Position numbers and translations under genes: made by a program. Positions 1 through 64,000 of a stretch of 64,000 nt of DNA are shown here, piece by piece. Source of the stretch: an uncultured delta proteobacterium (GTDB lineage: Bacteria; Myxococcota_A; Polyangia; Polyangiales; Polyangiaceae); NCBI GenBank assembly GCA_963841435.1, contig CAWJCS010000001.1, forward strand, positions 358,597-422,596, written 5' to 3'. Positions within the stretch are counted from its first letter, which is position 1; each line of letters starts with the position of its first letter. The notes beneath the pieces were generated by a model, which saw nothing but the letters and a program-made list of their open reading frames with translations, made no database searches and had not been told where the DNA came from.

Positions 1-181
1 CCGCTCCGCCCCGCCCTCCGGTCGGCGGCGGGGGCGCGTCATCGTCACCACCGCAGGCCGAGATGGACGAAAGCACCAGAACCGCGGGCAGAACCAGCCG
101 CCGGAGCACCGAAGTGGGCGACACCGCGGCCGCGGGAGCGTCCGGACCAGTTCGAGGCGAGGCGGGCGGTCGTGAGCGCAT
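1..181 (-). CDS. Lipoprotein, N-terminal part (runs off window edge)
   Basis: Manual translation from ATG at 181: MRSRPPASPRTGPDAPAAAVSPTSVLRRLVLPAVLVLSSISACGGDDDAPPPPTGGAG. Hydrophobic stretch, lipobox ISAC, and purine-rich RBS (GGAGAGAAGG) upstream. Not in the supplied ORF track. Confidence 0.7.
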   Translation of the reverse strand, partial: MRSRPPASPRTGPDAPAAAVSPTSVLRRLVLPAVLVLSSISACGGDDDAPPPPTGGRGGA

Positions 182-317
182 TAGGCCTTCTCTCCGTTGT
201 CGCGAGGGCGCGTGGGTGATCAGACCGAACGCCCTTTTCTCCTCATTCCCGCAAGAGCCGCCACTCAGCGGCTCCTGGGAGCTAAGCCGCTAATTTACCA
301 CGCCGCCTCCCCCGCGT

Positions 318-410
318 CCTTTCTCCCTTTTACCTTCACCCCATCCCACTTTCACCGCCCCCCCTTCACTTTCACCTCCCACCTTTCACTTTCACCTCCC
401 ACCTTCTTCC
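318..410. repeat. Pyrimidine-rich degenerate tandem repeat (TTCAC/TTTCACCTCCCACC units)
   Basis: Nearly G-free ~90 bp tract; TTCACTTTCACCTCCCACCT occurs twice in tandem. Confidence 0.7.
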
Positions 411-431
411 GGCAGCCCTCTCCGACGCCCC

Positions 432-2120
432 CTACGGCTCAGTCACGAACCCCACGCGCCACGCAATCCTGCTCTGAACGAGCACCTCCACCGGCGCTCC
501 CTCCCCGGCGCCTTCTGCCACGCCGAGATCGGTCGAGAGCTTGTCGTGGCGCAGGGCGTAGAGGCCGCCTGGTGCGGGGATGAGGGCGACGAGGTCACGG
601 TCGTCAACGCCTTCGTCCACCTGTTCGACCTGGAACTCCTTGGCTGCGTCGACGAAGGCGCTGCCGAGGAGCTTGCCGCTGTTCGCGTTCCGGAGCTTGA
701 AGGTGCCGCTACCGACGTATTCGGGGATCCAGACCTGGCTCTTGGCCCCGCTCGGCGCGCTCTGCACGATGCGGGCGCCGGCGTCGGTGCTCTCGCCTTC
801 CACGTCGAGGGCGAGGCCGGTCTCGTCGTTGATGAAGGTAAAGCTCCTGTTCAGGCCGGCAATTTGCGGCGCGGTGGCGTCGAGCTCGAGCACGGTGTCT
901 TTCGCCATCGCGAGCTGATCGTCGGCGGGGAATGACAACGGCTGCCACAGGTAGTCGTAGTTGCTGTCGGCAGTGTAGAGAAAGATCGACGCGCCGCCGT
1001 TCGGGATTTCGAGGACGGATGCCGGTGTGGATGGGGGCACGTCGGGTCCCCCGAAGTAAAAGTCCGTCCAGGGGCCTTCGATGCTACTGCTCGTCGCAAA
1101 TGCGGGAACGTTCGAGTCGCGCGCGGGGCGGATCGTGATCAGGAAGTAGACGCCGTTCCGCTTGAACAGCACGGGTGCTGTCTGGCCTTCCCCAGGAAAC
1201 AGGGTGGCGACGGGGTGATCGATGGCGAGGTAGTCGTCGGTCAGCTGGTAGATGTTGAGATCGGCGCCGGCGTTGCTGTTCGAGGCGAAGTAGGCCGTGC
1301 CGTCGTCGTCGACGAAGGCGCTGCCGTTGATTGACGTGTAGCCGGAGTCGCCGTCGCTCGGATCCCGGACGCCTTGGCCCTGGTACGGCCGGAAATCGCC
1401 CACGTACGTGTAGTCGCCGTCCGGCGTGTCGGACATGGCCACGCCCGCGTGCAGGAGCCTGACGGTGCCAGGGGATTCGTCCATCCACATCACGTACTTG
1501 CCCGTGGTGGCGTTGTAGATGACGTTCGGCCGCCTGAGGTCCTTGCTGACGGTGTCCGAGGTCGCTTCGGTGATGAGCACGTCGCGGCTGAATTCCCAGT
1601 GGCGCAGATCACGTGAGCGGTACGCCGAGACGTGATCGAAGACGGTGTCGCTCCGGCGCGACCCGAACCAGTAATACTCGTCACCCACGAGGATGATGTT
1701 GCCCTGGTTGCCGAGGATGGGCTGATCATCGACATCGAGCCACTTGAGCCCGTTGATGAGAAGCTCGCCCACGTTGACGTTCGGCGCGCCGCTCTCGCCG
1801 CCCGCCGCCGCCCCGCCGCTCTCCGTGCCTCCTTGCGCCGCGCCACCGCCGCCTCCGGTTGCGCCGCCTGTGCCTGCGTTGCCCGTGCCCCCGTTGCTCG
1901 AGCCGCCCGTCGCGCCGCCTGTCGCGCCCGAGCCGCCCGTCGCACCGCTACCGCCTCCGCCACCCGTTGCGCTCGCACCCGCCGAGCCTCCGGCGCTCGG
2001 CGGGCTTGCGCCGTCGCCGTCGCTTCCGCTCTTCCCGCACGCGACGAGGCCGAGCACCGCGCCGAGCGCCCACGGGGCTTTTCGCCCCGACCACCTGCGC
2101 ACTGATTGTGATCCCACCAA
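432..2120 (-). CDS. GH43-like glycoside hydrolase lipoprotein with C-terminal ricin/CBM13 domain
   Basis: Lipobox LVAC and Gly-rich linker. GH43_24-like motifs (W.D.D..PI..GG.I, YYWFG, YRSRDL..W, RP.VIYNATTGKYVMWM, GVA.SDTP.G.Y, FVDDDGTAY). Ricin repeats (GLALDV....GA.IVQ..SQVW). Confidence 0.85.
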   Translation of the reverse strand: MVGSQSVRRWSGRKAPWALGAVLGLVACGKSGSDGDGASPPSAGGSAGASATGGGGGSGATGGSGATGGATGGSSNGGTGNAGTGGATGGGGGAAQGGTESGGAAAGGESGAPNVNVGELLINGLKWLDVDDQPILGNQGNIILVGDEYYWFGSRRSDTVFDHVSAYRSRDLRHWEFSRDVLITEATSDTVSKDLRRPNVIYNATTGKYVMWMDESPGTVRLLHAGVAMSDTPDGDYTYVGDFRPYQGQGVRDPSDGDSGYTSINGSAFVDDDGTAYFASNSNAGADLNIYQLTDDYLAIDHPVATLFPGEGQTAPVLFKRNGVYFLITIRPARDSNVPAFATSSSIEGPWTDFYFGGPDVPPSTPASVLEIPNGGASIFLYTADSNYDYLWQPLSFPADDQLAMAKDTVLELDATAPQIAGLNRSFTFINDETGLALDVEGESTDAGARIVQSAPSGAKSQVWIPEYVGSGTFKLRNANSGKLLGSAFVDAAKEFQVEQVDEGVDDRDLVALIPAPGGLYALRHDKLSTDLGVAEGAGEGAPVEVLVQSRIAWRVGFVTEP

Positions 2121-2270
2121 CGCACTCCTTTCAGGTGCGGGACGAAACGGAGCGTAGCGCAGACCGAGCCCGCAGGCTTCCTCCCTCGACGGCGCGGCGG
2201 CGGCTGTGCGCTCGGGAAGTGGTCGCGAACGTTCGCGAACAGCGGCGGGCGCGCTCGCGCGCTTGGGCGT

Positions 2271-2879
2271 TTGCGAAATCGCCGCGCATTTTGCTCACGT
2301 GCGCCGCGTGGGAGGCCCGCCGCGCCCCCGAACCCAATGGGCACGGCTCGTGCTTTGCACCCGCTTGCAGGGTGGCGGCTGAGCGTCGAGGGGTTCGACG
2401 CGTTGCAGTCGTCATCCTCGCGCCGGCGGAGCTTTTCGCCGGCTCGTCATCAGGAGGATCAGACTCGGAACAATCGGTTTCGCATCTCGGGGACCAACTT
2501 CTGCCTCAACGTGCCCAACGCGGTGGCCGTCAACGGTCAGCGCCTCCAACTTTTCAATTGCGGAACGCCCGCCTTCGACAACGAGTTGTTCGACGTGACG
2601 AGCCGCGGAGAGATCAAGACCCTGCCGAGCCCCTCGGCGCTCTGCATGTCCGGACAGAACGACAACGTCTCGAACTTCAACCCGGTCGTGTCGGCCAACT
2701 GCGGCGGCTCGACTGCTGCAAGGCGGCAGCAATTTTACGTGCGAGGTCCCATCAAATGGGCCGGCGACAACAACAAGTGCATGGACGTGGCCAACGCGGT
2801 CTCGTTCAACGGCGCACCCGTCCAGCTTCACACTTGCGTCGCTGGGGCGCAGAACGAGCTTTGGGACTACTACTTCTGA
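2271..2879 (+). CDS. Ricin-type beta-trefoil lectin protein (5' end uncertain, probably truncated or frameshifted)
   Basis: Ricin repeats FCLNV..NG..LQLFNC, NKCMDVAN..NGAPVQLHTC...QNELW. Sequence before ~2460 does not look like the same protein. Confidence 0.65.
   Translation: MRNRRAFCSRAPRGRPAAPPNPMGTARALHPLAGWRLSVEGFDALQSSSSRRRSFSPARHQEDQTRNNRFRISGTNFCLNVPNAVAVNGQRLQLFNCGTPAFDNELFDVTSRGEIKTLPSPSALCMSGQNDNVSNFNPVVSANCGGSTAARRQQFYVRGPIKWAGDNNKCMDVANAVSFNGAPVQLHTCVAGAQNELWDYYF
2339..2354 (+). promoter_or_regulatory. Candidate sigma54 -24/-12 promoter
   Basis: GGGCACG-GCTC-GTGCT; GG and GC are separated by exactly 10 nt; lies upstream of the ricin-domain ORF. Confidence 0.5.
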
Positions 2880-2890
2880 GAGAAGGTCTG

Positions 2891-2920
2891 ACGCCGGGGG
2901 AGCCACGGCTCCCCCGGCGT
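2891..2920. terminator. Strong GC hairpin between convergent genes
   Basis: ACGCCGGGGGAGC-CACG-GCTCCCCCGGCGT, 13-bp perfect stem; no long U tract. Confidence 0.6.
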
Positions 2921-2963
2921 TCCCAGGCTGCTCACCCCGCGCCCATCCGGAGGCAACCCGTCT

Positions 2964-4451
2964 TCAGCCGCCCTCGCCCGCCTCGATGCGCAGTTTCACG
3001 ACAAGACGGTAGAGGGCGTAGCGGCTCGATAGGCCGAGCGCCTTTGCGGCAGCGGCGATGCTGCCGTTCGCGGTGCGAAGGGCCTCACGAATGTCGTCTT
3101 CGCTGGGCTCCCGGTTGCGAGCGCGTGGCTGTGGCGCCACGGCGTTGCCTTTGGTGGCCGCACCGTTCGGCTCGGTCGCGAACAACGACGGCGCGAACGT
3201 GATGGTGTTGCCGGCGCTGGCTGCCATCGCCTTCCAGAGCAGCGCGTCGAGAGCACGGACGTTCAGAGGGAAGTCGGCGTGCAAGAGGGCTTCGACGAGC
3301 CTCGCGTCCATTCTGACGTCGTCGAGCCCATCGCGACGCTCGACGAATCGCGCGACGAGCTCGGGGCTGGCCTGCGCGGCGCGCACGACCAGGTGGCGAG
3401 CGAGTAGCGGGATGTCCAGGCGGCGCTCCGAGAGGGGCGGGACCTCGACCTTGACGGCCAGCCGCGCGAGAAAATCGGGGCGCAGTGCGGTCGGGTCGCG
3501 GTTCGTGGCGGCAAGCAGACGAAAGTCCGAACGCCTGAGCGTGGCTTCGCCGAGTCGCTGATATTCACCGCCCGAGTCGAGCACTCTGAGGAGGTGCGAC
3601 TGGAGCTCGTGCGGAAGCTCGCCAATCTCGTCGAGAAAGAGCGTGCCACCGTCGGCCTGGCCGATGATGCCGAGTCGCTCGGCCATGCCCGGGTTCGGGT
3701 AGTTCTTCAGGTTCCCGAACAGCTCGGCGTCCACCAGGCCGGAAGGGAGCGTCGCGGCGTTTCTCGCGACGAACGGGCGCTCCGCGCGGGACGACGAGCC
3801 GCGGATGGCGAGCGCGGCGAGCTCCTTGCCGGTCCCGCTGTCGCCGACGATCAGAACGTGCCGCTCGGACTTCGCGGCGAACGCGAGCTCCTCGCGCAAG
3901 CGCCAGACCGCGAGCGACTCCCCGAGGATGCCGAACGTGTCGGCGCCGGCGAATTTGGGGCAATTTGCGGGGTCGAAGTAGCGCAGGGGCGGCGGACAGG
4001 CGGGGCGCCGCATGCAATAGAGCACGAGCTCCTGCCCGAGCGCGAGCGAGTCGCCGGGCTCCAGCGTGCCCGTCTCACACTCCGCACCGTTGATGCGCAT
4101 GGTGCAACGACCCACGCGCCGCACCTCGAGCGCGCCGCCGCGCGGCACGATCTCGATCTGGCGGCGCGACAGTCCCGGTGCCGCGAGCGGCAACGTCGGC
4201 TCGAGTCGACCAGGACGCGGACGCGAGAACCGTAGGCGCGGTTCGTCGTCACTCGAACCGCGACCGAGCACCAACCGGGGGCCTTCGGGCGGTAACACCG
4301 CGATCTCGCCAGCACGCATCGGTTCCTGACGACACCACGCGACGACGAGCACGGTGACGACGGGTTCGGAAAGCTCCTTCGACACGTGGTCGTCGTCGAG
4401 CGGGCTCACCGTCGTGTCTTCCGGCGTCGAAGGGGACTCTGGGCCGGCCAT
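2964..4451 (-). CDS. FHA-like domain sigma54-type AAA+ transcriptional regulator (Fis HTH)
   Basis: LGR..SRR..NG..LEPGD FHA-like N-terminus. Walker A GDSGTGKE, Walker B LFLDEIGEL, QSHLLRVL, AATNRD, PLSERRLDIP, FPLNVRAL. C-terminal HTH. Start taken at MAGPES (4451). Confidence 0.9.
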   Translation of the reverse strand: MAGPESPSTPEDTTVSPLDDDHVSKELSEPVVTVLVVAWCRQEPMRAGEIAVLPPEGPRLVLGRGSSDDEPRLRFSRPRPGRLEPTLPLAAPGLSRRQIEIVPRGGALEVRRVGRCTMRINGAECETGTLEPGDSLALGQELVLYCMRRPACPPPLRYFDPANCPKFAGADTFGILGESLAVWRLREELAFAAKSERHVLIVGDSGTGKELAALAIRGSSSRAERPFVARNAATLPSGLVDAELFGNLKNYPNPGMAERLGIIGQADGGTLFLDEIGELPHELQSHLLRVLDSGGEYQRLGEATLRRSDFRLLAATNRDPTALRPDFLARLAVKVEVPPLSERRLDIPLLARHLVVRAAQASPELVARFVERRDGLDDVRMDARLVEALLHADFPLNVRALDALLWKAMAASAGNTITFAPSLFATEPNGAATKGNAVAPQPRARNREPSEDDIREALRTANGSIAAAAKALGLSSRYALYRLVVKLRIEAGEGG

Positions 4452-4590
4452 CGCGCGCAGTCTTGCAGGTCGAATGGCGGCGCACCACCGGCTGAAAAAC
4501 CAGCGCGTTCGGTGAAGGGCGCGGGACGCGCCGACCGCGGTGAGCGCGGGCCGCTGGACGCGACGAGCAGCGTGGTAAGCTCCGCCCGCG

Positions 4591-6043
4591 GTGCACGGAC
4601 AGCAGGGAGATATCGCCGATTTTGCGGGCGTGGGGACGACGCTCGCGGGAAAATACAGACTCGACCGCGTGATCGGGGTCGGAGGCATGGGGGTCGTCGT
4701 CGCTGCGGAGCACCTCGGGCTCGGTGCGCGCGTCGCGATCAAGTTTCTCCTGCCGAGGCTCCCGCAGCGCGAGCGGGACGTGGCGCGGTTCCTCAGCGAA
4801 GGCCGCGCCATGAACCGGATCGACAACCCTCACGTCGTCCGGGTGCTGGACGTCGATCGCCGACCCGACGGCGTGCCCTACCTGGTGATGGATTTTCTCG
4901 AGGGTGAGACGCTCGCTGAGCTCTTGCGGCGGCGGGAACGGCTCGAGGTCGCCGAGGCCGTCAACATCGTGCTCGAGGCAGCCGAGGCGGTCGCGGCCGC
5001 CCATGCGGCCGGCATCGTGCATCGAGACCTCAAGCCGGCGAATCTCTTCCTCTCGCGCTCCGGCGGGCGGGACCCGACCGTCAAAGTGCTCGACTTCGGC
5101 ATCGCGAAGAGCCTCGGCGTCAACGAACAGTCCTCGGCGACCACGACTGGCCAAGGCTTCGTGGGGTCACCACCTTACATGTCGCCTGAACAGCTGACCG
5201 ATCCTGGGCAGGTGGACTACCGCACGGACGTTCTGGTCGCTCGGCGTGGTGCTCCACGAGTGCCTGGCGGGTGCTTCGCCATTCGCCGCATCGACGCCCG
5301 CCAAGACGTGCGCCCGGATCCTCCAGGACGTCGCCGTGCCACTCCGGGCGTTCCGGCCGGAGGTCCCGGAGCAGCTCGAGCGCGCCGTCAGTCGTTGCCT
5401 CGCGAAGCGAAGGGAGGAGCGCTTCCCCGCATTGCACGACCTGGCACGGAAGATTGCCGAATTCGGAACGTCGCGAGCTCGACATGCCTTGGGCGTGGTG
5501 GAGCTCACCCGGGCGCCCGCTGCCACCGCCGTGACGAGTCTGACGACCGAGGAGCGGTGGACCTCGCCCGGCATCGAAGAAACGACAGAGACGGCACTGG
5601 CGACAGCGCGGCCTCGCACCGAGCCGCCGGGTCGGACGATGGCTCGCCGCGTCGCAGCGCTGCTGATCGCCGTCGTGGCGGCAGCCGGAGCCGTTCGCCT
5701 GCTGCTCGAGCATGAGTCTGCCGAGCCGGTTTCGCCGTCGACCGTGCGAATCGCGCCCATCCCGTCGCCGGCTGACCATGCCGTCCGTGCGTCCGCGAAT
5801 CGCGGCCGAGAGGCTGCCGCGTTCGACGCCGCGCCGTCCCGAGTCGTCGATCCGTCGCTCCCACGCGAATCGGCGCAAAGAGAAGCGCCAAAGCGCGCTC
5901 CGACCGCGGCGTCCGCACCGCGCTCGGCTGCGGAGCGCCTGTGGCCGAGCCAGCCGGCCCTCCCCGCTCCGCGACCAGACCCACGGCCGGCAGCGACTCG
6001 AAATGACGCCGACGACGAGGCGGTCTACGTCGAACGCCAATGA
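4591..6043 (+). CDS. Membrane Ser/Thr protein kinase (one +1 frameshift at ~5231)
   Basis: IGVGGMGVV, VAIK, HRDLKPAN, DFG, GSPPYMSPEQ. Removing one T at 5231-5232 restores DVWSLGVVLHE and joins ORF 5246..6043 (TM helix plus Pro-rich tail). Confidence 0.88.
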
Positions 6044-7077
6044 CGCGCGGCCTCTTCGTTTGCGCCGCACCGGCGCTGGCCCTCGTGATCGCGCTGAGAG
6101 CGCTGCCTTGTCGCGCGGAGGAGATCGATAGCGCGGCAGCCCAGGCCGAGAGGCTCTTTCAGCAGGGGCGAAAGCTCATGGACGAAGGCAGGCCCAGAGA
6201 CGCATGCCCCAAGTTCGCCGAGAGCGACCACCTCGATCCGGCCGCCGGCACCATCATCAACCTGGCTCGGTGTTACGCAAGGCTCGGACGCACGGCAAGC
6301 GCTTGGACCGCTTATCGAGAAGCCGCCGAGCGCGCGGCCGCCAAGGGACAGGAAAAGCGCGAGGCCGTAGCACGGAGCGAAGCCGCCGAGCTCGAGCCGC
6401 GGCTGCCGAAGCTTCGCATCGTCGTCGACGAGCCACCGAGCGGCACGCTGCTGGAAGTCAGCGTTGACGGAGAACGTTGGGTGAGCGACGCCTGGAACGT
6501 CCCAACACCGATTGACCCCGGGTCTCACGCTCTCGTCGTGAGCGCCGCCGGGTTTGCGCCCTGGTCGACGACGGTTTTCTCCGCCCAAGCGACTACCCTG
6601 GAGGTCGTCGTGCCCCGGCTGGTCGAGCTTTCGAGACCGCAGCCGCAGCCCGTCGTTCCGCCAGCCCCGCCGGCTCGGCGGCCCGAGCCCTCGGTCGCGG
6701 GTCCGCATGCTCGAACCGCAACCACCAGCGCGGGCCGGACACAGCGAGTGATCGGCGTCGTGGTGGGGGGCATCGGCGTTGCCGGGCTCGGCGTCGCGGC
6801 CGCCTTCGCGCTCAATGCCCGGAGCTTGAACGACCGCTCGCTCGAAGATCATCATTGCGATGCGACGGGCTGTGACCCGTACGGGCTCGCGCTGAACCAA
6901 GACGCTCAGCGGGCGGGGGACGTCGCCACCCTGCTGACGCTTTCCTCGAGCGCCATGCTCTTGGGTGGAGTCGGGCTTTACGTTTGGGGCGCGGCGAGCG
7001 AGCGACCACGAGACACGCTTTCGTTCGTGCCGGCCTCGGATGGAGGCGCCGAGCTGCGATGGGCGCGGGCGTTCTAG
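6040..7077 (+). CDS. TPR + PEGA-like domain envelope protein
   Basis: Signal peptide; AERLFQQGR..ACPKFAES..LDPAAGT..NLARCY TPR; PIDPGSHALVVSAAG PEGA-like; hydrophobic hairpin; C-terminal Phe. ATGA overlap with the kinase stop. Confidence 0.8.
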   Translation: MTRGLFVCAAPALALVIALRALPCRAEEIDSAAAQAERLFQQGRKLMDEGRPRDACPKFAESDHLDPAAGTIINLARCYARLGRTASAWTAYREAAERAAAKGQEKREAVARSEAAELEPRLPKLRIVVDEPPSGTLLEVSVDGERWVSDAWNVPTPIDPGSHALVVSAAGFAPWSTTVFSAQATTLEVVVPRLVELSRPQPQPVVPPAPPARRPEPSVAGPHARTATTSAGRTQRVIGVVVGGIGVAGLGVAAAFALNARSLNDRSLEDHHCDATGCDPYGLALNQDAQRAGDVATLLTLSSSAMLLGGVGLYVWGAASERPRDTLSFVPASDGGAELRWARAF

Positions 7078-8393
7078 GTCACTGCCTGCGTCGGGGCGCC
7101 GGGTTTCTCGTCCTCGGCCTCGCCTTCACCGGCGGCTATGGCTGCAACGACGTGCTCGGGATCGACGACTACGGTCCCAGAGTCGAAGGTGCCGTCACCT
7201 ATTGCAGTGGTCAGGGGGCTTGTCCGAACACGGCAGACGGTACACCCAGGACCTGCGTCTTTGCCTCGAGCCTGGGCGGGCGAGACTTCTGCGCCGAGGC
7301 GTGCGATCCGAGCACCGGCTCGCAAGACCCCTCGCATTTTGCTTGCCTGGGGACCGGCGCCCTCGTTCCCGTGTGCGACCCTGCGGCTCCCGACCCGTGT
7401 CCGGAAGGATTTTCGTGCTTCCGCACGGATCTCTCCCGCCTTCCTCAGGGCACGTACTACGCGGCACAAGACCTCGGGCTGTGCCTCGCCGTGCCCGTCT
7501 GCACGAACCATGCGGACTGTTCCGACGAGCCCTCCCGGGACCTCTGTGCCGGTGCCATCCTCAGAGACCAGTATCCCGGCGTCGAGACCATCCTCGCCAC
7601 CGATCACCTGCAGTGCGTCGCAGCCTGCGACGGCCCCTCGCGCACCTGCCCAGAGGGTGAGTCGTGTCTCGGCGCGCTCCTCCGCGACTTGCCGGACATC
7701 TGCGTGCCCAACTGCGACGTGACGCCGTGTCCGCCGGACTACTTCTGCCTGCGTAGCGCGGGGCCAGCGTACCCCGCGATTTGCACGCCAGGGCTACCGG
7801 GGTTTCGCTGTGAGCACCCCGAAGATTGCATGCTCGGTGAGTGCGCCGACACGGGCGCTGGCTTCAGCCTGTGCACGATCTCGTGTGAGTCGAACGCGAC
7901 CTGCCAGCTACTGAACGGCTTCCGCGACCCCTCCTTGTGCGTTCGAGGGCACTGCGTGACGAAAGCGACGTTTGCGGGTGCCCTCTGCCGTGCGGCCCAG
8001 GACTGCCCGAGCGACCTCGCCGACGACGAGGGCAACGTCGTGACGGGTCAGCTGTGCTCCGACTACGATCCGTACCACCCCGACGTTCCGCGCAATGCCT
8101 CGGACCTCGAGTGCCACCGTCCTTGCAACGATCGGTGCCCAGGCCTCGGCGGGATGCCCTACGTGTGCCTGCCGAACGGCGAGTGCTACCCAGCGGACAT
8201 GGGGCTCCCTTGCCGGCCGGGCGACACCTGCATGGGGGACCTGAGCTGCCTCTGCATCGACAACTGCGACGCGACGGACGCGGAGCAGGTAACGACGTGC
8301 ACGAAAGCGTGCGAGGCCGACTCCGACTGCCAGGGATACTCGGTGAACCCCAAGTCTTGCGTTGACGGTTTCTGTCGTTTGAACCCGCCGTAG
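7059..8393 (+). CDS. Cys-rich lipoprotein
   Basis: Lipobox-like GYGC-NDVLGI; dozens of Cys in EGF/Dickkopf-like spacings; overlaps the upstream gene end. Confidence 0.75.
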   Translation: MGAGVLGHCLRRGAGFLVLGLAFTGGYGCNDVLGIDDYGPRVEGAVTYCSGQGACPNTADGTPRTCVFASSLGGRDFCAEACDPSTGSQDPSHFACLGTGALVPVCDPAAPDPCPEGFSCFRTDLSRLPQGTYYAAQDLGLCLAVPVCTNHADCSDEPSRDLCAGAILRDQYPGVETILATDHLQCVAACDGPSRTCPEGESCLGALLRDLPDICVPNCDVTPCPPDYFCLRSAGPAYPAICTPGLPGFRCEHPEDCMLGECADTGAGFSLCTISCESNATCQLLNGFRDPSLCVRGHCVTKATFAGALCRAAQDCPSDLADDEGNVVTGQLCSDYDPYHPDVPRNASDLECHRPCNDRCPGLGGMPYVCLPNGECYPADMGLPCRPGDTCMGDLSCLCIDNCDATDAEQVTTCTKACEADSDCQGYSVNPKSCVDGFCRLNPP

Positions 8394-8403
8394 CGGCTGC
8401 ACG

Positions 8404-8745
8404 TCACCCGCTCTCGAGCTTCTGCTTCAGCAACGCGAGCTGCTCGGGGATCACCTTCTTCGAGTTTCGGCGCACGAAGCCGGCGAGCAGCTTGAAGAGT
8501 CCCTGTCCCTCGAGCTCGAACTCCATGGTGACGCGCGAACGTGAGCCGCCGTCGAGGGGATAGACCAGCAGCGTGATGCGCGTCCGGAACGGGCCACCGA
8601 CGCTACGGGCCGAAAGACGGTGCGGCGGCTCGTGCTCGAAGACTTCGCTCGTGAGCTCGCGCACGCCGCCGGGGACCCTCCGCCGCTGGATGTTGCGCGT
8701 GCCGACGCGCGTGGGGCCGCTCGGGCACGCCGACCCGGCTCGTCA
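8404..8745 (-). pseudogene. SRPBCC/polyketide cyclase-like protein, N-terminally truncated
   Basis: SGPTRVGTR...ELTSEVFEHEPPHRL....GPF...L.PLDGGSRSRVT..ELEG...L..LKQKLE is typical of the SRPBCC C-terminal two-thirds; in-frame TGA just upstream. Confidence 0.55.
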
Positions 8746-8795
8746 CGGTGCTCCGGAGCATGCCGACTGCCTTCGCTGTGCGGTAACCTCGGGGG

Positions 8796-9368
8796 ATGCT
8801 GGCACCGTTCGACGACGGCCCCCGCGAGGTCTCGCTCGCCCGGCGTACGGCCGCCGGGGAGGCCGACGCCGAGGCCGAGCTTTGCCGTCTCTTCGCGCCG
8901 CGCATTCGGGTCTGGGGCCTGCGCCACCTCGGTAACGCCCAGCTCGCGCACGATCTCGTTCAGGACGTTCTGGTGATCGTGCTCGAGGCCTTGCGGGCCG
9001 GGCGCGTCGAGGATCCGGAGCGCATCACGGGGTTCGTGCTCGGCACTTGCCGTCGCGTGGTCGAGGACCGCGCGCGGACGGAACGGCGGCGCCGCGCGCT
9101 GCTCGAGCGCTTTCCCTCCGAGGCCCCGAGCGAGCCGCCGTGCGCGGGAGCCGACGTGGAACGGATGCTCGGCTGTCTGCGCGCGCTCTCGGGCAGGGCG
9201 CGCCAGGTCGTCACGATGACCTATTTCGAGGAGCAAGCGGCGCCCGACATCGCTCGGTCGCTCGGGACCTCCGCCGGCAACGTGCGGCTGCTGCGGCACC
9301 GCGCGCTCGTCACGTTGCGAGATTGTGTGCAAGGCAAGCGCGCGCGCGGCGCGGGAGGGGCGCGATGA
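8796..9368 (+). CDS. ECF RNA polymerase sigma factor
   Basis: Region 2 AHDLVQDVLV; region 4 L..LSGRARQVV...Y.E.....IARSLGTSAGNVRLLRHRAL..LR. Confidence 0.88.
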   Translation: MLAPFDDGPREVSLARRTAAGEADAEAELCRLFAPRIRVWGLRHLGNAQLAHDLVQDVLVIVLEALRAGRVEDPERITGFVLGTCRRVVEDRARTERRRRALLERFPSEAPSEPPCAGADVERMLGCLRALSGRARQVVTMTYFEEQAAPDIARSLGTSAGNVRLLRHRALVTLRDCVQGKRARGAGGAR

Positions 9369-9922
9369 GTCACCCCGTGAGTCACCCCGTGAGCTTCGAG
9401 GTCGCCACGAGCTATTTCGCGCGGGAGCTCCCGCTGGCCGACGAGCAGGAGCTCGAGGCGCACGCGATGGGTTGCGCCACGTGCCATGCGCGGCTCGCCG
9501 AAGTCGCCGAGGTCGTCGAGCTCGTGGGTCTCGCCGTGCGGAGCGGCAACGTTCTGCCGCTGCTCAGCGAGGCCACGCTCGCGCGCCTGCGAAAGAGCGG
9601 CCTCACGATCGAGGAGGCCAGTATCCGGAACGGCGCGATCGACGCCGTGTTTCCCGCGCACGCCGACCTCTTGATCGGGCGCTTCCCGAACTCACTCGGC
9701 GTGGGCAGGGTCCACCTCGAGTTTCGTGGCGAGCACGGTGGCGGCACCGTCGAGGACGTCGTGGTGGATGCGTCGAGCGATCTGCTCGTCTGCTGCACGC
9801 GCCAGCACTTCGGCGGCAAGCCCGGGCGCTACGACACGCGGCTGCGCTTCTTCGACGCGGCCGTTCCGGAGCGCTTGCTTGCGGAGTGGAAGCTGAGCCT
9901 GACTCTGGAGCCGCGGTCATGA
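9365..9922 (+). CDS. Putative zinc-binding (zf-HC2) anti-sigma factor
   Basis: ELEAHAMGCATC (HxxxCxxC); ATGA overlap with the ECF gene. Confidence 0.75.
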   Translation: MSHPVSHPVSFEVATSYFARELPLADEQELEAHAMGCATCHARLAEVAEVVELVGLAVRSGNVLPLLSEATLARLRKSGLTIEEASIRNGAIDAVFPAHADLLIGRFPNSLGVGRVHLEFRGEHGGGTVEDVVVDASSDLLVCCTRQHFGGKPGRYDTRLRFFDAAVPERLLAEWKLSLTLEPRS

Positions 9923-10040
9923 GGTGGGCGCGCCGGCGCCGGGACGGCGTGTGCACCGGATTGTGCCGACCTGTGCCGTCCGTCCCTGCCAGGTGGTATT
10001 GAGTCCGTAGGAATTCCAGGCGCTTGGAGCACATGCCATT

Positions 10041-10056
10041 CGGCATGTGATTTGCG
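10041..10056 (+). promoter_or_regulatory. Candidate sigma54 -24/-12 promoter overlapped by an inverted repeat
   Basis: CGGCATG-TGAT-TTGCG; palindrome CACATGCC-ATTC-GGCATGTG at 10030-10049. Confidence 0.55.
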
Positions 10057-10065
10057 TCCGTCTTT

Positions 10066-11472
10066 GTGATCGTGTGGTCCCTTTTTCGGCGTGGAACGGT
10101 GTGCGGGTTCGCCCTTGGTCTGGCGACAGGGTGCGGGTCGAGCACTCACGGCGGCGGCGATGGATCGGGCGCTGACGCTGGAGCGACCGCGGCGACCGCT
10201 GGGCAGGCGAGTGGAGGCGGTGGGTCGGGTGGCTCCGTTGGCGGAGGTCGCGGCGGCGACGCTGGCGCGCAAGAGGGCGCGGGAAAGGGCGGCGGGGCGG
10301 GTGACGGTGGTCAGGGCGGCTCGGGTGCGTCGGGTGGCGGTGGCTCTGCGCAGGGTGGTGCTGGTGACGGTGGCGGTGCTGGTGACGGTGGCGCGGGCGA
10401 CGGTGGCGCGGGTGACGTGGGCGAGCTCAGTGGCGAGTACTGGATCGATTCGGTGACGCTGGGTGGCGACTCGGCGCGCCATCTGCGTGTCGTTTCGGCG
10501 ACGGCGGCGATGGTCAACGCGCCCGGCGGGGGCGAGGTTTCGTACCCGATCGAGGTCGCGCCGGGCGCAGCGCTCGAGACCTTGGTGGAAAATGGAAGGC
10601 CCACGGTGCATGGCCCGATCGTGATCCGTGGCACCAACGAGGAGTTTGCGTTCGCGGAGGACCCGGGCGACGGCACGGCCGATGCGCTCGTGGTTCGCAG
10701 CGTGTCGTCGTGCACGCAGAATGTTCCCTCGTGGCAGTCGGGAACGGGCGTTGTCCGGCGCGACGCCGATCCGACGGTCGTCGAGGGGTTCTTGCCCGTC
10801 TGGATCCCGTGGCAATCGATGGCGCTCGGGTGCAAGAAGGCGGCAGCCGCGCCGCTTGAGTCGGGCATGACCGCGCGCTCGGGCGGCGCGGACGTGGCGA
10901 TCAGCTGGTCGGCGGCCTCCGTTGCCGGCGACCAGGTGTCGGTGTGGGCAACGCTCACCGATGGGCTCGGCCTCGTCGGGCAAACGATCACGTTTTCCGG
11001 CGGCCTGAGCTCGACGAACGGCGTCGCCTCACCGGTAGGTCCTGTCGACGTGCCCGTCTTCGACTTCGGCCCCGCGCGCACGGGCGCGTTGGACTTCACC
11101 GCGGCGAACCCACCGGAGCTCGCGATGCTCGGCAACCCCATGCGCGCGAGCTCGAGCGACACGCTGTGCCCGAGCGGCTGCCTCGTAATCAACACGAACC
11201 AGGGCATTGGGCTACGTCTGACGAGCCCCGGCTCCTCGCTTCGTATTCGAGCAACGGGCGGAGCGATCACGGTTCAGGCCCGCGCCGTGGGCCTCGACGC
11301 CGCCGACACGACCCAGAGCTTCGACGGCGTGAGCGAGCAGGATTTCCCGCTTCCCCCCGGCGCGAACGAGGTCTTCCTGACGATCACCGTCCCTTACGCG
11401 CCGCCGATGCAGAACACCTGCCCGGTCGCTTCGCCGCAGACGACCAGGCTTTTATCGGTGACGCCGAGCTAG
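10066..11472 (+). CDS. Hypothetical lipoprotein with Gly-rich linker
   Basis: Lipobox ATGC, ~95 aa Gly/Ala/Asp linker, then a beta-rich domain; GC3-rich codon usage. Confidence 0.7.
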   Translation: MIVWSLFRRGTVCGFALGLATGCGSSTHGGGDGSGADAGATAATAGQASGGGGSGGSVGGGRGGDAGAQEGAGKGGGAGDGGQGGSGASGGGGSAQGGAGDGGGAGDGGAGDGGAGDVGELSGEYWIDSVTLGGDSARHLRVVSATAAMVNAPGGGEVSYPIEVAPGAALETLVENGRPTVHGPIVIRGTNEEFAFAEDPGDGTADALVVRSVSSCTQNVPSWQSGTGVVRRDADPTVVEGFLPVWIPWQSMALGCKKAAAAPLESGMTARSGGADVAISWSAASVAGDQVSVWATLTDGLGLVGQTITFSGGLSSTNGVASPVGPVDVPVFDFGPARTGALDFTAANPPELAMLGNPMRASSSDTLCPSGCLVINTNQGIGLRLTSPGSSLRIRATGGAITVQARAVGLDAADTTQSFDGVSEQDFPLPPGANEVFLTITVPYAPPMQNTCPVASPQTTRLLSVTPS

Positions 11473-11482
11473 GCGAAGCTCT

Positions 11483-13270
11483 CTACTTGTTCATGATGAG
11501 CCCGACGATCTTCTCGTTGAAGCTCTGGGCGCTCGAGTACGTCCCCTGCATCCAGAGGAGCGCGGTGTGCGTCGAGTCCCACTTCGGCACGACGGGGCGA
11601 ATGTTGTCGGTGCTCGAGCTCTGGGTGATGGGCGTCCACGTGAAGGTCTTGCCGTTGTCGCACGTGGTGCCCTGCCAGATTTCGCGGTGCGAAAGCTTCG
11701 TCGTGTCGTCTCGCGGGTCGTAGGGCGTGGAAACGTAGATGATCGTCGGGTCGTCCGGGTCGAGCGCGGAGAGGCCCGTGTAGTCTTGCTCGGAGTCGTA
11801 GAGCTTGGTGCCGGCCTTGACGAGGTAGGTCGTCGTCCACTTCGTGCCGTCGAAGCGCGAGTAGAACATGCGCTTGTCCGGGTCGTCGGTTCCCGTGCCC
11901 GCCACGCGCCCCTGGCCGAGGACGGCAACCGTCCCATCGCCGTAGCGCACGATGTCGTGGTTCCACATGTGGTTGAGGGCCACGCCGTTGAGCGTCGTCC
12001 CCGTCTTGAACACGGACGTGAACGCCGACACGTCCTTGGCGGTGCCGTCGCCGAGGTTGTCGTCAACCACCGTGCCCGCGGAGTTGTAGACCTTGCCGCC
12101 CGAGACGTAGCCGTGCCAGAGGCTGTTGTCCTCGTCGCGCGGGTGGGCTTCCGTGCCGACCCAGTCGATGCGATCGACGCCGTTGCCCCAGTACTTGTAG
12201 TAGCCGGCGACGTAGCCCGTCTGCGGGCTGGCGGTCAGACGGCCGTAGAAGCTCCAGCTTCCGCCATTGTCCGTGGACGTGAGCGAGGCCGGGCTCGTGT
12301 CGACCGAACGGACGAAGCTCAAGAGCCGATTGCTCTCGGCCGACATCATCCACGGATTGGCGTAGGTGATCATGTTGGTGCTGGCGCCGGCCCAGGGGCA
12401 GCCGTTCGGCGACCAGCTGTAGGTCTTCGTCGGTGACCACGTCGAGCCGCTCAGCGTGGAAAAGTAGCTGTTGCAGTTCTCGCGGTGGGTCGCCCACATC
12501 GCGGCGACCGTTCCGGTACCGGTGATGACGAACCCGGGCGCGTTGTGATCGTCGACGCTCAGGGTATTGAGGACGGTTCTGGTGCCCATCTTCTGAGCAA
12601 TGTCGTAGACGACGGCCTCGACGTTGCCCGTGCGGTTGCCGCCGCTCCCGATCGACCCGATGACGAGGCGGTTGTTCGCGGTATCGACGACCACCCGCTC
12701 GTCCTGATACCAGCACCAGCCGCCGTTATCGTTGAAGGTGATGAGCTGCTCGGTGGGTGCACCCGTCGGCACCATGCAAGCGACGCCGCCCGTGCCCGCC
12801 GTGCCTGCCGAGCCACCCGCCGCGCCGCCCGCACCGCCGCCGCCCATCCCCGCCATGCCGCCGGCGCCTGCGTCGCCCGCCATGCCGGCACCGCCGCTGC
12901 CCGAGGTGCCGGCGCCGCCCCCGTTGCCAGCGCCGCCGCCACCGGCCGCTACCGTTCCCGCCACGCCGCCGGCTCCGCCAACCGGGCCTGCGCCGCCCGT
13001 GGTCGTGCCGGCATTCCCGCCGGTCACCGATCCAGCCGTTCCGCCGGTCACCGAGCCAGCGGTCCCGCCGGTGACGACGCCCGCTGTGCCGCCAGTTGCC
13101 GAACCGGCGCTGCCGCCAGCCACCGCGCCAGCCGTGCCGCCGGTGAGCGAGCCACCGGTCGCGCCGGTTGCCGAGCCGCCGGTTCCGCCGGTCGTGGCCG
13201 GGGACTGGTCGGAGCTACAGGCCGGGCCGAGCGCAGCCAGAAAGAAAACGCCAGTGAATGCTTTTTTCAT
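11483..13270 (-). CDS. BNR/Asp-box (BNR-4-like) beta-propeller lipoprotein
   Basis: MKKAF..GPAC lipobox, Gly-rich linker, GWCWYQD, DDHNAP, STDNGGSWS and TCDNGKTF Asp-boxes, DNIRPVVP. Confidence 0.8.
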   Translation of the reverse strand: MKKAFTGVFFLAALGPACSSDQSPATTGGTGGSATGATGGSLTGGTAGAVAGGSAGSATGGTAGVVTGGTAGSVTGGTAGSVTGGNAGTTTGGAGPVGGAGGVAGTVAAGGGGAGNGGGAGTSGSGGAGMAGDAGAGGMAGMGGGGAGGAAGGSAGTAGTGGVACMVPTGAPTEQLITFNDNGGWCWYQDERVVVDTANNRLVIGSIGSGGNRTGNVEAVVYDIAQKMGTRTVLNTLSVDDHNAPGFVITGTGTVAAMWATHRENCNSYFSTLSGSTWSPTKTYSWSPNGCPWAGASTNMITYANPWMMSAESNRLLSFVRSVDTSPASLTSTDNGGSWSFYGRLTASPQTGYVAGYYKYWGNGVDRIDWVGTEAHPRDEDNSLWHGYVSGGKVYNSAGTVVDDNLGDGTAKDVSAFTSVFKTGTTLNGVALNHMWNHDIVRYGDGTVAVLGQGRVAGTGTDDPDKRMFYSRFDGTKWTTTYLVKAGTKLYDSEQDYTGLSALDPDDPTIIYVSTPYDPRDDTTKLSHREIWQGTTCDNGKTFTWTPITQSSSTDNIRPVVPKWDSTHTALLWMQGTYSSAQSFNEKIVGLIMNK

Positions 13271-13447
13271 GCGTGCGTTCCTACATTCCCGGTTAACGGT
13301 CGAATCATTGCCGGTCGTGCACAACTGGACAAGGTGGCGCCGAAAATGTCGCTAGCCCATGCTGCTATCCCCTGATTCCCCGGTGACTGGGAAAAAAAAT
13401 TCCCGCAGGGTCTGATCTCCCCAGGACGGACCGCGCAGTTCTGCCGC

Positions 13448-14812
13448 ATGACTCCGACCATCACGTTCCTTGGCGCCGCGGAGACCGTCACGGGCTCACG
13501 CTATCTGCTCGAGGCGGACGGCGCGCGCGTGCTGCTCGACTGCGGGCTGTTCCAGGGTTTCAAAAAGTTGCGGCAGCGCAACTGGTCGCCGTTGCCGTTC
13601 GACCCAGCGTCGCTCGACGCCGTCGTGCTCACGCACGCGCACGTCGATCACTCGGGCTACCTGCCGAAGCTCTGCCAGGCCGGCTTCAAGGGCAAGGTCC
13701 ACTGCACCGAGGGCACTCGCCAGCTGCTCGAGATCCTCTTGCCCGACTCCGGTTACCTGCAGGAGGAGGACGCGAAGCGCGCGAACAAGTACGGCTACAC
13801 GCGGCACCAGCCCGCGCGGCCGCTCTACACGGTGGACGACGCGAAGGCGAGCCTCGAGCAGCTCGTCCCCGCGCCGTATCACGAGCCCATCGAGGTGGCC
13901 CCCGGCGTCACGGCGCGCTTCTCGCGTGCGGGGCACATTCTCGGCTCGGCCTGCGTCGAGCTCCACCTCGGCGGGCGGACCATCACGTTCACGGGTGATG
14001 TCGGTCGAGCTCGGGATCCGATCATGCGGCCGCCGGAGCCCCTCCGCCCGACCGAGTTCTTGGTCACGGAATCGACTTACGGCGACCGCCGGCATCCCGA
14101 GGGGGACGTGTCCGAGGCGCTCGGGCGCATCGTGAACGAGACGGCGGAGCGGCACGGCGTGCTCGTGGTGCCGGCTTTTGCCGTGGGTCGCGCCCAGCAC
14201 ATCTTGCACCTCTTGGCAGAGCTGAAGCGGGAAAAGCAGATCCCCGATCTCCCGGTGTTCCTCGACAGTCCGATGGCGATCAACGCGACGGACATCTTCT
14301 GCCCGCATTCGGAAGACCATCGGCTCTCACCCGAGGCGTGCCGGGCGATGTGCGAAACGGCAAAGTACGCACGGACGCCCGAGCACTCCAAGGCGATCGA
14401 TCGGCGTTCGGGGCCGATGATCGTCGTCTCGGCAAGCGGCATGGCGACGGGTGGTCGCGTGCTGCATCACCTGCAGCGCTTCCTGCCGGAGGAGCGGCAC
14501 ACCGTGCTGTTCGTGGGCTACCAGGCGGGCGGCACGCGCGGCCGCGCGCTGCTCGACGGCGCGGACGAGGTGAAGATCCACGGCCAGTACGTGCGCGTGC
14601 GGGCCCAGGTGCGCGAGCTTCGTGGCCTGTCGGCGCACGCCGACTATCGCGAAATGCTCGACTGGTTTTCGCTCGGCACGCTCGCGCCGCGCCGGGTTTT
14701 CGTGACGCACGGCGAGCCGGCCGCCGCCGACGCCTTCCGCCGCCGCCTGCGCGACACCTTCCAGTGGGACGCCGTCGTGCCGGACGACGGCTCGACGTGG
14801 GAGCTTCGCTAG
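13448..14812 (+). CDS. MBL-fold beta-CASP ribonuclease
   Basis: FLGAAETVTGS, LTHAHVDHSG, AGHILGSA, ESTYGDR, PAFAVGRAQ, SAHAD, VTHGE. Confidence 0.93.
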   Translation: MTPTITFLGAAETVTGSRYLLEADGARVLLDCGLFQGFKKLRQRNWSPLPFDPASLDAVVLTHAHVDHSGYLPKLCQAGFKGKVHCTEGTRQLLEILLPDSGYLQEEDAKRANKYGYTRHQPARPLYTVDDAKASLEQLVPAPYHEPIEVAPGVTARFSRAGHILGSACVELHLGGRTITFTGDVGRARDPIMRPPEPLRPTEFLVTESTYGDRRHPEGDVSEALGRIVNETAERHGVLVVPAFAVGRAQHILHLLAELKREKQIPDLPVFLDSPMAINATDIFCPHSEDHRLSPEACRAMCETAKYARTPEHSKAIDRRSGPMIVVSASGMATGGRVLHHLQRFLPEERHTVLFVGYQAGGTRGRALLDGADEVKIHGQYVRVRAQVRELRGLSAHADYREMLDWFSLGTLAPRRVFVTHGEPAAADAFRRRLRDTFQWDAVVPDDGSTWELR

Positions 14813-15220
14813 CCCCAACCCACGAGGTGGCACGAACAGATCACGATCGGGGAGAGCTGCCCCTCGCCACGAGAAAGCCGGTGAGGCCGGGTGGACAATG
14901 TGGAAGTGAGATCTTTGGTTGAAGTCGGTGCGCCTGGTTCAACCGGGGCATGCGCCGCTTGACCCCCTCGCTTCACGATTGCACCCTTCGAGCGTGGATC
15001 GGAGCGGTGGCACGGTCTCTCGATGGTTCGGTGTAGCGCTCATCGCCGGTGCCTTCGTCAACGCCGCCTCTGCCGCCTTCAGGCCTTCTGCGGGTACGAT
15101 TCGGATCGGTTTGCCTGCGACCCGGTCCGGCTCTGCGACTGACCTGGGAGCCCGGCGAGTCGCTGGCTCGGGTGCGTGCCGCGCTACGGACTCTGCTAAG
15201 CTTCGAGGGTGGGAGCTGCG

Positions 15221-16300
15221 GTGAGAACCCGACTGAGCCGTCGAGTCATTGGGACAGCCTCGCTCGCGCTGCTCGCCGTGCTCGGCTGCGGCGGTCAGAG
15301 CAAAACGACGTTCGACGACTCGGTGAGCCAGGGTGGTGCGGCGGCTTCGGGAGCCACGGGCGGCGTCGGAGGCTCGACAGGTGGCGGCGGGGCCGGCGGT
15401 TCGAGCGCCAGCGTCGGGAGCGGCGGCGCTGGAGCGACCGGTGGCAGCAGCGCGGCGGGCGGCACGGGCGGCACCGTGAGCGGCACGGGCGGCACCGTGA
15501 GCGGCACGGGTGGCACGGTGAGCGGCGCCGGTGGCACCGCTGGGAGCGCGGTGAGCGGTGCGGGTGGCACCGTGAGCGGTGCGGGTGGAGACGCAGGCAG
15601 CGCGGGCGCGAGCGCCGGAGCATCGGGCTCCCCGAGTGGGCCCAGCATCATCGGTGAGTGGGGAATGTTCTGGTTCGAGGATCCCGTGGTCGTCGCGATC
15701 TCACAAGACGGGAGCGCTCTGAGCGGCACGGGGTGCTGCGGTGGGTTCACCTCGATCAGCCTCTGCTGCGGCCCGCTCATGGGCACACGTGACGACCAAC
15801 GGGCAAGCTTCTCTTTTCTGATCAGTGATTTTGGCGGCGTGGTTTACGGCTCGAGCGTGTTCATCTCGGCGGATGCCATGCGCATGGGGGGCACGTTTAC
15901 CGCCGACGGAAACAAGGACTTCGATGTCGCCTGGGTTCGGGTCGATGAGCAGGTGGGAACCCTCGGCTCACCACCTTCTGCGCTCAGGGAAGCGCTCGGC
16001 GCTCGGGCGGGAACCTTCCAGCTCTTGCTGGAGTCGGAGCTGGTGGATCGCTTCCAGCCCCTCACGGCGTACCAGCTGAGCCTCGGGTCGGAAGGTTTCA
16101 TTCGCGGCGACTTCGGCCCCTTCTACTTCGGCGAGATGAATTACGACGAAGTCGGGGACACGCTCGTCGTGGGGCCCGTGCCCGAGACCGACCCGCGCTT
16201 CGCCACGAAGCTCGAGCTCCGCTTCCAAGCCGGTGAGCTCACCAACGTCGTCGCGACGTATCCGGGTGAATCGCCGTATTTCTTCCACGCCTCGCGGTAG
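15221..16300 (+). CDS. Hypothetical lipoprotein with Gly-rich linker
   Basis: Lipobox VLGC; GGTVSG(T/A) repeats (21-bp tandem units ~15460-15590); globular C-terminal domain. Confidence 0.72.
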   Translation: MRTRLSRRVIGTASLALLAVLGCGGQSKTTFDDSVSQGGAAASGATGGVGGSTGGGGAGGSSASVGSGGAGATGGSSAAGGTGGTVSGTGGTVSGTGGTVSGAGGTAGSAVSGAGGTVSGAGGDAGSAGASAGASGSPSGPSIIGEWGMFWFEDPVVVAISQDGSALSGTGCCGGFTSISLCCGPLMGTRDDQRASFSFLISDFGGVVYGSSVFISADAMRMGGTFTADGNKDFDVAWVRVDEQVGTLGSPPSALREALGARAGTFQLLLESELVDRFQPLTAYQLSLGSEGFIRGDFGPFYFGEMNYDEVGDTLVVGPVPETDPRFATKLELRFQAGELTNVVATYPGESPYFFHASR

Positions 16301-16351
16301 GCGCCGCGCGCTCGGGGGCGGCTCGGTGGCCCCGCCCGCTCGCTCGCGCCG

Positions 16352-16642
16352 CTACTCCGACGTTCCCGGGCCACGTCGCGAGCGCGGGCGGATCGTACCG
16401 ACGACCTCGCTCACGATGGGCACGCCGTCGATCGTCTGCGGCATCTTCGATTTGCGCGGCGCCTTGCGCAGCCCCCGGGAGTGCGAGATACCGAGCGCGA
16501 CCACCGGCCGACTATTGCTCGCGCTCACGGCGCGCGCGCTGACGACGTTGAGCGCGAGGGCGCGCACGGCGCGTGGCGCCAGAGACTTTCGCAACAGCCC
16601 CGGCAAGGAGCGCTTGAGGTCTCGCACCGATTCGATCTTCAT
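16352..16642 (-). CDS. Small basic hypothetical protein (possible protease pro-region remnant)
   Basis: GAGGAGG RBS before MKIESVRDLK; ends with P.TIDGVPIVSEVVGTIRP. Confidence 0.5.
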   Translation of the reverse strand: MKIESVRDLKRSLPGLLRKSLAPRAVRALALNVVSARAVSASNSRPVVALGISHSRGLRKAPRKSKMPQTIDGVPIVSEVVGTIRPRSRRGPGTSE

Positions 16643-16704
16643 CGCATCCTCCTCGTGCCGGTCTGTTGCTCGGCACCTTGTCGGCGAGCTCACCCGCCGG
16701 TCAA

Positions 16705-17652
16705 CTAGTCATTTGTTCTGGTGGGGAGTCCACGAGAGCGAGTCTGTGGGGCAGGGAATTCGCCCCGGACGAAGCCCGAGCCCGAGAGGCCCTGCACGTC
16801 GAGCGAAGTCGTTTGCAGGTTGCCCGCCATCGCCACGGCGGCGATGACGAAGCCGCCCTCGTCGACGTCGACCGTCAGCGAGCCGGAGGGCATCGCGGCG
16901 AGTGTCTTCGAGTCGTCGAAGCCGCTCGGGTTTTTTAGGTCGTAGGCGACGAAGAGCGAGACGACGAATCTCTGGACGGGGACGCTCAGCTCGACGTCGA
17001 TGCTCGCCATGCTGCCCGTGGGGGAGGGGCGCCATGAAGACGGACGACGTGGCCGTCGGCATCGCGTCTTCGCCCACGGCGACGAGCTTCGTCGCCTCGA
17101 CGCCGGCGATGCGCACATGGTCGGTCGAGACGAGAACGTTGCTCAACGCCTGCGCGACCACGAACAGCGCACGGCTCGGGTCCTCCCGGCCCAGGCTGAA
17201 CGGCCCCAGCGTGTACGCGGTGGCGGTGTCGAGCGACTCCTGGGTCGAGAGGTATTGGACGGTCGTCGGGCCTCCCGCTCCGGTTCCGGCCGTGCCCTCC
17301 TCACCCGCGCCGCCTCCGGTTGCCGAGGCTCCGGCCGCGCCGGCGCCGCCCGAAGCTCCGGCGCTTCCACCCATCCCGTTGCCGGCGCCCCCAGAATTTC
17401 ACTGCCGGCGTCTCCGCCGCTCGCATCGCCGCTCCCACCCGCATCGCCGCCCACCGCCGCACCGGCGCTGCCGCCCGCGCCGCCGCGACCCGCGCCGCCC
17501 GCAGCCGAGGTACCGCCACCGCCCGCGACAGCGCCGCCCGCAGCCGAGGTACCGCCACCGCCCGCGCCGTGCCCGCCATCCTCCGAGTTGGTACCGCATG
17601 CGCCCGCCGCAACCAGCGAGGCAACGCCCACGACACCAATCCACCACCGCAT
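16705..17652 (-). CDS. Gly-rich lipoprotein split by two frameshifts (~17395, ~17020)
   Basis: MRWWIGVVGVASLVAAGAC lipobox; continues in ORF 16709..17374, then 16705..17118; the second break is in a homopolymer run. Confidence 0.6.
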
Positions 17653-17757
17653 CCTCACAGGATACCCGACGCGCCGCTTGTGGGCGAACTGGGCTCTCGA
17701 GGCCGTTCGGTGGGGGGCGTCCTCCGCTCGACGCCCGGTCATGGTACTTGTCCGCCC

Positions 17758-18339
17758 ATGATCAACGGGGCGCACGTCATCATTCAGAGCAAGGATCCGG
17801 ACGCCGACCGCGCGTTCTTTCAAGAGGTGCTCGGCCTGCCCCACGTGGACGTGGGCGGGGGCTGGCTCATCTTCGCGTTGCCGCCCTCGGAGGTGGCGGT
17901 CCATCCGTCGGAGAAGAACAACGTTCAGGAGTTTTACCTCATGTGTGAGGACGTGAACGCGCTCGTGACCGCGCTCACCGACGACGCGATCGTCTGCGGT
18001 CCGATCGAGGACCAGGGTTGGGGGTTGCTCACGTCGATCACGCTTCCCGGCGGCGGCACGCTCGGCGTGTACGAGCCGCGCCACGCGCGACCGAGCGGCG
18101 CAGCGATGTCAGCGACGCCGGCGCGCGCGGCGGCGCCGAAGAAGGTAGCGGCGAAGAAGGCAGCACCGAAGAAGGCAGCACCGAAGAAGGCAGCACCGAA
18201 GAAGGCAGCACCAAAGAAGGCTGCGCCAAAGAAGGCTGTGCCAAAGAAGGCTGTGCCAAAGAAGGCTGCGCCAAAGAAGGCAGCACCGAAGAAGGCAGCA
18301 TCGAAACCCGCCAAGCGGGCGAAAGGCCGGAAAAAATAG
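17758..18339 (+). CDS. VOC/glyoxalase family protein with histone H1-like PKKAA tail
   Basis: MINGAHVIIQSKDPDADRAFF..VLG...VDVGGGWLIFALPPSEVAVHP..FYLMCED..DQGWG..T.I.LPGGG.LGVYEPRH, followed by Lys/Ala/Pro repeats. Confidence 0.85.
   Translation: MINGAHVIIQSKDPDADRAFFQEVLGLPHVDVGGGWLIFALPPSEVAVHPSEKNNVQEFYLMCEDVNALVTALTDDAIVCGPIEDQGWGLLTSITLPGGGTLGVYEPRHARPSGAAMSATPARAAAPKKVAAKKAAPKKAAPKKAAPKKAAPKKAAPKKAVPKKAVPKKAAPKKAAPKKAASKPAKRAKGRKK
18136..18300 (+). repeat. 15-bp tandem repeat x~11 (CC[GA]AAGAAGGC[AT]G..) encoding PKKAA
   Basis: Directly visible tandem array. Confidence 0.9.
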
Positions 18340-18351
18340 CGGCTCGCGCCC

Positions 18352-18960
18352 ATGGACGACATCGATCACATCCTCACTTACTGGCTCGACCCAAAACCGC
18401 AGTCGGAGGTGGACGCCGCCGCGCGGTGGAAGTTCTGGTTCTCGAGCTCGGATGTCGTCGATAAGGAGGTCCGCGAGCGCTTCGGTGTGCTCGTGGATCG
18501 GGCGCGGCGAGGGGAGCTCGATGAGTGGACGGCGACGCCGCGGGGCGCGCTCGCGCTCATCATTCTCATCGATCAATTTTCACGGAACCTCTATCGGGGG
18601 ACGCCGGAAGCGTTTTCGGCTGACCCTCATGCCCTGGCGCTCGCGCGCGCCGGGTTCGAAAACGGCGCGTTCACGGACTTCGACGTGTTCGACCACGTGT
18701 TCGTGGCGCTGCCGTTCCGCCACGCGGAAGACCTCGAGGCGCAGCGGTTCGCGCTCGACGTGGCGCAGCGTGACGCGATGCGCGGCGCGCCGGCGCACCG
18801 CGCGTTTCTCGTCAACAGCGTGGTCTGGGCGCGAAAGCACTACGACGTGATCGCTCGCTTCGGGCGCTTTCCTCATCGCAACGCCGCGCTCGGTCGCGCG
18901 ACGACGCCCGAAGAGGCGGAGTATCTGGAGTACCTGAAGCTCGCGGGCGAGTGGCTGTGA
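18352..18960 (+). CDS. DUF924 family protein
   Basis: WF...D..VRERF, LALIILIDQFSRNLYRGT..AFSAD..AL, LPFRHAEDL, H.DVIARFGRFPHRN.ALGR.TTPEE. Confidence 0.92.
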   Translation: MDDIDHILTYWLDPKPQSEVDAAARWKFWFSSSDVVDKEVRERFGVLVDRARRGELDEWTATPRGALALIILIDQFSRNLYRGTPEAFSADPHALALARAGFENGAFTDFDVFDHVFVALPFRHAEDLEAQRFALDVAQRDAMRGAPAHRAFLVNSVVWARKHYDVIARFGRFPHRNAALGRATTPEEAEYLEYLKLAGEWL

Positions 18961-18981
18961 GCCGCCTACCCACGCGTCCGC

Positions 18982-20577
18982 TCAGGGCCGGATGCTGGCT
19001 CGCCCCGTGATGCGTCGGAGCTGGAGCACCTTGAGCACGGTCGCGAAGAGCTCGGCGCAGGTTTCGTAGAAGTTCCCGTCACGGGAGCTGGCGGGGAGGA
19101 CGGCGATGCCGAGCCACTCCGCGCCGCAGGTGAGCGGCATCACGAACGCGGAGCGGCCGCGCAGGTGGTCGAAGGCGCGTGGCATGAGCAGGTGCGCGTC
19201 GAACTTTTCGAGCCGTGGCTCGAAGGTTTGGCGATTGAAGCCGAAGGCGAGCTTGAGCTCGCGCGGGGGGGCGTCGTCGTTGGAGCCGGCGGATAGCTCG
19301 GAGACGGCGCATTCGTCGATGCCGAAGTGGGGCAGGTATTCCGCGATCGTCGCCGAGAGCTGCACCTGCGGTCCGAACATGCGCGTGTGCAGGAGGCGAG
19401 CGAGGCGGCTCAGGCGCTCGTGGATGAGGTCATCGCGCGACAGGCGCACGCGCGTTGCGATCTCGTCGGCCAGGCGTCGGCCCGCGTGCAGCTCGCCGCT
19501 GCCGTCGGACACGACCGCGCGAAGCAACGGCTCCAGGGCTCGGGCGAAAACCCCGGGGTGTCCCTCGACCTCGGCCGCGAGCGCGGCGAGCACGGTGTGC
19601 CCCGAAACCCGGTGAACGCCCTTGGGCGACCCAACGAGCTCGACCGAGGCCGCGAGCGGACCCGGACTGAGCGTTGGGACGCAGCCGCACGAGCGGCGCA
19701 GCACGAGCTCGGTGGGGATCGTCATCGCGCCTTCGACCTCGAGCCCTTCGAGCTTGTCGAGCAGGCGGCGAGCGCCTTCACGACCGAGCTCCTCGAGCGG
19801 CTGGCGCACCGTCGTGAGCGGTGGATCGTAGACGCGGGCGACGGCGATGTCGTCGAAGCCGACGACGGCGACCTCTTCGGGCACGCCGATGCGACGCCGC
19901 ACGAGCTCCTCGATGGCGCCGAACGCCATGTAGTCGTTCGAGGCCACGATGGCGTCGATGTCCTTGACCGAGACCTGCCGCGTGTCGAACAGGTGCTCGA
20001 TGGCGCGCGCGCCGCTTTCCGCCGTGAAGTCGCCCTCGAGCACCAGCCTGGGATCTTCGGCGATGCCGTGCTCGATGAGCGCTCGCTGGTACGCGGCGAA
20101 GCGCCGCTGCGTCTCGACGTTCGGCCGGCTGCCGAGGATGAACGCGATGCGCCGATGGCCGTGCTGCTCGATGAGGTGCCGCATGAGCTCGGTGACGCCG
20201 CTCGCGTCATCGATGACCACCGTGGGCAACCGTTCGGCGGGACCGATGACGGAGACGGGGAGCTTTCGTTCCTCGAGCCACGCCTCCGTGGCCGCGACCC
20301 CCGCGTACTGCCCGACGACACTCGAGAGGCACAGCATGGCGTCCACGTTCGATGGGTCCAGAAGCTCGAAGACCTTGCTCCTCACGCGGCGCTCGGCGTT
20401 CGGGTCCCCGATGCCGTCCCCCGTGAAGCTCTGAACGGTGCCACCGCGCTCCTCCACCGCTGCTCTCACGCCGCGCCAGATGTCCCACTCATAGGCGTTG
20501 TTCATGTACGCCGCGAGGAACGCGATCCGGGGTGAAGCGCCGGCCCCCGTTCCTTTCCGTGCTGACCCTGGCGACAT
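18982..20577 (-). CDS. LacI/periplasmic-binding-type sensor domain protein without HTH
   Basis: HLIEQHGHRRIAFI.G, R..AYQRAL, DAIVASNDYMAFG, VPEEVAVVGFDD, PPLTTVRQP, TELVLRRSCGC; GAGGAG RBS before ATG at 20577. Confidence 0.85.
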   Translation of the reverse strand: MSPGSARKGTGAGASPRIAFLAAYMNNAYEWDIWRGVRAAVEERGGTVQSFTGDGIGDPNAERRVRSKVFELLDPSNVDAMLCLSSVVGQYAGVAATEAWLEERKLPVSVIGPAERLPTVVIDDASGVTELMRHLIEQHGHRRIAFILGSRPNVETQRRFAAYQRALIEHGIAEDPRLVLEGDFTAESGARAIEHLFDTRQVSVKDIDAIVASNDYMAFGAIEELVRRRIGVPEEVAVVGFDDIAVARVYDPPLTTVRQPLEELGREGARRLLDKLEGLEVEGAMTIPTELVLRRSCGCVPTLSPGPLAASVELVGSPKGVHRVSGHTVLAALAAEVEGHPGVFARALEPLLRAVVSDGSGELHAGRRLADEIATRVRLSRDDLIHERLSRLARLLHTRMFGPQVQLSATIAEYLPHFGIDECAVSELSAGSNDDAPPRELKLAFGFNRQTFEPRLEKFDAHLLMPRAFDHLRGRSAFVMPLTCGAEWLGIAVLPASSRDGNFYETCAELFATVLKVLQLRRITGRASIRP

Positions 20578-20670
20578 CTCCTCAAAATACCCGAGTCCCA
20601 AGCGCGACACCATCGCTCCCGGATGGCGCGGTGCTCCGTGCGGAGTTGTGGTGTTAAACGGACCGGAGGT

Positions 20671-21121
20671 GATGGTGGTGATGGGAGCGATAGTGAGGCT
20701 ATCGAGGCGAAGCGTGGCGTGCCGCGCGGTGTATGCGGCGCCGGAGCTCGGGGCCTGCCCCGATGCGTTGAGCGGAATGGCGTGCCCGTACGCTTTTTCC
20801 TGCACGAGCGGGACGAGCGAGGTCACCTATCATTGCGACGGCACCTGGTCCGTCAACGACGCGAGCTGCGCGTACAACGCCGATGTTTGCACGGAGGGTG
20901 ACGCGCGGCTCACCTGTCTCGACGGCAACTGGAAGCCGGGCGGGTTCTCCGACATCGGCGTCTGCCCCGCGGAGCGACCGGAGGGTGAGCCGTGCGGGGG
21001 CTCGAGCTTCATCACGGAGCCGCCGTGCGGGTACGGGTGCGACGACGGGACGACGTGGACGGTTGCCGAGTGCGACTACGCGTCACGCACTTGGCACCTG
21101 GACGGTGCCTGCCCGAACTGA
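20671..21121 (+). CDS. Small Cys/Trp-rich hypothetical protein (start uncertain)
   Basis: Repeated C-x-G-x-W motifs (CDGTW, CLDGNW, CDY...W); the 5' part may be frameshifted. Confidence 0.5.
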
Positions 21122-21186
21122 GCAAGGCTCGAGGCGCTCGCTCACCTGGCCTGACGAAAGAGCGACCATGCGACTTGGGCCGCGGC

Positions 21187-21396
21187 TCAATGCTGTGACT
21201 GGCAGATGAGGCAACCCGCGCCCGTGCAGCCGGTGCGCTCGACGCAACTGCCGAGCTTGCCGGGTGCAATCTCGCAGGTCTGACCGAAGCGCTCGCAGTG
21301 CGTGGCCTCGGTGGAGGGCGCCGCATGATCAGTCTTGCCGGGGCACGCCGTGACGAGCAGGAGCGAGAGCAGCATGGGCCAGCGTCCGGGCGTCAC
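21187..21396 (-). CDS. Small Cys-rich lipoprotein
   Basis: LLLVTAC lipobox; CERFGQTCEIAPGKLGSCV..C....CLICQSQH (6 further Cys). Confidence 0.65.
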   Translation of the reverse strand: MTPGRWPMLLSLLLVTACPGKTDHAAPSTEATHCERFGQTCEIAPGKLGSCVERTGCTGAGCLICQSQH

Positions 21397-21502
21397 GGCT
21401 CCGCTCTACTCCTGGAGCGGGAATCGCGCCACGAGGCGATTCGGTGCCTGGAGCGCGAAGGGGCTTCCCCGCGGCGAGCACCGGAGGGAAGATTGCGGAA
21501 CC

Positions 21503-22537
21503 ATGACACGCTACGACAACATCACCGAGACCATTGGCAAGACGCCGATCGTTCGACTCCATGCGCTCGCGCCGGCCGGCATCGAGCTCTACGTGAAGAT
21601 AGAAGCTGCCAATCCTGGCGGCTCGGTCAAGGATCGCCTCGCGCTCGGCGTGATCGAGGCGGCCGAGAAAGCTGGCGAGCTCAAGCCCGGGCAGACCGTC
21701 GTGGAAGCCACGAGCGGCAACACCGGTATCGGGCTCGCCGTCGTGTGCGCTCAGCGCGGCTATCCGCTCGTCATCGTGATGGCCGAGAGCTTCAGTGTCG
21801 AGCGCCGACGCGTCATGCGACACCTGGGTGCCAAGGTGGTGTTGACGCCGGCCGCGCAGCGCGCGAACGGGATGATGAAAAAGACGCTCGAGCTCGCGAA
21901 GAAGAACGGCTGGTTCTGGCCGCGTCAGTTCGACAACGAAGCCAATGCCGACATGCACACGCGCACGACGGCACGCGAGATCATGGCCGACTTTCCCGAG
22001 GGCCTCGACTACTGGGTGACGGGCTCGGGCACGGGCGGCACGTTGAAGGGCGTTTCTCGCGTGTTGAAGAAGGAATCGCCGAAGACCAAGATCGTGCTCT
22101 GCGAGCCCGACAACGCGCGGCTCTTCGCCACCAAGGAGCGTTTTCCCTGGCCCGCGGACGGCGCGACCATGGACACGCACCCGGCCTTCAATTCGCACCC
22201 CATCCAGGGTTGGACGCCGGACTTCGTGCCGAAGCTCGCCGAGGACGCGCGGCCCAACGTGGACGAGCTGGTGTTCGTGACGGGCGCCGACGGCATCGCG
22301 AGGTCGCGCGACCTTGCGCAGAAGGAGGGCATCTTCGTGGGCATCTCCGCCGGTGCGACGCTCGCGGGTGCGCTTCAAGTGGCGTCACGCGCTTCGTCGG
22401 GAAGTCGCATCTTGTGTATGTTGCCCGACACGGGCGAGCGCTATCTCTCGACGCCGCTCTTCGCCGATATCGCAACGGACATGAACGAGGAGGAGCTGGC
22501 GATATCGCGGTCGACTCCGACCGCTCAGCTCGGCTGA
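21503..22537 (+). CDS. cysK: Cysteine synthase (PLP-dependent)
   Basis: IGKTPIVRL, NPGGSVKDR, EATSGNTGIGLA, GSGTGGT, HPIQGW, EGIFVGISAGA, PDTGERYLSTPLF. Confidence 0.93.
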   Translation: MTRYDNITETIGKTPIVRLHALAPAGIELYVKIEAANPGGSVKDRLALGVIEAAEKAGELKPGQTVVEATSGNTGIGLAVVCAQRGYPLVIVMAESFSVERRRVMRHLGAKVVLTPAAQRANGMMKKTLELAKKNGWFWPRQFDNEANADMHTRTTAREIMADFPEGLDYWVTGSGTGGTLKGVSRVLKKESPKTKIVLCEPDNARLFATKERFPWPADGATMDTHPAFNSHPIQGWTPDFVPKLAEDARPNVDELVFVTGADGIARSRDLAQKEGIFVGISAGATLAGALQVASRASSGSRILCMLPDTGERYLSTPLFADIATDMNEEELAISRSTPTAQLG

Positions 22538-22595
22538 CGCGGCGTCCGCGGCGCGTCGGCGCGCGGCGGCGGGGCCGCATGCCGGCGAAACGGCG

Positions 22596-23756
22596 TCAGC
22601 GCCCGGGGCGCGGAGCGGCGTTCTTGGCGACGCGCTCGCTCGCGCTGCTGCGCGTGACCGAGACGTTGTATTCGATGCTCTCGACCTGGAAGCGGGCGTA
22701 GACGAAGCGCGCACCCTGCTCGTCGGTCCATACCGCGTCCGCCTGGGACACGGCGCGGCGGCCGCCGAAGGTGCCGTGAGCGCTCACGGGCGTCAACCAG
22801 CGCCGGCGCTCGTAGTGCTTGCCGTCCGCCGATAGGAAGCGATCGTCGGAGACGAAGTCGGCGAGGTCGCCGGCGGCGTCGAACACGAGCTCGGCGCGAA
22901 TGGTGTGGCCCGCGTTCGTGAAGGTGCCGCGCAGCCGGTGCGCGTCGAGCGGCTGCCACTTCACGTCCACGCCGAGAAGGCTCGACGGCGCGAACAGGCA
23001 CATGTCGTTGAACAGGGTGACGGTCTCGCTCTGATTCATCTCGGGCCCGCTCGCGTTCACGATATCGAACAGCGAAGCCACGCGGACCTGCATGGTGGCG
23101 GTCCCCCCGACGTAGCGGTGATACGCGGCGAAGGGCAGGCCGTTCACCGACGCACGCATCAGGAAGAGCCGAGCTCTGGGCGCGTAGAACTCGTACTGCT
23201 CGGCGCTCGCCTCCATGAACGCCGCGTCGGGGCTTCGCTTCATCGACGCCGAGAAGCGCGCGTGAAAGTCGCGCACCAAAGGACGGCCGACCGCTCCCGT
23301 CCTTTTGAGGTAGGTCGCGAGCAGCGCGGGGAGCGGGGCGAGGTCCGCGTCGGTCAGCACCGCTTCGCTCACGGGCCGCGCGAGGCCCAGCGCAGCGTCG
23401 GCCTCGTAGCGCGAACCGAAGCTGTTCGGGCGAAGCTCCAGCAGCGCGAGCGCGAGCGGTAGGGCGAGCACGAGGTTCGCGAGCGTGCCGAATTTCGCAT
23501 CGTGCCACGAGCTGATGATGGCGACCTGGGACAGCACGAGCGCGGGAGCGGCGACGAGCACGAAACGCTCGCTGTCGAGCGCCACCGTGACGGCAGTCGC
23601 CAGCATGGCGGCGGCCGCCAGAGCCCACACGACGCCCATGGAGCGCGCGATCGGTCGCGTCAGCCCGGCAAGCTCGGCGAGTCCGAAGGCCTTGAGCGGC
23701 CCGAGCAGGTGCACGAGCCCGTGAACGGCGAGCAGCACGACGAATGCGATCTTCAC
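22596..23756 (-). CDS. Membrane-anchored DUF6544-like protein
   Basis: N-terminal TM helices (VHGLVHLLG, W.DAKFGT.AN); DLAPLP..L.TYL..G.VG.P, QY, ETVTLFNDMCLFAPS, FVSDDR. Confidence 0.72.
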   Translation of the reverse strand: MKIAFVVLLAVHGLVHLLGPLKAFGLAELAGLTRPIARSMGVVWALAAAAMLATAVTVALDSERFVLVAAPALVLSQVAIISSWHDAKFGTLANLVLALPLALALLELRPNSFGSRYEADAALGLARPVSEAVLTDADLAPLPALLATYLKRTGAVGRPLVRDFHARFSASMKRSPDAAFMEASAEQYEFYAPRARLFLMRASVNGLPFAAYHRYVGGTATMQVRVASLFDIVNASGPEMNQSETVTLFNDMCLFAPSSLLGVDVKWQPLDAHRLRGTFTNAGHTIRAELVFDAAGDLADFVSDDRFLSADGKHYERRRWLTPVSAHGTFGGRRAVSQADAVWTDEQGARFVYARFQVESIEYNVSVTRSSASERVAKNAAPRPGR

Positions 23757-23995
23757 GGGCAGGGTCCTTGGGGCGTCGTGTCTGCAAGGCGTGCGCCAGG
23801 CGTCGCGGCAGCTCCTTTCTGCCCGCTCGAGCCAAGCCCTCGTGGAAGCAACCGCAAGGACTGCCGCGTTTCGGCCCCGCTGCCGCAACGGGTGCGCGCC
23901 ATGCGGCCCGCCCGCCGACCGCTGGGCCCCCGACACCGGGAAGACGCCGCGCGCGTTGACCGAGCCTTCGAGTTCACTATCATGGCGCGACCAGT

Positions 23996-24331
23996 ATGGC
24001 GGAGGGCAGCGAAACCAACGAACTTCCCGAGGATCTCCGTGCGTTCGCCGAAGAGCGCGTGAAAGAGGGTGAGTACGAGAGCATTGCGCACGTGACGCGC
24101 GCCGCTTTCGACTTGCTGATGCGTCGCCACGAAGACGCCGCCGCGGACGCCGAGGCCGAGGCGTCGGCCGCCACCACCCCCGAGGATCTCGGCGAGGTGT
24201 TTCGCGAGATGGAGGAGGCGATCACGGTCGATCTCCCCGACGACGCGAACGAAGCGGATGACGCGGAGCCCGTCGAACCGACCGACGACGAAGTCGTCGA
24301 AGCCGCTCCACCGACCGAAGTCCGCCGCTGA
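23996..24331 (+). CDS. ParD-like ribbon-helix-helix protein with acidic tail
   Basis: LPEDLRAFAEERVKEGEYESIAHVTRAAFDLL resembles the ParD/CC2985-type L...L..FV...V..G.Y.S.SEV.R.AL.LL pattern. Confidence 0.6.
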   Translation: MAEGSETNELPEDLRAFAEERVKEGEYESIAHVTRAAFDLLMRRHEDAAADAEAEASAATTPEDLGEVFREMEEAITVDLPDDANEADDAEPVEPTDDEVVEAAPPTEVRR

Positions 24332-24428
24332 CGCCGCGCGTTCGCGCGAGCTTGCCGGGCTTCGCGTGACCTGCAAAGCACCGCTATTGAGCGGGAGAAC
24401 GAAGGATGGCATGGTCGCCGTTCGTGTG

Positions 24429-25469
24429 ATGGGGCCCAGAAGCGTCGTGGTCTGCTTGTGTTGCCTGCTGCCGGCGCGTCTGGCGCTCGCGCAGACGGAC
24501 ACGGTCGCGGCCGAGTCGCTCTTCCAGCAGGGTCGCTCGCTGCTCGAGGCCCGCAAGTTCGACGAGGCCTGCCCGAAGCTCAAGGAGAGCCTGCGCCTCG
24601 ATCCGGCGACCGGCACGCTGCTCGCGCTCGCGCTCTGTCACGAGGCCCAGGGCAAGCTTGCCTCCGCCTGGGCGGAGTTCACCGATGCGGCCGGGCGCGC
24701 GCGCGGCGAGGGCCGCAAGGATCGCGAGGACGTCGCGAACCAGCACGCGAACGCGCTCTATCCGCGTCTCTCGGCCTTGACGATCGAGGTAGCTCCGGAC
24801 GCGGCGGCCATCCCGGGCCTCGAGGTGCGGCGCGACGGCGTGCTACTCGGCCGCGGCGCGTGGGGCTCGAGCGTTCCCATCGACGGCGGCGAGCACGTCG
24901 TCGACGTCACGGCGCCGGGCATGCAGCCCTGGCAAGGCAAGCTCAGCGTGCAAAAGGAGAGGGAGCCCGCGCGGCTCGCGGTGCCGGCGCTGGTCCCGGT
25001 GCCCGCCTCCGCGCCGGTCGTTGCGGTGGCGCCGGTGGCCGAGCCGATCGTTGCCGCGCCGGTCGCTCCGTCGGCCTCGGCGCCGCCACCCGAGCGCGAT
25101 CGCGGTGGCTCTGGCTTTAGCACCTTGCAATGGGCGGGCGCGGGGACGGCGCTCGCGGGTGCCGCGACGGCGGGGGTTGGCGGCTATTTTCTGCTGGCGG
25201 CGCTCGACAGCAAGTCCGCGTCGAAGGACCACTGCGACCCCGCCAACTACTGCGACGACAAGGGCTTTACGGCGCGAGATACCGCCGTGTTCCGCGGCAA
25301 CGTCGCGACCGTGCTCTCGATCGCGGGCGGCGTGCTCGTCGCCGGCGGTGTCACGCTGTTCTTCGTCGGGCGCTCGTCGTCGCACGCGGCGGCGGCCGGA
25401 CAGCCGCTCGCGCTCGGTGTGGCGTTCGCTCCCGACGGGGCTGCGGCTCGCCTTCAAGGCGCGTTCTGA
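24429..25469 (+). CDS. TPR + PEGA-like domain envelope protein (paralog of 6040..7077)
   Basis: AESLFQQGR..EACPKL.ES.RLDPATGT..LA.C; PIDGGEHVVDVTAPG; hydrophobic hairpin; C-terminal ...LQGAF. Confidence 0.8.
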   Translation: MGPRSVVVCLCCLLPARLALAQTDTVAAESLFQQGRSLLEARKFDEACPKLKESLRLDPATGTLLALALCHEAQGKLASAWAEFTDAAGRARGEGRKDREDVANQHANALYPRLSALTIEVAPDAAAIPGLEVRRDGVLLGRGAWGSSVPIDGGEHVVDVTAPGMQPWQGKLSVQKEREPARLAVPALVPVPASAPVVAVAPVAEPIVAAPVAPSASAPPPERDRGGSGFSTLQWAGAGTALAGAATAGVGGYFLLAALDSKSASKDHCDPANYCDDKGFTARDTAVFRGNVATVLSIAGGVLVAGGVTLFFVGRSSSHAAAAGQPLALGVAFAPDGAAARLQGAF

Positions 25470-25484
25470 CTCGAGGCATGCACG

Positions 25485-27101
25485 ATGCCCCGCTCCTTCC
25501 GTTTCGACACGCCGCTGGCCGTCCTGGCCGTTTGCACGGCGTGCAACGCGATCTTCGACATCCAGCCCGGCAAGCACATCGAGAACAAGGAGGACGGCGG
25601 GAGCGCCGGCGTCGGGGAAAGTGGTGGCACGAGCGGCGAGTCGGGCGCGCCCGGCACGGGGGGCTCGGACAGCGGCGGCAGTGCTGGACGCGGTGGCGCC
25701 AGCGCCACGGGTGGCAGCGATTCCGGCGGTAGCTCCGCGACCGGTGGCAGCTCCGCGACCGGTGGTAGCTCCGCGACGGGGGGCACGGGCGGCACGAGCG
25801 GCACGTCCGGAGCGGGCGGGAGCAGCGGGGCGCAGCCGGTTTGCGCCTGCACGCCCGCCACCGTGTCGGCCGATCCGGATCTGATCGAGAATTTCGAAAC
25901 GGGTGGAGAGGGCTCGTTTTACGCCTTGGCCGACAACCGCGGCAGCACGCAGACCGTCGGCCTCGACTGCAACGACGACGGCGCCGGCTGCTACGCGCTC
26001 TGTGTCGACGGCAACCTGAACGGGGCGGCGTATCCGTTCGGCGGCGTGGGCGTCCGGCTCGATCCGAACGACACATTCGACCTTTCCGGCTATTCCGGCC
26101 TGAGCTTCGACGTCAAAGGCCACCCTCCACCGCACGCGGTTCTCAGGCTCGAGGTCACGACGGTCACGACGGCCGACGGTAACGCCGGCGGCACGTGCGT
26201 CCCCGCTAACGGGCTCGAGTGCAACGACAACTACAAGGTCGAAGTCCCGCTCACCGACGCGTTCGAGACGTTCGAGGTGAAATTTGCGAACCTCGGGCAG
26301 GGCGACGGGATGAACCCCTGGTCGGTCCCCTGGGGGGTACCGGCGCCCTGGACGCCGGGGCAGGTGCTCGCCGTGCACTGGGTTATGGGCTCGACCTGGG
26401 AGACGGTCGACGAGGACTTCGATTTTTGCATCGACAACGTGCGGCTCGTTCCCGCCACGACGCGGCCAATCCTCGAGCGCTATGATTTCGAAATGGGAGG
26501 CTCGGAAAATAAGTTCCAGCTCGCCTGGGAAACCGGCAATCTGAACTTCTCGCAGACGAGCGCGACGAGCGCCGTGGGGATGGGCGCGCTCGGGCTGGAC
26601 TTCACGGGGCCGGGCGGCGAGCCCTGCACTGGAACCCCGACGCCCTGCGGCTCGGCGAGCATCCAGGGGGACTGCGAGGGGATCGAGGGTTGCAGCTGGG
26701 GCGGGACGACTTGCGCGGGCACGGCGACGGCGTGTACCGGCATCGTCAGCAATTGGCGCTGCCAGACGTCGGGCTGCGACTATTCGTACGCTGGCGGGGC
26801 CATTGCCATCGCAAGGCCGACCCTCGAACCGGGCGGCACCATCGGGCTCTGGTTTTCGCTCCCGGGCGGTGACATCTGGGGCCTGAGCGCCTACATCGAC
26901 GACCCTGCGGTGATGCCGCTCCCTGCCCCCTTGCTCGACGTCATCGTCTCGCAAGCGCGGCGCGACGACTGGGTGTACGCCGAGTTTGCCGTACCGGACC
27001 CGTTGCCGACGGGGTTACCCGAGCTCCGTATTCAGCTCACCACTTCTCCACAGTGGTCCGGCACCGCCTACGTCGACGACATCACGATCTACGGAAAATA
27101 G
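25485..27101 (+). CDS. Lipoprotein with galactose-binding/CBM11-like domains
   Basis: CTAC-NAIFDI lipobox, Gly-rich linker; FDLSGYSGLSFDVKG, FEVKFANLGQ, FDFCIDNVRL; C-terminal WSGTAYVDDI. Confidence 0.72.
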   Translation: MPRSFRFDTPLAVLAVCTACNAIFDIQPGKHIENKEDGGSAGVGESGGTSGESGAPGTGGSDSGGSAGRGGASATGGSDSGGSSATGGSSATGGSSATGGTGGTSGTSGAGGSSGAQPVCACTPATVSADPDLIENFETGGEGSFYALADNRGSTQTVGLDCNDDGAGCYALCVDGNLNGAAYPFGGVGVRLDPNDTFDLSGYSGLSFDVKGHPPPHAVLRLEVTTVTTADGNAGGTCVPANGLECNDNYKVEVPLTDAFETFEVKFANLGQGDGMNPWSVPWGVPAPWTPGQVLAVHWVMGSTWETVDEDFDFCIDNVRLVPATTRPILERYDFEMGGSENKFQLAWETGNLNFSQTSATSAVGMGALGLDFTGPGGEPCTGTPTPCGSASIQGDCEGIEGCSWGGTTCAGTATACTGIVSNWRCQTSGCDYSYAGGAIAIARPTLEPGGTIGLWFSLPGGDIWGLSAYIDDPAVMPLPAPLLDVIVSQARRDDWVYAEFAVPDPLPTGLPELRIQLTTSPQWSGTAYVDDITIYGK

Positions 27102-27140
27102 AGCTACTTCCGGCTCTGGCTCGACCGTCTTCGCTTTCGC

Positions 27141-28076
27141 TCAGCGCCGCGCGCGCAAGAGCAGAAGGACGAGCCCCGGCGCGCCGAGCGTCGCCGTGAC
27201 GACGCCGACCGGCAGCTCGCGACCCGGCGAGAGGTTGCGCCCGAGCGCGTCGCAGACCACGAGGAACGCCGCGCCCGAGATCAGCGACAGCGGCAGCAGT
27301 CGCCGGACGTTCGCACCCGCGACGAGCCTGACGAGGTGCGGCACGAGCAGGCCGACGAACGCGATGGGCCCGCACCACGCGACCGATCCTGCAACGGCGA
27401 GGGACCCGAGCAGGAGCACCCAGATGCGGAGGCGCTTCACGTCCACGCCACGGGCGTGCGCGAGGTCCTCGCCGAACGAGAACGTTTCGAGCGCGCGGGA
27501 CAGCGCGAGCAGGCCGAGCCAGCTCGGCAAGAGGATGGGCAGCAAAAGGACGACGCCCGCGTAGCCGACCTGCGGCAGCTGGCCGAGCGACCAGCGCGCG
27601 GCCGCAACGAGCGCGCGGCTGTCCGAGACGTATTGCAGGCCGACCGAGAGAGCGCCCGTGGCGACCGACACGGCGATGCCGGCGAGTAGCACGTCGCTCA
27701 CCTGGGCGCGGCCGCTCGCCGCCACGACCGACACCGCGAGGCTCGCGAGCAGCGCACCGGCGAATGCCGCGGCGAACAGCACGGGAAACGAGCCCGACGA
27801 CACGTCGAACGCAAGCGCAACGAGCGCTCCGAGCGTGGCCCCCGCCGTCGTTCCCACCGTGCTTTCCGTGGCGAGCGCGTTGGAAAACAGCGTCTGGAAG
27901 CTTGCGCCGACGAGCGACAGCGTCCCGCCGACGAGCGCACCCACGAGCACGCGCGGTACGCGAAGCTCCCAAAGAATGAACTCGCCGCGCGCTCCGTCGA
28001 GCGGCGGCCCGAGCAGCACCGCGAGCGCGAGCACGACGAGCGAGAGTGCGGCGATGGCGGCGGCGCGTGCCTTCAC
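27141..28076 (-). CDS. Cobalamin/iron-chelate ABC transporter permease (FecCD/BtuC family)
   Basis: ILWELRVPR, GASFQ.LF.N.LA, WSLG, G.IAFVGLLVPHLVR, ELPVGVVTA.LGAP. Confidence 0.92.
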   Translation of the reverse strand: MKARAAAIAALSLVVLALAVLLGPPLDGARGEFILWELRVPRVLVGALVGGTLSLVGASFQTLFSNALATESTVGTTAGATLGALVALAFDVSSGSFPVLFAAAFAGALLASLAVSVVAASGRAQVSDVLLAGIAVSVATGALSVGLQYVSDSRALVAAARWSLGQLPQVGYAGVVLLLPILLPSWLGLLALSRALETFSFGEDLAHARGVDVKRLRIWVLLLGSLAVAGSVAWCGPIAFVGLLVPHLVRLVAGANVRRLLPLSLISGAAFLVVCDALGRNLSPGRELPVGVVTATLGAPGLVLLLLRARR

Positions 28077-28852
28077 CGTTCGCCTCCAGGCCGCGCCACG
28101 GGCACGACGAACCGCCGGCCCGCCGCGACGATGGCCTGCATGGGAACGTCGAACAGGCGCTCGAGCTCATCGGCGAGATCGGGCGCGTCGAAGCGCGTTT
28201 CGGCGTGGAGCTTGCCGCCCTTCAAGCCGAGCAGGCGCGGGTTCTTGCCGACGTGCGAAAGCAGGTTCACGTCGTGCGTCACGCAGAGCACGCTGATCCC
28301 GCCGTCGGCGAGCGCGCCGATGAGCGCGTAGGTCTCGGCTTGCTGTGCGGGATCGAGATGGCTCGCCGGCTCGTCGAGCAGGACGACGCGCGCCTCCTGC
28401 GAAAGCAGCGCGGCGAGCGCAACGCGCTGACGCTCCCCGCCGGAGAGCTCCGAGAGCAGGCGCTCGGCGAGCGCCAGGGTGCCGGCGCGTTCGAGACAGC
28501 CGAGCGCGGCGCGGCGAGCTTGCTCGCGTGTCTCGGCGAAGCGGTAACGAGCGGCGAGCACCGCCTCGAGCACCGGCACGGGCTCGGGCCGCAGTGGCTC
28601 CTGTGGGAGCCAGCCGACGGCGGCCGCACGGGCCTTCGGCCCGAGCTCGGCAAGCGTGCGCTCGCCGAGCTTCACGCTGCCACCCGTGACCTTCGCGAGG
28701 CCCAGCGCCGCGCGCAGGAGCGTCGTCTTGCCGGCTCCGTTCGGACCGAGCAGCGCGACGAGCTCCCCGGCCTCGAGCTCGAGCGTCACGTGGTCGAGCA
28801 GCGTGCGGCCTCGCGCCCGCACGGTGAGATCGGTGACGGCGAGCGCGCTCAC
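28073..28852 (-). CDS. ABC transporter ATP-binding protein (BtuD/FecE-like)
   Basis: GPNGAGKTT, LSGGERQRV, LLDEPASHLD, VTHDVN. Confidence 0.93.
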   Translation of the reverse strand: MSALAVTDLTVRARGRTLLDHVTLELEAGELVALLGPNGAGKTTLLRAALGLAKVTGGSVKLGERTLAELGPKARAAAVGWLPQEPLRPEPVPVLEAVLAARYRFAETREQARRAALGCLERAGTLALAERLLSELSGGERQRVALAALLSQEARVVLLDEPASHLDPAQQAETYALIGALADGGISVLCVTHDVNLLSHVGKNPRLLGLKGGKLHAETRFDAPDLADELERLFDVPMQAIVAAGRRFVVPVARPGGER

Positions 28853-29703
28853 GGCTTGGGGCTCGTCGGGAGCTTTTTGACCGCCGCTTCGAGGCGGTCG
28901 ACGAGGGCGAGGATGCGCGGGCCGTGCACGTACGCCTCCGGCGCCTCGATGACCGCGAGGTGGTGCTGCGTCACGGCGCGGAGCGGCGTGAGTGCCCGGA
29001 AGCCGTCGAGCAGGCTATCGTCCGCCTTCCCGGGCACGGCGAGCACGAAGATGGCGTCGGGGTCGAGCTCGAGCAGGCGCTCGGGAGAGAGGCGCGGCAA
29101 GCCGCTCACGGCCTCGGGGACGGCGTTCTGGGCGCCGGCCGCGCGCAGCGCCGCGCCGTGCAGGGAGTTGTCGCGAATGAACCAGATGTCGTCGAGCTTG
29201 CCGGGGCGGTAGCCGATCACGAGCAGCACCTTGGGCGCGCCGGGCGGCGGCGTGACACCGAGGCGCGCCCCGAGCCGGTCGGCGAGCGCGTCGGCCTGGG
29301 TGCGGTGACCCGTGAGCCGTCCGAGCTCGCGCGTGCTCTCGACGATCTCGGCGAGCGTGAGCCAGGGCAGGAGCTTCGTGGGGCCCACGGCCTCGAGCTC
29401 TTCGCGGCGCGCGCTCGCATTCGCCTCGCCGACGATCAGCGTGGGGGCGAGGCGCGTGATGAGCTCGTAGGCGGGCGTCAGGTTGGTACCGACGGCGGGA
29501 AGCGCGAGGACCTCGGGAGGATAGTCGCAGTAGTCGCTGCGGCCCACGACCGCCTTGCCCGCGCCGATCGCGTAGAGCGTGTCCGTGATGCCCGGGGCGA
29601 GCGAGATGATGCGGGGGCCCGTGCCTTCGGGCTCCGGAGCGCGCTTTGGCCGGCAAGCGGCGAGGGCGAGCGCCGAGAGGGCAAGGAGCTCACGGCGCCT
29701 CAC
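28849..29703 (-). CDS. ABC transporter helical-backbone substrate-binding lipoprotein (BtuF-like)
   Basis: LAAC lipobox; RIISLAPGITDTLYAIGAG..VVGRSDYCDYP; SPERLLELDPD; HGPRI. Confidence 0.88.
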   Translation of the reverse strand: MRRRELLALSALALAACRPKRAPEPEGTGPRIISLAPGITDTLYAIGAGKAVVGRSDYCDYPPEVLALPAVGTNLTPAYELITRLAPTLIVGEANASARREELEAVGPTKLLPWLTLAEIVESTRELGRLTGHRTQADALADRLGARLGVTPPPGAPKVLLVIGYRPGKLDDIWFIRDNSLHGAALRAAGAQNAVPEAVSGLPRLSPERLLELDPDAIFVLAVPGKADDSLLDGFRALTPLRAVTQHHLAVIEAPEAYVHGPRILALVDRLEAAVKKLPTSPKP

Positions 29704-30500
29704 GGCTCCTTCGCGCTTTTCGTGTTGCGCTCGTGAAGCAGACGCAGGCCCTCGAGCGTGAGGTCGGGCTCGACGCTCTGGATCGACCGCGAGTGCTTCT
29801 TCACCGCGGCCGCCATGCCGCCCGTGGCGATGACCTCGCAGGGAAAGCCGAGCTCGGCGACGAGCCGCTCGACGAGACCATCGACGAGCGCGGCGCTGCC
29901 GTGGATGACCCCCGACTTTAGCGCATCCGGCGTGTTGCGCCCGAGCACGTGTGGCGGCTCCCCCATCTCGACGCGCGACAGCTTCGCGGCGCGGGCGAGC
30001 AGCGCATCGAGCGCGACGCGCACGCCCGGCACGATGACGCCACCCAGGTACTCGCCCTTCGGCGACACGACGTTGAACGTCGTCGCCGTGCCGAAGTCGA
30101 CGACGATGACGCCCGCCCGGACGCGCTCGTAGGCGGCGACGGCGTCGGCGATACGGTCGGGGCCCACCTCGCGCGGGCTGTCGTAGAGCACGGGCATGCC
30201 CGTCTTGATCCCCGGGCCCACGACGAGCGGCTCGCGCTTGAACAGCCGCCGCACGACCGACACGACGCCCTCGGTGAGCTCCGGCACGACGCTCGCGAGC
30301 ATGGCGGCGTCGACCGACCCGGGCGCGAGGCCGCGCTGGTCCAGCGCGCCGAGCAAGAGCACGGCGTACTCGTCGTCCGTGCGCGCGGCGTCGGTGACCA
30401 GACGGATCTTGTGCTCGAGCTTCGTGCCCTCGAACAAGCCGAACTTGATGTGCGTGTTGCCGATGTCGACTGCGAGCAGCACCGTGGCCTCCGCGGGCAC
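29700..30500 (-). CDS. coaX: Type III pantothenate kinase
   Basis: LLAVDIGNT, ASVVP, VGPDRI, VVDFGTATT, YLGGVI.PG, VIATGG, LTLEGL. Confidence 0.95.
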   Translation of the reverse strand: MPAEATVLLAVDIGNTHIKFGLFEGTKLEHKIRLVTDAARTDDEYAVLLLGALDQRGLAPGSVDAAMLASVVPELTEGVVSVVRRLFKREPLVVGPGIKTGMPVLYDSPREVGPDRIADAVAAYERVRAGVIVVDFGTATTFNVVSPKGEYLGGVIVPGVRVALDALLARAAKLSRVEMGEPPHVLGRNTPDALKSGVIHGSAALVDGLVERLVAELGFPCEVIATGGMAAAVKKHSRSIQSVEPDLTLEGLRLLHERNTKSAKEP

Positions 30501-30503
30501 GAG

Positions 30504-31652
30504 TCAGGGACCGGGAAGCTTTAGCAGATGGGGGAAGTCCGCGGGTAGCTCGCCGAGCGCGCCGAGCTTTCGCTCCGCCCGCAGCATCCAGCGCCGGGCG
30601 ACGGGCGGTGCGGACCCGAGCGCCTCGGCCTCGACGTGGGGCAGCGGCGCCGTCGATTTGGTCGACCAGAACAAGAGCGGTCCCGGAGTATGCTTTCGGG
30701 CCAGGGCGAACAGCCCGGCAGCCGCCTTGCTGCTGTACGTCACGTCGAGGGGGAACAACCCGGCGCGCCGGAACTCGTGCAGCGCTTCGAGCCCCGAGGG
30801 GCTCGGCCGCCCGTAGCCACGACCGAGCTCGCGGCCGTCGATGGCGAGCGCCGCGTCGAGATCCGAAGAGCGCAAGGCGAGCCGCGGGTCGCCCGCGAGC
30901 TCGGCGAGCAGGCGTGCCGTGCGCTCCGCGAGCCCGAGGATGCGGAAGCGCGCCGTGATTGGCCAGGGCGTGACGCGCACGGAGACGAGCTGGGGCGGCG
31001 CGCGGAAGCCGATGCCGAGGCGCGCTGCGTGCGCGAAACCAACCAGCAGCCCCGCGCTCGTGCAGGTGGATCCGACGCCGACGACGACGCAGGCAGGCGG
31101 CTCGAGCGCGCCACGGTGCACCTGCTCGGCGAGCTCGAGCGCCGCGGCGACGTAGCCGAGCGCCCCGTGCGGCGTCGCGCCACCCGGGGCCATGACGACG
31201 CGCGTTTCCGCGCGCTCACGCGCCATCGCGAACGGCAACGTGACCCAATGCCTGAGCACGCGGAGCCGCGTGGCGTGCGCGAGCGTCACGCGCAGATTCT
31301 CGAGCGCGGCGAACGAGGCTGGCTGGGGAAACAGGATGGCTCCGGGCGCGAGGCCCGCCCGCGGCGCGTGCAGCACCGTGGCGACCGCGTGGTTCGAACC
31401 GAAAGCGCCCGTGGCGACGATCTCGCTCGCGCCGCTCGCCCGCGCGTCCGCGAACAGCACCTCGAGCGTGCGCACCTTGTTGCCGCCGTACACCGGGCTC
31501 GAGAGGTCGTCGCGCTTGACGTAGAGCGGTCCTTCGCCGAGCGTCTGCTCGAGGGGCGCGAGGCGCTCGACGGGCGTCGGGAAGTCGCCGAGCGGCACGC
31601 TGTCGAGCCGGGTGGCGACGCGCGGCCAGATGGCGAGAAGCGGAGCGGGCAC
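30504..31652 (-). CDS. PLP-dependent D-cysteine desulfhydrase/ACC deaminase family enzyme
   Basis: FPTPVE, LYVKRDD, YGGNKVRTLE, GSNH, GALGY, LDVTYSSKA. It lacks the Glu of ACC deaminase YEGK, so D-cysteine desulfhydrase-like is more likely. Confidence 0.85.
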   Translation of the reverse strand: MPAPLLAIWPRVATRLDSVPLGDFPTPVERLAPLEQTLGEGPLYVKRDDLSSPVYGGNKVRTLEVLFADARASGASEIVATGAFGSNHAVATVLHAPRAGLAPGAILFPQPASFAALENLRVTLAHATRLRVLRHWVTLPFAMARERAETRVVMAPGGATPHGALGYVAAALELAEQVHRGALEPPACVVVGVGSTCTSAGLLVGFAHAARLGIGFRAPPQLVSVRVTPWPITARFRILGLAERTARLLAELAGDPRLALRSSDLDAALAIDGRELGRGYGRPSPSGLEALHEFRRAGLFPLDVTYSSKAAAGLFALARKHTPGPLLFWSTKSTAPLPHVEAEALGSAPPVARRWMLRAERKLGALGELPADFPHLLKLPGP

Positions 31653-31666
31653 GGTGTTTTCGCGGT

Positions 31667-32065
31667 TCAACCGTGGGCGACGAGCCCGGCGAGGCGGGGG
31701 CCGAAGACCAGGCACGCGATGACGGTGGCGCCGAGCGCGGCGACCAGCACGGCGCCCGCGCCGAGGTCCTTGGCGGTGCCGATCAGCGGATGGGGCTCGC
31801 CATGGACCGCGTCGGCGAGCCGCTCGACCGCGGTGTTCAGCGCTTCGGCCACCCAGACGATGGTGATCGCCACCACGAGCAGCGCCCATTCCCAGCGCGT
31901 GACCCGGAGCGCCGCACCGAGCGCCACGACGGCGAGCGTCGCGAGCACGTGGATCTTCGCGTTGGGCTCGGTCATGAGGTGGGCGACACCGCGCCCCGCG
32001 AAGCGAAAGCTCGCGAGCCGGCGTGCGACGTGCCCAGCCGGAGCCCCGGGTGGTGTGGAGTGCAT
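31667..32065 (-). CDS. dgkA: Diacylglycerol/undecaprenol kinase family protein
   Basis: SFRFAGRG....EPNAKIH, AEALNTAVERLAD, IGTAKDLGAGAVL. Confidence 0.88.
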   Translation of the reverse strand: MHSTPPGAPAGHVARRLASFRFAGRGVAHLMTEPNAKIHVLATLAVVALGAALRVTRWEWALLVVAITIVWVAEALNTAVERLADAVHGEPHPLIGTAKDLGAGAVLVAALGATVIACLVFGPRLAGLVAHG

Positions 32066-32113
32066 GACGAAGCGTATCCCGGCCCCTCGTACAGGTCGCG
32101 TGGAGTTTCGCGG

Positions 32114-34321
32114 TCAGGGCTCAGTGGGTTCTGCCACGATCACGTGCTCGACGCGGTCTCCCTCGGTCAGGCGATCCCAGCCGAGCCCCGCGTGACCGAC
32201 GAGCGCGTAGGCCCCGTCGAGATGGGGGGTGCGGCCGAGGGTCACGAAGAACTGACTCGAGCCGCTGTCCTCGCCTCCGAGCGCGATACCGACGCTCGCG
32301 GCCTCGAACGGCGCCGGAGCCGGCTCGTCGCGCAGGGGCGGGCGGGGCGCGCCGCCGTAGCCGTCGCCGCCGGGGTCGCCGAGCTGCACCACGAAACCTG
32401 GCACGACGCGGTGCACGACCACGCCGTCGAAGAAGCCGCTCCGGGCGAGCTCGGCGAGGCGCGTCGCGGCGACGGGGGCGAGCGTGGGGTCGAGCACGAG
32501 CGACACCCGGCCGGCGTCGGTCGCGAAGACGAGCTCGACCTTGCCGGCGATCAGGTGTGACGCCTCCTCGGGCACGCTGCCCGGCCCGGCCGCCACGCAG
32601 CGCACGCCCTTGTCGCCGAGCAGCCCGAGCGCACGCTCGGCCGCGGCGCGCAGCGCTGGATGCTCGCTGCGACAGTCGGTTTCGAGCAGGCTCTTCGCGC
32701 CGAGCAGCCCGAGCGCGCCCGCGGCACCCACGAGCGCGGCGCGCACCTCGATGGCCGGCGTCTTCTGAAAGCTCGCGAGCGCCGCGCTCAAGCTTCTGAC
32801 GACGGCCGGATCCGTGGCGCGCTCGGCGCCCGCGGTGGACGCGCGGTCCGGGTAGCTTTCGAGCACCTCGCCCGCGACCGCCACGTCGCCCGGCGCTTTC
32901 CGGTCGAGCGCCGCGCGCAACAGCTCGCGCGCATCGGGCACTTCGGGGTGCTGCTTGAGGAGCGAGAGCGCGCGCTGGCGCACGAGCGGATCGTCAACGT
33001 GCGAAAGCACGCGGTAGCGCGCCAGGCGTGACCCCGTGAGCTTGCCCCGGCCGAGCACGTCGAGCAGCGCGAGCCGGCCGCTCCGCCCTTTCGCGTCGGG
33101 GTCGCAGGCGAGCAGGCGCTTGCTCTCGGAGGCCGAGCCCGCGAGCAGCGCCGCGGCGCGACAACGCAGCGCCACCACGCGACGCTCGATGGGCGCGCGG
33201 TCGACGGGCGCGAGCTCCGCGAGGCGCGAAAGAGCGGGCGCCGCGGCCGCCGCCGGTGGCTCGAGCGCGTCGAGTGCCGCCGTGAGGACGCCGAAGCCGT
33301 CGCCGGCGAGGCTCGTGGCGCTCGTCGTGTCGGCGTCGGCGAGAAGCTTCGACAGCGTTTCGGCGAGTGCCTTTTGCCCGGTGGGGCCGAGCCGGCCGAG
33401 CCCGCGCGCCGCGTCGGCGCGCTCGGCGGGAGCGGCCGATGAAAGGGCGAGCACTCCCGCCAGATCCGGTGCGGCGCTGGCGTCGGCGTTGGCGAGCGCG
33501 CGGATCGCGAGAGTGCGCGCGAGACCCTGCGCCGCGAGCAGCGGGCGCGCGACCTCGGCGAGACGGGCGCGCACCGGCGCGCTCAGCTCGGCGAGGCGCG
33601 TGAAGGCCGAAAGCGCCGTCGGCACCGGTGCATCGCGCCGGCTCGCTGCGTCGAGCAGGGCGACGAGCGTCGCGTCGTCGAGACGCCCGGTGCGCGCGGC
33701 GAGCGTGCCGAGCGCGAGCGCGGCTTGCTCTCGGAGCGCGCGGTCGCCCGAAAGCCACGCCACGAGCGCGTGCTCCGCGTCGCTCCCGCCGCAGCGCCCA
33801 AGAGCGTCGGCGAGCGCCGCTCGCGGGCCGAGGAGGGCGAGCGCACCGCGCGGCGGGGGCGCTCGACCGGCCGCATCGTTGGGCGTGGAGAGCGCGAGCG
33901 ACGCCGCACGCATCGAGAGCGCGCGCGTCGTCACGACCTGACGGTCGCGGCACGCGGCGCCGAGCCCGAAGGCCGACCAGGCGATCACGCCGGGGTCGGC
34001 GTCGGCGAGACTCTTCGAGAGCAGCTCGACGGCGCGAGCGTCGCCGATGCGCGCGAGCGCGCGAGCCGCCGCCTGCCGCACGCGGGCGTCGGGGTGCGAG
34101 AGGTCGTCGAGCGTCACGTCCGCCGATGCCCGGCGCTGCTCGGCAAGCAGGAGCTCGTGGGCTCGCTTGGCGGCGGCGGGGGGCGGCGCGCTTGCCTTGG
34201 CGCCCGAATGGCTCGCACTGGCCGCGGCCGTCGGGTTTCCGTGCTGACCGCGCGAGCACGCGACGGCGAGCACCGGTACGAGGAGCCCGACCCAGGGCGA
34301 CCGGCCGCGTGAGGTCACCAT
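32114..34321 (-). CDS. HEAT-repeat lipoprotein with C-terminal cyclophilin-type PPIase
   Basis: MVTSRG..LAVAC lipobox, HEAT-like repeats, FFDG..HRVVPGFVVQ.GDP.G.GYGG, GSSQFFVT..PHLDG.Y. In frame with the upstream YdcF domain. Confidence 0.82.
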   Translation of the reverse strand: MVTSRGRSPWVGLLVPVLAVACSRGQHGNPTAAASASHSGAKASAPPPAAAKRAHELLLAEQRRASADVTLDDLSHPDARVRQAAARALARIGDARAVELLSKSLADADPGVIAWSAFGLGAACRDRQVVTTRALSMRAASLALSTPNDAAGRAPPPRGALALLGPRAALADALGRCGGSDAEHALVAWLSGDRALREQAALALGTLAARTGRLDDATLVALLDAASRRDAPVPTALSAFTRLAELSAPVRARLAEVARPLLAAQGLARTLAIRALANADASAAPDLAGVLALSSAAPAERADAARGLGRLGPTGQKALAETLSKLLADADTTSATSLAGDGFGVLTAALDALEPPAAAAAPALSRLAELAPVDRAPIERRVVALRCRAAALLAGSASESKRLLACDPDAKGRSGRLALLDVLGRGKLTGSRLARYRVLSHVDDPLVRQRALSLLKQHPEVPDARELLRAALDRKAPGDVAVAGEVLESYPDRASTAGAERATDPAVVRSLSAALASFQKTPAIEVRAALVGAAGALGLLGAKSLLETDCRSEHPALRAAAERALGLLGDKGVRCVAAGPGSVPEEASHLIAGKVELVFATDAGRVSLVLDPTLAPVAATRLAELARSGFFDGVVVHRVVPGFVVQLGDPGGDGYGGAPRPPLRDEPAPAPFEAASVGIALGGEDSGSSQFFVTLGRTPHLDGAYALVGHAGLGWDRLTEGDRVEHVIVAEPTEP

Positions 34322-34795
34322 CGGAGGCTCACCGCTCGAATCAATCATCGCCGCGCCGCGCTCACGCACCGAACGCGCGGCGCGCCGCACGGCACCCACG
34401 GGCGGGGAGGGCGCCGCCACGGGCTCGGCCTGCACTCCCACGCGGCGAAAGCAGGCGAGGGCGCGTGGCAGGTGCCAATCGCAGCTCACGAGCCCTACCC
34501 TCGTGGCGCCGACGCTTGCGAGCAATGCGGCGCTGAGCCTCGCGTTCTCGCGCGTCGTTCTCGACGCCCTCTCGAGCAGCATGGCGTGACGCGGGACGCC
34601 CCGCGCTTCGAGAGCGCCCGCCAACTGATCCGCCTCGATGCCACCCTGCCAAGCCCGGCCGCCGCTCACGATGATGCGCGGCGCGAGCCCTGCGTGGTAC
34701 GCCGCCGCCGCGCGCTCGACGCGCCGTGCCGCCGCGCCCGGCAGCACGCCGTCGGCCACGCGGCAGCCGAGCAGCACGAGGGCGTCGAACGACAT
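34322..34795 (-). CDS. YdcF/DUF218 family domain (no stop before the next gene in this sequence)
   Basis: DALVLLG, R....A..Y.AG.AP.IIVSGG, EA..L...L...GVP...LERAS.TTRENA, LVS.DWHLPRA..F. Confidence 0.8.
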
Positions 34796-34852
34796 CCGGG
34801 CGACGATAGCGCGCTTCGGCCAGCCGAGCGGTAGAGCGGTCCGGACGCGCTT

Positions 34853-35311
34853 TCAGCGTGCGTGCGACAGGCGCCCGAGCGCGCGCTCGACGAGCCAGAC
34901 GGGCCCCACGAGCAGGTGCAAGAGGTTTCGCAGGAACGCCGGCGAACGCTTCTCGAAGGCCGCGTGCCCGTAGAACTGCAGCGCCCAGCCGCCGAAAAAC
35001 GCTGCCGTGCCGACCGCCGTCGGCAGCGAGCGGCCGAGGACCACGAGGAGCGCCATCGACATCCCCGCCGCGACACCGAGCAGGCGCCCCGACACGACGT
35101 AGAACACGATGATGGCGCCGGCCACGAGCTCGGCGAGCGTCAGGGTTGCGAACGCGACGTGCGCGACGGGCACCCTGCCGAGCAACGTCGCGGCGCCCAC
35201 GATGATGCACGGGATGCCCACGGCGTGGCAGAGCTCGTTGCCGCGCGTCCGGTGGTGGCTCCCGTACTCTTCGAGCCGGGCCCGCATGGCGCTCGATGCC
35301 CCGAAGCTCAT
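34853..35311 (-). CDS. DUF962/Mpo1-like membrane protein
   Basis: YGSHHR...N..CH.VGIP, GW.LQF.GH..FEKRSPAF..NL.HLL.GP. Confidence 0.88.
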   Translation of the reverse strand: MSFGASSAMRARLEEYGSHHRTRGNELCHAVGIPCIIVGAATLLGRVPVAHVAFATLTLAELVAGAIIVFYVVSGRLLGVAAGMSMALLVVLGRSLPTAVGTAAFFGGWALQFYGHAAFEKRSPAFLRNLLHLLVGPVWLVERALGRLSHAR

Positions 35312-35375
35312 TGCTTTCTCGATTTTACCACGAGTCGCCCCCGCTCGGATCCTGCCGAAGTCCGGCGGAGCCTGG

Positions 35376-36267
35376 TCAGCGCACGGCCAGAAGCTCGATG
35401 TCGAACACGAGATCCCCGGTCGGCGCGCCGGGCCGCGCCGGCTTGTCGCCGTAGGCGAGCGCCCCGGGGATCCAGAAGCGCGTCTTGTCGCCCACGACCA
35501 TCAGCGCCACGCCTTCCGTCCAACCCTTGACCACCTGCGACAGGCGAAAGCTCGTCGGCTCGCCGCGCATGACGGAGCTGTCGAAGAGCTTGCCGTCCTT
35601 GGTCCAGCCGGAATAGTGCACCGTTACCTGGCTCGCGGCGGTCGGGTGCTCGCTGCCGGTGCCCGCCTTGAGCACCTTGTAGGCGAGCCCCGACTCCGTC
35701 TTCTTCGCGTCCTTGGGGGGTGCCTTCAGAATCCTTCGGGACCGGCGGGGGCTCCGGAATGGCGAGCAGCTCGAGCTCGAGCACGACGTTGCCCATGCCG
35801 CCCGGCGCGCCCGGTGCGTTGCCGAACGCGAGCGCTGGAGGCATCCACAGGCGTCGCTTCTCACCCTCGACCATCAGCCCGAGCGCTTCCGACCAGCCCG
35901 GCGCGAGGTCGCTCATGCTCATGACCGCGGGCTCTGGGCTGCCGAAGCGCCGCCCGCCCGGCAAGAACCCGAGCGCCTTCACGCGCACCGAGTCCTTGGT
36001 CTTCGGGTGCTTTTTGCCCGTGCCCTTCGCGAGCACCACCATCGAAAGCCCGCTCTTCGAACGCACGGCGTCCTTGGGTGGCTCCGGATCGGGGGCGGGC
36101 GGTGGGGCCGGAGGAGCCTGGGTTGCGGACGGTGGAGGCGTCGGCGCTCTGGCCGGCGGCTCCGCGCTCAGCGGCGCGGCGGGGGCTGGCTGCGGAGCGG
36201 GCTCCGTGTCGCAAGCGAGCGCCGAAAGGCAGAGGAGGAGAGCACCGAGGAAACGCGCGTTCGGCAT
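35376..36267 (-). CDS. Two-domain FKBP-type PPIase lipoprotein (frameshift at ~35730)
   Basis: LAC lipobox; two FKBP domains (SGL..VL..G.G..HP; VTVHYSGWTKDGKLFDSS; VKGWTEG; RFWIPG.LAYG; LVFDIELL). Removing one base at 35730 joins them. Confidence 0.88.
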
Positions 36268-37525
36268 GGCGCCGGCAGTGTGGACGACGCCGAGCCCCTG
36301 GGCAATCGTTCGGCGGTTGCGCACACCGGGCCGCCTTCCTCGTGCCGTCGTCCTGCTCGGACTGACGAGCCTCTTCACCGACGTCGCTTCCGAGATGATC
36401 TTTCCACTGTTGCCGGCGTTCCTCGTGACGCTCGGTGGCAGCGCGGCGTTCCTCGGCCTCATCGAGGGGCTCGCGACAGCGACGGCGAGCCTGCTCAAGC
36501 TCGCGACCGGATACTGGTCGGACCGGTTCCGGGCGAAGCCGTTCGTCGTTGCGGGGTACGGCATCGCCTCGTGCGTGAGGCCGCTCGTCGCTCTGGCTAC
36601 GGCACCGTGGCACGTGCTCGCCGTGCGTCTGATTGACCGCGTGGGCAAGGGCATTCGCACGACGCCGCGCGACGCCATGCTCGCCGCTTCGGTGCCGCGC
36701 GAGCAGGCGGGCTGGGCGTTCGGGTTCCACCACGCGATGGACCACGCGGGCGCCGTGATTGGGCCGCTCTGTGCAACGTTGCTGGTGACGCTCGGCTTCT
36801 CGGTGCGGCACGTTTTTCTAGCGGCGGCGCTCCCCTCGGCACTCGCCGTCGTCACCGTGTTCGTCGTGCGCGACCCCTCGCGCGCGCCGTCGGGCGCCAC
36901 ACAACCCTCCGGTGCCGGGCCGGAGGCCGCCGCGGCGCCACGAGAAGCGTTCCCTCGGCCACTTTACGGCTACCTTGCGCTCGTCGGGGTGTTCGGCCTG
37001 GGCGCCTCCTCCGACGCGTTCTTGCTGCTGCGGGCGCGGGAGGCCGGGATCGACATGGCGCTCTTGCCGCTCGTCTGGACGGTCTTGAACCTCTCGAAGC
37101 TCGTGAGCGCTTCCATCGCAGGGCCGATCTCCCATCGCGTGCCGCGCGTGCGACTCATCGGAGCCGGGTGGTTGCTGTACGCGGTGTGCTACCTCGCGTT
37201 CGCGGCGCTCGCTTCGGGGGTTCAGGCGTGGCTCGTCTTCGTCGTGTACGGCGCGTACTACGGGCTCACCGAGCCGGTCGAAAAGGCGCTCGTGCGCGAT
37301 CTCGCGCCGCCGTCGGTTCGCGGCCGGGCCCTCGGCGCCCTCAACTTCGTCAACGGCATCACCGCCGTGCCGGCGGGCCTTCTCACGGGATGGCTCTGGG
37401 ACCGCTACGGTTCGCTGACGGCGCTTGCGGCGGGCGCCGGGCTCGCTGCGACGGCAGCGCTCGGGCTCAGCGTCTGGGCGCGCACGGCGAGCGCGAGACG
37501 CGCGCTCGAGAGTGCTCTGCCGTAG
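36266..37525 (+). CDS. MFS transporter (start uncertain)
   Basis: LG.TSLFTDVASEMIFPLLP, GLIEG, G.WSDR..KP, R..DRVGKGIRT.PRDA, FGFH.AMDH.GA; ~12 TM. Confidence 0.9.
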   Translation: MAPAVWTTPSPWAIVRRLRTPGRLPRAVVLLGLTSLFTDVASEMIFPLLPAFLVTLGGSAAFLGLIEGLATATASLLKLATGYWSDRFRAKPFVVAGYGIASCVRPLVALATAPWHVLAVRLIDRVGKGIRTTPRDAMLAASVPREQAGWAFGFHHAMDHAGAVIGPLCATLLVTLGFSVRHVFLAAALPSALAVVTVFVVRDPSRAPSGATQPSGAGPEAAAAPREAFPRPLYGYLALVGVFGLGASSDAFLLLRAREAGIDMALLPLVWTVLNLSKLVSASIAGPISHRVPRVRLIGAGWLLYAVCYLAFAALASGVQAWLVFVVYGAYYGLTEPVEKALVRDLAPPSVRGRALGALNFVNGITAVPAGLLTGWLWDRYGSLTALAAGAGLAATAALGLSVWARTASARRALESALP

Positions 37526-37587
37526 CGACGCGCGCCCGACGGTGCTTTGCCTCGGCACCCCGCGGGGCAGGGCGGCGCGGGGCGTTC

Positions 37588-39336
37588 TCAGTTCGCGGTG
37601 CACAAGGCGTTGTTGTTGGGGTCGATCTGGCCGGCCGAGCACTTGCCACTCGAGCAGCTGCCCGGATCGTCGCAAAAGACGCAGCTTGCGCTGGTCGCCG
37701 TCGCGCAGTCGATGTCGACGACGCCGCAGCCACAGTCGCACGCCCGGTCGCCGTAGTACTCTGTGTTGCACGTCCACTCCGGCGGCGGATCATCGACGCA
37801 GCGCGCGTTGTTCTGCGGGTCGAGGTCGCGGCAGTCGTAGTCCGAGCAGCTGCCGATGTAGGGCGTGCAGTAGCCGCAGCTTTCGAGCAGCGCTGAGCTG
37901 CAGTCGGGGTCGAGCGCGCCGCAGCCGCAGTCGCACGAGTAGCCGTCGTGGTATCGCTTGTCGTCGCAGTGCCACGCGGTGGGCGGCGGGACGCACTGGG
38001 TCACGTCATTCGGGTCCACGCGACCAGGACACAAAAAAGCCCCGCAGCCGGAGCAACTGTCGCAATCCCTCATGCTGCTGCCGCGGCAGTCGACGTCGGG
38101 GACGCCGCACCCGCAATCGCAGCTCGACCCGTCGCCGTATTGATACCACTCGCAGGTCCAGCCAGAAGGGGGATCGGGATGGTCACAATAGCGCGCGTCG
38201 ATCTGACTGATGAGGCCGGGGCAGGCCTGGGCCGAGCAGCTGCCGTCGAGGTCGCAGACGTCGCAGCTGTTGACGTCGTCATCCGGGCAGTCCGGATCGT
38301 GCGCGCCACAGCCGCAGTTGCACTGCACGCCGTCGTGGAAGAAGCGCACGGGGCACGACCAGTTCGTCGGAACGCCCGTGCAGATCGCGTTGTTGTCGTG
38401 GTCGATCGGGCCGGGACAGGATTCTTGCGAGCACCCGTGCCAACAGCTCGTGCAACTCGTGACCGACGCCGAGGCACAATCGGGGTCCACGACGCCGCAG
38501 CCGCAGTCGCAGTCGAAGCCGTCGTTGTAGAGGTCGGTGCTGCAGGTCCAGCCTTCGGGAACGGCGCAGGTCGAGTTGTCGGTCGGGTCGATCGCCGCCG
38601 GACAGACGCCGCCTGCGCAGGAGCCGAAGGCACTGCACACCTCGCAGCTTTCGACCGACGCGTCGTCGCAGTCGGGATCGAAGGCGCCACAGCCGCAGTC
38701 GCAGGAGCCGTCGTGGTAGTAGTACGAGCTGCAAGTCCACCCGGGGGGCGGTGGGATGCAACGGGCGGTGTCGTCGGGATCGATGTTGCCCGGGCACGAG
38801 TTGCTCTGGCAGCTACCGAGTGCCGAGCAGACCTCGCAGGAATCGATGTCACCGTCCTTGCAGTCGATGTCGGGCACGCCGCAGCCGCAGTGACACTTGC
38901 CGTCGTTGTACGCGAAGGTGGTGCACGACCAGCCCGCGGGCGCGCCTGCCACGCCGCCTCCCCCGTTGCCCGCAGGCAGCCCCGCGAAGCCGCCCGTGCC
39001 GCCATTGACGAAGCCGCCCAAGCCAGACGCACCGCCGAACCCCGCTTGGCCGCTGGTGCCCCCGCTGATCATCACGCCGGCCGCGCCGGCGCTCCCCGAA
39101 CCGCCGCCTGTTGCCGACGTGGCGCTGGCGCCTGCCTCGCCTGACTCACCCAGCGTTCCGGCGGAGCCACCCGTCCGGCCGCCGGACGCGGTGCTGCCTG
39201 CCGAGCCGCCCGTGCTCGCTCCGGCGGTGCCCCCGCGACCACCAGAGCCTTTCGTGCCGCTGCTCGAGCCCGAGCAACCCGAGCCCACGGCAGCGATCAG
39301 CGCGCCGACACCCAACCATATCCTCCATGACACCAT
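37588..39336 (-). CDS. Lipoprotein with 7 Cys-rich W-x-C...CxCGCG..DxDC repeats
   Basis: GSGC lipobox, Gly-rich linker, seven ~63-aa repeats. Confidence 0.85.
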   Translation of the reverse strand: MVSWRIWLGVGALIAAVGSGCSGSSSGTKGSGGRGGTAGASTGGSAGSTASGGRTGGSAGTLGESGEAGASATSATGGGSGSAGAAGVMISGGTSGQAGFGGASGLGGFVNGGTGGFAGLPAGNGGGGVAGAPAGWSCTTFAYNDGKCHCGCGVPDIDCKDGDIDSCEVCSALGSCQSNSCPGNIDPDDTARCIPPPPGWTCSSYYYHDGSCDCGCGAFDPDCDDASVESCEVCSAFGSCAGGVCPAAIDPTDNSTCAVPEGWTCSTDLYNDGFDCDCGCGVVDPDCASASVTSCTSCWHGCSQESCPGPIDHDNNAICTGVPTNWSCPVRFFHDGVQCNCGCGAHDPDCPDDDVNSCDVCDLDGSCSAQACPGLISQIDARYCDHPDPPSGWTCEWYQYGDGSSCDCGCGVPDVDCRGSSMRDCDSCSGCGAFLCPGRVDPNDVTQCVPPPTAWHCDDKRYHDGYSCDCGCGALDPDCSSALLESCGYCTPYIGSCSDYDCRDLDPQNNARCVDDPPPEWTCNTEYYGDRACDCGCGVVDIDCATATSASCVFCDDPGSCSSGKCSAGQIDPNNNALCTAN

Positions 39337-39534
39337 GCTGCGGATGATGCCCGGCAACCCGACCTTTCATGCGAAATTTCGCAAGCGCGCAACGCGATTT
39401 TGCCAAGCGCCCGGGCCGAATCGACACGCAAGCCTGCCCGGTGGACGCCCCGGGCACATAGTTCTGGCTAAGCTGGAGGTCGGGTGACGGTCTCGAACGC
39501 CCCTGGAGCTCGACCCATGGACTACGCTGCCTCG

Positions 39535-40092
39535 ATGCACGACGGCCGATCCCTTCGCGCGCTCGGCGGTTCCATCGCCGTGCTCGCGCTCGCGCTGACG
39601 GCGTGCGCGGCGGGCGTCCAGCGCACGCAGATGCCCGACGGCAGTTACGCGCTTCAATGCGAGGTGCCGCTCTCGACCTGCCTCCGGGCGATCGAAGAGC
39701 CGTGCTCGGGACACGGCTACGACGTGCTCGGCGCGAGTGAGCAGCGCTCGCGGGGCGGACCCGTCAACGTGGATCCGGAGCACGTCCACTCCGAAGCCCG
39801 CGTGCGCTGCCGTTCGCCGAAGGCGCTCTTCTCGTTCGAATCGACTCCGCCTGCGCCCTCGGCCGCGGCACCGGCCGAACCGCTGCCTGCCCACGCGCCG
39901 CTGCCGGCGTTGAGCGTCGCTCCGCCCGCCGCCGGGGCGTCCGCCGCAGCCTGCGTGCCCGGCGTGAGCCAGTCTTGTGCCGGGCCGGGCGGTTGCTCGG
40001 GGGCCCAGATCTGCGCCGACGATGGGCGGCGGTTCGGTGCTTGCGACTGCGGCCCGCCGCCAGCCGCTCCCCCAAGCGCGACGCCGCCATGA
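39535..40092 (+). CDS. Hypothetical Cys-containing lipoprotein
   Basis: LTAC lipobox; C-terminal CVPG.SQSC.GPGGC.G.Q.C..DG..FG.CDC. Confidence 0.72.
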   Translation: MHDGRSLRALGGSIAVLALALTACAAGVQRTQMPDGSYALQCEVPLSTCLRAIEEPCSGHGYDVLGASEQRSRGGPVNVDPEHVHSEARVRCRSPKALFSFESTPPAPSAAAPAEPLPAHAPLPALSVAPPAAGASAAACVPGVSQSCAGPGGCSGAQICADDGRRFGACDCGPPPAAPPSATPP

Positions 40093-42032
40093 GACGTGGC
40101 GTCGCCAAGGTCCTCGCGCTCGCGCTCATCGCGTCGGGGGTGCTCGGCCTTTCGCTCGTCCGCGCGCCGCACGACGAGCCCGGCCCGTCGAACGCGGCGG
40201 TCGTCCCGGAGCGCCGACCGGTCGCGAATCCGCCATCGGGCACCGCCGACGACGATCCAACGAGCTGTGATCCCGCGCGCGAGCTCGTGTTGCCGCTCGG
40301 CGGACCAGCCGGCATCCGTTGCGCGACGGCGCGTTCAATCATTGCCGAGGTCCACGCGCGCTTCGCGGCCGAGGTGCCGACGCCGCGCACGGCAGCGTTC
40401 GCTGACCTCGTCGTGAGCTGGCTCGACCCGCACGGCCTCTGGTCGGATGCGCCGGACGCGCCGCCGGGGGCCCGCATCGCGAAGGACGCGGCGGCGCTGC
40501 TCGCCGAGATCGAGGTGCCGAAGGAGAGCTCCGAGCCGTGCGCGCACGCCCACGCGCTCGGGCGCGAGCTCGTGGATTGGGTCGCCGAGCTCGGCGCAAA
40601 ATACGATCGGGCGCGCGCGAGCGCGCGCCGCCCGTCACGGCCGGAAGCAACGACACTCGCGCTCGTCGGCGCGTTCGAGGACGGCCCCGTGACGACGCCG
40701 GCGAGCGAGCTCGCCGCCGAGCTCGGATCACGCGTCGGGGCCATCGAGCACGCGCTCGGCGACGACGTGACACCCTTCACGGCGTCGCTTCGTGAGCGCT
40801 ACCTGCCCTCGCTGAGCGCCGAGGAGTGGCAAGAGGTGGTGCTGGCGGCGGCCGTGCGCGCCTACGTGAGCGCCGTCGATCCCCACGGCGCGTGGGCGCC
40901 GATCGACGAGGAGTGGGCGCTCTACGCCGACGACGAAAGCTTCGAGGACGGCTCGCGGCTCTGGGGCGACATGGTCCGGACGCCGATTGGGGCGCGCATC
41001 GTCGACCGGCCGAGGCCGCCGCTCGCCGTCGACGACCTCGTGCTCGAGGTGAGCGGTGTCACCGTAGGCGGCCTGAGCGTCGAGGAGCTGGGACAGCTCG
41101 AGCGCGTGCTGCCCGCCGATCCCGAGGCGCCACGGCGTGTCACGGTGCTGCGCGCGGGCTACGAGGGGCCGCTGTCGCTCGAGGTGCCGCCGTACGACGA
41201 CGCGCCCGATGCGCCGGGCGCCGAGGACCAGGCCTTGCTCGACGACGACGACGACGAGCTGGATCTCGATCTCGTGAGGTACGGCGCGCGCCAGGCCGCC
41301 ATCGTCGGCATTCACTACATCGGCGACGACCTCGGCGAGCGCCTCGAGGAGCTCGTCGAGGAGCTCTCGGAGGACGGCGAGCCACCGGCCGGCTTGCTGC
41401 TCGATCTGCGCGGCAACGGCGGCGGCTCGACCGACGGCGCCGCAGCGGCGCTCGGCGTGGTGCTGCCCGGCGTGCCCGCGTTCCCGCTGCTCCACGGCGG
41501 GCACCTCACGGAGGTGCTCACGACGCCCGTGCCGGGGCCGAGCCGGCGCTTCGCAGGGCCCGTCGGCGTGCTCGTCGATGCCGACACGGCGAGCGCCGCG
41601 GAGATGCTCGCAGGCGCCATCGATCGTTACGGCCGCGGCACGCTGCTCGGAGCTCGCACCTTCGGCAAGGGTTGCGTGCAGGAGTACTTCCGGGACCACA
41701 CGGGCTCGGGTGCGCTCAGGCTCACGACCCAGCTGTTCGTGCTGCCGGACGGGTCACCCATCCAAACGACCGGCCTTTTGCCGGCTCTCTCGCTCGACGT
41801 CGAGCGCGGCGGGGAAAAGGAAAGCGACCTGCCCGGAGCCCTCCCACCCGTGACGGGTCCCGACGTGCGGGTCCGCATCGCCGTGGCGCCGAGCTGGCCC
41901 CGGCCCGTGGGTCGTGTGGGCCCGTGCGGGGATCCCGTGATCTGCTCCGCGCTCCGCAAGCTCGCGGGCCGGTCCCCCGTTTCGGTGGCGCGCGCGGGCG
42001 TCGGCGCAAAAAATCGCAGAAATCCACGCTGA
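40089..42032 (+). CDS. S41 family (tail-specific/C-terminal processing) peptidase
   Basis: DPH, LLLDLRGNGGG, VLVD..TASAAE, G.RTFGKG.VQ, LRLTT..F.LPDG.PIQ..G..P. Confidence 0.88.
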   Translation: MRRGVAKVLALALIASGVLGLSLVRAPHDEPGPSNAAVVPERRPVANPPSGTADDDPTSCDPARELVLPLGGPAGIRCATARSIIAEVHARFAAEVPTPRTAAFADLVVSWLDPHGLWSDAPDAPPGARIAKDAAALLAEIEVPKESSEPCAHAHALGRELVDWVAELGAKYDRARASARRPSRPEATTLALVGAFEDGPVTTPASELAAELGSRVGAIEHALGDDVTPFTASLRERYLPSLSAEEWQEVVLAAAVRAYVSAVDPHGAWAPIDEEWALYADDESFEDGSRLWGDMVRTPIGARIVDRPRPPLAVDDLVLEVSGVTVGGLSVEELGQLERVLPADPEAPRRVTVLRAGYEGPLSLEVPPYDDAPDAPGAEDQALLDDDDDELDLDLVRYGARQAAIVGIHYIGDDLGERLEELVEELSEDGEPPAGLLLDLRGNGGGSTDGAAAALGVVLPGVPAFPLLHGGHLTEVLTTPVPGPSRRFAGPVGVLVDADTASAAEMLAGAIDRYGRGTLLGARTFGKGCVQEYFRDHTGSGALRLTTQLFVLPDGSPIQTTGLLPALSLDVERGGEKESDLPGALPPVTGPDVRVRIAVAPSWPRPVGRVGPCGDPVICSALRKLAGRSPVSVARAGVGAKNRRNPR

Positions 42033-42107
42033 AACTGCGCCAGGGCCTGTCGTCTGCTCTGCCCCGCGGGGGGCTACGTGCTACACCGGGCTCGGACTTT
42101 GGTTCTA

Positions 42108-43514
42108 ATGCCCCCTTCGAGGCCGTACCCCGAGCGGGACGGGGCGGGCGCCAGCGGATTCGACGAAGACGCGGGCGACTACCCGGACTTGCCCTCGTAC
42201 ACGGTACGCGACCTGCCAGCCGAGGAGCCGCCGTCGAGCCGACGGGGCGGATCCGGGCCGCGCGGGCCCCGTGCCGGCGGGCCCGAGCCCGTCGCGTACC
42301 CCATCGATCTCGACGACCGCGTCGATCCGGACGCCGCGAAGGTCGTTCGGCGTCTCGTCAAGGGTGGCTACGAGGGCTACCTCGTGGGCGGCGGCGTCCG
42401 CGACCTGCTCGTCGGGCGCGCCCCCAAGGACTACGACGTGGCGACGAGCGCGCGACCCGACGACGTCCGCCGGCTTTTCCGCAACTCGCGCATCATCGGC
42501 CGGCGCTTCCGCCTCGTGCACGTGCTGTTCGGCGGCGGCAAAGTGATCGAAACGGCGACCTTCCGGCGGGCGCCCGAGCAGAGCGACGCCGAGGGCGTGG
42601 ATCTCCTGATCCGCAGCGACAACGTGTTCGGTGAAGCGCACGAGGACGCGACGCGTCGCGACTTCACCATCAACGCGCTCTTTTACGACACGGAGCGGCG
42701 CGTGGTGCTCGACTGGGTCGGCGGCATGCCGGACATCGAGCGGCGCACCGTGCACACCATCGGCGACCCGTCGGTGCGCTTCCGCGAGGATCCCGTGCGC
42801 ATTCTGCGCGCCATCAAGTTCTGCGCGCGTCTGGATTTCGGCATGTCACCCGAGGTCTACGACGCCGTCGTCGAATGCCGGGAAACCTTGGCGCGCGCCG
42901 CGAAGCCACGCCTGTTCGAGGAGCTGCTCCGGCTCTTGCGCAGTGGTTTTTCGCACCGCGCCTTCTATCTCGCCTGGGAAACCGGCGTCCTCGACGTGCT
43001 CTTGCCGGAGCTCTCGACGTTCCTCGCCGATCAGCCCGACGACGAGGAGGTGGTGCTCTGGCGCGTGCTCGACGAGATCGACAGCCGCACGCGCGCCGAG
43101 GGGGCTCTCGACGACGTCGTGCTGATGGCCGCGCTCCTGCTCGAGCCACTGCGCGAGGCGTGCAACGGTGCGCGTGATCGGGTCGAGGCCGCTTACCGCT
43201 TCCTCGAAGCGATCGTGGACCGACTCAACATGCCGCGCCGCATCGCCGAGCCCGTGCGTCGTGTGGTCGCGATCCTCCCGCGGCTCGAGGCGGGCCGGGC
43301 GGGGCGCTTCGCGCGCACGAGCCTCTATCCGATCGCAAAAGAGATCGCGTCGATCTACGCGACCGCCGAGGGCCGCTCGATGCTGGAGGATGCGGCGCCC
43401 GCGGAGCGCTCCAGCACCGACGCCGCGGGCGACGAGGAAAAGGGCGAGGAAGCGCTGGCCGTCGAGACGGGCCGTCGCAAGCGGCGCAGGCGTCGCCCGC
43501 GTCGCGACGCGTAG
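42108..43514 (+). CDS. pcnB: Poly(A) polymerase I
   Basis: YLVGGGVRDLL.G..PKDYDVAT, PAP-specific IIGRRFRLVHV, IETATFR, DA.RRDFTINALFYD, RFREDPVRILRA; basic RRKRRRRRPRR tail. Confidence 0.92.
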   Translation: MPPSRPYPERDGAGASGFDEDAGDYPDLPSYTVRDLPAEEPPSSRRGGSGPRGPRAGGPEPVAYPIDLDDRVDPDAAKVVRRLVKGGYEGYLVGGGVRDLLVGRAPKDYDVATSARPDDVRRLFRNSRIIGRRFRLVHVLFGGGKVIETATFRRAPEQSDAEGVDLLIRSDNVFGEAHEDATRRDFTINALFYDTERRVVLDWVGGMPDIERRTVHTIGDPSVRFREDPVRILRAIKFCARLDFGMSPEVYDAVVECRETLARAAKPRLFEELLRLLRSGFSHRAFYLAWETGVLDVLLPELSTFLADQPDDEEVVLWRVLDEIDSRTRAEGALDDVVLMAALLLEPLREACNGARDRVEAAYRFLEAIVDRLNMPRRIAEPVRRVVAILPRLEAGRAGRFARTSLYPIAKEIASIYATAEGRSMLEDAAPAERSSTDAAGDEEKGEEALAVETGRRKRRRRRPRRDA

Positions 43515-43773
43515 CGACGCCGCCGGGCAGCTCAGAAGCCGAGATTCGGCGAGCCCTTCGTGCTCGAGAGGAGCGCGCCGCCGCAGCACCTTCGTGGGCT
43601 TCGGAGCCTTCGCAGGCGCGACGGTCGCGCTCGGCAGCGCCGAGGCGCTCGGCACGGCGGCGCTGCTCGGCGAGGGCACGGGCAGAGCGGCGGCCGGCTA
43701 GGTCCGCGTTTTTTCGCGGCGAGGACGAGGCTCCCGCGCGACCCCGAGGCGGTCGGCAAGGCCTCGCTGCGGG

Positions 43774-44823
43774 TCAGTTCGAGTTCATCTCGACGCGCAG
43801 CAATCGGCGCCCGATGAACACGTAGTCGCCGTGCGACAGGGCCCGCTCGGCCTTGAGCCTGAGGTACGTGCCGTTTCGGCTATCGAGGTCCGACAGCCAG
43901 TACTTGCCGTCGCGCTCCTCGACCGTCGCGTGGCGAGCGGACATGAAGACGTCGGCCGGAAAGTTGATGTCGCCGTCCTCACGACCGATCTGCAGGCTGT
44001 TGCTGCGCGTGCACACCGTCATGCCGATGGCGCCGCCCTCGAGGATCTGATTGAGGCGGAACGCGCTCGGGTACTTCGGTGACGAGTAGAAGAACGTCCC
44101 GTCGCCGTCGGCTCCGTCGGAAGCTTTCGGCGTGGGGTCGAGGCGAAACACCTGCTCGCCCACGAGGAACATGTCACCCGGCACGAGCTCGACGGTGCCG
44201 CGCACGCGGAAGTAGACGCCGTTGAGCGACCCTTCGTCGCGCACCACCAAGTGGTCGTCGCGATAGAAGAAATTGGCGTGCCGCGGCGACACGAACGGAT
44301 CGTCGGGGAACTCGACCTGGCCTTGCCGGCCGACGACGTGCTCGTCCGCTTTCAGATGGTACGAAAGCCCGTCCATGCCCTCGCCGCGGATGAGAATCAG
44401 ACGCGCGCGCGACGGATCCTGCATGTCGCTGTAAAAGTCGACGGGCTGGTTGAGCATCGTCTCCGGCACCGCCGCGCCGCAGCGACCGCAGAACTTGTGC
44501 CCACTCGGCACAGGGGTCATGCACGACTCGCAGACGAAGTACCTCGCTTGATCCATCGCTTGTTCCTTGGAGTGGTGCGCCGAAGGCGACGCGCTCCCCC
44601 GGGCGACGCTCGCGGCATCCGACCTTGCACCGAACGTCAGCGGTTGGGAACCGGCTTTTGGAGCGGCGGGTGGGCTCGACGGAGAGATCGCCTGGATGGC
44701 CTGGCCGGCCGGCTGGACCACGAGATCGGCGCCGCACTCGGGACACTGGGAAAATCCCCGGGGGGAGAACCAGTCGCACTTGCCGCAGGCGACGCCTACT
44801 TCGGTCCACTCGGCGCCCAGCAT
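43774..44823 (-). CDS. Zinc-ribbon + tandem FHA domain protein
   Basis: CxxC..CxxCG ribbons twice; two FHA domains (VGR..D.FVSPRHA..SLNG; IGR..D.FMSARHA..SRNGT). Confidence 0.9.
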   Translation of the reverse strand: MLGAEWTEVGVACGKCDWFSPRGFSQCPECGADLVVQPAGQAIQAISPSSPPAAPKAGSQPLTFGARSDAASVARGSASPSAHHSKEQAMDQARYFVCESCMTPVPSGHKFCGRCGAAVPETMLNQPVDFYSDMQDPSRARLILIRGEGMDGLSYHLKADEHVVGRQGQVEFPDDPFVSPRHANFFYRDDHLVVRDEGSLNGVYFRVRGTVELVPGDMFLVGEQVFRLDPTPKASDGADGDGTFFYSSPKYPSAFRLNQILEGGAIGMTVCTRSNSLQIGREDGDINFPADVFMSARHATVEERDGKYWLSDLDSRNGTYLRLKAERALSHGDYVFIGRRLLRVEMNSN

Positions 44824-44903
44824 CGTTCACGTGCCACGAAAAATAGCGGCAAGAGCGGCCGGCGTCCATGGGTGGTTGCGAAAACACGCCACCGACGCCG
44901 CTC

Positions 44904-45543
44904 TCAGCGCACGAACTGAAAGCGATTCGATGCGTCGAAGAAACCGCCGGGGCCCAGGAGACGGAAGAAAACGGTCTCCGTGCAGCTGGTGCGGTCGACG
45001 GGCCCGAAGTCCCGCGAGTCGTAGGGAAAGCGGCGGTTGTCGCTCACGAGGAACACTTCGCCCGTATGGACGTTCGCCCTCGAAGGACTGAACGTCCGAA
45101 GTGGCGACGGCCTCCCCGCGCTCGTGGATCGTCCCGTGGGCGACCTCCATGGAGCAGCGCTGCTCCACGTCGCCCCCCTGCGGGGAGGTGACCGTGAACA
45201 CCGGACTCCCGCAGTCACCCTCCGAGCCGAACGGCTTTTCGTTCACGAAGATGCGCGACGCTTCCACCTTCACGTGGTCGCGCTCTTCGCCGATGAGCCG
45301 CCCAATGGTGATGCGGTCGGGGTGCCGTGGCTCCGGGCAGACGACGAGCGAGCCGAGCGCGGGCTCGGTGAGGCGCCAGAGCAGGAGCCAGTCGCCGCCG
45401 TGGAGGCTCGGCGCAATCGAAGCATCCAGCCAGGGATCGTCGTCCGGCACGTGCCACCACCGGATCGCGGTCACGCGGAGCGCGATGGTCATGACAACGA
45501 GCCCGACCAAGCTCCAGAGTAGCCACCGCCCGAGCGCCCGCAT
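44904..45543 (-). CDS. Signal peptidase I (S26)-like protein (frameshift at ~45073)
   Basis: N-terminal TM, SIAPSL..GD, GRLIG...D.V, VFLVSDNR....DSRDFGPV. Removing one base gives FEGDVHTGEVFLV. Confidence 0.8.
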
Positions 45544-45580
45544 CGGCTGAAGTTTAGCGGATCGGGATCGCCGCTTCCAA

Positions 45581-46486
45581 CTACTCACATTCGACGGGCG
45601 GGAGCTCGTTCGGGCTCATGCCCTGGACGACCAGCTCCGCCTGCGTGAAGAGGGGGCGCCAGGCGTCGATGCGGGTGAACTCCGCGCGGCCGAGCGTCTT
45701 GTCGCTCGCATCCATCACGGCGGCGGAGATCACGCCGACGATTTCGCCCGTGGCAAGATCCACGGCGGGGCCGCCCGAATCGCCGGGGCAAATGCTCGCA
45801 TCCAGGCGAAAGGTATGGTGGAAAAGCTTCTCGATGTTGCCGCCCTGCCGCACGGCGCGCCCTCCCGTGTTGGAGGTCCACACGCAGCGCCCGAAGCCGA
45901 TGGGCTCGATGGCGGCTCCGGCGATGGGTGGCGCGTTCAGGCGCGCGCCGCGCGTCGCGACGCCGACGAGCCGCCGCTCGAGTACGAGAATGGCGATGTC
46001 GCCGTCACCGGCCGCGTAGCCGCACGTCGGCGCCACGATCGCCCGCACCCCGACCTCACCCCACGCGAACGGATCGCCGCCGAGCTCGACGCTGACCGCC
46101 TCGATCGGCAGGTCCTTCGAGAGCATCTGCCCGTTCTCGTCGCGCTCGGCGAGGCAATGGTGCGCGGTGAGGACGCGCTCTTCGTCGAGCAGCGAGCCCG
46201 AGCAGGTTACGGAGCCCGCCACCACCCGGACCACGTAGTCCTCCGGCGTCGTCACGGCGAGAGGCAGGCCGAGCGGCACGGCGGGCTCGTCGACCTCACC
46301 GAACGCGGCCGGCGCCACCTTCGGCTCCTGCCCGGGCAGCTTCAAGCACCCGGCCGCGCCGATCGACGCGGCGCAGAGCAGCACGGCGGGCGGCAGGCTC
46401 TTCGCCCGGCGAGCGCGCGCCCCCGTCTGGCACTCCGAAGGAGGGCCGACGTTCCGGGCCACCTCACCCGCGGCTCGATCTTGCAT
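45581..46486 (-). CDS. Trypsin-like S1 serine protease (probable lipoprotein)
   Basis: CSGSLL....VLTAHHC, GDIAIL, CPGDSGGP catalytic triad motifs; AAGC lipobox. Confidence 0.9.
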   Translation of the reverse strand: MQDRAAGEVARNVGPPSECQTGARARRAKSLPPAVLLCAASIGAAGCLKLPGQEPKVAPAAFGEVDEPAVPLGLPLAVTTPEDYVVRVVAGSVTCSGSLLDEERVLTAHHCLAERDENGQMLSKDLPIEAVSVELGGDPFAWGEVGVRAIVAPTCGYAAGDGDIAILVLERRLVGVATRGARLNAPPIAGAAIEPIGFGRCVWTSNTGGRAVRQGGNIEKLFHHTFRLDASICPGDSGGPAVDLATGEIVGVISAAVMDASDKTLGRAEFTRIDAWRPLFTQAELVVQGMSPNELPPVECE

Positions 46487-46604
46487 GCGGCTCAAGTAGT
46501 GACACGCGCCAAGGCGCGATGTTTCCGACACCGAACCTTACGTGGCACTGGGTAGAAAGATCACCCGCGCGGCGACGAAGACGCCGCCCACATCCACCCA
46601 CCCG

Positions 46605-47693
46605 TCAGGCGACGACCAGATCGTCTTTATGCACTACCACTGTGTCTCCCCGGCCGGGTCCGAGCAGCTGTTCGAGCGCCGGACCCTTCTGACCGGCGAC
46701 GCGCGCCGCGTCCATCGCGCCGAGTCGCGCGAGCCCACGGCCGATCTCGACGCCGTCGGCCGCCACGAGCCGAACCGCGTCCCCGACGGCAAATTCCCCG
46801 TGAACGCCCACGATCCCGACGGGCAAAAGGCTCGCCTTGCCTTGCTTTACGGCATTGGCGGCCCCCGCATCGAGCACGATGGTCCCCTGCGGTTTCAGCG
46901 TGAACATGATCCAGTGTTGCCGTGCTCGAAGCGGCGTCCCCTGGACCGGAAAGAGCGTCCCCACGTCCTGCCCCGAAAGGATCGCGCTGAGCGTGCCGGG
47001 CTGGGACGCCGCGGCGATCACCACGGCTGCGCCCGCCCGGCAGGCTTTACGCGCTGCGTCGAGCTTGCTCGCGATGCCGCCGCTGCCGACGGCAGCGCTC
47101 GGGGGGCGCACGCTGCCGAGCTTCTCGTTTTCGCCCATGATGCTGATGCGCCGGCCATTTTCGTCGAGCACGCCCTCGACGTCCGTTAGAAGCACGAGAA
47201 GATCCGCTCCGAGCAGCGGCGCCACCATGGCGGCGAGCTGATCGTTGTCGCCGAAGCGGATCTCCTCGGTGGAAACCGTGTCGTTCTCGTTGACGATGGG
47301 GACGGCGCCGGCGTCGAGGAGCGCGATGAGCGCGTCGCGCGCGTTGTTCATGCGCTCGCGCTCCGCGAGGTCGGCGTGCGTCAGGAGCACCTGGGCCGTG
47401 GTGACCCCGATGGCGCCGAAGGCCTCGTCGTAGCGCCGCATGAGCACGCTCTGGCCGGCGGCGGCCGCCGCCTGCAAGCGCGACATCTCCGTCGGACGCT
47501 TGCCGTAGCCGAGCCGCTGCACGCCGAGCGCGATCGCGCCGCTCGAAACGAGCACGACGCTGCGCGCGGGCGAGCGTAGCGCCGAGAGCTCACGCGCGAG
47601 GCGCGGGATGAGCTCGGCGTCGGAGGCGAGCACGCGCGACCCCACCTTCACCACGATGCGGCGAACGCTCGAAAAGTCGCTCCTTTGGGCCAA
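46605..47693 (-). CDS. proB: Glutamate 5-kinase
   Basis: RIVVKVGS, LVSSGAI, QAAAAAGQ, PIVNENDTV, FGDNDQLAA, LLTDVEG; C-terminal PUA domain (VVHKDDL). Confidence 0.96.
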   Translation of the reverse strand: MAQRSDFSSVRRIVVKVGSRVLASDAELIPRLARELSALRSPARSVVLVSSGAIALGVQRLGYGKRPTEMSRLQAAAAAGQSVLMRRYDEAFGAIGVTTAQVLLTHADLAERERMNNARDALIALLDAGAVPIVNENDTVSTEEIRFGDNDQLAAMVAPLLGADLLVLLTDVEGVLDENGRRISIMGENEKLGSVRPPSAAVGSGGIASKLDAARKACRAGAAVVIAAASQPGTLSAILSGQDVGTLFPVQGTPLRARQHWIMFTLKPQGTIVLDAGAANAVKQGKASLLPVGIVGVHGEFAVGDAVRLVAADGVEIGRGLARLGAMDAARVAGQKGPALEQLLGPGRGDTVVVHKDDLVVA

Positions 47694-47739
47694 AGTGCGG
47701 CTCTGATACCACGGTTTTTCGCCCCCCGAAGGTGCGCCG

Positions 47740-50700
47740 TCACTCCGCGAGCGAAATCGCCTGCGCGCCGTCGTAGCCGAGCGAAGCGACGGCGGTGTCG
47801 CCCACGATGTCGAGATCCTGGACGTAGCCCGCGAGCTCCACCTCGCGCGACACGCGCGGTGCCTCGGGGTCGCTGGCGTTCACGACCACGAGCTTGCCGC
47901 GGAAGCCCGTGGAAAGCGCCGCGCTCGTGCCCCGGGCGACGAGCGGCACGTAGCCCCAGGTGTCGCCCGCCGGGATCTCGAGCCGGGCGCTCGTGAACGC
48001 CCCCGAGCTGAGGCCGGAGAGCACGACGAGCGACAACGAGCGGTCGTCGAAGCTCGACACGCCGTAGCCGCCGCCGATGCCGAAGTCGTTGTACCCGTAA
48101 TAATAGAAATAAGGGCGCCCGAGCGAGACGAACAGCCGATCGTCGCCGAGCGCCACGGCCGACACCCACTCGCCGGGGGCGAGCTGGGTGCGGTCCACGA
48201 CCGTCGAACGGTCAGCGTCGATCGCGAGCAGATAGAGCGTCTCCTGCGTGACGATGCAGGTGCCGCGCGTCTTTTCGTAGTTGACGGGCGTGACCGTGGT
48301 TTCGAAGCGGCCGGAGCCGTAGTCCGAATAGCACTGCTCCCACGTGAGCCCGTCGAAACGAAGATCGTGGTAGTCGGCCGTGATGGCATGGGAGGACTCG
48401 GCGTCGAAGGCGACGAGCGAGCCGGGGATGTTGACGGGCGGCAAGAGCGCGCTGCTCTTTCCCTGCTTCACCACGCGATCGAGATAGAAGCGCACGCGGC
48501 TCGTGCTCGTGCCGACGGCTTCGTAGTGGCTCGTCGCGATCACGTTGCCGCTCGAAACCAAGCCCGTGTACCCGAGCGCGCTCGGCGTCGCGAGCGTGCG
48601 CGTGACGGGCGCCTTCGGGTTCGCGAGATCGACGAGGTGAAGCTCGCCGGGCGCGGCAATGGGACCCTCGTTCCACGTTGGCGAGTGCGAGAAGAACGCG
48701 AGCGTCGAGCCGAGAGCCGCCGTTCCGGTACCGCTCTGCACGAGGCCGAGCGCCCCGCCGCCGTAGTACCAGCCGTAGTAGTACGTGGGCGTAAACTCGA
48801 GGGAGACCTCGCCGGCGACGGCGGGCGCGCGTGGGTCGGAAACGTTAACGGTGACGATGCGCGCGCCCTGAGCGGCCGTTTCGGTGTTCGGGTCGTAGCT
48901 GTAATAGTCGTAGACGAGGTACGCGTCGTTTCCGTTGGCACGCACGTCGCTCAGCCAGGACGAAGCGTAGCAGCTGTCGTCGGCCTTCTGCGGCAGCATC
49001 ACGCTGCCGAGCGCCACCGGCTTGCCGACGGCGTCGACGCCGGTCACGTCGAGCTCCTCGTTGTTGGTCCACCAGTTCTGGGTCACGCGAAGAACGCTGT
49101 CGCCGACCCCCGTGGTGTGCGTGACGTAGCGAGCGATCGGCAGATCGGCCGTCTTCGTCGGCGCGCCGCGATCGTCGATGTCGAAGCTCTCGACGCGATC
49201 GTCGCTCATGGCGAGCAGGCGACCGTCGTGGAGCAGCCCGCGGCGCGCCTGGCCGATCGAGGGCGCGATGCCACCGAGCGACAGGGCGTCATTGCTCCAG
49301 TCGACGAGCTGGATGCCCGATTGGTAGCTTCCCGCGTAGCAGCCCCCGGTGCTCGTGCTCGACGACCAGCCGGAGAACGGCACGAGAATCAGGCCGATGT
49401 CGTCCATGACGTTGAAAGCTTTTTGGATGCGATCCTGGTCCTCGGCGAGCGAGCCCCAGTCGCCGCCGAAGTTGACGCGCGAGAGCATGCTCGGCGTGGC
49501 GAGATCGCTCACGTCGAACAGCGAGACCGTGATGGCGCCCGCCTGGTTGCCCTGGTCGAAGCCGAGCCCGAGCACGCGATCGCCGCGCGGCTCGAGGTAG
49601 TAGAGCCAGCCGGGCATGGCGAGCTCGCCGACCTGACGCGGGCGCGCCGGGTCCGAAAGATCGATCGTGAAGAGCGGATCGGTCTGGCGGAAGGTGATGG
49701 CGTACGCGCGCGGCCCGTCGAAGCGCACCGTCTGCAAGGACTCGTTTTCGGGCAGCAGCAGATCCTCGGACGCGAGCGGCACGATCGACGACGACGAGTT
49801 GACGCGGAACGTCTCGACGGCGGGGACACTACGTTCGTTCCACGAAAACGGCTGACTGATGACGCGCAGCACGCCGTCCGTCTCGTCCATCTGCCAGCGG
49901 CTCGAGATCTGACCCGCCACGCCGACGGCGGCGCCGAGCACCATGTCGCCGCCCGGGTCGGAGATATCGATCACCTGGATCGTGCTGCCAACGGGCTGGT
50001 CCGGGCCCCATTCGGGGCCGCCCACGTAGAGGCGGTTCTCGGTCGAGGTGAGGCTCCGGTGCCACGAGTAGTTCTCGTCCTCGTCGAAGGAGAGCTCGTC
50101 GACCCTTCGCACGTCCGCCGGGTCACTCACGTCGAGCGAGATGAGGTTCGTCCTCGGCGCGGTACCGCAACCCCAGCAGTAGCCGTTCTCGTAGGCCGCC
50201 ACGTAGAGCACGTTGCCGACGATGCGCGAGTCCGAGATTTCCCCGCCGATCTCGAAGCGCGAGAGCTCCACCATGTTGGCGGGGTCCCGCGCGTCGATGA
50301 CGACGACGTAGCTGGTCTGAAAGTACGTCCACGTCTTCGCGGCGTCGTCGTACGCATAGTCGGCGTAGCCGTTGTAGAGCGCCGTCACGACGCCGGAGTG
50401 CACGTACATCTCGAACGGTGTCGCGACGATCTTGTGCGTGCCGAGCGGCTCGAGCCGGTCGCGCGTCCCTATGTCGATCACGCTGAGTCCGCCGTAGCGC
50501 GAGAGCGCGTACAGCCGGTCGTCCTCGATCTTGACGATGTCCGCTTCCTCGATGGTGCGCGCGGCGTCGGAGCCCTCGCCCGTGGTCGGAGCCGCCGTGG
50601 TGGTGCCGCCCGAGCTGGTCGAGCCGCCGGTCGCACTGGCGTCGACGCCGACGGCTCCGCCCGAGCCCGGGGACTGACTCGCGCCGTTCGGCAGGTCGGA

Positions 50701-50820
50701 CTCGAAGGTGCCGTTGTCCGCTGGCACCGGGTTTCCGGGGTTGCTACCGGCGCAGGCCGCCAGCCAGGTGGCGGGGGCGACGCAGAGCGCGAGACGAAGG
50801 ACGAGATGATGGCGGATCAC
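47740..50820 (-). CDS. Secreted beta-propeller domain lipoprotein (PF09826-like)
   Basis: LAAC lipobox; IEEADIVK, SRIVG..LYV, RWQMDE..G.LRV, VRFDG.RAYA.TF..TDPLF.IDLSDP, GEL.MPGW..YL. GTG start at 50820 with GGAGG RBS. Confidence 0.88.
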   Translation of the reverse strand: MIRHHLVLRLALCVAPATWLAACAGSNPGNPVPADNGTFESDLPNGASQSPGSGGAVGVDASATGGSTSSGGTTTAAPTTGEGSDAARTIEEADIVKIEDDRLYALSRYGGLSVIDIGTRDRLEPLGTHKIVATPFEMYVHSGVVTALYNGYADYAYDDAAKTWTYFQTSYVVVIDARDPANMVELSRFEIGGEISDSRIVGNVLYVAAYENGYCWGCGTAPRTNLISLDVSDPADVRRVDELSFDEDENYSWHRSLTSTENRLYVGGPEWGPDQPVGSTIQVIDISDPGGDMVLGAAVGVAGQISSRWQMDETDGVLRVISQPFSWNERSVPAVETFRVNSSSSIVPLASEDLLLPENESLQTVRFDGPRAYAITFRQTDPLFTIDLSDPARPRQVGELAMPGWLYYLEPRGDRVLGLGFDQGNQAGAITVSLFDVSDLATPSMLSRVNFGGDWGSLAEDQDRIQKAFNVMDDIGLILVPFSGWSSSTSTGGCYAGSYQSGIQLVDWSNDALSLGGIAPSIGQARRGLLHDGRLLAMSDDRVESFDIDDRGAPTKTADLPIARYVTHTTGVGDSVLRVTQNWWTNNEELDVTGVDAVGKPVALGSVMLPQKADDSCYASSWLSDVRANGNDAYLVYDYYSYDPNTETAAQGARIVTVNVSDPRAPAVAGEVSLEFTPTYYYGWYYGGGALGLVQSGTGTAALGSTLAFFSHSPTWNEGPIAAPGELHLVDLANPKAPVTRTLATPSALGYTGLVSSGNVIATSHYEAVGTSTSRVRFYLDRVVKQGKSSALLPPVNIPGSLVAFDAESSHAITADYHDLRFDGLTWEQCYSDYGSGRFETTVTPVNYEKTRGTCIVTQETLYLLAIDADRSTVVDRTQLAPGEWVSAVALGDDRLFVSLGRPYFYYYGYNDFGIGGGYGVSSFDDRSLSLVVLSGLSSGAFTSARLEIPAGDTWGYVPLVARGTSAALSTGFRGKLVVVNASDPEAPRVSREVELAGYVQDLDIVGDTAVASLGYDGAQAISLAE

Positions 50821-50844
50821 GTGGCTGCCTCCGCCCATCGGTAC

Positions 50845-50860
50845 AGCACGCGCCGTGCCA
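50845..50860 (-). promoter_or_regulatory. sigma54 -24/-12 promoter of the beta-propeller gene
   Basis: Minus strand TGGCACG-GCGC-GTGCT, 25 bp upstream of the GTG start. Confidence 0.7.
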
Positions 50861-50870
50861 CGTGGTCCAG

Positions 50871-50914
50871 ATGTAAATAAAATAATAATTACAAAGGTTT
50901 ATGTTTTAGTTTAA
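50871..50914. promoter_or_regulatory. AT-rich tract (candidate IHF/bending site)
   Basis: ATGTAAATAAAATAATAATTACAAAGGTTTATGTTTTAGTTTAA; by eye the most AT-rich stretch of the window. Confidence 0.55.
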
Positions 50915-50919
50915 GGGCG

Positions 50920-50946
50920 GCCAGTGGCAGCTTCTGTGCCACTGGC
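50920..50946. promoter_or_regulatory. Perfect inverted repeat (candidate enhancer/operator)
   Basis: GCCAGTGGCA-N7-TGCCACTGGC. Confidence 0.6.
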
Positions 50947-51135
50947 ACGCCAGGGTTGGCACGGCGATCTGCGGGGCGACTGGCGCGGCGGGCTCCGAGG
51001 TCGGGCCCGCCGTGGTCCTTTCGGGCCGCCACGGCCGCTCGCGAGAGCGGGGCCGTGACCGGGCGCGCGCGGTGCGTCGAAAAGGGCGGGCGCGCTGTAA
51101 GATGCCGCGCTCTTCGCGTTAACGAAACGAACCGC

Positions 51136-52603
51136 ATGGCTTTTAGGATCCTTCGCTGGCTATCGCTCCCTGTCCTCGCGGCGGCGTTCGGCTGCTCGGG
51201 CGCGAAGCCGCCCGTCCGCGAGCTGCCGAGTGGCCCGGCGAGCCATCACGTGTCGGACGGCAAGGGGCGCGAGAAAGTCTCGATCACCGTCTACAACTCG
51301 AACTTCGGGCTCGTGCGCGAACAGCGGCGCATCTCGCTCGGCACGGGCAAGGTGGAGCTCGCGTTCGCCAACGTCTCGACGCAGATCCAGCCGGAGACGG
51401 TGCACCTCCGGAGCCTCACGCGCCCCGACGCGCTCACCGTGTTCGAGCAGAACTACCGCTACGACCTTTTGACGCCCGAGAAGCTGCTCGAAAAGTACGT
51501 CGGCAAAAAGGTCAAGGTCGTCCGCTACAACGAGAAGCTCGGCACGGACGAAACCAAGGAAGCCGACGTGCTCTCCGTCGAAGGCGGCGGCCCCGTGCTG
51601 CGCATCGACGGCGAGATCGTCACGGGTTTCCCGGGTCGCTTCGTGTTCCCGAACGTCCCCGCGAACCTCGTGGAAAAGCCCACGCTCGTGTGGCTGCTCG
51701 GTAGCGACCTCGCCGAGCAGCGCGTCGAGGTATCGTATCTGACGGCGAACCTAACCTGGCGCGCCGACTACGTGCTCGTGCTCGACGCGGCCGACACGCG
51801 CGGCGACCTCACGGGCTGGGTCACGCTCACCAACACCACGGGCACGAGCTACCCGAGTGCCGAGCTCAAGCTCGTCGCCGGCGACGTGCAGCGCGTGGCC
51901 CCGCCTCCGCCGCCCGAGGCGCCCATGCCCATGGAGAGCCTGCGGATGGCGGCGCCGGCGGCTCCGCAGTTTTCTCAAGAGTCTCTGTTCGAGTACCACC
52001 TCTACACGCTCGGCCGCCCGACGGACCTGCTCGACAAGGAGCAGAAGCAGGTGACCTTGCTCGAGGCGCACGGCATTCACGTCGAGAAGAAGCTCGAGTT
52101 TCGCGGCGCCGATTACTACTACCGCAGTCGGATCGGCGAGCTACCGAAGAATCAGAAGGTCAGCGTCTTCGTCGTGATCCAGAACCGCGAAAAAGAGGGC
52201 CTCGGCATGCCGCTGCCCAAGGGCACCTTGCGCGTCTACAAGGCCGATTCCGCGGGGGCGCAGCAGTTCGTCGGCGAGGACGCCATCGACCACACGCCGC
52301 GCGACGAGAAGCTCGAACGTCAAGCTCGGCGAAGCGTTCGACGTCGTCGCCGACCGCAAGCAGACCGACTTCAAGGTCTACGGCAACTGCTCGAGCGAGA
52401 GCGGCTGGGAGATAGCCCTCCGCAACCACAAGGACGAAATGGTCACGGTGGACGTGATCGAGCCCGCGAGCGGTGACTGGGAGATCGTTTCGGCGAGCCA
52501 CGCCGCGAAGAAAGAAGACGCGCAGACGTTCGTGTTCCACGTGGACGTGCCGGCGCGCGGAGAAACCAAAGTGACCTACCGAGTGAGGATCCGATGGTGT
52601 TGA
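51136..52603 (+). CDS. DUF4139 family lipoprotein (frameshift at ~52316)
   Basis: AFGC lipobox; ITVYN.NFGLVRE, EQNYRYDLL, W.ADY, L.GWVTL.N, LFEYHLYTL, LGMPLPKG. Removing one A joins KLDVKLGEAFDV...YRVRIRWC. Confidence 0.87.
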
Positions 52604-54030
52604 AACGCATGTGGAGCGCCGCGCTGTGCCTGGGCCTCGGGCTTTCGGGCGCGGGCCCTGCGCTCGCTGGCGCGCCGCCGAAGAAGGTGTCGGGCGACGC
52701 CGATCGCAAAACGGTGGGCATCACCGTGTATAACCAAGGCTTCGGCCTCGTGCGCGAGGTGCGCGAGCTCAAGGATCTCGGCACCGGCAAGGTAGAGCTC
52801 GAGTTTCGCGACGTTGCCGCAACGATTCAGCCCGAAACGGTAGCCGTGAAGCCGCTCGTTGGGAGTCTGCGCGTGCTCGAGCAGAACTACCGTTTCGACC
52901 TTCTGACGCCCGAGACGCTGCTCAACAAATACGTCGGCCGGAACGTGCGTGCGTATCGCTATCACGAGGCCACGGGCCGCGAGGACGTCGTCGACGCAAA
53001 GCTCTTGTCGATGGCGAACGGTCCCATCTTGCAGATCGGAAAAGAGATCACCTTCGGCTATCCGGGGCGCCTCGCCTTCCCCGAGCTGCCGCCCGATCTC
53101 ATCGCCAAGCCGACGCTGGTCTGGCTGGTGGACAGCGGGCAGCCCAAGCAAACGCTCGAGGTGAGCTACCTGGCGCAGGGGCTCTCGTGGCAGGCCGACT
53201 ACGTGTTCGTCGTCAACGACAGCGACACCAAGGGCGACCTCGTTGGCTGGGTCACGCTGCAGAACCAATCGGGCACGAGCTACCGCGACGCCGAGCTCAA
53301 GCTCGTCGCGGGCGACGTGAACCGCGTCGAGGAGCAGACCATGGCGCGCGCGGCGAAGAGCCGCATGGTCACGATGGACGAAGCGGGGGGGGCCGGCTTC
53401 AAGGAGGAGGGCCTCTTCGAGTACCACCTCTACACGCTCGGCCGCCCGACGACGGTGCTCGACAAGGAGCAAAAGCAGGTGACCTTGCTCGAAGCGCAGG
53501 GCATCGGCATCGAGAAGAAGCTCATCTTCTTCGGCCAGCAGTACTGGTACCGAGGGCAGTACGGCGAGCTCCAGAAGAACCAGAAGATCGGCGTGTTCCT
53601 CGACTTCAAGAACTCGGAGGCGAACCGCCTCGGCATGCCGCTCCCGAAGGGCACGCTTCGCGTCTACAAGGCCGACAAGAGCGGCTCCAAGCAATTCGTG
53701 GGCGAGGACAGCATCGACCACACGCCACGCGACGAGAAAATCCGCGTCAAGATGGGCGAAGCGTTCAACGTCGTCGGTGACCGCAAACAGATGGAGTGGC
53801 GCGCGCTCGGCAGCTGCGTCTCCGAATCCGCCTGGCAAATCGAGCTCCGCAACCACAAGGACGAAGCCGTGAAGGTCGAAGTCCGCGAGCCCGTCGGCGG
53901 AGACTGGACCATCATCTCCTCGAGCCACCCCGCCAAAAAAGAAGACGCCTTCACCTTCACATTCGACGTCCCCATCCCCAAGCGCGGCGAAACGAAAGTC
54001 ACGTATCGCGTCCGCGTGCGGTGGTGCTAG
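52594..54030 (+). CDS. DUF4139 family secreted protein (tandem paralog)
   Basis: Signal peptide; same motifs as the upstream gene; ends YRVRVRWC. Confidence 0.9.
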   Translation: MVLKRMWSAALCLGLGLSGAGPALAGAPPKKVSGDADRKTVGITVYNQGFGLVREVRELKDLGTGKVELEFRDVAATIQPETVAVKPLVGSLRVLEQNYRFDLLTPETLLNKYVGRNVRAYRYHEATGREDVVDAKLLSMANGPILQIGKEITFGYPGRLAFPELPPDLIAKPTLVWLVDSGQPKQTLEVSYLAQGLSWQADYVFVVNDSDTKGDLVGWVTLQNQSGTSYRDAELKLVAGDVNRVEEQTMARAAKSRMVTMDEAGGAGFKEEGLFEYHLYTLGRPTTVLDKEQKQVTLLEAQGIGIEKKLIFFGQQYWYRGQYGELQKNQKIGVFLDFKNSEANRLGMPLPKGTLRVYKADKSGSKQFVGEDSIDHTPRDEKIRVKMGEAFNVVGDRKQMEWRALGSCVSESAWQIELRNHKDEAVKVEVREPVGGDWTIISSSHPAKKEDAFTFTFDVPIPKRGETKVTYRVRVRWC

Positions 54031-54234
54031 GGGCGGAACCCTTGAGACTCAAATAGGTAGCGAGGCATCCGTGAGGGGTGACCGAGACCGTGAGGGGTCA
54101 CACGACAATCTCAAACCATGGGAGTTGGGGGGCAGTCCCCACGAAGCTTTTGTGATTGACCGCTAGAAAAAGCCGTGTGACGGACGAAAGGATTGGAGTT
54201 GCCTAGCGACCAAGTCAACTGAGGGAGCACGAAC

Positions 54235-57200
54235 ATGGGGCAGGTGGTGGGTAAGGGATCGCGTCTCGAGTCCGGAGCGGAAAGTCCGGCGGTTCCTGGA
54301 CGCGGAGGAAGCGGAAAGGGAACGGGCACGCGCGGAATCATTCCGGTGTTGGGCCTCATTGCAGCGGGAATCGCGCTAGCGGGCTGCTCGCGAGAGGCGC
54401 CCAAGCAAGACGAGCCCGTCGCCACGTCGCAGTCCGCTCTGTTCGACCGTGATGACCCGTACGTACGGCTTCGAGAGCCTGCTCGACTGGTCCGCCATCT
54501 ACTCGAGCCCGACGCTGGCGCTCTCGAACACGCACGTGGAGGGGACGAAGTCGCTCTCGGTGAGCGGGGGCGGCTGGTCGAGCGTCATCAGCCGGACGCT
54601 CTCGAAGGAAGAGTCCGCGCCGACGGTGGTCGGCTTCGACCTGATGATCCCGACGAGCCAGCCGAACCCCGACTGGTACGGCACCGTGATGCTGTTCATC
54701 GACGTGCCGAGCCGCGGCATCAACAACCAGCCGCTCGGGCTGCACGATTTGAAGCAATGGACGCCAGGCGTGTGGCACCGCGCGGAGTTCGGTGTGCCGG
54801 CGGCGATCCAGACGGCACTTTCCCAGAGCTATTCGGACCTGCGTTTCCGCATCGAGCTCAACCGCCCAGGGAACGCGACGGGGCCCTACCTCTTCGATCG
54901 CTTCGTGTTCGGCCCCTTCAATCCAACCTGCATACCGATGGACGACGGCAACCCGTGCACCACCGACATGTGCGACGCGAACGGCCAGCCGCAACACGTG
55001 CCGGTCGCCGCAGGCACCAGCTGCTCGGACGGGAACGCCTGCAACGGCGCCGAGACCTGCAACGCAACGGGCTCGTGCACCGCCGGAAGCCCGGTCGTCT
55101 GTACGGCGCTCGACCATTGCCACGATGCCGGCACCTGCAATCCGGCGACTGGAGCGTGTTCGAACCCCACGAAGCCGGACGGCACCTCGTGCAGCGACGC
55201 GGATGCCTGTACCCAGACCGACACGTGCCAGGCGGGCACCTGCACCGGCCAAAACCCGGTCGCCTGCGCCGCCCTGGACCAATGCCACGACGTGGGAAGC
55301 TGCAACCCATCCACCGGCGTGTGCTCGAACCCCGCCCGCCCGGACGGCACCGCCTGCAGCGACGGCAGCGCGTGCACCGTGGGCGACGCGTGCCAGACCG
55401 GCGCCTGCGTCGCCGGCACGGCACCACCCGTCGAACGATGGCAATCCTTGCACCACCGACGCCTGCGACCCGATCGCCGGCGTCACCCACACGCCGGTCG
55501 CAACCGGCACGAGCTGCTCGAACGGAGACGCCTGCGACGGCGACGAAACCTGCGACGCGAGCGCGGTGTGCGTCGCCGGCGCCCCGCCGGACGCGAACGA
55601 CCAAAACCCCTGCACCGACGACAGCTGCGACCCGGTGACGGGCGTCGCGCACACGCCGACTGCGGCCGGCACCCTCTGCCTCGACGCCAACGTCTGCAAC
55701 GGCGGTGAAACGTGCGACGGCGCCGGCGCCTGCCAAGCGGGCACGCCGCTCGTCCTCGACGACGCCAACACCTGCACCGCCGACACCTGCGACCCAACGC
55801 TCGGCGTGAGCCACACGCCAGTCGCCGCCGGCACGGACTGCTCCGATGCCGATCAGTGCAACGGAAGCGAAGCGTGCGACGCGGCAGGCACCTGCACGGC
55901 GGGCACACCCCCGACGACCGACGACGGCAACCCCTGCACCGCCGACGCCTGCGACCCCGTCACGGGCGTGAGCCACACCGCGCTCGCCGCCGGAACGACC
56001 TGTGCCGACGCCGACCAGTGCAACGGCGCCGAGACCTGCAACGGCGCGGGCGCCTGCACGTCCGGCACGCCACCAGCGGTCGACGACGGCAACCCCTGCA
56101 CCGTGGACGCCTGCGACCCGGTCACGGGCGTCAGCCACACCCCCGCCGCCGCCGGCACCACCTGTGCCGACGCCGACGTCTGCAACGGCGCCGAGACCTG
56201 CAACGCCACCGGCGCCTGCCAACCCGGCACTCCCCTGGACGTCGACGACGGCAACCCCTGCACCGCGGACGCCTGCGACCCGCTCACGGGCGCCACGCAC
56301 ACCCCCGTCGCAACGGGGACCAGCTGCGCCGACGCCGACGTCTGCAACGGCGCCGAGACCTGCGACGGCACCGGCGCGTGCACGGCCGGCACAGCGCTCG
56401 ACGCCAACGACCAAAACCCCTGCACCGACGACGCGTGTGACCCGGTCAACGGCATCACTCACACCCCGAGCACCGCCGGCACCCTCTGCCTCGACGCCAA
56501 CGTCTGCAACGGCAGCGAAACGTGCGACGGCGCCAGCGCCTGCCAATCCGGCACCCCCCTCACGCTCGACGACGGCAACCTCTGCACCGCCGACGCCTGC
56601 GACCCGACGCTCGGCGTCAGCCACACACCCGTCGCCCCCGGCACCAGCTGCGCCGACGCCGACGTCTGCAACGGCGCCGAGACCTGCGACGCCGCAGGCA
56701 CCTGCGCCTCCGGCACCCCGCTGACCGTCGACGACGGCAACCCGTGCACCGCGGACGCCTGCGACCCGATCAACGGCGTCTCGCACACCCCCGTCACCGC
56801 CGGCACGAGCTGCACGGACGCGGACGTCTGCAACGGCGCCGAGACCTGCGACGGCACCGGCACCTGCACCCCCGGCACCCCGCTCGAGCTTGACGATCAG
56901 AATCCCTGCACCGCGGACGTGTGCGACCCGATCAACGGCGTGAGCCATACGCCCATGGCCTCCGGCACGAGCTGCGCCGACGCCGACGTCTGCAACGGCG
57001 CCGAGACCTGCGACGGCGCCGGTACCTGCACACCCGGAACCCCCCTCGACCTCGACGACCAAAACCCCTGCACCGCCGACGTCTGCGACCCGGCCAACGG
57101 CGTCTCGCACACCCCCGTCACCGCCGGCACGAGCTGCGCCGACGCCAACGTCTGCAACGGCGCCGAAACCTGCGACGGCGCCGGCACCTGCACCCCCGGC

Positions 57201-60200
57201 ACTCCGCTCGACTCCAACGACCAAAACCCGTGCACGGACGACGCTTGCGACCCCGTCAACGGCGTCACTCACACCCCGAGCGCTGCCGGCACGCTCTGCC
57301 TGGATGCCAACGTCTGCGACGGCAGCGAAACCTGCGACGGCGCGGGCGCCTGCCAACCCGGCACCCCCCTCCCAGTCGACGACGACAACCTCTGCACCGC
57401 CGACGCCTGCGACCCGACGCTCGGCATCCAGCACGACCCCGTTTCCGCAGGCACGAGCTGCAGCGACTACGACCAATGCAACGGCGCCGAGACCTGCGAC
57501 GCCACGGGCGTCTGCCAGCCCGGAACCCCGGTGCCGATCGACACGACGAACCCCTGCAGCATCGGCAGCTGCGACCCTCTGACGGGAGTCGTCACCTACA
57601 ACCCCACGCCCGCCGGCACCGACTGCTTCCTCGACGCCTGCACCCTCGCCACCTGCAACGGCTCCGGCGAGTGCACGGCGTCGGGCTCGAACATAGAGGA
57701 CGACGGCGATCCCTGCACCATCGAGTGGTGCGACCCCGTCCTCGGCCCCCAGGTGAAGAGCTGCAGCGCCATCGACCCCACCGTGGGCACGACGCTCCAC
57801 GAATCGATGAAATGGATCTACGAGCAGCCGAACCCGGTGCAGGTCGGCGTTGCGCCAGGGACCATCGTGGTCGAGCGTGCGGCGCTCATCAGCGGCATTG
57901 TGACCGCACGCGACAGCTCCGTGTTGCCTGGAGTACGCGTAACGATCTTGAACCATCCCGAGTTCGGCTACACCACGAGCAGGGTCAACGGCCACTTCGA
58001 CATGGTCGTCAACGGCGGAGGGGATCCTCGTGGCGCAATACGAGAAGCCAGGCTACCTCGACGTTCAACGCCCGATCACGACCGTGTGGGGCGAGTACGT
58101 GACCGCCCCCAACGTCGTCATGATCACGTCCGACCCGGTGGTGACGCCAATCGACTTGACGAACCAATCCGCAGCTTTCCAGGTTGCGCAAGGTAGCGTG
58201 CAGACTGATGCAGACGGTTCCCGGAGGGGCACCGTGCTGGTCCCCTCTGGGACCCAAGCAACGATGGCGGTACCCGGAGGCGGGTCGGTTCCCCTGGCGG
58301 CGATGAACGTGCGGATCACCGAATTTACGGTCGGCGATAACGGTCCGGACGCGATGCCGGGCACGCTGCCGCCCGAAAGCCACTACACCCACGCCTTCGA
58401 GGTCAACGCCGACGAGGCCATCGCCGCGGGGTCGTCCGGGATCACCTTTTCGACGCCACTCGTGTATTACGTCAACAACTACCGGCAGTTTCCGGTTGGG
58501 ACGCCCGTTCCATTCGGTTCCTACGACAAGGGCACCGCCGTCTGGAACGCTGAAGAGACTGGTATCGTCTTGGAGATCGTCGGGGAAGCGGGTGGCCTCG
58601 CCGACGTCAACGTCACCGGCGATGGCCTCGCGGACACGGGTGCCGCCCTGGCCGCGTACGGCATCACGGACGCCGAGCGAGGACAAATGGCTTCGCTGTA
58701 CGCGGTCGGACAAACGCTATGGCGTGTCCGATTCAGCCACGCGACGCCGTTCGACTGCAACTGGCCGATACGGTGTGATGACTGCCCCGACCCGAACAAT
58801 ACGCCGCTGCCCGATCCGGATCCGCAGGACCCCTGCCAGTCGGGCGGCTCGATTATCGAGTGCGAAACCCAGGTGCTCAAGGAGCGGATCGCCGTCGCGG
58901 GAACTCCTTTCTCATTGAACTACGCTAACAACAGAACACCCGGCCGGAGGACCACCTATCAGGTGACCGTTCCACCGATTCCCCGAACCATGTCCCTGCT
59001 CTTCTCGAAAGCGGAGGCGACCTTGGGGTCGCGCCGGCTTGCAACTTGGCTTGCCGATCCCAACGACACCTCCAGCGTCACCGTGCAGTGGGACGGCAAG
59101 GACGCATTCGGCAGAACGCTCCAGGGTGCGCAGGCGCTCTCCGTTAGCGTCTTTGCGGGATACGGCGGTTGCTATGTTCGTCCGTCGGGTGGCTGGGCCC
59201 AAAGTGGAGAGCAAACTTGTTACTCCGGACAAATTACCATCTGGCGACAACGACATTGGACGGTTCCGATCGGCGCATTCGATCCTCGACCACTCGGTCT
59301 CGGCGGGTGGACCCTGGATGTGCACGACGTCTACGAACCCGCGCTCGAGCGGCTTGAGCTGGGGAATGGGGACCGCCAGATCCAGTCTGCAATGCCACGC
59401 GTGATCAAGCAGCAGTTTCCCAAACCTGGGACGACGACGTCGATCGGGGTTGGGCCGAGCATTGCGACCGCCCCAGACGGTTCGATCTACTTCACGAACG
59501 GTGAGAGCATTCGGCGCACCACGGCAACCGGGTCGGTTCTGGTCGCGGGAAATGCCAATAGCTCTGGTTTCGCCGGCGACGGCGGTCTCGCCTCCGATCC
59601 AAGCGTCCGCTTCAACAACATCCGAGATCTCGAGCTCGGCCCAGACGGCTCCCTCTACATCGCGGATCACTTGAACCATGCGTTGCGAAAGATCGGAACC
59701 GACGGCATCTTGCGTACGGTCGCTGGCGTTGGTGGCACGCAGGGTCACACGGGTGACGGCGGCCCGGGAACCCAGGCGCTGATCGACAGGCCGAACTCGA
59801 TTGCGGTGGAACCCGGCGGAGCCGTTTATTTCGTCGAACTGGACAGGACCATCCGAAAACTGTCGCCGGATGGCATCATCACGACCATTGCGGGCGTGTC
59901 TCCATACATCGGCTGCACTCCGCTGCTGCCGCCCGACGGTTCCGTCGCCAAACAGACAATCTTGTCGCCGGAGACCCTCGCGATCTCGCCCAATGGGGTG
60001 CTGTACGCGGGAATCGCGACAGATACTTCCGCTTGCGGCTCTGGCGGGCTGAATAGGATCATTCGGATCGAGAACGGTCAGATCTTCCACGTGGCCGGGC
60101 AAGGTTGCGCATCCACGAGCGCATCTTGCCAAGCGCGACTCATTGACGGGCTCGACGCTAAGCAAGCAGCGGTCTCGCCGGTTGGCCTCGCTTTCGACAA

Positions 60201-63200
60201 GTATGGCCAGCTCTACTTCGCTGCTGCTAGCTCTTGTCTCGCGCCCGCCCTCGATGCTCCCTGCAATCGCATTCGAACGATCGACTCGCAGAACATCGTG
60301 AGAACCGTGGCCGGAAACCTGGAGGGGAACGGCCCGACCTTCTACGAGGGAGCCCTCGCTCCGTACGCCCAGGCCAATACCAGGGTCTGGCGATCTGCGG
60401 CGATGGCTCTTTCTGCGTTCCCGTCAGCGGCGGACTGGGCAGCCTGCTCAAGCTGACCTCGCCATTGCCATCCGAAAGCGGAGCAGCCTTCGCGATTGGT
60501 TCCAAATCGGGCAACGAAATCCTCGCCTTCGATCAGCTCGGCCGTCATCTCTCGACGAAGGACGCGATGACGGGCGCCAACGTTTACCGCTTCGACTATG
60601 GCGTCGGGCACACGCTGTCAGCCATAACCGACCGCGCTGGACAGGTGACTCAAATCGAGCGCGATGCGACCGGGACGCCGACGGCCATCGTGGGTCCGTT
60701 CGGCCAGCGGACGGCGCTCTCCCTCGATGCGAACGGCTACCTTCAGGAGATCCGCGACCCTGAAGGCAATTCCACCACGATGACCTACCAGAACGGCCTG
60801 CTCACGAGCATGACGAACGGCCGCGGCGAAACGAGCACGATGAGCTACGACGCTCTCGGAAGGCTCGCGCTCGATGCGGACGCTGCTGGCGGCTACCAGC
60901 AACTCTCCCAATCCGGCGACTACACCGACTGGAGCGTGTCGCGCAGCACCGCCCTTGGTCGCACCACGACATACCAAACCCAGATCCTGCCGGACTCCGT
61001 GGGCGTCTCGCGAACCGTAACGACGCCCGATCTCCTGCAACAGACGAGCGCGGACACACCCGAGTTCCTGAAACAAAACTCACTCGCCGACGGAACTCAG
61101 ATCAGCGTGGCCAAGAATTCCGACGCTCGCTTCGGTCTGGTCTCGCCGATCGAGTCTCGCACGACCGTCCTGCCGTCGGGCTTGACCTCCGTCGAAGCCA
61201 ACGCCCGCCAATTCACCTCGTTGAACCCCAACGACCCCTTGGACTTCCTGGCCATGGCGAGCACGCGCGTCCTGAACGGACGAACCTGGACCACCAACTA
61301 CGTCAAGTCGAGCCGCACCTTCACGGACGTCACCCCCGTCGGCCGCACCACCACGCGCATCATCGACACGCTCGGCCGCACGACGCGCACCCAAGTGACC
61401 GGCCTCGCGCGCATGGACTACCAATACGACACGAACGGCCGCCTCCTTCGAACCATCCAGGGCACCGGAACCCTCGCCCGCACGACGGACTACGGCTACG
61501 TCCCGAGCGGCTCCTCGGCTGGCTACCTCCAAAGCATCACCGACGCGCTCACCGTCCCGACCACCTACGGCCGAGACGCCCTCGGCCGCACCCTGATCGA
61601 AACGCGCGCCGGAGCCACGACGGGCTTCACCTGGGACCCCGTGAGCAACCTCGCGACGGTCACGCCCCCCGGCAGACCCACCCACGGCATGACCTACACG
61701 CCCGTGGACCTGCTGGAAACCTACGCCCCACCCCCCGCCGGCCTGCCCGCTGCGAGTACGAGCTACACTTACGACCTCGACCGCATGCTCCGCACGGAAA
61801 CCCGCCCCGACGGCGTGCAAATCGTCAGGACGCCCGACAGCGCCGGCCGCCTCGACACCGTCCAAATCCCCGGCGGCATGCTCGACTACGCGTACTACCC
61901 GCCCGGGACCCCGAGCGGAGCTGGCAAGACGAGCGACATCCTCGGGCCGTACGGGACCAACCTGCACTTCACGTACGACGGCATGCTCACGACGCAGACG
62001 ACGTGGAGCGGCAACGTCACGGGCAGCGTCGCCTGGCAGTACAACACGGACTTCAACAAGATCCTCGAGACCGTGACGGGCGCGAGCGGCACGGCGCAGA
62101 CGGTGTTCGGCTACGACAACGACCAATTGCTCACGTGCGCTTCACCGGTGAGCTGCGCGGCACGTCCGCGGCCAATGCGCTCCGGCTCACGCGGAGCGCG
62201 CAGAATGGCCTCATCACGGGGATCGCGCTCGGCAACACGACGGAGACGCTGTCGTACAACACCTTCGGCGAGCTCGCGCGGCAGACGGCGCAGTACTCGG
62301 CGACGCCGCTCGCCGACATCACGTACGACGCTGCGGGCGTCGAGCGGGACAAGCTCGGGCGGATCGTGCAGAAGACGGAGGTGCTGGGGTCACGAAGGTC
62401 TACCAGTACACGTACGACGCGCTGCGGCGGCTGACGGACGTGACGATCAACGGGGTGCTCGATGAGCACTTCGAGTACGACGCGAACGGCAACCGGACGG
62501 CGGGGTACAAGGCGGGGCGCGGCACTTGGACGGGGACGTACGACGACCAGGACCGGTTGCTGAGCTACGGGCCGTAGGTGTTTACGTACACGGCAAATGG
62601 GGAGATGGAGACGAAGACGGATACGTCCACGGGGGAGGAGTGGATGTTCCAGTACGATGCGCTCGGGAATTTGCTGACCGTGGGGTTGCCGAATGGCGAC
62701 TTGGTGGAGTACTTGGTGGACGGGATGGGGCGGAGGGTCGGGAAGAAGAAGAACGGGGTGCTGCTGAAGCAGTGGGTGTATCGGGATGCGCTGAAGCCGG
62801 TGGCGGAGCTCGATGGGGCGGGTGCGCTCGTGGCGGAGTACGCGTACGGGTCGAAGGGGAACGTGCCGGATTACGTGGTGCGGGGGGCGCGACGTACCGC
62901 GTTGTGAGCGACCATCTGGGGTCGCCGCAGGTACGTGGTGAACGTGGACGAGTCGGCGATGTGCCGTTCAGTGCGGGCTACTCGGCGTTTGGCGAGGTGA
63001 CGGGGGCGGGGCTCGATTGGATGCCGTTTGGGTTTGCGGGGGGGATTTATGATGGGGACAGCGGGTTGATACGGTTCGGGGCACGCGACTACGACGCCGT
63101 GGTTGGGAGATGGACGGCGAAGGAGCCGCTCCGCTTCCTGGCGGCGGACAACTTGTACGTCTACGTCCTCAACGACCCGGTGAACTTTCTCGGTTCAACC

Positions 63201-63461
63201 GGACTCAATCCTCAGGGGGCCGGGGGCGACCCGGGATCGGGCGAGGGTGGGAGTCGGGGAACCGACAGTGGACCTGCGCCGAATCAGCCCGGGCGTCCCG
63301 CGACCTGCTCCGAGTGCAAGGCCATCGCATACTCCTTTTTCGCGATATGTGGCAAGACGGCGGGGTCTTGCCCACCGCCGGTGAACGTCCCGGGCATAGG
63401 TGTATGCGTTTGGATGTTCAAACAACTGAATGACACCTGCAACAAGCGCTACTGCTGGTGA
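54235..63461 (+). CDS. Giant teneurin-like YD/RHS repeat lipoprotein (~3,000 aa; interrupted here by ~8 indels and one TAG)
   Basis: Stitched from ORFs 54235, 54449, 54792, 58030, 60234, 62003, 62578 and 62526. Order: LAGC lipobox; CBM-like domain; Cys-rich repeats; ISGIV..RD...LPGVRVTIL.HPEFGYT.SR.NG.FDMVVNGGG; LGLGGWTLDVHD.Y; NHL repeats (GPDGSLYIAD, GDGG); YD repeats; FGARDYD..VGRWT.K.P...NLY.YV.NDPVN RHS core. Confidence 0.88.
55500..57610 (+). repeat. 13 tandem 162-bp (54-aa) Cys-rich repeats
   Basis: C(N/D)G.E.C motif recurs at 55533, 55695, ... 57477 with an exact 162-bp period; unit C.DA.VCNGAETCD..G.C..GTP...DD.NPCT.D.CDP..GVSHTP...GT. Confidence 0.92.
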
Positions 63462-63921
63462 CCAAGCATCGCGTCTACTCGTTCTTCAGCGTCGCCGTGT
63501 TGGTCTTTGTGGCCATTCGCAACTCGGCAGCGACTGTCGCCTATCGGAGCAGGGCCTGTGGTTGGAGCAGTGCTATCTCGGGCGCTCTCCAAGCGCCGAT
63601 GGCATGCGAGACCCTGGTTGCTCTTCCTACTTGTTCTCACGTTGTACCCGGTAGCGAGCTGGCTCTTGGAGCACTCCGGTTCCAGCGCTGTCGATCCGTT
63701 CGTGGCGGTCTGTGCGGTGGTCGTGGGCGCATCGGCCGGCTCGACTCCTGGCCCGTCATCCAAAGAGACCTTCGGAGCGCGCGAATTTTTTGGCACTAGC
63801 TATGATCGGAGCGCTTGTTCGCGGCACGGTCGCTCCCCATAGTTTCCTCCCCTTGGCGCTAGTTCCCCTCGGCATTGCAACCGCAATCACGCTGCACGGA
63901 TACCTGCGGAAGTGGCGTTGA
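63458..63921 (+). CDS. Small multi-pass membrane protein, candidate immunity protein (two apparent frameshifts)
   Basis: GTG overlaps the TGA of the RHS gene. Hydrophobic segments lie across ORFs 63458, 63507 and 63712 (VYSFFSVAVLVFVAI; PWLLFLLVLTLYPVASWLL; PFVAVCAVVVGA; FLALAMIGALV; FLPLALVPLGIATAITL). Lower GC than the window. Confidence 0.55.
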
Positions 63922-64000
63922 TTTGATTTCCTGCGGCAAGGCGAGCGTGGTCAAGGAGGAGCCCGCGCCGTGCAGCCCGAATCGCGGGCGAACGAGACTT

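Follow-up and report, generated by a model that had tools for sequence, protein, structure and literature searches.

Gene locus and domain order

The window, i.e. the whole 64-kb stretch of DNA analysed here, is the terminal 64 kb of contig C1, and the gene under study ends 540 nt before the contig end. It comprises 3,075 codons and encodes, from the N- to the C-terminus, a lipobox, a CBM-like beta-sandwich, a Cys-rich stalk of 54-residue repeats, TTR-like, TIP, FN-plug and NHL domains, a YD shell, an RHS core and a Cys-rich tail (Table 1). In tblastn searches it was collinear from end to end with three intact proteins of the same genus (2,633, 2,822 and 2,819 residues). A single-protein search named only two full-length relatives, both from uncultured MAGs.

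Table 1. Features of the teneurin-like protein (TLP) locus, in window coordinates
Feature	Position	Strand	Basis or description
TLP gene	54235-63461	+	start ATG 54235, stop TGA 63459-63461
N-terminus, frame 1	54235-54441	+	long n-region, hydrophobic core, lipobox IALAG-C
Frameshift 1 (frame 1 to 2)	54442	+	one surplus base
CBM-like beta-sandwich	54446-54949	+	AF2 and Foldseek; no Pfam/NCBIfam family
Cys-rich stalk	54950-57710	+	Dicty_CTDC, TRF, repeat listing; frameshift 2 near 55431
Teneurin TTR-like domain	57873-58125	+	PF25020; broken by frameshift 3 near 58018 (run of four G)
TIP-equivalent domain	58126-58745	+	alignment of profile A1 to 9ifo_A
FN-plug	58746-59440	+	A1 alignment to 9ifo_A, C...G-S site, GLGGW.L..HH motif
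NHL beta-propeller	59440-60480	+	PF25021, AF2, Foldseek; frameshift 4 near 60372 (run of three G)
YD/RHS shell	60480-63170	+	phmmer, RHS_repeat, TEN_YD-shell
RHS-associated core domain	62964-63206	+	TIGR03696
C-terminal tail	63207-63461	+	Gly/Ser-rich linker and ~55-residue segment with 7 Cys, then TGA
Small downstream ORF, candidate immunity gene	63549-63839	+	97 codons from GTG, two hydrophobic stretches

Predicted lipoprotein anchor, CBM-like domain and Cys-rich stalk

An earlier note on this DNA had described a lipobox, a CBM-like beta-sandwich and Cys-rich repeats, and all three were recovered. The lipobox IALAG-C is located at 54370-54387, with the Cys codon at 54385-54387 and Ser at +2; in a pattern-level test, the hydrophobic core followed by L-A-G-C corresponds to a Sec/SPII-type signal. 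A comparable lipobox is present in same-genus homologues, also in P0126 and P0127, and was seen by eye in 24 of 25 homologous genes. The AF2 model of the beta-sandwich (A2) reached a pLDDT of 82.7 and a pTM of 0.81. Its top Foldseek matches were CBM27, CBM22 and CBM4 (E about 1e-5 to 4e-6, TM 0.5-0.6), further matches included lectins and reelin, and searches of Pfam and NCBIfam found no family for this domain.

The stalk has a length of about 1,000 residues and contains 110 Cys in total. Its frame 2 part encodes one unit of the 54-residue type and two variant units, followed in frame 0 by 13 regular 54-residue units with six Cys each (55443-57548) and a degenerate 14th. Pfam Dicty_CTDC matched the stalk in 13 stretches with an E-value of 2.4e-61, and TRF reported a period of 162 nt in 12.8 copies at the DNA level. 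With 203 bits, the Dicty_CTDC score was the highest found, compared to at most 133 bits in the 26 relatives scanned. For the stalk, searches of NCBIfam and of the PDB sequences gave no match, and Pfam did not match EGF repeats on any piece of the gene.

Teneurin-like superfold

PF25020 (TTR_TEN1-4) was detected with an E-value of 1.8e-11 and 44.2 bits (cut-off 27); the match runs over positions 4-51 of the profile (86 in all) and stops where the reading frame is broken. Two motifs had been assigned to the FN-plug before. The segment G.V..RD...L.GV.V...FG.T.SR..G.FD.VVNGG proved to be part of the TTR-like domain, whereas GGWTLDVH (59302-59325) does belong to the FN-plug, which lies downstream, and is found in its end part. 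Among the 26 homologous open frames of relatives, 25 contain the TTR domain and nine Dicty_CTDC.

The TIP domain is used as defined for bacterial TLPs (PMC13018210); its equivalent was delineated with profile A1, which spans TIP, FN-plug and NHL and is not a separate TIP model. Positions 3-469 of A1 align to residues 449-931 of 9ifo_A with 588.7 bits, the TIP-equivalent part starting at residue 449 of BiTLP. In the PDB comparison, A1 matched the teneurin-like protein entries 9ifo_A and 9pt5_A best (E=0, 1028 bits), followed by teneurins 2, 3 and 4 with about 1e-64 to 1e-73. Within the FN-plug, CQSGG-SIIEC (58834-58863) aligns with the self-cleavage site C719...G723 / S724 of BiTLP (PMC13018210). 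The window piece gave no match to the Pfam family FN-plug_TEN1-4, which was found in three of the 26 homologues (L016, L040 and L043). For NHL, claimed earlier as a propeller and six-bladed in bacterial TLPs, PF25021 (TEN_NHL) gave 66.5 bits (cut-off 27.1) and an E-value of 2.7e-18. The AF2 model of the TIP/FN-plug/NHL piece has mostly high pLDDT for residues 1-240 and is mostly confident for residues 480-765, while the FN-plug part was modelled poorly (residues 245-310 and 385-478 < 50). The top Foldseek match of this model was 9ifo_A with an E-value of 6.3e-25, at low TM-scores (0.30/0.18), followed by 12 teneurin entries.

The YD piece was compared by phmmer and matched 9ifo_A with an E-value of 1.3e-60 (query 7-589, chain 1233-1807), ahead of teneurins and of T6SS Rhs proteins. 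RHS_repeat scored 60 bits on this piece, and TEN_YD-shell scored 43.5 and 26.8 bits on separate pieces, which is below the cut-off of 50. The RHS core was recognized by TIGR03696 with 57.3 bits (cut-off 32.5) and is followed by a short C-terminal region. The teneurin relatedness, the YD shell and the RHS core, all named in the earlier note, are borne out, and a short tail lies where the note placed a payload.

Interrupted reading frames

A single ORF of ~3,000 aa had been expected. One collinear gene is indeed encoded here, but it is not an ORF, since it is interrupted by about nine frameshifts and one TAG, probably assembly errors. The coding path was followed by GC3 tracking, stop-to-stop frames and tblastn against intact homologues and runs through frames 1>2>0>1>0>2>1>0, with shifts near 54442, 55431, 58018, 60372, 62158, 62385 and 62881 and a compensating pair near 62925/62960, 36 nt apart. 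The in-frame TAG occupies positions 62575-62577, where the homologue P0007 has Trp.

Mechanical calling returned five separate ORFs across the gene, as would be expected if the segments were separate genes for a lipoprotein, a repeat protein, an NHL protein and an Rhs protein. Every junction, however, falls inside a domain or repeat which continues in the next frame, collinear with intact single-ORF homologues, and separate intact homologues of the pieces were seen in none of 41 genomes. A division into separate genes is scarcely credible.

Most likely, the frameshifts and the TAG arose where the consensus of a long-read-type assembly went wrong within the contig's final 10 kb, because the contig end is near, the lesions crowd towards it, indels tend to fall in G runs, the surplus base at 54442 is absent from an otherwise identical contig and the sole nuo stretch of the genome is equally broken. 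The distances of the lesions to the contig end are 9.6, 8.6, 6.0, 3.6, 1.8, 1.6, 1.4, 1.1, 1.1 and 1.0 kb. At least four of the nine indels are located at runs of three or more G, including a run of four at 62385 and of six at 62881. Sequencing run X1 contains 6% of the sampled words at a depth of 2-3 and leaves most of the gene uncovered, a gap that counts neither for nor against errors; two of the ten lesion sites are covered, and one (54442) could be checked with an identical contig. This 261-nt contig (depth 2.6) is identical over 54294-54555 except for the absent base 54442. The X1 contig at 62881 is roughly 93% identical and has one more G behind 62881; it is attributed to a relative because 11 of 150 bases differ. 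In the same assembly, nuoB, nuoC, nuoD and nuoH carry at least seven frame breaks which split single Pfam domains, and the broken nuoB-H stretch is the genome's only Complex1_49kDa (nuoD) locus. A Peptidase_S26 gene in the window is likewise split.

Against an origin as errors, just one of the ten lesions is checked by an identical contig, and this X1 contig, lacking the base at 54442, could derive from another strain.

Alternatively, the gene could be a true, recently inactivated TLP pseudogene, with indels, TAG and the disappearance of a catalytic Asp from the RHS core all being real mutations. Rhs-type and other polymorphic-toxin genes often decay, and substitutions such as the TAG and the Asp-to-Gly exchange are less typical of long-read indel errors. 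The ten lesions within 9.2 kb (about one per kb) also compare to about one clear case in the remaining 54 kb of the window, where five candidates were tested, and a second TLP gene of this genome, on contig C2, has one frame break in mid-contig. Against decay stand the missing insertion in the identical contig, the rise of the lesions towards the contig end, the preference of the indels for G runs and the equally dense patch in the sole nuo operon. Furthermore, neither codon bias (GC3 0.85-0.95) nor homology is weakened in any piece of the gene. A pseudogene is accordingly considered unlikely. Programmed frameshifting or phase variation was rejected in view of the nine unlike sites, the compensating pair and the equal damage in nuo. 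We conclude with good confidence that the region is one TLP gene of a type common in Myxococcota, that its frameshifts and TAG most likely are consensus errors and that, this being so, the organism itself probably carries the gene in intact form.

Relationship to known systems

The locus is genuine but unremarkable as a representative of the bacterial teneurin-like toxin proteins, a family that has been described before. TLPs were described by Raoelijaona et al. (Nat Commun 2026; PMC13018210) and are common in Myxococcota, where they are predicted SPII lipoproteins with adhesion modules, among them Dicty_CTDC, that vary at the N-terminus; polymorphic toxins form their C-termini, with immunity genes downstream. 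For bacteria, the FN-plug/NHL/YD class goes back to Jackson et al. 2018 (PMC5851990). Like BiTLP (Bacillus inaquosorum, 9IFO/9PT5) and the Myxococcota TLPs, the gene combines TTR, TIP, FN-plug, NHL, YD shell, RHS core and a short, putatively polymorphic C-terminal domain in this order. The conserved Cys...Gly-Ser site in the FN-plug and Dicty_CTDC among the N-terminal modules are shared with bacterial TLPs, as is the SPII lipobox, which is predicted for the Gram-negative members. In contrast to other TLPs, the gene has an unusually long and regular stalk, an unnamed CBM-like domain adjoining the anchor, an RHS core with two degenerate Asp-Pro motifs and a small tail that is rich in Cys and seldom found; in the assembly, it is also broken. 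Same-genus genomes contain up to six TLP loci, whereas four were reported.

The TTR/FN-plug/NHL/YD superfold is shared with animal teneurins (chicken Ten2 6FB3, human Ten4 7BAM; A1 E-values as above), and in both cases a membrane anchor at the N-terminus and a disulfide-rich spacer precede it. A lipid serves as the anchor here and a type II transmembrane helix in teneurins, and the spacer consists of Dicty_CTDC-type repeats here and of EGF repeats there. Moreover, the TIP domain is present, the bacterial-type self-cleavage motifs are partly degenerate, and no Pfam match to ABD or Tox-GHH was found on any piece of the gene. With EGF likewise unmatched and a lipobox as anchor, membership among the metazoan teneurins was rejected.

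A YD-repeat shell with an RHS core enclosing a variable C-terminal domain is also known from T6SS Rhs effectors and the TcB/TcC cocoons of Tc toxins (RhsA 7Q97, Tse5 8CP6). The YD piece, however, matched these with E-values of 1e-5 to 1e-12, compared to 1e-60 for the TLP. A PAAR or VgrG partner is lacking here, as is any TcA or TcB part, FN-plug/NHL forms the plug of the shell, and export is predicted to proceed by Sec as a lipoprotein. PAAR (PF05488), for which the earlier note had remarked an absence nearby, had no match in the whole genome (95% complete), and an N-terminal SPII lipobox is unfit for T6SS export. Membership among the T6SS Rhs effectors was consequently rejected, and this reading of the whole gene is regarded as next to impossible.

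Proposed function and C-terminal region

By analogy to the published family, the Sec pathway would export the protein, which would then receive its lipid and be sorted to the outer membrane, and the disulfide-rich stalk would hold the plugged YD shell off the cell. The shell may enclose the C-terminal domain, which would be directed at neighbouring bacteria as a polymorphic toxin or as a recognition tag, and a small downstream gene would provide immunity. Export, surface exposure, cleavage and toxicity of the protein are thus predicted properties.

The tail has about 84-85 residues and a GC3 of 0.71, compared to 0.85 in the shell. Two metagenome proteins, P0006 and P0007, share 71-77% identity with it. 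A search of 301 genomes of the order gave, besides the window, three weak matches (E 3e-5 to 4.6e-4); the small Cys-rich tail is rare within the order. Pfam and NCBIfam contained no family for it, and in a metagenome scan with the C-terminal piece, the matches covered the common RHS core only (query residues 1-86) and none extended to the Cys-rich tail. Variable C-termini, which a survey of homologues had been proposed to reveal, were found: Ntox33, TseH-like and DUF6973 tails occur in relatives. The 97-codon ORF downstream had no family match, and a codon-trained HMM scores the region as non-coding; as an immunity gene, it is a very uncertain candidate because it lies inside the error-prone final 500 nt of the contig.

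In the RHS core, both Asp-Pro motifs occur in degenerate form, namely as KEPLRF (63120-63137) and NDPVNFLGSTGL (63171-63206). At the two positions of the DPxG-X18-DPxG aspartyl protease motif, the gene reads EPLR (motif 1) and GSTG (motif 2). EPLR also replaces DPxG in P0007 and P0008. The relatives are intermediate, with EPLR / DPTG in P0007 and DPIG / DSTG in P0006. The Gly in motif 2 was found in this stretch alone among the compared relatives, and the motif sequence may contain errors because it is located 0.8 kb from the contig end.

If the aspartyl dyad is lost, the small Cys-rich tail would stay attached, and the protein could be a non-cleaving TLP acting as an adhesin or kin-recognition molecule in the manner of animal teneurins. 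The degenerate motifs shared in part with P0006, P0007 and P0008 are consistent with this, as are the small size and conservation of the tail and the absence of the aspartyl motif from mammalian teneurins (PMC13018210). On the other hand, P0007 keeps a canonical second motif (DPTGL) and P0006 its Asp, the unique Gly falls in an error-prone stretch, Glu may stand in for Asp, and the N-terminal Gly-Ser cleavage motif is retained. An uncleaved adhesin is hence judged quite unlikely. A related conjecture, which we rate as very unlikely, is that this gene together with P0006 and P0007 forms a small TLP subclade with an eroding RHS aspartyl dyad (Glu in motif 1, Ser/Gly in motif 2) and a payload shrunk to a seven-Cys knot of ~55 residues. 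If true, these TLPs would be moving from a cleaved caged toxin to a surface molecule which stays uncleaved, serves recognition in the style of teneurins and is displayed on a disulfide stalk of exceptional length.

Significance

The layout of anchor, stalk and shell, put forward earlier as a mirror of the animal arrangement, does exist in this gene, with lipobox and Cys-rich stalk preceding the superfold; it is not a discovery, as it is published (PMC13018210). The discovery value is little because the architecture and the proposed role appeared in February 2026, and the degenerate cleavage motif of the RHS core and the rare small Cys-rich tail are the sole oddities of the gene. For annotation, the lesson is that local consensus errors would cause a TLP gene of this size to be missed or split into five ORFs, and other such patches exist in the same assembly, including its only nuo operon. 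For the TLP family, the locus adds a member whose stalk repeats a 54-residue unit fourteen times with great regularity, an unnamed CBM-like module beside the anchor and evidence for a larger number of TLP loci in genomes of this genus than reported.

Reading frame of the TLP gene

The teneurin-like protein (TLP) gene (window 54235-63461, plus strand) had been described as one ORF once its indels are repaired. It is not one ORF as it stands: mechanical ORF calling gave five overlapping ORFs in three frames. GC3 was 0.85-0.97 in the coding frame vs. ~0.5-0.65 in the others and traced a single coding path with repeated frame changes. Stop-to-stop translations located the points at which meaningful protein sequence is handed over between frames, and the path was confirmed by tblastn with three intact proteins from the same genus and the closest metagenome proteins. 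The last segment also contains two shifts that compensate each other, near 62925 and 62960; the intervening homologous peptide YVVNVDES is read in frame 1. An in-frame TAG is present at 62575-62577, where the related metagenome protein P0007 has Trp. In total, the 3,075 codons contain roughly nine indels and a single nonsense codon.

Coding segments of the TLP gene and neighbouring features (window positions)
Feature	Position	Strand	Frame
coding segment	54235 to ~54442	+	1
coding segment	~54442 to ~55431	+	2
coding segment	~55431 to ~58018	+	0
coding segment	~58018 to ~60372	+	1
coding segment	~60372 to ~62158	+	0
coding segment	~62158 to ~62385	+	2
coding segment	~62385 to ~62881	+	1
coding segment	~62881 to TGA at 63459-63461	+	0
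97-codon ORF	63549-63839	+	
DUF4139 gene, first	50956-52476	+	
DUF4139 gene, second	52594-54030	+	
Beta_propel protein gene	47740-50838	-	
Peptidase_S26 gene	44827-45588	-	

Origin of the frame breaks

The breaks are most probably an artefact. The window makes up the final 64 kb of contig C1, with the TLP gene ending 540 nt short of the contig end. The lesions lie 9.6, 8.6, 6.0, 3.6, 1.8, 1.6, 1.4, 1.1, 1.1 and 1.0 kb from this end, their density climbing toward it as would be expected with dwindling read depth. Runs of three to six G's contain at least four of the nine indels, and two-base runs contain others. The TAG and an Asp-to-Gly change in the RHS motif, however, are substitutions, and the genome's second TLP gene, on contig C2, has one break in mid-contig; both points favour a true pseudogene with real breaks, which we consider unlikely. 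Codon bias and homology are undiminished in all pieces of the gene. The only public run with any of this DNA was a soil metagenome (Logan contigs, depth 2-3), covering two of the ten lesion sites. One contig of 261 nt equals 54294-54555 exactly except that base 54442, the site of the first frameshift, is missing, and a 151-nt contig from a relative (11 differences) has one extra G behind 62881. The run speaks for an artefact, although the check at 54442 depends on a single shallow contig, of which another strain might be the source.

The assembly of this genome (G000) is good overall, with 156 high-GC3 ORFs of at least 1,000 residues, three of them exceeding 3,400, yet it contains patches of dense frame breaks. 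In a nuoB-H stretch (G000:C6:1177001-1184000), at least seven frame changes were found, across which single Pfam domains run on in profile order (NuoB, NuoC, NuoD in three pieces, NuoH in three pieces); the domains split are Oxidored_q6, Complex1_30kDa, Complex1_49kDa and NADHdh. This stretch holds the sole Complex1_49kDa (nuoD) locus of a 95%-complete genome and identifies a region of low consensus quality, which again argues against a pseudogene. Genome-wide, a codon-trained HMM gave 488 frame-break candidates, which are unvalidated and clustered; the nuoB-H stretch is the cluster examined here. Of five other candidates in the window, three lacked Pfam support, one was ambiguous and one was a clear split, the Peptidase_S26 (signal peptidase I) gene. 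Its frame breaks near 45075, with profile positions 7-100 and 129-167 in different frames. Further candidate clusters, with up to 11 per 10 kb, were noted in the last ~60 kb of G000:C4 (850-905 kb), at ~400 kb of C6 and at ~52 and ~805 kb of C2.

Domain architecture

In frame 1 the N-terminus opens with a long n-region, followed by a hydrophobic core and then by the lipobox IALAG-C (Cys codon 54385-54387) with Ser at +2. No Pfam or NCBIfam family matched the following 168 residues, which form a beta-sandwich in AF2 (pLDDT 82.7, pTM 0.81; alignment of six sequences); the closest solved folds were carbohydrate-binding modules (CBM27, CBM22, CBM4, CBM28), along with lectins and reelin repeats (E ~4e-6 to 1e-4, TM 0.5-0.6). 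A 54-type unit and two variant units open the Cys-rich stalk in frame 2. Behind them come thirteen regular units, each with exactly 54 residues and six Cys, and then a fourteenth that is degenerate; the DNA period is 162 nt with ~74% matches. The units were assigned to Dicty_CTDC by Pfam (E 2.4e-61), and the stalk had no match to solved structures by sequence.

The observation in the earlier note is largely correct, apart from the broken frames and the motif labelled FN-plug, which is the teneurin TTR-like domain instead (PF25020, E 1.8e-11) and is split in two by the frameshift at 58018. An alignment of the 784-residue frame-1 piece (TIP, FN-plug and NHL) with 13 homologues was used as query. 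The best matches, with E=0 and 1028 bits, were 9ifo_A and 9pt5_A, in which the teneurin-like protein of Bacillus inaquosorum (BiTLP) was solved by cryo-EM; animal teneurins came second (~1e-64 to 1e-73), far above generic NHL proteins. The alignment spans BiTLP residues 449-931, i.e., TIP and FN-plug, and CQSGG-SIIEC of the TLP gene aligns to BiTLP C719...G723|S724, described in PMC13018210 as self-cleavage site and disulfide Cys. In the AF2 model of the piece (mean pLDDT 68), residues 1-240 and the propeller are good and much of the FN-plug is poor. In Foldseek, 9ifo_A was the best match to the model (E 6.3e-25), with twelve teneurin entries behind it; the low TM-scores (0.30/0.18) are not surprising for a piece made of several domains joined by floppy linkers. 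The YD piece matched 9ifo_A over its full length (E 1.3e-60); its matches to teneurins were weaker (1e-12 to 1e-17), and those to T6SS Rhs proteins weaker again. An RHS-associated core was also detected (TIGR03696, 57.3 bits).

C-terminal tail and downstream ORF

The tail comprises 84 residues, a Gly/Ser linker followed by ~55 residues with seven Cys. This tail is 77% and 71% identical in the metagenome proteins P0006 and P0007, with a distant copy in P0013; a search of 300 further genomes of the order gave three weak matches only. Because GC3 is 0.85 in the shell but only 0.71 in the tail, we infer a swapped cassette. Canonical TLPs carry DPxG-X18-DPxG according to PMC13018210. The corresponding RHS-core motifs are EPLR...GSTG in the TLP gene, EPLR...DPTG in P0007 and DPIG...DSTG in P0006. 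Since the TLP gene has the Glu of EPLR in common with P0007 and the Ser of xSTG with P0006, these are shared variants; among the three, the Gly of GSTG is confined to the TLP gene's own unreliable stretch.

Directly 3' of the TLP stop, the 97-codon ORF (GTG start) matched no family. It lies in low-confidence sequence, has two hydrophobic stretches and may encode a small membrane immunity protein.

Relatives and genomic neighbourhood

Matches to the frame-1 piece were found in 23 of 41 genomes (own, same genus and same order), many in open frames of 1,900-2,870 residues. In a domain scan of 26 homologous frames, TTR_TEN1-4 was present in 25; the frame lacking it covers only the C-terminal half of a gene that is split. 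TEN_YD-shell occurred in 23, an NHL family in 22 and Dicty_CTDC in nine. Three frames carry named toxin tails (Ntox33, TseH-like, DUF6973). By eye, a hydrophobic stretch closed by [A/G/S]-Cys was seen at the start of 24 of 25 genes, the remaining one lying outside the displayed part. The CBM-like domain of the TLP gene also occurs, straight after the lipobox, in three loci of the same genus (L016, L017, L037) and in the metagenome proteins P0126 and P0127. Protein-database entries for named relatives read Polyangiaceae bacterium or are deltaproteobacterial MAGs, which makes the taxon presumed in the earlier note plausible.

L016 (G018:C151) and L017 (G004:C109), from two species-level genomes of the same genus, have 6.5 kb in common at 96.3% DNA identity, comprising the last ~1.3 kb of the TLP genes, the tail and a downstream 1,096-residue primase-like ORF; the 5' 6-7 kb of the two genes gave no blastn match. 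The common stretch is either a mobile-element toxin-end cassette or a contig shared through binning. Six separate full-length TLP-type loci were counted in the same-genus genome G015 (C135, C32, C15 twice, C21, C100) and five in G004, both MAGs with 5-6% contamination; PMC13018210 gives a maximum of four copies per genome.

The second TLP gene of G000 (C2:388000-402000, minus strand) has the lipobox LLVAA-C besides its one frame break. A short Asp/Cys-rich motif, CDNGADDDHDG...CDDLDC, lies immediately N-terminal to its TTR domain, which was confirmed, and a HEAFH motif in its tail suggests a zinc metallopeptidase. Just 5' of the TLP gene in the window are two tandem DUF4139 genes, the first of which may change frame near 52314. 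The minus strand of the window also has a gene for a 1,032-residue Beta_propel protein. Nothing evident links these neighbours to the TLP gene.

Relation to the published family and proposed mechanism

The only literature found on myxobacterial TLPs was Raoelijaona et al. 2026 (PMC13018210). It reports TLPs from six phyla and more than 20% of Myxococcota species. According to the paper, 96% of TLPs have a TIP domain, and Gram-negative members have SEC/SPII signals and are anchored as lipoproteins. Their N-terminal adhesion modules vary (Dicty_CTDC is named in the legend of Supplementary Fig. 1c), their C-terminal toxins are of ~15 kDa, and the immunity genes lie downstream. The bacterial FN-plug class was defined by Jackson et al. 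2018 (PMC5851990). The interpretation in the earlier note, a lipid-anchored protein with the animal teneurin layout, was right but not new; its central inference is already in print, and the TLP gene is a further case of a known family.

With domain order and family membership established, a mechanism can be proposed from the published family and general lipoprotein biology. The protein would be exported by Sec, lipidated at Cys51 and transferred to the outer membrane, the stalk disulfides being formed in the periplasm. The CBM-like domain would sit beside the anchor and the plugged YD shell at the distal end of a long, rigid spacer. The C-terminal domain would be caged by the shell and released onto neighbouring cells by some trigger, and kin would be protected by the downstream gene.
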